NCBI RefSeq assembly: GCF_021028975.2
Contig: NC_059439.1
Span: 30,504,001 to 30,568,000, forward strand
Length of the DNA: 64,000 bases
Direction of reading: 5' to 3'
Origin: Sphaerodactylus townsendi
Lineage: Eukaryota
This document shows positions 1-64,000 of the stretch, in pieces (position 1 is the stretch's first letter; the number at the start of each line of letters is the position of its first letter). Below the pieces are notes generated by a model. It saw nothing but the letters and a program-made list of their open reading frames with translations, was not told where the DNA came from and made no database searches. The translations under genes were made by a program, and so were the position numbers.

Positions 1-433
1 GCTCTGCAGGGCCTCTTCACCTTAAACAATATCCTTCCACCTCCACACCGGCTTTGTAACCCTGAAAACTCTTTTATGTACATCTCCTTTCTATTTATGT
101 TCATCTGTTTCGCTATCTTCTCTCACACCAAGTATCCATGGACTATTTTTTAAAAAATCAATTGTGAATTTTTCCTCACCTTTTTACACCCTCACCTCAA
201 ATATTCTTACACCCGTAGCCTTTTGCCAGTAAACTTGAAATGGAAGCTTTTTCAACCCTACTATATCCCTTTGTCTCTGCTTAACCACCTGCTGACCCAT
301 TATATTTGCACTTTCCACAACTATTTTGAACAGATATTTTATTATAACAACCTGCAGCGTCCGCTAGATGACTGACTACTGTTAAATAGTCCCTCGTATC
401 CTTCCACCTCTGTATAGTCCCTCAGTGGGGTAG

Positions 434-884
434 AATTATGCATGGGGTAGAAAATGTTGACAGAGAGAAATTTTTCTCTCTTTCTCACAATACTAGAATT
501 AGGGGGCCTACATTGAAAATGCTGGGGGGAAGAATTAGGACTAATAAAAGGAAACACTTCTTCACGCAGCGTGTGATAGGTGTTTGGAATATGCTGCCAC
601 AGGAGGTGGTGATGGCCACTCACCTGGATAGCTTTAAAAAGGGCTTGGACAGATTTATGGAGGAGAAGTCGATCTATGGCTACCAATCTTGATCCTCCTT
701 GATCTCAGATTGCAAATGCCTTAGCAGACCAGGTGCTCGGGAGCAGCAGCAGCCGCAGAAGGCCATTGCTTTCACATCCTGCATGTGAGCTCCCAAAGGC
801 ACCTGGTGGGCCACTGCGAGTAGCAGAGAGCTGGACTAGATGGACTCTGGTCTGATCCAGCAGGCTAGTTCTTATGTTCTTATG
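434..884 (+). mobile_element. CR1 LINE 3' fragment
   Basis: ORF2 C-terminus (...[21 protein letters not shown]...FKKGLDRFM) plus 3' UTR ending in (TTCTTATG)n. Confidence 0.85.
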
Positions 885-1375
885 TAGTGCCTCATCAATC
901 GATTCCTGTTTTGTCATTTCAAGCTATCCCATACAGAAACTGTTTTAAGAGAGCTACGATAAGTTACAAAAAGGAATTATTTTGTTCTCCCCTGGGTGCA
1001 CCTCAGTGGAGTTGTTGTTTGAGGAACAACTCGTTACAAGTGGTACTAAAGCTTATTGGAAGATGGCCACGGCCTATTTTTTTGTAGTCAGCTAAGGCCC
1101 GGTTCATACACACACTGAAGACTGAGGTTTTAGAAGGAACTGCAATTCTTAGAGTCCAGCTTTAAATTATTCCATTGCATTAAAAAAAAACCTTTGCAAA
1201 TAGAAAACCATCTCTGCACGAAAAGTGAGAGAATGTTTATTTATTTATTCTCTCGCCAATCCCCCAAAAGGGCTCGAGGCAGCTTACAAAATAATTAAAA
1301 CACAAATACAATAGTTTTTTAAAAATACAAAAATATAGAAACATTAGAACCACTTCAAACAAGATGGCTCTAGCA

Positions 1376-1886
1376 CAGTGGTGGTGAACCTATGGCACGG
1401 GTGGCAGAGGTGGCACTCAGAGCCCTCTCTGTGGGCACGTGCAAACAGAATGCCCCCCCCCCACACATCTAGGCTGGCCTGGGCCGCTGGGCTCGATTAT
1501 TAGCATTAAACCTAAGACCTAGTTTTGGGAAGCAGTGTAGGTAACCCTGTTAAGCACTGTTAAACCCCACTGATTTTCATGCGAAGAACTAAAGCGTGAT
1601 CCTTTATTTGGGAATAAGTTCGGTTGCTGGCAATGGGACTTGCTTCTGAGTAAACCCTCCTAGGGTTGTGATTCACCCGTTGGAAGAGTTGCACAGTTGC
1701 TTCAAAGCAAAGCCACCGACTACCACCAAGCTTACTCCTGAGTAACGCATGCCTCGGAGCCAACTGTTTTTTCTAAACTAAAACCTCAGTATTCAAGTTA
1801 AATTGCCATGTTGGCACTTTGTGATAAATAAGTGGGTTTTGGGTTGCAGTTTGGGCACTCGTTCTCGAAAAGGTTAGCTGTCACTG
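1376..1886. mobile_element. Non-autonomous hAT DNA transposon (~510 bp)
   Basis: CAGTG...CACTG termini and 8-bp TSD ctctagca. Confidence 0.85.
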
Positions 1887-2701
1887 CTCTAGCAGGTTTA
1901 TTTGCAAGGCTATATATTCGCAAGGATACACCACCTACGGTCTGGAGTGCTGCATTATTCCATTCTACCAAAAGATATGCTCTGTGGTATATGGTAGAGA
2001 CTAGGAAAAACTGAAGTTGTTGCTCCCCTAGTAGTGTCCCCAAACCTCCAGGAATTTACCAAGCCAAAATTGGCAACCACGGAGGTCTCTGTCAGGAGAA
2101 CTGAGAAAGATGTGACACCACACAGGAAGTATCTCACATTTAGGAGTGGAATCTTAATACTTGTGACTGCAGTAGCTGCTATGCAGGGCAACGCTAGCAT
2201 TGCCACCCCACCGATTTGTCCGAAGAAGTAGAGCACTTCCTCATTTCTGCCAGCTTCCAGCTGTCACAACATTTCAATCAATTCCTCCCTCTCTCTGCCC
2301 TTCTTTCCCTACTAGATCACTGCCTTGTATACGTACACAAGCCATTCTTTTTGCTGTCCTTAAAAACAAAAGCAAAGCATTGCTCAAAGGTAAGTTAAAT
2401 AATGCAGCCAAAAACAAACAAAAAAAAAAAACTAGACAAACTGAACACATTTCAGTATATTTTCTTTCTGCAAACTATTCCCTTTCTTTTAGTTACAAAG
2501 AGAATGACTAAGGACACTTCTGGGTATCAGAACTCTGCTTTTCCAAGCTTTCTAATATTTCAGCTTTTCAAGCCTGTTGTCACAGCAATGGGAACTAGAC
2601 CTTTTTCACTTCTGGGGACATTGAACGACGTCTGCATGTATGCATTTTATTTTAGATGCAGATTCCTTTCATCATCAATACTTGCCTGCTTCCTTCCTCA
2701 G

Positions 2702-5683
2702 ATCACCCAGCTGAAGATTGAGAGCAACCCTTTTGCCAAAGGCTTCCGAGAAAATGGGATGAACAGCAAAAGGTGAGCAGGGGAAAAGGAGACAGATGCT
2801 AATTCTGGGAGGGGCCATTGTAGTCTCCGTACTTGCTAGCATCAAATACATCCCACTGCTACTCTGGCCCTGCAAACGCTCAGGCTGGCTTGAATTAGGG
2901 TCTTTAAACCCTAATTTGCACCAATCAACAGGTTAGAACAGGGGTCTGCAACCTGTGGCTCTCCAGATGTTCATGGACTACAACTCCCATCAGCCCCTGC
3001 CAGCATAGCCAATTGGCCATGTTGGCAGGGGCTGATGGGAATTGTAGTTCATGAACAGCTGGAGAGCCACAGGTTGCAGACCCCTGGGTTAGAATAACCA
3101 CCAGCAGAGAAGAGGCAACGGGCTTTCTTCTTTAGACCAATTGTTCTGTAGGCCTAAAAAACCACCCAAAGCTTGAAGATAGTCTAAGTCTCTTCATAGC
3201 GCTTTTCCTCACCTTATGGTGCTTCTTCCATTCCAAAATACAGGGAGCGCGAGGCCAGAATCAAGAGGAAAATAAAGGCAAATGAATGCGAGACCGATGT
3301 GGGGGAAAGCGGTAAGAGAAACATGCCCCTTTTTCTGTCGCTTCCGTTTGTATCCTGAACTTTTCCATCGCCGCAAAGATCTCTCCAGAATTTAATTTGA
3401 GGATTTCTCCTGCAAACAACTCTGTGGACGTGGTTAACAATCCTCTGTGAAGCAACCCGACTTCCTTTATGGCATCCTATCCAAATGCTAACTGGGACCG
3501 ACCCTGCTTAGCGTACGAGATCCAAAAAGAACAGGCTAAGCGGGCCGTCCCAGACCATCCTTCCACATGTCCCCTTAAGTTTTGAACCCACTGAGTTATG
3601 AGCACCTTCCTTATGAGGAGAGGCTGCAGCGTTTGGGACTCTAGTTTGGAGAGGAGACGTCTGAGGGGGGATATGATTGAAGTCTATAAAATTATGCATG
3701 GGGTAGAAAATGTTGACAGAGAAATTTTTCTCTCTTTCTCACAATACTAGAACCAGGGGGCATACATTGAAAATGCTGGGGGGAAGAATTAGAACTAATA
3801 AAAGGAAACATTTCTTCACGCAACGTGTGATTGGTGTTTGGAATATGCTGCCACAGGAGGTAGTGATGGCCACTAACCTGGATAGCTTTAAAAGGGGCTT
3901 CGACAGATTTATGGAGGAGAAGTCGATTTATGGCTACCAATCTTGATCCTCTTTGATCTGAGATTGCAAAGGCCTTAACAGTCCAGGTGCTCGGGAGCAA
4001 CAGCCGCAGAAGGCCCTTGCTTTCACATCCTGCGTGTGAGCTCCCAAAGGCACCTGGTGGGCCACTGCGAGTAGCAGAGAGCTGGACTAGATGGACTCTG
4101 GTCTGATCCAGCTGGCTTGTTCTTATGTTCTTATGAGCTCTCCCTTAAGTATCATTTATGCTATGATTTTCACAATGGTCTTTTGCTTACTGTATCTCTG
4201 TGCAGCTCCCTCGTATTGTTTGTTTGGCTTCCTAAACTGCCCCTTTCCAATTATAACCTTTTTCCATATAGAGAGCAAGAAAGGCCCATGCGATTCCACC
4301 CTTACAGAGGAGATGCCTTTGGACCACCAGCAGCCACCGCCACCGCTACTTCCGCATCCTTCCTGCTCCTTCTATCCCACTGCAGGGACTAATCCCAGTG
4401 GGGCTGAGGCGTATGTGCAACACCCGGCCGCTTTCCATGGTTTGCAAGGAGCCCCATCACCCTACAGCAGGTGAGCTGTTACATCAGATTCCTCATCATT
4501 CATCAGTCCAATTATTATGGCAACCTCCCGTCTTCGTAAAATGAAGATTTTTGCAGCACTCTTGAGATTCAGATCATGTGTGATGAGATTTCATTAAGCC
4601 CTTCCCCCCTTCCCCCGCCCCATCTCTTGCCATTGGCTATTACCAGCAGTGTTGTATGGAACATTGGCGCAAGCTAAGAGCAATGTGTAAGTGTGACATG
4701 GAGGCAGAGGCGTAGCAAGGGGGGAAAGCGCCTGGTGCACGGGTGCGTCCTCTGCTCCTGCCCTGCCCCAGAATGCCCCTGTCCCACCGAGGAACACCCT
4801 CGCCACAGCCCCACAGGGGCGCACCTGGGGTGTCACGCCCCCCCCCATCCCCTTGGAGCTACGCCACTGAATAGAGATCAACAGAGAGGACTATCTGGCA
4901 ATGCATGAAACACACAGGGTTGTTAGCAGATAGGGGAAAACCAGTGGTTGTTAGCAGATAGGGGAAAACCAGAGAAATAATAAAGACCATCTTCAATAAA
5001 GCGCTTTCCTTTGCACGCCTCCAGACTAATGTTATTTCAGAGTGTAGCCAAGTTGGTCTGCAAGAGAACTGCTAGATTTGAGTCCAGTAGCACCTTAGAG
5101 ACCAACACGATGTTTGGAATATAGAAGAAGAAGAGTTTGGATTTATATCCCCCCTTTCTCTCCTGCAGGAGACTCAAAGGGGCTGACAATCTCTTTGCCC
5201 TTCCCCCCTCACAACAAACACCCTATGAGGTGGGTGGGGCTGAGAGAGCTCCAAAAAGCTGTGAGTGGGAGTGCGTGTGTGGGAGCGCACAAGCTAATCT
5301 GAATTCCCCAGACAAGCCTCCACAGCTCAAGCGGCAGAGCGGGGAATCAAACCTGGTTCCTCCAGATCAGAATGCACCTGCTCTTAACCACTACGCCACT
5401 GCTGCTCCTTGACTGTTTTTTTTTCCCCCACAGCCCAGGTCAAGAAATGACAGCTCCTCCACCTTCACCCACTGCCAAGTCACCTCTTGAGCCGTCAGAC
5501 TTCAGGGCGATGCTCCCGACAAGTTGGAACAGCTTGGATATAATTCCATTCCTGGGGGGGCCTGAACCACCAGATGCTTCTCCCTTCCCACCTTTCAAAT
5601 TCAGCTTCACGCCTTATCCCCCCACTGCTCGTGTGTATGGGCCTCCTACGAGTTACCCTGGCTCCCAGCCACCCATGCTCTAA
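2702..5683 (+). CDS. TBX6: T-box transcription factor TBX6, 3' part (last four coding exons; 5' exons lie upstream of the window)
   Basis: Exons 2702-2772 ([24 protein letters not shown], end of the T-box), 3244-3311 (EREARIKRK...), 4272-4470 (GPCDSTL...[13 protein letters not shown]) and 5434-5683 (...GSQPPML*). All are AG/GT flanked with compatible phases. The GPCDSTL and AEAY..HPAAFHG motifs match TBX6 as recalled, and the gene is convergent with PPP4C as in human. Confidence 0.93.
2939..3086. mobile_element. Palindromic ~140-bp hAT MITE
   Basis: Near-perfect foldback with 8-bp TSD ggttagaa. Other copies at 6062-6197, 7674-7808, ~11370-11503, ~17410-17555, 21286-21433, ~27037-27182, ~36511-36631, ~48595-48672 (deleted), ~50153-50281, ~50560-50708, 60194-60341 and ~61454-61530. 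Confidence 0.85.
3599..4135 (+). mobile_element. CR1 LINE 3' fragment, same family as 434-884; 3'-UTR-only pieces at ~20148-20326 (+), ~31140-31360 (-) and ~58180-58295 (-)
   Basis: [10 protein letters not shown]...[12 protein letters not shown]2 end, near-identical to the 434-884 copy, with the same tail. Confidence 0.85.
5123..5408 (-). mobile_element. tRNA-derived SINE (Squam3-like)
   Basis: tRNA-like head (gcagtggcgtagtggttaagagc...ggtttgattcccc) and (TTC)n tail. Other copies at approximately 12669-12958(-), 17808-18105(+), 18968-19258(+), 24230-25062(+), 25686-25957(+), 34474-34746(-), 37325-37626(-), 46582-46885(+), 56905-57200(-), 59786-60072(-), 61306-61673(-). Confidence 0.8.
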
Positions 5684-6740
5684 CCCCTATTTCTCCCACA
5701 ATACCCAAAATCCTGGCTCCTAGCTCTTCTATGTATGTTTGGGGGTGGTTGTTTTGCTTCCCGTCTTGTTATTTCTTTGGGAAGAGGCAGTGGTAAACTT
5801 GTGTGTATCCTTCATTTTAAAATGAAATCCTAAGACTGCAACATACAGTTCACGCGTCTTCTTCCGAGGGCTTTTGTAAAGCAAAATACCCAAGTTTCAT
5901 CAAGGGGTTACTCTCTCATTTGTTTTTCTATAGGGGGGAGAACTATGAGGATATAGGGGCTATAGGGGGGAGAACTATGGGGATATAGGGGCTATTCCAA
6001 GTAGTTTCTCTCTTCATTTAGCATGCCTCCTCAAGATAGAAATAGGAACTATAGGCTATAGCCATGGTGGTGAACCTTTGGCACTCCAGCTGTTATGAAC
6101 TACAATTCCCATCAGCCCCTGCTAGCATGGCCAATTGGCCATGCTGGCAGGGGCTGTAGTCCATAACAGCTGGAGTGCCAAAGGTTCGCCATCACTGGGC
6201 TATAGGAACTATAGGGGGGAGAACTATGGGGATATAGGGGCTATTCCAAGTAGTTTCTCTCTTCATTTAGCATGCCTCCTCAAGATAGAAATACATCAGG
6301 GCGGGACTTCTTAGTTACAACAGCATTTGTACAGCACAACATTTTGAAACCAGCAGAATTAACAGTGATGAGACAGAAACATGCCTTTAAGCAGCAGTAG
6401 CACCAATATCTAGGAGCTTTTTTTAAAAAAACAGAGATTACACGTAAGATTCTCACATATTAGGTTATGTTCCACAGCAGACAGATTCCATCTGCTATGA
6501 AGATTTCCATGCCTCTCGCCTTTTGCTGGTTAGGAGATTACCCTGGGCAGAAACTCTTGCTTTATTATACATTATAGAGAATCCTCTCTTTGCTGTAGAA
6601 CCCAAGCTGGTTAGGAGAATAACGGAAGGGTGATGCTTATTAGATATTTTTGCTCACCATCTTGCGGCTTTCAACATACTTCAAAAACTATTTGGAAAAA
6701 CAAAACATGCAGAGTACACGAGGTCAATTTTTTTCTTAGT

Positions 6741-6746
6741 TTTATT
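6741..6746 (-). terminator. Candidate PPP4C polyadenylation signal (AATAAA); a proximal one lies at ~8107-8112
   Basis: tttatt on the + strand, downstream of the PPP4C stop on the - strand. Confidence 0.5.
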
Positions 6747-8256
6747 AGAATTTTTTATCTAAAAAGTTGTAAATAGGAAAAAAACTCAAATGAAAATAAA
6801 ATAAAATTAGAGCAAGAGAGATCATGGGAGATGGAAGGGAGGCCCCTCCTGGATTTAGGGAAAGGGGCAGGAATCCCCCCCCCCCCTCTTCTAACTCTAA
6901 ACAGATATCTGGACAGAGAATACTCTTTCAAAGGAACAAAGGGAAGGGTGGGGAATTTTGACCCTGGGGGTAGATAGGATTTGGATACACCATCCCCACG
7001 GGGGCAGAAGATCTGGTGTATGTGTGTGGGGGGGAGAATAAAACTACACCCCATTGGTCAATTTGTTCAGCATGATGTGGTCCCAGTCTCCCCACCCAGG
7101 GAGAAGGGGGAGGCAGGAAAGGAGGGGAGACAGGATATAGATCAGTTGTTAAAAGTTTAATAAATCCATTACTAGACCTGAATGGATCCCAATAGACACT
7201 TGGAACCTCCAATGACCAGAAAGTCTACCACTGTGTGCAACTTCTAGCATAATAAACTGGGGCCAGTTTAATTTGACACTGCCCAGATAAAAGGTGTTTT
7301 TTAAGAGGTTGTAGCACCTTTAAAAAGAAGAACGAAGCCTGGCCAATCTATTCCACGTAGCTTAAACAGACACGTGCACTGAAGTGCTGAGAAACCAGTG
7401 TTCTGGGTCTTCCAGTAGTCAGACTGAGCTAGGTTTGAAGCACTTTCGGTTTGCTGCTTTAAAGATATTAGAATGGCACCCAATCCACAGAGTTCCATGG
7501 TCAACTGATCAGAAAGGCTGCTTCCTGCTTTCTCTCAAAGAGACAGGACTAGCCTAGAGACTTTCCCCTCCCAGGGGATTTTTGTGTGTTTTTTGGCCAC
7601 TGGATTGGGGTCGGGGGTGCTATTTAAATTCTGCTCTTTCTTTCCCCACAAATAGTTTCCAATACTTTTAGAGCACAGGTGTCAAACTCGCGGCCCTCCA
7701 GATGTTGTGGACTACAGTTCCCATCATCCCCTGCCAGCATGATGCTGGCAGGGGATGATGGGAACTGTAGTCCACAGCATCTGGAGGGCCGTGAGTTTGA
7801 TACCTATGTTTTAGAGAGTAGAGAAGCACTACATCTAGGTCAGACAGCTTGAGAAGGAAGCCAATCCACTGCTCCTCTGGAACCAGAGAACGCTGGATCT
7901 CCTGTTTTTTTTGCATTTCTAGGTTCATCCTTTTGCACAGAGTGATCTGGGTTTCTCCAGTAATCAGACATCCCAAGCAGCATTTCAGGTGGGGAATAAA
8001 CATTACGGCAGCCTTGAAAAGACCACAAAAGGTAGGAGAGACTGGCGGGGATACAATAATGTGGAAAAATATACCCAATTCAGACTAAGGAGTCCAGAAC
8101 TGAGGATTTATTGGGCATGGGGGGGGGGGGTTGGGGGGGGGAGAGACCAGAAAGAGGGAGACCTGAACCCTGCCAGATTTTGGGGGGGGGGGGGGGGGCT
8201 GCCCACCCCAACCACAATAGAAAACAGAAACCGCACAACAGAGACAGGTGGAGCAA

Positions 8257-11200
8257 TCACAGGAAGTAGTCCGCAACAGGCTTCTTAGATGGGATGCCTC
8301 GAGTTTCTTGAGGGGCTGCTTCAAAGATGATAAATTCCTTCTGAAGGTGTTCGTCTAGTTCCAGTATGGCTGCCACATTCCCACAGCTATGTGTGGAAGA
8401 AATGATACGGGTCAAAATGGGGTGACTCTGAACACTAACCCCCCCCCCCCCTATGTATCTGCTAACACATCTTACGGGGCACTATTTTGCCCGGGCCCCA
8501 AGATTCCTTCTAAGCAACTCAAAGCAATATGCAGACCTAGACCTGCCCTCAACATCTCTCCAGCATTTCTACATACATCCTTCCATGCCCTCACCGGTAG
8601 CAGTAGTTGGGCGCTGACCAAACTGTGAGAACTGTCTCATTGAAGTGCCACTTATATCCCTCCATGACCAGCTGGTGCGCCCGGCAAATCATGTCAATGT
8701 CATTTGCTGCGTTGAACTGCGCAACCACATCGCTGCCAAACAAGTAGCCAGCCCCTCGAGGGCTCACCCCCCATCCTGTGGTGTCTGCAAAAGAAATAAG
8801 GCAGAATTTATGGTAGATAAAAGGCGAAGGTTATTGTATAAAATAATGATAAGAGCTGCACATGCAGTTATTGCGTTGGGACGGAAAGACAAGAAAATAT
8901 GGACAACACAGAAATGGTTAGAATACGTTTGGGAACAAGTACAGCTAGAAATTTTTGAAATAATGTCTAGAAACCAACTATGGCAAGACAGACAGACTGA
9001 GATGATGAAGATATGGACTGGCTTTGCGGACTGGATGAAAGAAATCAGAGTCACAGAAGAAATCGGAGTCACAGAAAGGATGAACCTGTTGCTGCTTACT
9101 TAAGAAATGAAGAAGAAACAATGCGGGAGGGAGGGGGAAATGTATAGGTTGGATAAAATATAAAGTTTTGTATATGTATGCATGTACCCGGTCAGAATAT
9201 ACCAATAAAAAATAAAATAAAAAAATAATTTTAAAAGGCAGAATTTATTACCGTGAAGGAATAAAGCATCAGACAAAATCAAGAGGAAAAACCACCAAGC
9301 GTGAAAAAAAATTACAGTGGCAAAATAAACCAGGGGTTGGCAAGGATTGTCAAGGTGGTATGAGCTAGACAGGTAGCATTCTATAGAACGCCGCTCTCCC
9401 AACCCAGCCAAACCCAAAACAAAAGGACTACGCTGCACGTGTCTATTCTGCAAAGTTATCACCAGCGCAAACGGAAAAGGGGCTGAGGTCAGCAAAGAAC
9501 ACTGATTTTCTTCAGAAGCGTCCAGATGAACTAAAAAAAATGCTCTTTTATCAAAGTAGCAGGCTTAAGAGTGCACAGAATAAAGGTTTTTACATAAGCG
9601 GCACTTAAAATAGCTTTTCAAATGCCAACGGAGAATCTGGACTGGTGGGGAGGAGGGAATAAACAGGGCAGGCACTAGGACACAGCAGACCATTCGACTG
9701 CCCAGAAGGTCCAGGAAGTGGCTATGGATTCATTACATATTGAGGTTCTTTCTTTCTGTGAGGCCAGGTATAGCCTGACACTCTTGACACTCTCATTATC
9801 TATTAAGACACCATAACCTAGAATTCAACATCGCCTCATTAAATATAACCACCATAATTATTACCTCCTTGGCTCAGTATAGAGAACAAGTGATTCACAG
9901 GGTGAGGCCAAAATAGTTAGAAGCCTCAAACCAACAGCCATTCTTCCTTAGGGCCCCAGTACGCTTTTACACCAGCAGAAAAAAGAGATTTCGTTCTATT
10001 AACGTTTTAAAGACCCCTGAACTCCGTTCCTCTCCCTACCAGAACCTCCCTTGCTAATCGCTTTTACAAAACAAAAACCTTCCGTGTGGCTAATGCTCTT
10101 GAGAAATAAACAGAGACCCACCCACCCCCACCTCACCCACAGTTATACCTTCAGGGTCAGACCAGAGAAGGTCACACATGGGGCCATCGTGAGGAACTTC
10201 CTGTTTGCGGTCTATCGTCCTGATCTGGTCCAGCGTCTGGATGGAGGGCGAGAGACCACCGTGGACACAGAAAATCTGGAGAGTGGGAAAGAAACGTTAT
10301 CCATGGCAAATAGTCAGTGCACTAGCCAGGTCGAAACATAAGGTAGTGACACTCAGTTCACAGCTTGCAGAGTCAAATTCACAGGCTCATTCCGCACATG
10401 CAGAATAATGCACTTTCAAACTGCTTTCAGTGCTCTTTGAAGCTGTGCGGAATGGCAAAAGCCACTTGCAAACAGTTGTGAAAGTGGTTATTTTGCATGT
10501 GCGGAAGGGGCCACAGTTGCATGTGCGGAAGGGGCCACAGTTACTTCCATCCCTGGTCTGAGGTCTACACCTCAGGGAGGCACAGAGCTTCCCCATTCCT
10601 CTGGCAGTGTCTGTTTCAAGGCAGAAATCATCCGCCAATCACAAGCCCCACCAGGCCAGAGCCACGCCCAGTCTCATGAAACATGGGGCATGTACCACAT
10701 TAGGGAACAGTGCTCAGAAGAGTCACGTGTGGTACAGTGAAGATCCACTAACAATGGATGCCACGAGGCCCCAATTTCTCCTTCCCACCACCACACTTAA
10801 CGACACTGATAAATTAGATACCGTTCCTTTTTATTCTAAAAGCTGAGCTCAGATTTGGTTCCAGGAAATCGAATGGCCCGGATTCACATCCCTCACCTTG
10901 CCATCAATGATTGCAGAGAGGCTGAGGTAGTCAAAGATCTCAGTGCAGTACCGCCATACAGTAACAGAGCCATATTTCCTCAGGCATTCGTCATAAAACC
11001 CATACACCTGGGTGATCTGTCTGCTCTCGTGGTTGCCGCGGATCAGGGTGATCCGATCAGGGTAGCGGACCTGTAGAAAGCATGGGATCGAGCCAGGTTA
11101 GAGCAGAGAAATGGGGAACAGAATAATAGAATCATAGAGTTGGAAGAGACCCCAAAGGCCAACTACACTACGCTTGCAAACACATCTGGAATTCCAAGAC

Positions 11201-12386
11201 AGCATGGTGGGTGCAGGAATGAAATAGATGCTGCAGGAGGTTCAACCAGCCACAAAATGATTGCCACACATTAACTTCAGTAACACAGCGTAGATCCTTG
11301 TTCTGTGGTGGCAGCTGTGACTAACAAACATTTTTTTTACATCATAGAGTTGGAAGAGACCCCAAAGGCCATAGGTGTCAAACTCGCGGCCCTCCAGATG
11401 CTGTGGACTACAATTCCCATCATCCCCTGCCAGCATCATGCTGGCAGAGGGTGATGGGAACTGTAGTCCATAACATCTGGTGGGCCGTGAGTTTGACACC
11501 TGTGCCAAGGGCCATCAAGTCCACCCCCCTGCAATGCAGGAACACACAATCAAAGCACTCCCGCCAGATGGCCATCCAGCCTCTCTTTAAAAACCTCCAA
11601 AGAAGGAGACCCCGAGGCGGTGCAGTGTTAAGCTTCCAGCAGGATCCAGGACTTTATACAGGTTAAAGCAAACAAAATAGGAAGTCAGGATTTGGGGGGT
11701 TTCTTGGGGAGGTTCTCCAACCTTGAGGGCCAGCAGCAGCAAGAATGTTTCAACACTGTAGAAGCCACGGTCGACAAAGTCTCCCATGAAGAGATAGTTG
11801 GTCTCAGGCACATCACCACCCACCTGTGGAAGGAAGAGAAGCATCAGGTAAAGAGTTTGCCAACAAGGGCCTTAAAACTGCAGAAGGGTGCCCTAAAACG
11901 GAGCAGGAACTCACCCTGAAAAGTTCTTTAAGGTCATAGAATTGGCCATGGATATCTCCACAGACCTAAAAAGGAAGAAGAATCGGATATTGGGAAGGAT
12001 ACACCTCCTATCTCAGAATCATAGAAGTTGGAAGAGACCCCAAGGGCCACCAGGTCCAACCCCCTGCCACGCAGACCTAAACCCTCCATAAACATTGCCA
12101 AACTATTTCACAAAACTCACTCACCGTTACTGGAGAGTCTACTCTCTGGACGTTGCTTTCCTCCACCAAGATCTCTCTGTTAAGAAAGGGACAGAGACGT
12201 GTTACCTCCAGACACTCCATATCACCATCGGCTACATCTTGCACCCCTGAAATCACCATTCCCCCTGGACATACTTGCCAGCTCTCACCTGGCCTTGGCA
12301 CAGAGGGCTTTGACCTCGCTCTCTTTGATGAGCTCACAGCGCCGTAGTTGTTCAATCTGGCGGTCAAGGTCGCTGATTTCGGCCAT
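8257..12386 (-). CDS. PPP4C: Serine/threonine-protein phosphatase 4 catalytic subunit
   Basis: Coding exons 12386-12289, 12176-12125, 11965-11915, 11823-11722, 11070-10897, 10275-10149, 8784-8595, 8386-8257 total 924 nt (307 aa). Translation runs [18 protein letters not shown]...GDIHG...GDFVDRG...RGNHE...PVADYFL*, with canonical splice sites throughout. Confidence 0.98.
8812..9234 (+). mobile_element. 5'-truncated L1-type LINE insertion in PPP4C intron
   Basis: Trp-rich L1-like ORF2 C-terminus (...AAHAVIAL...W..QKWLEYVW...[10 protein letters not shown]), A-rich tail, and a 14-bp TSD aaggcagaatttat at 8798-8811 and 9235-9248. Confidence 0.75.
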
Positions 12387-13894
12387 CTTGTTCCCTGCAG
12401 AAGGAGAAGTGCAGTTAATTCAGCTGGAAAAACCCCTGCTGTGTGAGTATATCACGGCATACCGTTTGAGCAGAGGGGAGCTAAAGTCACCTCAAGCAAA
12501 TCTTCTCATTGTAAGCCGACAAAGTGCATGCTATTATTGCTAGACCCCTGAACCCCTGCTCACTGCTGTCATTGTTTATTAGATTCAATTCCCTGCTCTC
12601 CCCTGACAAAGTGGAGTCAAAGCAGCTCACAACATGTACGTATAATAAAGTTTCATATAAATATATACAGAAGAAGAAGAGTTTGGATATATACCCCACC
12701 TTTCTCTCCTGTAAGGAGACTCAAGGTGGTTTACAAGCTCTTTTCCCTTCCTCTCCCCACAACAGACACCTTGTGAGGTAGGTGGGGCTGAGAGAATTCC
12801 GAAGAACTGTGACTAGCCTAAGGTCACCCAGCAGTGGGAGTGTGGAAACATATCTGGTTCACCAAATAAGCCTCTGCCACTCAGGTGGAGGAGTGGAGAA
12901 TCGAGCCCAGCTCTCCAGATTAGAATCCACCTACTCTTAACCACTACACCATGCTGGCTGTCTATAATCTAAAATATAAATTAAAATATATAATCTGTAC
13001 AAACTGTATAAGATATGGCACTAGAGCATAACCAAGGGTGGATCAACATGCCGCTCCCCCAAATTAGTAAAGAAAGAAAAAAGGGAGGAGGAAGGTCAGC
13101 CAAGATGGTATCACCCCCATTGCTGCTCATAATTATAGGCCTGGCCGAATGGCTCTGTCTTTCAGGCCCTGTGGAACTATTTGACCTTTGACCTATGGGG
13201 AAGGAGTAAGAGGAATAGAGGCACAGTCTAGCAATCCACACAAGGAAACTTCCATGACCATCTTCGTGACTGGGAAATACTTCAAACATCCCCCACGGCA
13301 GCCAAATCAATGGCTTTCAGGTCATCAAGGTATCAAAGTTAAAGAAAACCAACCCAAGGACATTTCAACATCATTTCCACTGGACTAGCGAAAGCCTCCA
13401 TGTATCTCAAAGAGGATCGGGAAGACGTCATGCCTTCTCTAGAGTCTAGATGGGTGGCATTTATTAGGATGGCACTAGAAGAGCGCTCCTGTTAAAAGAT
13501 TCCAGATTATTCACCAGATTCTGCAAACTGTGCATGTTAAGGTGCCGGTGAGTGAGCAGTTCAAGATCACCCACTCTGTGAATGTCATGGTTGAGTGGGG
13601 ATCTAAATTTGTATCTCCCACCGCCCTATTCCAAATTATTACATCATTCTGGCTCTCAAAATGCACCTGGTGGGGGACAATACAGTATTAGAAGCAGAAG
13701 GAGCACAGCCAAAGAACAGAATATGGCCAACTCCCTTCTCAACAGCCTGAGAATCCATCTCCTCTGCAGAAAGGCTTCCCAAGTGGTGCCCATTCTCACC
13801 GCTGAAAAATCTCACCACCCCATTTGGGGGAGGGGGCATCAAGTCACACCAAGAGACCTTCAGAAGTTGTTTGACGCTGACCACCTCTGCTTGG

Positions 13895-13985
13895 GTTTCC
13901 TTGGTGGCCTCCCATCCAAATACTAACCAGTGTGGATCCTGCTTATCTTCCAAGATCTGACTAGCCAGGCGAATCCAGATCAGGA
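13895..13985 (-). repeat. Degenerate 5S rRNA-derived repeat head; also ~3470-3560, ~40060-40125 and ~63250-63290
   Basis: Reverse complement resembles the 5S internal segment (gatct..gaagctaagcagg...ggttagta.ttggatgggag) with many substitutions. Confidence 0.55.
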
Positions 13986-14339
13986 CCACTTGACTGTACC
14001 CCCATATAAATCAACCTGCGGAAGCTGAGCCAAATATAAGGGCCGTGGCTTGTAGGTCACCTCCATCATCAATGACAAGGGTGGCTCCCTCCCTCTGGCC
14101 CCCTCCCACCCCACCATGCTCTAGGCTGGATGTCCCTGGGGCAGAAGGAGACACCTGGAGAAGAACCCCCACCTCCTCTGAGGAGGCCCCCCCACCGCAT
14201 GAGACCAGCTGGGGCCCCTTCGCCCCAAAGCGCCCCCACGGGCTCGCAACCCACCAATGGTCCTTCTTTCGTCGGATCCCAATCCCTTTCGTCGGAACCC
14301 CCCCTCTCCTCTACCTGCCCGCACTTCACTCCTGTCTCT

Positions 14340-14740
14340 ATAGCAACCAACTTCACCGGCGCCCCCACCCGAAGGCCCGTGCGGACAAGCAGGGAAGGGG
14401 GCCCGCGCATGCGTACGGGGTCCCACGGAGTATACCTGGGGTCCCGGTGGCAGCGGCGGCGACGGTGGCGGCTGCTCCGCGGCTCCCTCCGGCTCCCGGC
14501 CCGGGCCCCTCCCCCTCTTTCTTTCCGGCTCTCCCCAAGTGTTCGGGGTTGTACGTCACTTCCGCTTCCTCCTCGAAAGACGAAAGTAGGGGTGAGGCGA
14601 GGGGAAAGGACCTATGCCTTTAAGAGGAGGGACGTTTGGATGACGCGAGTGACGTATGACTTTTTCCCCCCAAAAGGCTGTTTCAAGAAGTCAGTCAGAT
14701 GCCGGAAGTAGTGGCAAAGTAAGGGCGGAAATGGAGTCAG
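14340..14740 (-). promoter_or_regulatory. PPP4C CpG-island promoter and non-coding exon 1 (donor CAG|GTATAC, exon ends at 14436)
   Basis: CpG-rich. Contains ETS/GABP-type motifs (cacttccgcttcc ~14537, ccggaagt ~14702), CRE-like half-sites and an NRF1-like gcgcatgcg at ~14405. Confidence 0.75.
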
Positions 14741-17700
14741 AGAGCGTTTACTGTAAAATCTTTGAAATATGTATGTAATAGTACATTTCGTTTGGTTGGC
14801 TCATAGAGCAAATGCAATCTGATCATTCGAATGGGGAGATTATTATTTATTGCATTAAATTATTTTGTTGAATTACTATTTATTTTTATTAAATTTGAAA
14901 ATGCAGTCTGATAATTCGACAGGGAAATTATTATTTATTTTTATTTTATTACATTTGGTAGTAGCCAGCTCTTCCCAGCCAAAGGCCGGGCTTAGAGCGG
15001 CTTACACACGTTATTCAAATATACAATTCAACATAACATATTGAAGCAGGGAACTCTGATGTGGATATGATGTTATACAGTGGTTGAAACAGCTACTCTT
15101 CTCGGGGTAGCCAAACAGAAACAAGCTCTAAGACGAGCATTTTCTCCTGTGCGGAATCTGCTGTGTGGAATCCACCTCTTGTGTTGCCTTCTGTTTAAAT
15201 GCGGGGCCAAATTGATGGTGGTTGATTCAGCCTATTCATCTCTGGCCTCAGAGCACCCATGCAAGTCAGATTCCAGAAATGTATTCTATCATGAAACCTT
15301 GGCTGCCCTGGCGACCAAGCCACACATAGCCTTTGGTCAAGTTTCATGTACCGTGTCGCACAGAATCAGGAACTGAATTCACACATATCTGTTCACAGTC
15401 ATAATTCACAGTTCACACTCTGTCCTTCATGGACAGAGTCGAAAAGGGTTGAAGTGGTGAAAAAACTGGTAATAAGACCACAGGAGAGCCAACGCAGCAT
15501 GGTGGTTAAGAGGCCCAAACGCATCTGTTCTCTTGCGGTTATTGTGAATTCACGAACCATTCTGTCCTGAGGATGCAAAAAAAGATGCCTTGGGGAGAAA
15601 GTATGTTACGGCTTTTTCTCCAAGATGACCTCAGGACACCTTATTTCAGTTGGCCTTTTTTAAAAAAATGCTAAAATGAGGACCTTTTTTCCAGGAGTTG
15701 CTTTTAAGTTGTCCCCTGCTTGGCTGTGCAAGCACCAAACAGGCAGGAGCTGTCTTATTTTTCCTGCCTTTCACCCTCCATTAGAGCTCTTACTTTCATT
15801 TTCACATAAGCTTGTGCCCACCATTTTCTTCAGGCTGAGACCCCCCAGCTGCTGCCATTTGTTTCACACAGAGGTTTGCCCTGTTTGCAGCTCATCTGAT
15901 TGCTATTTCCTTGTAAAATGTATACAAATAAAGTTTGTTTTCCAACACACATGGTGTTGGTTTGTGGGTGTTTTTTTTTAGATTTAGAGGGAGCCGAATT
16001 CATAGCTATGATGCCACTTTTATTTTATAGGTGGAACCAACTGTCAACCACCTGGCAAAACCTTTGCCCTCTCTCCTGAAATTCAGAGCAGTTGCTACAT
16101 TGGGGAAGTGTGCTCAGAAGAGCCACGGTTGGCTCCTGAGCCGCTCAGTATCACCGCACTGTAGAGTTAATCAATTAGGGCCTAGTCATCATCCAATCTG
16201 TATTGCCCAACACACCTTTCAGAGCTTAAGAGGATTTGCATGCATTTACGTCTGATCCGCTCAAATGGCATCTTGATGGTTGCCTGCGGCATCCCTAGCT
16301 TAACAGGGCTGTAACTGATCCTAGGAAACACTTTCATAATATTGAGGCTCCTGGTGGACCTGGTTTGTCATGTTAATAACACAATACTGGCTCAAACCAG
16401 TTGTCCTCTGCACCTCCTGCTACATGGTAACACGGACCTGGTACTGGTTAAAGTAGCCATGAAGCCTTTAAATAATCCTCTTCCATCCCAGTCAAGGGGG
16501 CCCAGTGGTGGGATCCAAAAATTTTAGTAGCAGGTTCCCATAGCGGTGGGATTCAAACTGTGGTGTAGCGCCAGTGGGGCTGGGCACGACGGGGGCGTGA
16601 CTGGGTATTCCTGGGCGGGGCTGTGGCAAGGACGCAGACGCTGCGCCGGTCCTTGGGCGGGAAACGAATGCACGCAGGCGCAGGGTGCCATGCATGCCGG
16701 TGCACCTCCTGCTAGACTGCTTCAAGTTCTGTGCCCTACTGCTGAGAGGAGGGGCATAACTAAGGCAAAAATCACGTGGCAAAATCACCAATTAGTAACC
16801 CCCTCTCGGCACACACAAATAATTAGTAACCTACTCTCGGGAACCTGTGAGAACCTGCTGGATCCCACCTCTGCAAGGGGCCCAAGCATGAACTGTACTA
16901 TCAGATATAAACTGTACTATCAAAACTGTACTATCAAATATTAACTGTACTATCGGATACATTCCTGCAGGTAACAAGTATGTACAGCATTTGCTCTGCA
17001 AGAAAAAGGAAGAAGTCAGGTTCTCCAGGTTACTGCTGCTGTTGAACAAAACAGGCTTATACAGGCTGAACCAATATTCCTATCATGGGTGAAGAAGTCT
17101 TAAGGCCCGATGCCGGCACTAAGGGCTTGACAGTGGAGTACCCCCTCCTCCCAGCTGCCAGTTAGCTTTGCCAGCTCTGGATTAGGAAATATCTGAAGGT
17201 TTTGGGAATGGAACCTAGGGAGGGCAGAGTTGGGAGAACAGGAAGGATAACAGTGGGGAATAATGCCACAGGGTGCACTATTCAAAGCAGTCATTTTCTC
17301 CAGAGGAACTGATTTCCATCTTCTGGAGATCGACAGTCATAGCAGATCTCCAGGCCCAACCCGACCAGTGTTGGGAACCCTATCATTTTTACTTCCATTC
17401 ACACTGGGCACAGGTGTCAAACTCGCGGCCCTCCAGAGGTTCAGGAACTACAATTCCCATCAGCCCTTGCCAGTATGGCCAATGCTCATGTTGGGAGGGA
17501 CTGATGGGAATTGCAGTTCGTGAACATCTGGAGGGCCGTGAGTTTGAGGCCCCTGATTCACAGGATCTTTTAAAAACATTTATCATAGCACCTACCATGA
17601 GGAAGAGTCCTGGGGAGCTTGAAAACTCACCTGTGTGTCATTTGGTTGGTCCTAATAAAAACTCTTGTGTGGATTGTGTTTTAATATGACAAGGCAGAGC

Positions 17701-18298
17701 CTTCAGTCAATTACTCCTAGAGCTGTACTGTTGGAAGGCTTTCACGGCCGGAATTAACTGGCTGTTGCGGGTTTTCTAGGCTGTGTGGCTGTAGTATTGA
17801 CGTTTCAGGAGCAGCAGTGGCGTAGGAGGTTAAGAGCTCATGTATCTAATCTGGAGGAACCGGGTTTGATTCCCAGCTCGGCCGCCTGAGCTGTGGAGGC
17901 TTATCTGGTGAATTCAGATTAGCCTGTACACTCCCACACACGCCAGCTGGGTGACCTTGGGCTAGTCACAGCTTCTCGGAGCTCTCTCAGCCCCACCTAC
18001 CTCACAGGGTGTTTGTTGTGAGGGGGGAAGGGAAAGGAGATTGTAAGCCCCTTTGAGTCTCCTACAGGAGAGAAAGGGGGGATATAAATCCAAACTCTTT
18101 TTCTTAGGAGCTAGAACTACACCACCACAAAACGTTAGAAGCTAGAACTACCACACTACAGCCACACCGCCCAGAAAACCTACCACAGCAGGACTCCTAG
18201 AGGACCCCGGAAAGCATAACGAAACAGACATGATACCCAATACACTTCTTTGGCAGAACAAACCACAGTAGCTCTTGCAACGTTTAAATAGATTCTCT

Positions 18299-18304
18299 TT
18301 TATT
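18299..18304 (-). terminator. ALDOA polyadenylation signal AATAAA
   Basis: tttatt about 360 nt past the ALDOA stop; a second copy lies at 18352-18357. Confidence 0.6.
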
Positions 18305-18662
18305 TCTAGCGGTCCGGGAGTCAGGTTTCCCAGCTCCGGAGACAATCAGATTTTATTTTGGCCACGGACCAGGAGTGTCGTCGGTCACCAGAGGGAAAAG
18401 CTAGAAGTCACAAACAGATGTACAGAGATGGGGAGCGGGGAAGAGAAGGGGAATGAGCCGAGACTTTGCGTGCTCTTCCAAGACCAAGGGTCAGAAGATT
18501 TCCAGCGTTCTCACATAGAAAATCCGGCAGGAAAGGAACGGGGTGGGGGTGGGGGAGAGGTGAAGAACCAAGAGGGACACACACACACACACACACCACG
18601 GTAGCTCAGGCACGATGCAGCAAACAGAAGTGAGAGTAGACAAAGCAATCAGGCCTCAGATT

Positions 18663-27371
<8,709 letters not shown>

Positions 27372-27899
27372 CTTGAGTGGCTAAACTAGAGAAGGGAGGC
27401 AAAGCGTGAACAGGATGCCCGATAACACCCCCTGGCGGATCCGAGAGGCCTCCTTATGAGCTTGGTCACATCTACCCACTCGTGCCAGACTAATGTCCTT
27501 GACGGCCCTGCAGGCGCTGAGAAAACGGCGGCAGCGGGAGGGGGGGACGACAACACTGCCCCTCCCTGTTGCTGCAGAGGTCATCACTCAACGGAGGAGA
27601 GCGATTCCCAGCTTGGGCAGGAAAGACTGCTTCTTTTAATGAACTCTTCAGATGTTAACAGAACTCAGGCCAAGGACGTTTCAAGGACACACAGTCCTCC
27701 CCCCATCCCCTGTATCCCAAAGGCCTCTTACGCCAGGTGTGGAGGCAGGTGAAGTAGACAAGATCAGGCTGGGGGGAGGATTTCTGGGATGGGGGGATTT
27801 TCTGGGTGGCCGTGGTCCGGTCCTTCGAGCTTCTCAAGTTTCACCCACGTTTAAGGCTGGCATCTCCAGAAGGATGTCAGGAGCCAATGTGAGATCAAC

Positions 27900-28760
27900 C
27901 TCGGGAACAAACGCGACCAGACCACGGCCACGCGGCCCGGAAAGCCCCCAACAGCCGGCTGATCCCACCCCGGCCGGGAAAGCCTTCAAAAAGGCATTAA
28001 ATGAAATTTGCTATGACGCACCAAGCCTCCCCCACCCCCCTTTCCCCAGCCTCGGGGTCCCTTGGAGAGCAGCGGAAACCCGCAAAGCGCAGCGCGTAAA
28101 GGCGCAAAAGGGATGAAGGGGGGGGGGGGGTTGCACGACGGGGAAACCTTAATGGCTCTTCCTTCTTGGTCGATCCTCTTGGGCCCTTGCAAGAAAGGCA
28201 CGCTGCACTTCCCCACGTGACGGGCTTTCCCCCCCCACCTCATCCGGCGTGGCTTCCTCCGCCCATCCCCCATTGCACCGTCTCCATTTTACTCCCAGCC
28301 CCGGATCCTGCAGTTTCCAAACTAGGGGAAAGAAACAGTCGCAGCGACCTATCAAGAGATCCCCTTGATCTTTCCTGGGAATCCACCCCCTTTCCTCCAG
28401 AGCCAGAGCGACTGCTCAGATTTCTCACCTGCGTCAAATGCGGGGGGCGTTTTTTGGAGGGGGGGGGGTCCGACCCTGCTGGCAACAGCGACCGAGTGCG
28501 GGGATGCGCGCCAGGCGAATGGAAGGAGGAGGAGAGAAAGGAGGCTCAGGAGGGCGGCCTCCCAAAGTCTAACGTCATGTAGCTCCGCCAGGCGGAAAAG
28601 GGTGTGAAATTGACTCATAGGAGGAGGAGGAGGAGGAGGAGGAGGAGGAAGAAGTAGAAGAATTTAAAGAACACCGGTCTCCTTCCCCCCCCCCCCCCCC
28701 CCCACATAGCGGGAGGTATTTATCTAAATATCAGGAAGTGGATTCAAGGGAGAGATTAAT
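27900..28760 (-). promoter_or_regulatory. ALDOA proximal CpG-rich promoter and non-coding exon (donor CAG|GTGAGA, exon ends at 28429)
   Basis: CpG-rich, with a strong donor, an AT-rich TATA-like box (~28718-28731), AP-1 TGACTCA (~28612) and CACGTG (HRE/E-box, ~28214). The first coding exon acceptor is at 27385. Confidence 0.6.
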
Positions 28761-31700
28761 ATCACCTTAACATTAATAATATAATATTAATATTACAGCC
28801 CGGAAAACACACAACACTCCAGTATTACCTTTATGATCACGGCGATTTGACCCTCCCTGTTCTTTTTAATGGCTCGGATGACATTTTAATGAATTTTTTT
28901 TTTAATTGGAAGACAAAAAGTTCCTAATATGACATATCAAGGGGCTAAATTTCTTTCTATCCACCCGAGATTACGACCACCCAAAGTTTCGTGTTTTAAC
29001 ACTGCTGAGATGTTTTGCTCTTTCGAATCAATGTGAGCTTGTTTCCTTGTGATGGAATTTTTTGGAAGTTCATCTGCTCGTTTGGATACGTTTCTCTTTT
29101 GTTTGTGGGTCAATGACCGAATAAACGCGATGGTGATGAATATAAGGAAGTGAAGGAATTCTTTCCCAATTCCTTGAGTCACACAATATGGAATGTGTGA
29201 GTGTGCAATGCCCTTAAGTGTGTTCCCATTCAGGGCCTCCAAAATGTCCTGTCCTTACAGCTTTGCTTAGATCTTGCAAACTCAAGAGTCATGGGTTCCT
29301 TTAGGGGGCCAATCGATCTCACGCAGGGCCTTCCTCTTTCCCAACTGCTTTCCACTTTTCCTAGCATTATTCTCTTTTCCGGTGAGTCTTGTCTTCTGAG
29401 CATGTGACCAAAGTACGACACCTTGGGGAAAGGAAGGGAAAGGAGCTTGTAAGCCCCTTTGAGTCTCCGTACAGGAGAGAAAGGTGGGGTGTATATCCAA
29501 ACTCTTCTTCTTCAAACCACCACCAAAGCTCTCTTACTTTGAAAACCCTACTGGGTCAGCTGTGATTTCACAGCATTAAAAAAACAGAGGGGAAATGTTG
29601 GAATGACAAGGAAAATAACATTGCTTGATGTAGCCATGATATAAAGGCTGGCTTAGAATAATAATTAGGTCCCTAGATCTCTGCCAAAAAGAGAACAGCA
29701 CCGACACACTTGAGGCTGTGATTTTCGCAGGGACTCCCTTGCTGTACAGAAAAATAGGACCTTGTAAACTAGCCAACCTCAAAATGACCCGCTCTGCTAA
29801 AACAGGCCCGAGGAGGCCTGCGTGTGATCCAGGAGGCAGAGACTGCTGAGAGTCAATTGCCAGCCATAGGAAATCTGCCCTCCGCCCCTTCAAAGTATAT
29901 AGAATCATGGCGGGCCTGGCCAAATGGGGAAAGCCCCACCCCCGCGACTGCCATTTGTCATACACCTTCCCTCACATGGGTATTATTATTCATATGTGTA
30001 CCCCAGGAGCTAGCCCACAATTTCACGCCCGCACAAGATCGCCCCACAACATTTTGATTCCTTCAATGCAGTCATGAATATGGGTTTGGATCTCTGTCGG
30101 AATACAGGCACGCAATTAAAAACCATCCTTTTACAACTCTATAAACACCTCCCCACCTGTGTTAATACCAGATGAACAATTAAACAGAGAGAGAGAGAGG
30201 AGAGTCCTGTGTTAAGCAACATGGGGTAGGAGCCACATAAAATCTTTAGGGGTTTTTCTACGACCCAGCACCCTACCTACAATTCTCTTCCCCCACTCCC
30301 AATGCGACTCTAAGGAATGAAATGCTCTCTAAATGTATGCCTTGGAGAAAGAAGGGAATGAGCCAAATTTGCGGCTCCAAGGGTCTTTCCCCCTTGCACC
30401 CTCTCCAGTTTCAGAATTGACCTTTCAAGGAGATACCCGATCCCCCCTTCTCTAGCTCCTCTGCCCTTTTTTGAAGGACACCGAGCTATTTCTGGATCCC
30501 CCATTCCAGGAGGGTTGGGCTTCGTGGCACAGAGAGCCAGGCTCGCAGGGAGAGGATTGTGTAAAAGAAATAAGTGATGTGGCATTGCTCGAGCGATAAG
30601 GCAGAGTGAGCGAGATGGAGGAAAGGGCAAATTAATTTTCAGAGAGGGTGGAGAGAAGCATTGGAAATGGGGCGCCTTCCTGAGATATCGGGAAGGAGGG
30701 TGAACCCTGCAACATGGGAACAGAGTCCAGTAAAATCAGCGCATTTCATCCTCCAGCTAGAGTCCTTACGAGAGCAGAGCGCTAGCTGATAAGAGGGCCA
30801 GCTGAGGCACAGCTGACATGGTGCCTTATCTAGCCAAGGAGATGTCTGGCGGGATTCATTGCATAGCTGGTTGGGAGCAGGAGGGTGTTTTAACAGGCCC
30901 TGTTCACTGCAACCCCTAAGCTATTCTTGCACCTGTAACGCAGTGATGACTTAGGGGTGAACAGGTCACAGATAGCTGGGAGATAACGATGAGACTCGCA
31001 CGCAGAGCCTGGCCATAACACAGTCTCCAAACCCGGCTGTCTAACCCATAGCTCAGTCATATCACCAGAGCCATTCTGGATTCAACCCAGTTTCAGCCAG
31101 GGCTTTCCCCCAGAACTGGTTTCCACTGAGCTCTGCAGACATAAGAACATAAGAACAAGCCAGCTGGATCAGACCAGAGTCCATCTAGTCCAGCTCTCTG
31201 CTACTCGCAGTGGCCAACCAGGTGCCTTTGGGAGCTCACGTGCAGGATGTGAAAGCAATGGCCTTCTGCGGCTGTTGCTCCCGAGCACCTGGTCTGCTAA
31301 GGCATTTGCAATCTCAGATCAAAGAGGATCAACATTGGTAGCCATAAATCGACTTCTCCATAAAGACATAACCAACAGTGCGCCTGAGCATGAACTGAAT
31401 GCCTTTGCTAGCTTCTGAAGAACCAGATGTATCTCTACCCATCTGGGGGTTTTTTTGGGTGGGGGGTGGTAGATTGGAGTCAGAAGACACAACCTATGTG
31501 AGCCCGGACCTTCCCACGGAAGAAATTAAGTGTTAACTCTATCAGTATCGGCCTTTGTATGGAACTGGCCGTTCTAGACTTAAAGAGCACTAAGAAACCA
31601 CTTAAGGCAGACATGTTGCAACCCGCCCAGAGCCCTTCGGGGATAGGGCAGGATATAAATCCCCCCCAAAATTTAAAATAAATATATTTTCTTTTAAGTA

Positions 31701-33273
31701 TCCTGTTGTATTTTGCAATCAAGGAGGCGAAAGAGTGGCAACTCCCCACCCGCAACTTCCTAAATGCATATTTATAGCAAAGTGCGGACTGTCATCGGCG
31801 TTAGCAACTGTAAACTGAAAACCAGGGAAGATAAATGTTGTGAGTGGGGAGGTGTAACCATGGAGGGACCTCTCTACGGAGGGGGTGGGGAAGGTGTCCG
31901 GGGAGGGTGACAACAGCAAATGGAAGAGTGAACAGAAGCTGGACTCCCCACCCTGGCAGAAAAGCAAGCCGGGTTGTATAACACCCCGGGGAGTGAGAGG
32001 CCAGTCACGACTTGATTGATGACAGGAGAGAAAGGCCAGCCACCTGTGGCGGCAGGAGGGCATCGGATTCCAAACCCACCCGCTCCCATCTTGACCTGGT
32101 CCCCCAAATCAGAGCCTTTCCTAGCCCCAAATCCAAGCCGGGCTTCTCTTGGATTGATTACGGTAACAGCTGAGTCATGGGCTGGTGTGCAAGGAAGCAC
32201 GTAGCATGCCTGCAGGGGGCCGCCAGGGAAAGCCCTCTGTTTTCCCCACTGCTGCCCCCCCCCCCCCGAACGAGCAGGTCAAGCTATTTGGGGGCCGCTG
32301 GGCCAGAACCACCCATAGTGACAGGTTAGAAAGGTCACCCTCCTTCTTTATTCACTGGAAACCACCAACCCCTTCCCTCCACCAAGGAGGCCCCGTCTGG
32401 ATCGTTATCTTGGCTCTGCATAACACAGGTTGCCCATTCTGGCTTTTGGAAATTCCTGGAGGTTTGGGGGCGGGGCCCTGGAGAGGGTGGGGTTTGGAGA
32501 GGAGCAGGTATAATAATGCCCAAGAGCCCGCCCTCCAAAGCAGCCATTTTTCTCCACTGATCCCAGTTGCCAGGAGATTGTAATTCCAGAGGATCTCCAG
32601 GGCTGACCTGGAGGTTGGCAAGCCCACGCAACCTGTCCTACTGTTTTGCACTGACAGTCCCTAGCACAGATCAGAGTCCCGCTGCGATTGGCAAGATCCT
32701 CTCTTTCCCCATCTCGCTTCAAACAGATCCACCCTCTCCTCGCCCGGCTTTGCTGGCTGGAATGGCAACCTGTCATGCAGTTATCAAGCTGTTCCCATCA
32801 CATTGCTGGGGTGGGGGGAGGGATCGCCGCTTGCTGGATTTCTGCATATCCATCTGTTCAAGGAAGCGGGGGGGGGGGGGGTCAGCCCTTAGCAAAACAG
32901 CCACGTCCTGCAGGTTCTTTAAACCCATTGCTCTTCTGAACGTCCCCATTTCTGGTAATACCGCACCCTCCTCTCCCATGCGGCCCTGCGGAAAAAAATC
33001 CCGTAAAACTCACACTGCTTTGAGCAAGCCTTAAAATATCAAACGCTCCTCCTCAATAAAAATGACCAGCCCCGCCGTTTAACAAGGCAGGCGAGGAAAG
33101 GGTCCAGATTGCCAGTTTGTTTTCCCTGTAAGGGTTCTTAAAAACTGCCTGTCAGACAGCAACTCATGATAGGAAGGTTGCTTCATCGCTTCATTTCCAA
33201 ACTAGGAAAAGCTTTGGGGCAGTTTCAACATGGTGGGCCCTTGTTAAAGGCACGAAATCACCTTCCCCCAAAC

Positions 33274-33595
33274 CAGCCATTCTCAACCAGGGTTCCCTGG
33301 TACCCTGGGGTGCCGTGAGCATGTCCCAGGGGTACCGCGGCAACACTACCGCCCCCCCCCCTCATTTTTGTGGTGTCTCCCACCGGCGCCAGCAAGGACA
33401 TGGAGCTGGCCCATGGGGCAGGGCCTGCCACAAGGTCAGCAGCCACCACCACCCCCAGTGCTGGGGTGGGAAAGGTGGGGGGTATGGCAAGCAGGGGCAA
33501 TGGGAGGAGAAGGTGGAGGGGGGCGGCAGGGGTACCCTAAGATATGAAGAGTGAGGTCAAGGGTACCCTGACCTCGAAAAGGTTGGGAAACACCA
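33274..33595. mobile_element. hAT (Charlie-like) MITE
   Basis: Imperfect TIRs and 8-bp TSD ccccaaac. Confidence 0.7.
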
Positions 33596-35089
33596 CCCCA
33601 AACCAACTAGCAGCCTCAACTGTAGCGCTGCAGGAAAGCAGCCAAAGCAAGGAGCCAGCGTACCCCGATGTCATGCGCCGAACTACCACAGCACAGTGAA
33701 ATGTGCAGAATTAAAGCAGACCCGCTCCAAAAGCAACTGCAGTCCATAAATGAGCTGTTGCTTAGTTTACAGAAAAGGATACACCCCCTTGCCATAGAGG
33801 ATCTCGCAGCCCTATCACAGAAGTGTGCGCTAGGGATGCTTTAAAACAATTATTTTGGAAGGTTTGAAAATGTCTATTGCAGAACACAAAGCAGGAAGCA
33901 AATTTTTTTTAAAAAAACCCATTCTGTTTAAAAGCAACTAATATTCCAGTTAAACATGTGGTGCTTTAGTCAGCTGTAGCCCTTCCCAATTTAGGAAAAA
34001 TGCCTTGGGCACAGAAGACAAAAGGGGTATGGGGGGGGGGTGTTATGGAGGAGATTTGCCTGAAGGAGCAGCAAAGATCCAGTGAAGGCCAGGTGACCCT
34101 TTTGACAAGCCCCATTTAGGGGGCCCAAAATGGGAAGGAGTGGCCCACGGACACAGACACTGAAACTTAGTAAAGGCAGATTGGGCAAGTGAGAGAGGAA
34201 GGATTGAGACAGCAACCACTTTTTTGCTCCTCTGCCCGGATACCAGGGGATCAGAGAACAGCATTTCCTCCAACCACCAGCGACCGCGCAAGACATCTGC
34301 AAGTCATGACAAGGGGTTAGAGGAAGCATCCGTGACGAAGGAAGCGGAAAGTTCAGCGGCTCCCGTCTTCTCCTGACCCTACGGGGCAGCCAGAACTTTT
34401 GGGAGGCAAACAGGAGCAGCATTTTAGGCCTCGCCAAACACAAAGGGAACAAACAGGGAGGGAGGGAGGAGGGGAAGAAGAAGAGTTTCGATTTGACTCC
34501 ACCTTTCTCTCCTGTAAGGAGACTCAAGGTGGCTCACAAGCTCCTTTCCTTTCCTCCCCCCACAACTGACACCTCGTGAGGCAGGTGGGGCTGAGAGAGT
34601 TCAGAGAGAACTGTGACTAGCCCAAGGTCACCCAGGACTGCAGGAGTGTGGAAACCCGTCTGGTTCACCAGATAAGCCTCCGCCACTCAGGTGGAGGAGT
34701 GGGGATTCAAACCCGGTTCTCCAGATTAGAACCCACCTGCTCTTACCCACGCTTATTTTTTTAAAAAAAGCCTTTAAAACTGTCAGAAGGGGAACACAAA
34801 GACAGGCTTTGAAAGCAAAGTCCATTTTGGGCTCCAGCAGCAATTCAGACAGCAAGCACAGAGAACTGTTTTTAAATAACCTTGCAAAAAATAAAATCTG
34901 CCAATAGCGGTCCCCCTTTCAGAGACCCTACCAGAAAGGGTAATTCTCCTGCTTCCACACCCCATTTCTTTCAAGACAGCCCCCCCCCCTCAAGATTTGC
35001 CTTCTCTGCAGACGACCTTTCACTAGTTTCTGATGCTCTCATGCCCTTAAAAACCAGACAGCCCACCCTGTAAAGAGGATTCACAAAAC

Positions 35090-35300
35090 TACCCCGGCTC
35101 CCTCTGCACCTCCAGTACCGTGGATAGCGGGGGGCTCTGGCAGACACGGCGGCTCCGGAGGGCTGCTGGGTGACTGGCAGAGGCAAAAGCTGCACCCTGG
35201 CTATAAAAACTGGCCGGTGGGGTGGGAGGGGGCAGAGCTAACCTTCTCTCCGACCCCTGGCCTTTTGCACAGCGGGCTAAATTTAGGCCTGGGGGTCTGG
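35090..35300 (-). promoter_or_regulatory. Candidate muscle-type ALDOA promoter
   Basis: Perfect MEF2 consensus CTAAATTTAG at 35277-35286, an AT-rich ctataaaaa box at ~35201 and an E-box/GC-rich context, upstream of ALDOA on its strand. Confidence 0.4.
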
Positions 35301-36359
35301 GAATGTGAAACACGAGGCTCTTGACATTCCCCACAGAGCAAGGAACAGCTATGGTCACGGGGCGAGGGGCTGAGAACGCTGTGGGATGCCCCGATCCGAA
35401 ACGTGGCTCAGCCCCAACCGTGCACCCTTTCCCTGCTGGCTGCCTCCTCAGTTTGGGACAGCTCAGCCTGTGGGTCAGCCCCCATTGTCTGCCAGCATTA
35501 AGCCTCTTTGCCTCGTCGTTTCCCACCCGATAGGAAGCCCGGGTGAGGTGATTTTACCCCCAGCCCTCCATCTTGAAACCCCTCTGAGCAGCCTTAAAGT
35601 TCTCTCTTGAAAAGGAGCCCCGTTACAATTTCTGCCCCATATTCTTAAGTCCACCAGTGCCACCTGCTGTTCCCCAGCAGGAACTGCAGCTCCAAAACAC
35701 TTTGTGGGGTAGGTCAACCGGCAATTTGGAAAAAAATACAAATAAAATAAAACTTCACTTCATATAGCAAGTATTCTTAACATTTAGGGCCTGGCGAGAA
35801 CTGGGGGCAGGCTGAGAGACTACCCCACCACAAGGAAATTCATTAATATGTTTCAGACTCTCACCCAGACCACAATAATAGGGTAGGTTAGAACTTTGAA
35901 TCACATACGACATGCTCCCTAGGGGTTGGGGAGGGGAGAGGTGGGGATAATTGCACCAATAAGAATCTAGAATGGATTGTTGAAAGACTCGGATCCCAGC
36001 TGTTTTTTGCACAAACAGGCCTGCACGAAGCAGGGACCACCTCCCAACATTCTTCTGATAAAAAGGGTTTCTCGTTTTACATTATGTAAACGTGGTGCCC
36101 CGGGGTGAAGAACAAGCACGCAAGAATGCTTTCTTGGATGTGGGTGAGTCAGACACTGCAGCATTCTGAAGAAGCCAGCATTCCACTGTCATCCGAAGCA
36201 TAATTTGTTTTGATATCTACAAAGGATTGATAGGAGGAATAAATATTTGGTACTTCCCCACTACTGGAAATCGTCCCTTTAAAGATGCAATAAATTGCTT
36301 AGAAATTTGAATAGGCCACTTTCTCTATCCCTCTTTTTTTCCTTCACCCCCAACTATTA

Positions 36360-36485
36360 GGCTGATTCCGCATGGGCCAAAAACAGCAGTGTGAAAATGG
36401 TGTAAAAGGGTTTAAAAAAGGGGTTTATAATTGTTTTCACAATCGCTTTCAATAATCGCTGTTTTTGGCCCATGCGGAATCAGCC
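36360..36485. mobile_element. PIF/Harbinger-like MITE; similar element at ~10384-10515
   Basis: Long perfect TIR ggctgattccgcatgggccaaaaacagc and TTA TSD. Confidence 0.8.
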
Positions 36486-38577
36486 TTATTGACATTCCAT
36501 ATCTTTAGAGCACAGGTGTCAAATGATATGTTATGGACTACAGTTCCCATCATCCCCTGCCAGCATGCTGGCAGGGGATGATGGGAACTGTAGTCCATAA
36601 CATCTGGAGGGCTGCGAGTTTGACACCTATGCTTTAGAGCATATTCCATTTTCATCAGGTCATGGAGGTGTGTTTTCTTTTAAATTTGCAGAGGAATTTT
36701 CTGTAAACCCAAGGACCGTCTCCCCCAAATATGCAGACACCCCCATCTGTGGGTGACTTTATTCCATTGTCCTGATAGCACAGCACAAGGAAGTCAACAC
36801 CATGTGGATGTTAAATATCATCGCCATTTGCTGAAGCAGCCTTGTAATTGTATATATAAAATACACATTAATATGTTTCAGGCTCTCATCCAGACCACAG
36901 TAATAGCGTAGGTTAGACCTCTGAATCACATACGTGCTCCCTAAGGGTTGGGGAGGGGTGGGGATAATTGTCATTTTACATTATGTAAACGCAGTGCCTC
37001 GGGGTGAAGAACAAACACGCAAGGCACACAGTGCCTTTCTCATATTTATAACACGCTTGCATTCAAAGAAAACCTGACTAAATTTACTGTGCCGTGCAAG
37101 CCTGTCCTTCAAATAGCATGATATTGGAAACTCCGAAATTCTGAGCATATTAGCAGATAATCTATCAAGATAAGAATGGAGATTAGCACACTCAGTCATG
37201 TGTCCCACTAGGGTTGCCGTCCTCCAGGTAAAGGATAGGTCTGGAATTCTCCCAGAATTGCAACTGATCACTGGAGGGCAGAGATCCCTGGAGAAAAGGC
37301 TGCTTTGAAAAGAGGCCTCAACAGAAGGAGGAGAGTTGGATTTATATCCCCCTTTTCTCTCCTGGAAGGAGACTCAAAAGGGCTTACAATCTTCTTTCCC
37401 TTCACCCCCCACCCACAACAACAGCCCCACCCACCTGTGAGGTGGGTGGGGCTGAGAGAGCTCTGAAGAACTGTGACTCGGCCAAGGTCACCCAGCTGGC
37501 ATGTGCTGGAGTACACAAGCTAACCCGGTTCCTCAGATAAGCCTCCACAGCTCAAGTGGCAGAGCGGGGGATCAAACCCGGTTCTCCGGATTACAGTGCA
37601 CCTGCTCTTAACCACGTCGCCACGCTAACTCTCATTATACCCTGCTGAGCTCCCTCCCTAGGCATTGCCTTCCCCCCGAACATTTCCAGCACTCTCTCTA
37701 CCTAGAGCTGGCAACTCTATGCCATACCTATTCCACAGGTGCCGCTGATGTCATATGGAAAACAAAATGAAGAAACACCATTGAGTCCCCAGGTAGAAAC
37801 CAAGGATCCCAAAAGAAGCCTCGGTACTAATAGCATCAAGACTCCCTGCTGCCTGTAGCAACAGGCTTGGATCCAGTTTACCATGGCAATGTTGTAGGCC
37901 CGGATTGTGATGCCGGTTACCGTAGCAACACGGCTACTCTTCTCCCACATTCCCCCTTTGCCCCTTTCCCCCAATGAATAAATATCGGCACAGAATAGCT
38001 TAGCAGGAAACTTTTAATTGACAAGGCGGTTTGGAACAAACAAATGGGGTGGGATTCCCGTTCTCCACCGAAGCCAAGCACTCTCTGCCCCACCGAGCAA
38101 AGTCAACATTGACGGCAAAAAAAAAAAAAAATTACACAAAGGTGGGGTCAATAACGAAAGGCCCAAAGGGTCAGCAGTAAGGGCTCAGAGCTTATGGGGG
38201 CGGGTCACGGGGGTTTTGAACTGCGAGATTCAAGGGCACATAACCGGGTTTCAAATCACAAGGCCGAAGGGTCAGAGTTCCTAGCGAAACAACTATGATG
38301 GAATCCATACAAAGTTCAATGTTCGGAAAGTCAATTACCACAGCATTTAAGAACAGCGAGTGAGTCCAGGAGCCATCTTTTATAAGACAAGGAGTTTGAG
38401 GCGGTAATAGCTGTCAGTATCCGAGAGACATCCACCAGGGAAGGTCAAAATTCAAGACTTGTGTGTCAGGAAGTATGGGTTTGAAGATGGCCAGAAGCTC
38501 AGAGGCGGGGTCAGAGTTCAGGACTTGTGACCTCCTCGGGGGGAAATAAAAAAAAGTTCGAGGGTTACACCAAATGC

Positions 38578-40480
<1,903 letters not shown>

Positions 40481-41649
40481 CTATTATTCTTAACAGAACT
40501 GGTAACAGCTGCCTCCGTATTTAGACGCAGTTTTTGTGAGCTAGAAAACCTGCCTGTTGAATATCTGGAGGGCAACTTCCATTTAGCAGCCACCGATTTC
40601 CTCAACTTCACTCAGCTGTTCCAATAATCCGCCCCACCACAGAATAAAGTATTTCCTTGGTGCTATATAATTCCTGAAGTCATCAGAACAGCTCCCTCCC
40701 CAATAATGACAGTATGTTTCCAAACTTGAAAGAAACCTCTCAGGAACACAAATAAAACGTCAGCAGTCTGAAATAAAATTACGGAGATGAATGGGGTGTC
40801 AGGCAGATTTATGTAGCCCCTAAACTCCCTTCCATCTCCAATATATAGCACGGCTTTCCGTCAGTGAACTACTTCATTAAAATCTAAAGAGGTACTCAAA
40901 AGTCAAATTCTGCCAAGCAACCATCAATATACAAATACAATAAAAATCACTCCGTGGAATATCCGCTAGGGAATAAGTACAGCTTTGTACGCTAGGGAAT
41001 AAGTACAGCTTCCTCGGGCCTTGGAAATTCCCTACAACGTTAAGGTGGGCATCTGGCGAATTAGCTTCACACACACTCATTTAGTTAACCGGGAAATCCT
41101 GAGCAAGGTGATATGATGCCACCCCTCAGTACCATGAGAAACCAGCACTTTCACAATGGGATGGGGGCGGTATATATATTTTAGGGAAGATTGGAGGGGC
41201 AATCCCACACCCCCTAATGTTTCCTAAATGACAAGGCGCACAGACCCCCAAAATTAAACGAATGCCTTCAGCGGGATTACAAAACCCCAGAATCCCGCCC
41301 CCCCCTCAATCCAATTCATAAGAACATGCCCTATAAAAAAATCATGTTGCAACAGTGAATCCAATCCGCGAAATAATCAGAAGCGGTCAGCCTCCCGAAA
41401 TTGGGATCATCCAACACATCCGGCCGCCTAACCCTTCTCACCGACTGACCAGCCCGGGACCTCTTCCACCCCAAAGCAAAACGGCACCCCCTAAAACAAT
41501 GCAAGCCCTCGCCCCATTACATCTCACGCTGCACCGCCTCAGGACCCTCACAGGAGACCCCGACGCTGCATTGCAGCCCCTGCAACTCTTCTGGGCAACC
41601 TCTTTTTCCGCCCCCCCTGTAATGCCCCCGACAAATCAGCTGTGCACCC

Positions 41650-42120
41650 TACAAATGCTCTTCAGCGCGTCACTCCGCAACAGCGCCACAATAAAGCCGC
41701 TTCCCTCTAGTTTGCACATGTCCTTTTTGGATGCTCCCGGGGAAAGTCCGCGCGCCTGATCTCCAGCTCAGTCTGCTGCAAGCCTTCAACCCCCCACGCC
41801 CTCCCCAGAGGCCCCAGGCATGCTAGCCCCCATGGCTGCCACCTTAGCCCATCAGACCCCAAGATTTCCAGCTCCCAGCCGCCCCTCTCCTCGCTCAAAT
41901 CTCTACCCGCAACCCTGGCTGCAGCTGCACAAGGACTGATGGGAAAGTGACGCACCCCCCTCCCCTTTCATCCATGGACGGGCAGCCATCTTGGGGCTTG
42001 GCAAAAGCGACTGTGAAGCCGCCGAGAAGGCAAGGCCGTCATGTTAACTGTGGGCAAGCTCGCCCTATTCCAAGATGGAGGTTTCCTTTCTTGCGCTTAG
42101 GGTTCTAATGCGGTTCAAAG
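41650..42120 (-). promoter_or_regulatory. Probable promoter / non-coding first exon of the CRK-like gene
   Basis: CpG-enriched, with YY1-type motifs (gccatcttg ~41985; caagatgg ~42071) and a possible donor GG|GTGCGT at ~41955. Confidence 0.45.
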
Positions 42121-43638
42121 CAAGGCGATTGAACATGTATCCAGTGTAGTATTTAATGGGGGTTTGTTGGATTAAACGCACAGAGAAATCCTGATTTCTC
42201 CTTTAGGATTAAAAAAAGGTTCACTTCTCATTCACAAATGCTAATTTGCTTACTCGAATCTAGAAATGTTTCTCCAGTCACTCTCAGCCTTTCCCTGCCA
42301 AATTGCCTTTTCCCTATGTCCAGCTAAAGACCAGTTTGAAAAACGTTGAGCTAATATTGCCTCTCTCTCTCTGGGTTGTTCACACTGGAGATGTAATTTC
42401 ATTGTGATGAATGTTTTTCAGAGGCAGATATGGAGAAAATGGTCCCTTTTCTTTCTGGAAATTTGCTTTGATGTTCCTTGCACATTCAAGGGCTATGGCA
42501 CTCCACCACCAATGTGTGCTCTGCTGGGTACAGTACAGGTACCATTGGCAGGGCCATATCCACTTTTTTTGAAGGGGGGCAAAAGTGCAAGACTCCCCCT
42601 GAATATATTTTTTCTTTGTCTCATGTGTATGTATACACACACATATATACATCCTTTAATGTAATTCACTAAGGGTTGGATGTGCGTTCATCACATTGTA
42701 AACCACCTTCAGTCTCCTTACAGGAGAGAAAGGTGGGGTATAAATCCAAACTCATGTAACGATGGCTCAGTTGAATCTCTGGCCCACCAATTACTACACT
42801 GTTTCAGATTCAAGGAAATCAGATCCAAGTATGTGAATCTTACTCCTTTACATTTACCCGATCTCCCCGATTTTAATTAGATTACACTACTTGTTGCACA
42901 ATCTTGATCCTTCTCTCTGTATGATAGTGGCAGACTTTCTCCTGGAAATTACTAAACGCCAGTAGATTTCCTTCGACCTAACATTTATTTCCTGTATTGC
43001 ATATGCTTTTTAATCCATTTTTTATTATTGTTGCACTGTTGTCTATGCCAATAAAGGCTTACTATGGAAAAGAAACATTGTAAACCACCTTACAGGAGAG
43101 AAAGGTGGGGTATAACTCCAAACTCTTCTTAATCTATCTATTCTCCCCTAAAGCTGTCGAGATGCTAACCCCATTCCTGCTGGGTCTTCTTCCCTTCCCT
43201 TAACCATGCGCTTTCACGTATTAGAAGAGAGTCGATTTTCTCCCCACCCCCACCAGTTGCTGGTTCTCACTGCCAACTGGCCATGGACATAGCTTCATCA
43301 TGTCCTTCCGACTTGGAACACAGACCTGAGTTTGGAAAGGAGAGAAAACTTGTTTGACTAGTTTGGCTTTTCCGTAAATCCAGACACTAAATTCTATCAA
43401 ACAGCTTCACTTTAGACAGACGCAGGGAATATATAAAGTGTAGCTTTTATAAAAACAATAATCACAAACAGGCATTACAAAAAGCAAAAAGCGTCAGAAT
43501 AGTTTTAAAAAACAGGAAGAGGAACTCCTTGTTTGCCAGGCATGGGTAGAGCAAAGACATCAATTGCTAGAGCAAAGACCTCTCCCATGTCCCTACATCA
43601 TAGGCATCATTTCCTTTAATATTCAGACTGGGAGCCCC

Positions 43639-46600
43639 TCATCGCAATTTGATCTCGAAGCAAATGCAATTGATGCTCTGACAGTCCGGGGGCTGGTAGG
43701 CACAAGCACAGTCACAGAGTGGACACCAGCTGGGCAGGGTGGAGCAAGACCTCATGTCCAAACCCTATGGGGCAGAAAGGGGAAAAAACATACTTTTGTT
43801 AACCTGTAAGACCACCTGCATCAAGATGCCAAACACAGAATAATGACAACAGGTGTGTGTGTGTGTGTTGTACTAAAATGTGCACTAGAAAAGAAGAAGA
43901 ACTGAAATATTGTGGCTAGATCATTTATTTAAAGCATTTCTACCCTGCTTCCCCCAGTCATGTCTGAGGTGGTAAGTCATGTGCTTACCAATCTGTGACA
44001 CAGCTTTTCCTGGAGAGGCTCAAAGAAAGCACTAAATAGAAAGTGCAATCCTAAACAGTGATGTATCCACTGAAGTAAATAGGTTTCGAAATGGGCAATT
44101 ATGCACAGAACTGCACTAAAGCATCATCTCTCTGACCTTCCTCCTTTCTATTCTCACCAATTGCTGCATTTAGCCTCTCTGTTCCCCTCATCCAAATGAC
44201 TTTGCTTGATATGCAATTTTATGTTTTAGTCAATGACAGGGATGGCTGTTCCAAAGAATCAGTTTCTTTGAAGTCATTCAAGTGGCTGGCTTTCTCAAGT
44301 AGGATTTTTTTGTCTTCTGTTTTGGAACACAGTTTTCCTGCCCATTCAGCGAAGAGAGAGACCCATAAGGAAAAAAAATCACACCCAGTTTGGCTTTCAG
44401 GAGAACTGACTGCTTCCCATTTAAAAAAGCACATTTTTCCCCCAGGTCGCCTGTGACCAGTTGCTCTTTATCTCAAACTTTCAATCTAGCCCCTCTGTCA
44501 GTCAGGACTGAACTGTCATGATATATAAAAAAGAGAGAAAAGTTCACAAAAAGGTCATCTTCTAAGTTAGCAGAGGTTTGCAAAGCCCAGAGGATGGGGC
44601 AAAAAGTAGCAAAGATTGACCTTTAACATGATTGGTGAGTTCAACAGTAACTCTATACCAATGAGAGGCTGATGCCTGGGCGGGGAAAAGTATCCCTGAT
44701 GTATGTATTGTATATGCTGAGATAGAGATAGAGTCTGAGTTAAGTTCTGTATGTGCTGAACTTTGTTATTGCTGAAGAGTTCTGCATAATGATAGTCTTG
44801 TATAGAATAGACTTGTGTAACTTTGCAACTGCTAAAGTAAAAGCCTTTCTATGGAAAGAACATCTTGTGTGAAGAGTATTCTTTTCCAAGTGTACTAGAA
44901 GGTTGCAGTGTGTGCAAGAAGACTATAAATCTTCTCATCTTACTAAAGTGACTCCGCTTTAAACTCTGTTGATATGAACATGCTTTGCATTGGTGAACAA
45001 CCATAGAAACGTGCAACTCCCAATTCCCTTACAGCTACTGTGTTTCCCTGAAAATAAGACAGTATCTTATATTAATTTTTGCTCCCAAAGATGTGCTATG
45101 TCTTATTTTCAGGGGATGTCTTATATTTCTGTGTTCTGTTCGTCGGGCATGCTTCCAAACAAAAACTTTGCTACGTCTTTCTTTCGGGGGATGCCTTATA
45201 TTTCGCACTTCAGCAAAACCTCTACTACGTCTTATTTTCAGGGGATGTCTTATATTTGGGGAAACAGGGTATCTAGACAGACAGTTACTAGGGAGAGGGG
45301 AGATGAAAGAACTCACATTAGTGCAGCGGCAGCAGTCATCCAGACAGCGAGTTGGGGAAGGGAGGGCACAGTCACATGACTCCGCACAGGCCAAACAACA
45401 TTCACACACGCTTGGCAAAGACCCCTTTTGGCACGAACAACAGTTGGCACAAAGGCCGCGGGCCTACAAAGGGAGAAGATATAGAACACACAGTTGGGTT
45501 GATGCATGCAAAGTGAGCATCTTGTTTTTATTTATTTATTGTCCATTTTTATGGCTAACGTTGTCCACTTGTGCTCTTTCATTGTCACGTTTTATTGTGC
45601 TGCTTTGTGGATTTAGGACAAAAGGCTGGGGTAAGAATATTGTATACATAAAACAACCTGTGAAGACTTAATTCCGTCCCTGTTGTCTTTGAAAAACTTG
45701 GTGCATATTGAAAGGAGTCCAGCACTTCAGGAGCGGTAACAACACACATTTACAAAATTCAACTTGAACTAAATCCAAGTCTACAATGATAAACTGAAGG
45801 CTGCATATATGTTTCCGGTCATGTGCTTTGAAAGTGGTAGAAAGTGCCATCAAGATACAGCTGACTTACGGTGACCCTGTAAGGTTTCAAGGCAAGAGAC
45901 TTTGGGAGGTGGTTTTTCATTGCCTCCCTCTGCACGGGCTGAGTTCTGAGAGAACTATGACTGACTCAAGGTCACTCAGCAGACTTCATGTGGAGGAATG
46001 GGGAATCGAACCCAAGTCTCCTGATTAGAGTTCACGTTCAAGTTCAAAGACCTTTATTAGGCATTAAAACATAGCATAATCCAAATACAGTTTTACAAGA
46101 TAAAACAGGTACTCCTGTTTCAAAAATGCATACATCAGAGCGAAAGAGGAGACCAGGAAATTATTTCGTAATAGTGAGCAAGAATTTGGCCACTATGTCC
46201 AGTTGCTTGGGATTCTCTGTATTCAGAAGATAGTTCAATTTAAGATTAAAAAGGCTTGGATGGACCAGTAAGGGATCCCCTAAAAACAGGTTTGGTCTAA
46301 AATCGTTAAATTTTGGACAAACTAATAAAATGTGCTCCAATGACTTCTCAGAGGTTTGACAGTATTCACAGGTACGCTTTTGCTGTGAAGTCCACCATTC
46401 TTAACCACTACACCACACTGTATTTTTGGGAGGGCCAGCTCCTGTAGGGCATAATCAGCAATACAAATCCATCCTTTTTTTTCTTGCCCTACCAAAGGAC
46501 TGCTGCTCCCACAATACAGTGCTGTTTCCAGGGAAACCCCACTGCTGTGAGAAATACAGGGTGCCATCTTGTTTATTCCTTGAGAGCCAGCGGGGTGTAG

Positions 46601-48158
46601 TGGTTAAGAGCAGGTGCACTCTAATCTGGAGAACTGGATTTGATTCCCCACTCTGCCACTTGAGCTGTGGAGGCTTATCTGGAGAACCAGATTAGCTTGT
46701 GCACTCTGACACATGCCAGCTGGGTGACCTTGGACTAGTCACAGCTCTTCTGAGCTCTCTCAACCCCACCTACCCCACAGGGTGTTTGTGGGGAGGGGGG
46801 AGGAGATTGTAAGCCCCTTTGAGTCTCCTTACAGGAGAGAAAGGGCGGATATAAATCCAAACTCTTCTTCTTCCTCCTCCTCCTCTAAATGCACAAAAAG
46901 AGTTACGTTGCCCCTTCAGCTGCCTCTATCCCACACCCCAATTACCAGCAGGCACTGTCGCAGGATCAGGACCAGCATCAGGAGCAGAAGGTAGGAGCCA
47001 ACAGCCAAGAAGACGATGGCGGGGAGGGGCAGGAACAAGGTGGCAGCAAAAGGGAGGTCTGGTGGAGGGTTCGGCGATGGAGTCTGTAGGGTAGGGAAAG
47101 CCAGAGAAGGGAAGTTTGCAGCTTGGAGTGGTGAAGAGAAGGAAAATGGAATGAAGTTATGTGGCTGAGCCCAAAAGCCCAATTTGACTGTTTGGCTGCC
47201 ACCTTAAGGACACTTTCCTGTAAGCAAGCCCCACTGCATAACACCAAACAGGAACAAAATTATCGGAGAATGATTAAACATGCAATAAACAAGTAGATTC
47301 TCTGACATGGCTGGAAAATCAATAGGCTCCAACAATGATCTGTATTCCTAAAATTTAATGCGTGTGGAGCATCTAGCTTCCAAGTCTTTCTGGGGCTACT
47401 TCTCTCTTCTAATGAGAATCTTTCAATCTTCATCAGTCCTATGGAAGAAGTAGCCTGACTAGTGATACAAAATGCGGTATGACTACAAAAGCAATGTGAA
47501 GTCTCTGCTTACAGCCATTCTGAAATTGGGAGGAGGACCTCAACATTGAAGAGACTAAGGTTCAGCCCCTGGAGGCTCCATTGATGACCCTGGAAGAAGA
47601 AATAAATTGTTTTATCATATTATGCCAACCATTCTTGCCCTACTGTTACCCACCCAAGAAAAGGCCAACTTGCTATGGAGAGACCATGATTTACCCTGTA
47701 TCAAAGCTAAACTTTCCTTCTTTACCAAATTGTTCAACGTATTACCTCTTGCCCAATATGGACCTCAAGGAGCCGTCTCACCCATATGATATGTCTGTGT
47801 ACTTGCTCCAACAGCATAGATTAGTTTTGGCCATAAGGATGCATTAATATCTCATTGGGATCACTCATTTTTATTTCCAAAACGAAGCTGGATTTTTCCC
47901 CTCTTGCACGTCCCTTCCATAAAACACCCATCCGTCCCTTTGTCAACAAAGAACCTGCCCCCCCCCCCTTTAGTCCCCTCTTCCCACAACTATACAAAAG
48001 AGAATCCGTGGAACAGTATCGTGCCAATACCAAGAGAGCCACAAGCCCCGAGAATACAAGTCATTGACCACGCAACTGTATGGATATTGTTATCAGGGGC
48101 AGGATCCCACTTTCTTGAACATAAATCCTTCCCATTCACAGTCATACGGTCCGAGCAT
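43639..48158 (-). CDS. Uncharacterised single-pass membrane protein with cysteine-rich C-terminus (probable ortholog of the uncharacterised human ORF upstream of ALDOA, LOC112694756)
   Basis: Phase-0 exons: 47083-46946 (TPSPNPP...LPLPAIVFLAVGSYLLLLMLVLILRQCLL), 45463-45317 (ARGLCANCCSC...CECCLACAESCDCALPSPTRCLDDCCRCTN) and 43764-43639 (...WCPLCDCACAYQPPDCQSINCICFEIKLR*). The 5' end is uncertain. An exon ending at 47782 (TGG|GTGAGA) is started either by ATG 47817 or by ATG 48158 (exon 48158-48148 plus a 13-nt microexon 47794-47782). Confidence 0.85.
45038..45269. mobile_element. Tc1/mariner (Tigger/pogo-like) MITE
   Basis: TA TSD, TIR-like ends and internal gtcttattttcaggggatgtcttat repeats. 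Confidence 0.7.
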
Positions 48159-48960
48159 GTTTCGGGCGTCCCACTGTCGCCTTGGAAACCGCCGCCAAAA
48201 CAGGAAATGACCCTACGGAGCCGCTTAGCGGACAAATTTCACTGAGGCGCCACTTGTTATTTCACGGAAGTACATTCAAAGCCGACCGGAGAAGAGGGAT
48301 GGAGCAGCGGAAGTGCCTTTACGTCATCTCACGCGACGCCTCAGCATCGTTGACAAGGGTTCAACACTGTCACCCTGCCTAGTGCTTGCCGTTCACTTTC
48401 CGCCGGAAATGCGGCGCCTGCATGTGACATCACTAAACTGCTCGCTAATCCATAGCAATAGGAGGGGAGGGGCCAATCGGGATTGCGGGATTTTTAAACC
48501 ACGCCCCCTTCTGAACCGTTATCTGCCTGCCGTTAATTTCCTCAGGGTTTTGTACCGCGCACGAATCCCTGCGTCCCTTCTAATCGTCCGCCTAAGTCGG
48601 TGGCGAACCTATGGCAGGGGCTGATGTGAATTGTAGTCCATGAACATCTGGAGTGCCATAGGTTCGCCGCCCCTCTGGAAACGATCTAGCCAGCAATGCT
48701 ATTGGCTTATCGCAACCAATCAGAGCTTGGAGAGGGGAGACCTTTGCCGTCATAGCGTTGATTTTCGGTCGCGCATGCGCGTTGGGCATTCTGTGGGCAC
48801 GCTCGCGTTTCACGCCACCGCGCCTGCGTGTCAGAATGAGAGTTGGCGATCGAGGATGGGCTGCAGTGTCGCACATGCGCACAGTGCTCCTTTCCCTCAC
48901 TATTATATACGGAGTGCGGGAGTGCCGTTGACATGGAAACCGGGACTCTCGTTTTCTCTC
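48150..48960. promoter_or_regulatory. Bidirectional CpG-island promoter between the Cys-rich gene (-) and TLCD3B (+)
   Basis: CpG-rich. ETS cggaagt at ~48265 and ~48308, CCAAT boxes at ~48473 and ~48716, NRF1 gcgcatgcgc at 48771-48780, TATA-like tattatata at 48901-48909, RFX X-box-like GTTGACATGGAAAC at 48927-48940. Confidence 0.65.
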
Positions 48961-51025
48961 CACAACGGTTGTGGAGGAAGAATGGCCGGCAGCTTATTAG
49001 CATGGCGTGCAGAATTGTTCTGTAATTAACTGCATTAACAGGCACCCCATTAATTCACGGTTTCTCTCCATGGATGGGGAGAGGGCAGAAGTCTCCGTAC
49101 AAATTTATTCAAGTTGGCCGCAGGGAGAAATGCATCTCTATTTAATTAAAGCATCATCATAAATAATGGGCAAATCCTTTGGCGAATTTCACTTTTTAAG
49201 AGCACCTTTGCTTCATGCATGTCCTTGAAAGTTAAACTGCTGCTTAATTTGCCTTTTTGTCCCCTCCCAAATTAACATTAACTCTTTGTTTTCATTTGGA
49301 AAGGACTGTTGTTGTTTTTTAAAAAAGATTCCTTTGTTAGATCTTTGGCATTTCTTTCTAAGGCAATATGTGTGACTGGACCTGGCTTTTGTCTAGCTCC
49401 TTAAAAATGTACTTGTGTATAATATTTCTTTATGTATTGTACTAGGCTACTGTATGCACATGCTAACAATTGCTAGAAATGTTTTAAACAAAAGGTTTTT
49501 TAGCTGACATGATACAAGTTCCAATGTGTAAACCACTTTAGTTTAGTTCCTCACCAAGTACTTCAGATTTGCTTCATTCTCTGTTAGCAATGTATCATGA
49601 CAGCTAATCGAATGCAACAAATGTTATTCTCCACACTGATAGCCAAAAAACCCGATCAGAACTTAATCAGTAATTATACCTTTTTTTTGCCATCAAGTCA
49701 CATGGATTTCGGATGCCTTCTAGTAGGGTTTTCAAGGCAAGAGATGTTCACAGGTCAGGACTGCATATACCTCTTCACACAGTCTAATTCTTCATTTGCC
49801 ATTCAGTAGTTTTTGTATATATATAAACTATTGAATGGCTAATGAAGAATTAGAATTAAATGAAGAATTATATACATGATATCTTGTTTAATACTTATTC
49901 ACATGTTACCCAAAGAAGTACTAATCAATTATTCTTAGTGCACTTTCTTGCAAGATAAGTCTGCAGAGCCCTAAAATGTGTAGCACAGAGAAACATACCC
50001 AAGCCCTCTAGTTTCATGAATATACTGATAGATTGAAATTAAACTGTTGGTGTAAAAATGAACATGCAGTCTACTCAGCTGGTGAATTAATCCCAAGAAC
50101 TGTTTATATATTAGTGTACTAGCATATCTAAATGCTCACTTATTATTTAGGCCAGGGGGATCCAACTCTGGCCCTCCAGATGTTCATGGACTACTATTCC
50201 CATCAGCCCCTGCCAGCATGGCCCAAGGCTGGTGGGAATTGCATTCCATGAACATGTGGAGAGCCAGAGTTGGACACCCTGATTTAGGCATTTAATTTTG
50301 ATGTGCTGTTGAACTAATATGTTAAAAGAATACTCAAGAAAGGTACCTCCACCTGAGTCTTTTTTTGTGGAACAGCAGCCCTGTTAGACACACCCCTATA
50401 CTGCTTATGTTATTTAAAAAAAATGTTCTTATATATATACATTTGTTTAATCTCATCTTTTTTCTAGGGGGGGTCAGGATGGCATAGACAGTCTCCCCCT
50501 TAAATCTTATCCTCTCAACAACCTATGAACTTGATAAGGCTGTGAAATAGCACTTGGCACAGGGGTCTCTGCAACCTGCGGCTCTCCAGATATTAATGGA
50601 CTACAATTCCCATCAGCCCCTGCCAGCATGGCCAATTGGCCATGCCAGCAGGGACTGATGGGAATTGTATTCCATTAATATCTGGAGAGCCGCAGGTTGC
50701 AGACCCCACTTGGCCCAACTGAGCTGCATGGCTGAGTGCGGGTTTTGCATTCAGCCTTAAAACCTGGTCTAAGCCCAAAACGCATTCTCCATCACCAAGG
50801 GGATCGTTTCATGGCCTCAGTCGTTTCTTGTCTAATTAATTAATAATTGCAGTTTGGGGATTTGGTCATTTAGCTGTTATTAAGGCAGAATTCTGCAGAT
50901 GATGAGGTTTCAATTGCATCTTAATTAGTTCCTTAGGGAAAAAGCTCAACACGACACCCCCTCCATAGAGACAGATGCACAGGACGGCCCTGATGTAACT
51001 GATCCCCTCTGCCGTACTTGTTAAG

Positions 51026-51783
51026 ATGACTCTGGAACTGGTAGGTTGTTTGGTTGAGAGCTAATATAAGAAAATTAATTCATGGCTGATTTCAGCATCA
51101 TTAAAAGGTTTTAATATTGCTCTTTTTGAAGCAAGTTAGTTTTTGGCCAACAGCGGATTGTGGGGAGGGGCACTAGGACTCAGGAAAAAACACCTCAGAA
51201 TAGCGGTAGCATCCAAAACTTCTGACACAATGAGTTTAACTATTTTTGTAATCATCAGTAAACTGTATTTTAAAAATTAAGGGTTTAAAAAACACGCCCA
51301 AATCTCACCATATTATGCCAAATTCTAGCCAGGAAGTTTTCAGAGGGTTTTAAAATATAGCATGAAACTTATAGCTTGTCCCCAGTATCAGATTCTTCTT
51401 GGAACTTTCTTTCATTCACGGAGGTTCCAGTAATCTGACTGTAATAAAAGATTAAATCAATAACTAGGAAGTTGGACAGCCTTGACTGGATGTGATATGT
51501 CATGGATACTGCATTAACTTACCCTTAGAGGATGAGGCTACTGTGTTGATAGTAGGATAAAGGCTACTATAGAGGATAGTAGGGGGCTACTGTTTTGATA
51601 GAGGGCTAGTAGGACTGTGACCTGCTGAATCTCTTCATTTTTTTTTACCCCTACCCCTCTGTAGATAAACAGTTTGTTCATCCTGGGTTTAGTCAGCTAT
51701 CCTTGTGCTTTCTGGACGCTACGTTTGCTTCTGCTTCACGTGGTGGAGATGGAAGAGCTCAAAGCAGTCTATGTATCTGCCAG
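51026..51783 (+). CDS. TLCD3B: Alternative N-terminal coding exons of TLCD3B
   Basis: Exon 51665-51783 (INSLFILGLVSYPCAFWTLRLLLLHVVEMEELKAVYVSAR) parallels the main first exon and ends in the same phase (GCC AG|GTGAG). The upstream ATG ACT CTG GAA CTG|GTAGGT at 51026-51040 supplies an in-phase start. Confidence 0.65.
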
Positions 51784-52918
51784 GTGAGAGGCATCCTGGA
51801 CACCTGGTTTTCCAGTGAGGACATCATCATAAATCATCTGTGACTTGACAACCTGGGCAGAGAGGCCCAATGGGTTTAAAGGAGCACTTCAACATTGGGG
51901 CAGCCAGCGCGTTGCAGTTTTTACACTACGCCACAAGGTGTCGCTGCTGCTTCAGTTTCTAGCCTCTTTCGCACCCCACCTATCAAAGGTCGCATCAGGG
52001 TCACCTGCTCAGCAGGTGGAGCTTTATTGGAGGATTAGCCCTAATACCCTGGGGATGGAAGGGGTTAACTGTCCCTCCTCTCTCTCTCTCTCCCCCCCCC
52101 CTGCCCCACACACTTGATCAGACCTCTTCCTTCCCAGCGCAACGCTGGCTTGATCCTCGCAAATGAGGCTCAGATTATGGGATTAGCCAAATCATCCGGC
52201 CGAGCAAAAGGGGGGGTTCAGATTGGGGGAAAGGATGCCCGGGCATTGAGAGAGTTAAATTCTGCTCCTGGTTAGAAGGCTGCGGACCGGGTGAGAGAGA
52301 TGCCCCCCCATCTGATTCCCATTTAAACCAGGCAAAAGCCACACGTCAGAGAAACTCCCTGCAAAGGGTGGGGTTGTTGGGGGGTTTTTTTGTTGTTGTT
52401 GCAACAGCCGGGATGGCTGGATTCTGCCACTGTCCCAAAGCCTGAGCCGAGCTCCCATCCGCTCCAATTCGCCCTCCCGAAGCGAGCCCCCTTCCGACTT
52501 CCTTGCCCGCCGCCCTCCCTCCCCCTCGCCGTCTCTCCCTCCCCCACAATGCATTTCAACCCTAACCCACAGCCCCCTCGCTGTGCTGTGTCCTCGGCTT
52601 TTACTACTCTCCCAGCTGGTCCAGCCTCCTTCGCCAGTCCCTCTGCACACCACAGGCCACTGTCTCTTTAAGTTCCTCCCGCACTGTGTGCTGACAGCTG
52701 CTCCCCCGCTCCCCCCTCCCTCCCTCCCCTGGCTCTGTCTGTCTCTCTGACTGTCACAGCAGCTCTGCTTGGGACCAACCTGCCACGCCACCATCCCCCC
52801 CCTTCCCTCTCCATCCCCCCCTCCACCCCCTTGGATACCATGAGCCTTCCCCGAGGGTAGCCCCGCTGACCCTCCCCATCTACGCTGCCCTCCCCCCATC
52901 CCCGCAGCCCGAAGCGAG

Positions 52919-58665
<5,747 letters not shown>

Positions 58666-61000
58666 TCACTTCCCCTCCCCCCCCACCCTCGGCTACAGAT
58701 GGACAGACATGTTTTTTCCTCTAACTTATTTATTTATTGGGGGTGCAGGGAGGGGCTGGAGTGTTGGGGGAACGGGGGGGCTCCGAGGCCAAAGGGGATT
58801 TTGGAAGGGGGCTGGGACCGAGTCTTCAGAGGGCCACACCGACACAGACTGAAGTTTCCGTGCTTTCTTATGGGATTCTCTTGCCAAAGGCAACCCTCTT
58901 AATTGTAAGCAGTTGAGAAGTTTCTTGGGGGTGGGGTGGGGGTGGGGTCGAGGTTAAGGTCCTGAGCCAAAGGAGAATGCTTGGCATCTCTCTCGCAGGG
59001 AGACTTTCAGGCCAGGAGGGTTTTTCGAAAGGCCAAGAACAGGGTACAGTCGAAGTGTCTTTGGGGCTCTGGGGGTGTGTGGAGGGTTCTGCCAAGCCAA
59101 ACAAACACAACTCCCTGCCCCCCCGCAGTGTTTATTTGGAATATTCCCAGATTTTTTTGCAGCATTACCCATAAAGCCAGCCCCCCCCCGGGTTGATCTG
59201 CGTAAAGGCAAGAAGAAATACGACTCCAGTCATTTGCTTGAGGAGATGCTAGTAATACAGTGGAGGCTGATAGACAGAAGGGGATCTTTCTCTGTGATTA
59301 ACCATAGACTCACAGGATTCCCCCTCAGTATTATTATTATTATTCAAGGTGCTTAGGAATTTTCATAGGATGCCCAATAAGGAAAAAAATAAAATAAAAC
59401 CCAAGTATTTTGGGTGCTGCTTAAATAGGAAGTTATCTTCAGTATTACCGGGGCGCCGCCCACTAGGAACATCCTAAACTGCATACCCTTGCAACAGGAA
59501 GGTGACCAGCAGGCTGCTTCCTCACCACCGTCGGGCCCCCAACTAGCAATAACCAAGTAGGGGAGCATCTGCCCCCTTGCCACCTTCTCCTCAGTTCAGC
59601 GCACAACCCCCCCCCCTTTACTCCTCCCTCCTAGAAATCCCCACTCCACCGGGCAGGGAATCCGGCTGTAAATAGGGGGTGGGTGAGGTGTATTTATAAC
59701 CTGAAGTCTGCAAAGTATTAAAGGAGCCTTTATCTAATGCCAGCGGACGGCCACATGTGTGTGTTTTATTGGCCTCTCCCCCACTGAAGAAGAAGAAGAA
59801 GGAGAAGAAGAGTTTGGATTTATATCCCCCCTTTCTCTCCTGTAAGGGGCTGACAATCTCCTTCCCTCCTCCCCCCCACAGCAAACACCCTGTGAGGCAG
59901 GCGGGGCTGAGAGAGCTCCGAAGAACTGCAACTAGCCCCAGGTCACCCAGCTGGCGTGTGTTGGAGTGCACAAGCTAATTTAGTTCGCCAGATAAGCCTC
60001 TGCCACTCAGGCGGAGGAGTGGGGAATCAAACCAGATTAGAGTGCACCTGCTCTTCACCACGACACCACACTGAGCCTTCTGCACAACCAGGGTCGGCAT
60101 CAGCACCCTCGAGGCGGGACACTTGCCACGTCCCAGGGCTTCTGGAAGGGCCTGCTGCTCTTGACTCTTTCCCTGCTCCCATGCTGGCTAGTGCCATGGT
60201 GGCGAACCTATGGCACTCCAGATGTTCATGGACTACAATTCCCATCAGCCCCTGCCAGCATAGCCAATTGGCCATGGTGGCAGGGGCTGATGGGAATTGT
60301 AGTTCATGAACATCTGGAGTGCCATAGGTTCGCCACCACTGGGCTAGTGCATCACCCTGCACCAGCTACATGCACTGCCTAGTGTCGGGCTCCAAAAGCC
60401 AGTGAGACTGGTCAGTGGGGAGAGCTCACCGGCATGGCGGGGAAGAACAGACAGGCAGGTGATTGGGGAGGTGGGCAGGAGGGAAGAAGGGCACATTTGG
60501 GGATAGGGGAGGGGGCTCTGGGGACTCTCTGCCTGGGGCTCCTCATTGCTTGCCTCCTTGTGCAAAACGCCCGGCACGCTGGTCTGGTGGCAGAAAGTTC
60601 CGTCCGTTCACAGCTGACCAGTGGGGGCCCTGCAGGTTTTCAAAGCAAAAGATGTTCAGCTGTGATCTGCCATTCCTTGCCTCCATGTGGACGGAGAGAG
60701 TTCTGAGAAGAGTAGGACTGGCTGGAGGCCACCCCAGCAGGCTTCATGTAAAGGAGTGAGGGATTGAACCTTGTTCTCCAGATTAGCGTTCGCCTCTCTT
60801 CACCGCCACGCCACGCCGGCTCTCTTTGTGGCCCTGCCCACCATTAAAACACATGAGCTTCCCCCCGACCCATCTTCCTCCATCCCAAACCTCCTGACTT
60901 TCCTCTGATCGCACGTCTCGCCAACCATATTTTATTGTACAGAAGAGATCCCGGAAGGAGGCGAAAGGTCGGCCGTGGAGCAAAGTCTTCCAAAGCCTGT

Positions 61001-62511
61001 TCACACAGTCCCTTTTTTGCCAACCCTAAAAGAAGATAAATCAATTGGGGAGGGATGGAAAGGAGCCGTCACCTCCAAAGGCAGGGGGGTGGGACACACG
61101 TGCAGCACAACACATACGCTTTGGTGCAGATCTGGTAGAGGAAGAACAGAAGGATGAGGAGGACGGAGCCGACCAGGACAAAACGCAACTGCTGAGGGAA
61201 GGTACCTGCAGGGGACAGTGGAGGTGCAGGGCAGGTGGGTTACGGGAGCTCCTTTTCCGTAAGATGGCTCCCCCCTGCAAAGCTCCACGTTAGGTTGGAG
61301 GAAGGCGAAGAAGAGTTTGGATTTATACCCCACCTTCCTCTCCTGTAAGGAGACTCAAGGTGGCTTACAAGCTCCCTTCCCTTCCTCTCCGCACAACAGA
61401 CACCTTGTGAGGTCGGTGGGGCTGAGAGAGTCCTGAAGAACTGTGACTAGCCCAGGGGTAGGGAACCTGCGGCTCTCCAGATGTTCAGGAACTACAATTC
61501 CCATCAGCCCCTGTCAGCATGGCCAATTGGCTAGCCCAAGGTCACCCAGCAGGAATGCAGGAGTGTGGAAACACATCTGGTTCACCAGATAAGCCTCAGG
61601 TGGAGGAGTGGGGAATCAAACCCAGTTCTCCAGACTAGAATCCACCTGCTCTTAACCCCTACGCCACACTGGCTCATTAGGTGTATTTATAACCTGAAGG
61701 AGCAGGGCACTAGAGCTTAACTATGGTAGGGACAGTGTCTCACTTGGGGCAACGAACACCGGCTCTTCTCCAATAAGGTTGTAAACAGCAAGGATCTTCT
61801 CCTTATCGGAATCTGGATAATCAAACCAGAGCGACGGATGGGACGAAGAGGGCTTTATTTCCTTGACACGTCTGGGTTCTTCGAGCGCTGTAGACCCAAC
61901 AAGCCAGAAATCCTTCATCAGGGAGAGTTCAGGGGTGTAAGGGATTAATTCCTTAATGAAAACATGTAATTTGTTCTTTCAAGGCAATTCCCTATTCATA
62001 GGGCTTTCCCAAGAAATGCATAGTAGGATTCTTCTCAGCAGTTATCTCTTTATGACCATTCCTAAAAGTTCTGATTTAGGTAACTTCCAACACAAACGCA
62101 TTGTTCAGTCCAACTTGGATCCTACTGGGACTCTCCCCACTGCTTCCCTGCTGCCACCAGCTTTACGAATCTGTCGGGCTCTTTGAAAAATACAATTTTC
62201 AGGATACTCTGGTTGGAAGCCATGCCAGTTAACGCAATATACAGCCAAAGATGCTCAGGACGAAGTGATATTGTAACAAAACACTGTAGACCCAAACAAA
62301 ATCTCCCGCATAACCACTCAGTTTTGCAGCAGGGGATGCAGCAGGGGTGACATTTTGGGATGATGTGCCAAATGCAGAGAGCATGGGTGGTATAGGAAGA
62401 CTTGTGCTCACCTGTCATATGTGGGGGGTCAGTTGGGGTCAGGGCCACCCTGGTGAAATGTGTAAGAAAGGATAGCAGGTGGAGTAGTAGAAGTTTCCCT
62501 TGTCTCCACAT
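61001..62511 (-). CDS. FIMP1: Fertilization-influencing membrane protein (FIMP, C16orf92 ortholog), 118 aa
   Basis: Exons 62511-62412 (signal peptide MWRQGKLLLLHLLSFL...), 61887-61744 (WFDYPDSDKEKILAVYNLIGEEPVF), 61205-61118 (TM: FVLVGSVLLILLFFLYQICT) and 61025-61001 (VGKKGTV*), with compatible phases. AATAAA at 60931-60936. The FDYPDSD motif and the convergent position next to TLCD3B match C16orf92. Confidence 0.9.
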
Positions 62512-62946
62512 CGTTGCTGACTTGGCCTCGCCTACATTCTGTGACCTCACAATGCATGCCCTTTCCTTTCTACCCCAGTTTTTTTCTCTTTTCCAAAACA
62601 AAACTATCACGTTCCCGGAAAAAGAGCCCACCCTGCCTATTGCAGTCAAAAAGACAAGGCGAGTGATTGTGTGACACAGAAGACTTTATTGTCAGCCATC
62701 TTCTTTTTCCTCCTTGTAACTTTAAGCAAGCAGCACTGGAAAGGAAAACAACATGATTGCCATCAGACAGAAGGAAACAAAAATATCATGGCTGAAAGTG
62801 AAGGCACGTTCAAGGGCAGCCCAAAAGTGAAGGCATCTTCAAGGGCAGCCCAACAGAAAAGGAAGACTTGCCCTCTAGCCCCACTGCTCTCTAAGGCACT
62901 TAGAAGCCTGGCGGGGAGAGAGAGAGGTATGTATTTCCACCACCAA

Positions 62947-63069
62947 TCAGGTTGTAGAAGGCTTAGGAAGAATCCCCAGCAGTCCTCCTGCAGCTGTGAA
63001 AAGGTTGATCGGGGAGGTGCCGTCTGTGATGAGTGTGGATTGGATACCCAAGCCTTGGAGCAGTTTTGC
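62947..63069 (-). CDS. MVP: Major vault protein, last coding exon (the rest of the gene is beyond the window)
   Basis: A strong polypyrimidine/AG acceptor at 63070-63071 is followed by [40 protein letters not shown], matching the recalled MVP C-terminal motif [29 protein letters not shown] at 62685-62690. This ORF is not in the supplied ORF track. Confidence 0.85.
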
Positions 63070-63439
63070 CTGGGGGAAAAGGGAAAGTGAAAGTCAGTCA
63101 TCGCGTCTGGCAACATGTCATACTCTAGAGCCAGCATGGTGTAGTGGTTAGGTATTGGACTAGAATCTTGGGAAACTCAGGTTCGAATCCCCCACTCTGC
63201 CATGGGAACTTGCTGGGTGGTCTTGGACCAGTCCCACACAGTCTTGACACTGGCAAATATTTGGATGGGAGACCTCCAAGGAATCGTGAGGTCGTGATGC
63301 AGAGGCAGGTTATGGCAAACGTCCTCTGCACTTCTTCCTTGGAAAGGGGTCAACGTAAGTCAGATGTGTCTTGACATCTGTTTACACACACATAGTCGTC
63401 AGATTGCCCCTCCCTTTACTCCTCTGCCATGACTGCAAT

Positions 63440-63905
63440 TTAAGAAGGAGATTGACAAGCTGGGACATGTCCAGAGGAGGGCAACCAAAATGGTAAAAGG
63501 CCTGGAATCCATGCCCTACGAGGAGAGACTTAGAGAGCTGGGGATGTTTAGTCTGGAGAAGCGATGGTTAGGAGGGGACGTGATAGCTATGTTGAAATAT
63601 TTGAAGGGATGCCATGTCGAAGAGGGAGCAAGCTTGTTTTCTGCTGCTCCAGAGACTAGGACCAGGAGAGTTCAAGGTGAAGGAAAAGAAATTCCACCTA
63701 AACATCAGGAAAAACTTTCTGACTGCCAGGGCTGTTAGACAGTGGAATTCACTGCCTCAGAAAGTGGTGGAGTCTCCTCCTTTGGAGGTTTTTAAGCAGA
63801 GGCTGGATGAAAATATTTTGGGAGTGCTTTGATTGTGTGTTCCTGCATGGCAGGTGGATTGGACTTGATGGCCCTTGTGGTCTCTTCAAACTCTATGATT
63901 CTGTG
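63440..63905 (+). mobile_element. CR1 LINE 3' fragment, second family; further pieces at ~57845-58087 (+), ~11128-11160, ~11340-11610 and ~12016-12075 (-)
   Basis: [25 protein letters not shown]...[14 protein letters not shown]2 end and a ctctatgattct tail. Confidence 0.85.
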
Positions 63906-64000
63906 ACCCTCTGGAAAAAAAAAATCCACCTCCTTGTTTCACAGACCTTCCCTCCTTCCATTTCTCACCTGCATCTCTGGCCCGGCCACAGCAATGTCCC

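What the first reader, a model, noticed from the sequence alone, without database searches (positions are those of the whole stretch)
43639..48158. Conserved uncharacterised membrane microprotein with a metallothionein-like Cys tail
Seen in sequence: a spliced ORF with a Pro-rich N-terminus, no obvious signal peptide, and one hydrophobic helix. It then has 22 Cys in the last 90 residues (CC, CxC, CxxC clusters) and ends CICFEIKLR. It is invisible in the ORF track as a unit. From recall, it matches the uncharacterised human ORF just upstream of ALDOA (LOC112694756; ...PAIVFIAVG...CPLCDCAC...CFEIKLR), which has no known function. Inference: reptile-mammal conservation implies a real protein inside the 16p11.2 CNV region. 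It could be a multiply palmitoylated membrane scaffold or a membrane-anchored Zn/Cu binder.
Basis: partly seen in the sequence, partly recalled or inferred. Interest (0 to 1): 0.8.

Follow-up and report, generated by a model that had tools for sequence, protein, structure and literature searches.

The report
Ancient cysteine-rich membrane microprotein gene
This is a real, spliced 138-codon gene for a tiny membrane protein with a cysteine-packed tail: it is the squamate counterpart of an unstudied human gene in the 16p11.2 deletion region, and its family runs from sponges to mammals with no known function.

Summary
The tail has 22 Cys in 90 residues and ends CICFEIKLR. The 5' limit is wrong. 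The start codon is ATG 47518, in a 2-codon first coding exon (ATGGCT|GTAAGC). The ATG at 48158 opens a 21-codon uORF in a non-coding leader exon. One RNA-like public run shows the 47513/47083 junction and a 5'UTR intron. The other two junctions were not among the joints listed. dN/dS against gecko and boa is 0.11-0.13, and the boa aligns only at the exons. The gene lies between TLCD3B and ALDOA, as human LOC112694756 does, and databases name its relatives "LOC112694756 homolog". New here: the family spans Metazoa, including sponges, octocorals, annelids, molluscs, arthropods, hemichordates, tunicates and all jawed vertebrate classes sampled except birds. Two phase-0 intron positions are shared from sponge to squamate. 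It matches no Pfam model, no solved structure and no functional paper. Flanking charges put the N-terminus outside and the Cys tail in the cytosol. AlphaFold is confident only about the helix. Most likely it is a membrane-anchored metal-thiolate module with palmitoylated juxtamembrane Cys. This is inferred, not shown.

The parts
48077..48641 (-). Non-coding 5' leader exon. Its 3' end is defined; its 5' end is unknown and runs into a repeat.
   Evidence: A contig of run X4 lies on 48076-48641. The joint 47588->48076 (cut +1) gives the intron 48076-47590 with GT..AG on the minus strand.
48093..48158 (-). 21-codon uORF in the leader.
   Evidence: Translation runs into two stops before the donor at 48077.
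47513..47589 (-). Exon 1: 5'UTR plus the first two codons (ATG 47518-47516, then GCT), with donor GTAAGC.
   Evidence: This is the only ATGGCNGT upstream of exon 2. Gecko and boa have the same ATGGCA|GTAAG. The X4 joint 47083->47513 skips 429 bases with GT..AG.
46946..47083 (-). Exon 2 (46 codons): Pro-rich exoplasmic stub, TM helix (about 47038-46961) and the juxtamembrane R-Q-C-L-L.
   Evidence: Translation. 42/46 residues identical to the gecko protein. The AlphaFold helix covers residues 22-49 with pLDDT above 90.
45317..45463 (-). Exon 3 (49 codons, 14 Cys): conserved block C-C-x2-C-A-E-x-C-D-C..P-S..C-L-D-x-C-C. Its length is a multiple of 3, and it is skipped in annotated isoforms of other species.
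   Evidence: Translation. 44/49 residues identical to gecko. Exon-skipped 87-88 aa proteins P0011, P0065 and P0068.
43639..43764 (-). Coding part of exon 4 (41 codons plus stop, 8 Cys): the most conserved block, C-P-L-C-D-C-A-C..Q-P-P-D-C..N-C-I-C-F-E-I-K-L-R.
   Evidence: Translation. The block is nearly invariant from rays to mammals and recognisable in corals and sponges.
43430..43638 (-). 3' UTR (at least this far).
   Evidence: A 642-letter contig of X4 lies on 43430-43763. A conserved 51-base patch at 43492-43442 is shared with gecko.

Best explanation
This is a protein-coding gene of four coding exons and 138 codons, the squamate orthologue of LOC112694756 / zebrafish si:ch211-198p11.6, and a member of a pan-metazoan family. 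The product has no signal peptide. Its single helix acts as a signal anchor that leaves about 17 Pro/Ser/Thr-rich residues outside (or in the lumen) and the 90-residue Cys-rich tail in the cytosol (type III topology). In the reducing cytosol the roughly 20 positionally conserved Cys, set among conserved Asp, Pro, Asn, Glu and Gln residues, most likely fold around metal ions (Zn2+ or Cu+, possibly an Fe-S cluster) into a small membrane-tethered metal-thiolate domain. The two to four Cys nearest the membrane (R-Q-C-L-L-x-R-G-x-C-x-x-C-C) are S-acylated. The invariant C-terminal hairpin (N-C-x-C-F-E-I) and the unusually conserved helix (P-A-I-V-x-I-A-x-G-x-Y) would be partner-binding surfaces. 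Status of each step: the gene, its splicing at exon 1/2, selection, orthology and phyletic range are shown; topology is inferred; metal binding, acylation and partners are inferred and untested. My rough odds are 0.97 that the gene is real, 0.75 for the topology and 0.45 for the metal-thiolate fold.
For: Gene: canonical splice sites and an exact RNA-like joint for intron 1. dN/dS is 0.114 against gecko and 0.127 against boa, and the boa aligns only at the exons. Gecko and boa share the four-exon structure and the same neighbours. Family: 78 hits with a squamate profile and 121 hits with a vertebrate profile in the 1.84-billion library. Named members come from sponges, octocorals, a priapulid, annelids, molluscs, chelicerates, crustaceans, a rotifer, an orthonectid, a hemichordate and a tunicate. 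The phase-0 introns after R-x-x-L-L and four residues after C-L-D-x-x-C-P are shared by squamates, Xenia, Ptychodera and Amphimedon. Topology: over 43 members, the 15-residue flanks hold 17 K+R on the N side and 113 on the C side, with net charge -1.35 against +1.60. N-x-S/T sequons are 2.7 times denser in the N-terminal stub. Reduced rather than disulfide Cys: the tail Cys count is even in 22 members and odd in 21. Fold rather than a mere lipid-acceptor string: the conserved positions are not only Cys. P83, D90, P94, P123, N129 and E134 are kept in 84-93% of 98 members, and C93, C111, C125, C130 and C132 in 96-100%. AlphaFold is confident only for the helix and leaves the tail at pLDDT 42-55 even with 98 sequences, which is what a metal-dependent fold would give.
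Against: There are no metal, acylation or topology data for any member. AlphaFold often models true zinc knuckles confidently without the metal, but here it does not, so the tail may simply be disordered. No His ligands are conserved. Many Cys columns are kept in only 50-75% of members. Several invertebrate members start M-G-N-S-S-S or M-G-S-N-E-T. That pattern resembles an N-myristoylation signal and would place the N-terminus in the cytosol. No Pfam metal-binding family matches. The exon 2/3 and 3/4 junctions were not among the joints listed for this species.
Confidence: 0.45

Rival explanations
1. The gene and topology are the same, but the tail is a multiply S-palmitoylated 'cysteine string' that lies flat on the cytosolic leaflet. 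It would organise membrane domains or traffic a partner, and metal binding would be incidental.
For: Cys density is high and starts 2 residues after the helix. The tail is cytosolic by the positive-inside rule. AlphaFold finds no confident fold. From general knowledge, cysteine-string protein and SNAP25 use clustered Cys in this way.
Against: Conserved Cys extend 90 residues from the membrane, with fixed spacing and conserved acidic and polar residues between them. That is more constraint than lipid acceptor sites usually show. The best conserved block is the one farthest from the membrane.
Confidence: 0.3
2. The orientation is the opposite (type II). The Cys-rich part would then be lumenal or extracellular and disulfide-knotted, acting as a small tethered ligand or receptor domain.
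For: CC and CxC patterns also occur in secreted Cys-knot domains (general knowledge). Some invertebrate N-termini look myristoylatable, which would suit a cytosolic N-terminus.
Against: Flank charges strongly favour a cytosolic C-side: 113 K+R on that side against 17. The Cys count is odd in half of the members. Sequons are rarer in the tail than in the N-terminal stub. Several invertebrate members carry long Lys/Ser/Gln-rich low-complexity extensions after the domain.
Confidence: 0.1
3. The ORF matters mainly as a regulatory upstream ORF or 5' exon set of ALDOA transcripts, and its peptide has no function of its own.
For: In some mammals, Ensembl-derived UniRef entries file an 87-aa product of this ORF under 'Aldolase, fructose-bisphosphate A' (P0068). 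The gene lies upstream of ALDOA on the same strand.
Against: dN/dS is about 0.12. In squamates a separate SH2-SH3-SH3 gene lies between it and ALDOA. The coral locus has other called neighbours, and the sponge locus has no aldolase or TLC-domain gene within 3 kb. The protein and its introns are conserved in both.
Confidence: 0.03

Closest known systems
LOC112694756 (human 16p11.2) / si:ch211-198p11.6 (zebrafish) / Gm57854 (mouse): catalogued but uncharacterised genes
   Same: Same family and, for vertebrates, the same locus between TLCD3B and ALDOA. Same length (about 138 aa), the same TM helix, the same Cys blocks and the same C-terminus.
   Different: Nothing of substance. In squamates a CRK-like gene separates it from ALDOA. 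The window's own protein was not listed in either protein search.
Metallothioneins
   Same: About 24% Cys in CC, CxC and CxxC clusters, no conserved His, and no stable fold predicted without metal.
   Different: No sequence match to any Pfam metallothionein model. This protein has a TM anchor, aromatic and aliphatic residues within the tail, and conserved Pro, Asp and Asn positions. The resemblance is compositional only.
Cysteine-string protein (DNAJC5) and other poly-palmitoylated Cys clusters
   Same: A dense run of cytosolic Cys next to a membrane (own knowledge of that family; for this protein).
   Different: This protein already has a TM helix and needs no lipid anchor. Its Cys are spread over 90 residues with fixed spacing. 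It has no J domain.
Small N-terminally anchored metalloproteins such as mitoNEET/CISD and stannin
   Same: The architecture: a short stub, one N-terminal helix and a small cytosolic Cys-containing domain (own knowledge).
   Different: No CDGSH or stannin match in Pfam, and the Cys content is far higher. This is an analogy, not homology.
Keratin-associated proteins / SMCP (names that automatic annotation gave several members)
   Same: High Cys content only.
   Different: None of the 43 members scanned matches any keratin-associated model. Those proteins lack a TM helix, whereas this family has one. The names are compositional misnomers.

Membership tests
LOC112694756 orthologue group (vertebrates) | Significant full-length sequence similarity to proteins so named | tested here: met
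   Exon 3 alone gives E = 1e-18 to 6e-14 against squamate proteins named 'LOC112694756 homolog'. Per-exon identity to gecko is 42/46, 44/49 and 38/41.
LOC112694756 orthologue group (vertebrates) | Position between TLCD3B and ALDOA, on the same strand as ALDOA | tested here: met
   TLC-domain ORFs lie at 57296-58662 (+) and aldolase exons at 19853-26844 (-). The human gene order comes from PMC11354020 and PMC11781945.
LOC112694756 orthologue group (vertebrates) | Four coding exons: a 2-codon first exon, then phase-0 introns after R-Q-C-L-L and after C-C-x-C-T-N | tested here: met
   The window, gecko L001 and boa L002 have identical boundaries. The intron 1 junction is seen in run X4.
Metallothionein | Match to a metallothionein family model | tested here: not met
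   No Pfam hit at E <= 10 for the exons or at E <= 1 for 43 family members. No named Atlas cluster matched.
Metallothionein | Stoichiometric metal-thiolate clusters | not testable with these tools
   This needs ICP-MS or spectroscopy on the recombinant tail.
Keratin-associated protein / SMCP | Match to the family models; soluble, with no TM helix | tested here: not met
   No such Pfam hit in 43 members. A TM helix is present in every full-length member examined.
CYSTM (Cys-rich TM module, tail-anchored) | A Cys-rich helix at the extreme C-terminus | tested here: not met
   The helix here is N-terminal and Cys-free, and the Cys lie in the soluble tail. There is no Pfam hit.
Poly-S-acylated cysteine-string type proteins | Most clustered Cys carry acyl chains | not testable with these tools
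   This needs acyl-PEG exchange or acyl-biotin exchange.

The most novel reading that the evidence does not exclude
The window's gene belongs to a so far undescribed, pan-metazoan (sponge-to-human) family of type III membrane microproteins. Their cytosolic tail would be a new kind of membrane-tethered metal-thiolate (or Fe-S) domain. The human member would be an overlooked dosage-sensitive gene of the 16p11.2 BP4-BP5 interval.
Probability: 0.3. Interest if true: 0.85.

Novelty: new member of a known kind. Interest (0 to 1): 0.62.

Why it matters
The human orthologue sits inside the recurrent 16p11.2 deletion/duplication (autism, obesity, schizophrenia risk). It appears in patient gene lists only as a LOC number and has never been studied. 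This work adds three points. First, the protein is under strong purifying selection. Second, the family, its helix, its Cys blocks and even two intron positions go back to the base of animals. Third, it resembles no characterised family. A 138-residue protein kept for more than 600 million years with about 20 fixed cysteines almost certainly does something basic at a membrane. It is short, has clear orthologues in zebrafish and mouse, and gives testable predictions for topology, metal load and acylation. For genome annotation, the 'keratin-associated protein' labels on many members are wrong.

Tried and rejected
1. It is a uORF in the leader exon.

2. Pfam on each exon and on 43 members found nothing.

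3. A profile search of PDB sequences gave only chance TM hits at E > 0.5.

4. The ESM Atlas returned only the family's own unnamed clusters, and no named cluster for the tail.

5. AlphaFold2 was run twice, with 25 and 98 sequences. The tail pLDDT was 42-55, so I ran no fold search; matches to such a model would be meaningless.

6. RNA evidence is limited. No run is on record as RNA. Of four runs laid, X1-X3 behave as DNA and X4 as RNA. One 642-letter X4 contig stops at 43763, and 286 further letters of it lie elsewhere (exon 3 plus exon 2 is 285), which is suggestive only.

7. The look-up of P0003 had no contig on record.

All full-length work used the database orthologue P0001 (gecko) as proxy, and dN/dS was summed exon by exon.

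9. I did not fetch contigs for the mammalian Logan proteins P0027 and P0077, because they could be human. No human sequence was fetched or compared.

11. Literature searches for the locus names, the motifs and 'microprotein + 16p11.2' found only gene lists.
Full report
**What is in the sequence**

Each is bounded by AG and GT.
- Exon 2 (47083-46946) gives a Pro-rich stretch, one hydrophobic helix and R-Q-C-L-L.
- Exon 3 (45463-45317) gives 49 residues with 14 Cys.
- Exon 4 (43764-43639) gives 41 residues with 8 Cys, ending C-I-C-F-E-I-K-L-R and a stop.

No Pfam model matches any exon.

A search with exon 3 found squamate proteins of 137-151 aa that begin M-A-T-P-S. For this search exon 3 was given by reference inside its open frame, so that proteins of 78-248 aa could be candidates.

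The only ATGGCNGT upstream of exon 2 is at 47518-47511, reading ATGGCT|GTAAGC. Gecko and boa have ATGGCA|GTAAG at the same place. The coding model is therefore 47518-47513, 47083-46946, 45463-45317 and 43764-43639. That is 2+46+49+41 = 138 codons, the length of the gecko protein.

The ATG at 48158 opens a 21-codon ORF that stops at 48093.

**Read evidence**

No run is on record as RNA. Four runs were laid on the stretch.
- X1-X3 have contigs that run through introns, so they behave as DNA.
- X4 behaves as RNA. It alone shows a joint 47083->47513 (429 bases skipped, GT..AG on the minus strand), which is exactly the predicted intron 1.
- X4 also shows a joint 47588->48076 (cut +1). This gives an intron 48076-47590 in the 5'UTR.

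Exon 1 is therefore 47589-47513, and a non-coding leader exon ends at 48077.

The exon 2/3 and 3/4 joints were not among the 15 of 310 joints listed. One 642-letter X4 contig stops at 43763, and 286 more of its letters lie elsewhere (exons 3+2 = 285). That is suggestive and no more.

**Codon-level constraint**

Genomic loci of the gecko Eublepharis (L001) and the boa Candoia (L002) were fetched.
- The boa aligns to the 7-kb region only at exons 2, 3 and 4.
- The gecko aligns at 89-92% identity in exons and 66-74% in introns.
- Nei-Gojobori counts were taken exon by exon and summed.

| Comparison | dN/dS | dS |
|---|---|---|
| Window vs gecko | 0.114 | 0.37 |
| Window vs boa | 0.127 | 0.76 |

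These values come and show a protein under strong purifying selection.

**Identity and synteny**

Databases name the hits 'LOC112694756 homolog', 'si:ch211-198p11.6' or 'uncharacterized'. Some are wrongly named 'keratin-associated protein' or 'SMCP'.

In the window, TLC-domain ORFs lie at 57.3-58.7 kb (+) and aldolase exons at 19.8-26.8 kb (-). Clinical papers give the human order TLCD3B, LOC112694756, ALDOA within the 16p11.2 BP4-BP5 interval.

Gecko and boa share the neighbours, including a 251-aa SH2-SH3-SH3 gene between this gene and ALDOA. The window's copy of that gene includes the SH3 ORF 39397-39759. Two earlier notes of this scan flagged the same gene.

I inspected no human sequence, and I fetched no contig that might be human.

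**Range of the family (new here)**

A squamate profile found orthologues in many vertebrate groups: turtles, alligator, placentals, marsupials, a monotreme, frogs, a salamander, a caecilian, coelacanth, lungfish, sturgeon, bowfin, teleosts, a ray and a chimaera. No bird appeared among the named hits. The cause is untested.

A profile built from vertebrates only, run against 1.84 billion representatives, gave 121 hits at E <= 0.001. Nearly all of those printed keep the helix or the final Cys block; the full-length ones have both.

Cluster look-ups named the following:
- Sponges: Amphimedon, Halichondria
- Octocorals: Xenia, Dendronephthya
- Priapulid: Priapulus
- Annelids: Capitella, tubeworms
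- Molluscs: Pinctada, Mytilus, Argonauta
- Chelicerates: spiders, horseshoe crabs
- Crustaceans: crayfish, a copepod, an amphipod
- A rotifer and the orthonectid Intoshia
- Hemichordate: Ptychodera
- Tunicate: Clavelina

Gene structure supports true homology rather than shared composition. In squamates, Xenia, Ptychodera and Amphimedon the gene has these shared features:
- The first coding exon has only 2-8 codons.
- A phase-0 intron follows R-x-x-L-L directly after the helix.
- Another phase-0 intron lies four residues after the C-L-D-x-x-C-P block.

The invertebrates have one extra exon before the last block. Logan contigs of one coral-like member carry the CDS without introns, so they are spliced mRNA.

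None of 43 members matches a Pfam family. A profile search of PDB sequences gave nothing. The Atlas shows only the family's own unnamed clusters. The papers I could search hold gene lists only.

**Anatomy and likely mechanism**

Three blocks are conserved across 98 members.
- Block 1 is the helix, with P21, A24 and an almost invariant Y33, followed by R44-x-C46-L47 and G51-x-C53-x-x-C56.
- Block 2 is C-C-x-x-C-A-E-x-C-D-C-x-x-P-S-x-x-x-C-L-D-x-C-C-P.
- Block 3 is C-C-P-x-C-D-C-x-C-x-C-Q-x-P-x-C-x-x-x-N-C-x-C-F-E-I. Here C111, C125, C130 and C132 are kept in 96-100% of members, and P123, N129 and E134 in 86-90%.

Topology follows from the flanks of the helix.
- The flanks hold 17 K+R on the N side and 113 on the C side in 43 members.
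- Net charge is -1.35 on the N side and +1.60 on the C side.
- By the positive-inside rule the short N-terminus is exoplasmic and the tail cytosolic.
- The tail Cys count is even in 22 members and odd in 21, which argues against an obligate disulfide fold.

AlphaFold2 models the helix at pLDDT above 90. It leaves the tail at 42-55 with 25 or 98 sequences.

Fixed Cys spacing, conserved non-Cys residues and a cytosolic location point the same way. The best reading is a membrane-anchored metal-thiolate domain with S-acylated juxtamembrane Cys (about 0.45). A poly-palmitoylated string is the main rival (about 0.3). An exoplasmic disulfide domain (about 0.1) and a purely regulatory ORF of ALDOA (about 0.03) are unlikely. 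None of these functions has been tested in any species.

**Verdict**

The orthology claim is right. The gene is a newly seen member of a catalogued but wholly uncharacterised family. The added value is the corrected gene model, the evidence for selection, and the finding that the family and its intron positions date to the origin of animals.

Noticed in passing
window 38578-40432, ORF 39397-39759 (-): A CRK/CRKL-like gene lies between this gene and ALDOA. The ORF has a clear SH3 domain (E = 3e-16). Gecko and boa have a called 251-aa SH2-SH3-SH3 gene at the same place. The human gene lists put nothing between LOC112694756 and ALDOA.
   Followed up: partly
window 48093-48158 (-): A 21-codon uORF lies in the non-coding leader exon of the gene. 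Whether it is conserved or regulatory was not examined.
   Followed up: no
window 44970-45363, 46546-46939, 48516-48712: Very high-copy repeats (SINE-like, partly tRNA-like) sit in the introns and the leader. Their word depth in the DNA runs is 10^4-10^5 times that of the unique flanks. One of them abuts the exon 3 donor.
   Followed up: no
P0011 (Phrynosoma), P0065 (Alligator), P0068-P0070 (mammals): Annotated 87-88 aa isoforms skip exon 3 in frame and join the helix directly to the last Cys block. This may be a conserved alternative splice. It was not testable in this species.
   Followed up: partly
P0098 (Capitella), C-terminus: The annelid protein carries a second copy of the last Cys block at its far end. 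Bivalve members (P0109, P0124) have Ser/Lys-rich tails of more than 200 aa after the domain.
   Followed up: no
window 47054-47542 and 47560-48105, run X4: Lower-depth contigs of the RNA-like run pass unspliced through intron 1 and the 5'UTR intron. They could be pre-mRNA, retained introns or DNA carry-over.
   Followed up: no
L007 (Amphimedon) and L003 (Xenia): In both the sponge and the coral, the called genes within a few kb of the homologue include a ribosomal-protein gene (L16 and L18p family respectively) and a WD40 beta-propeller gene. This may be coincidence and was not analysed.
   Followed up: no
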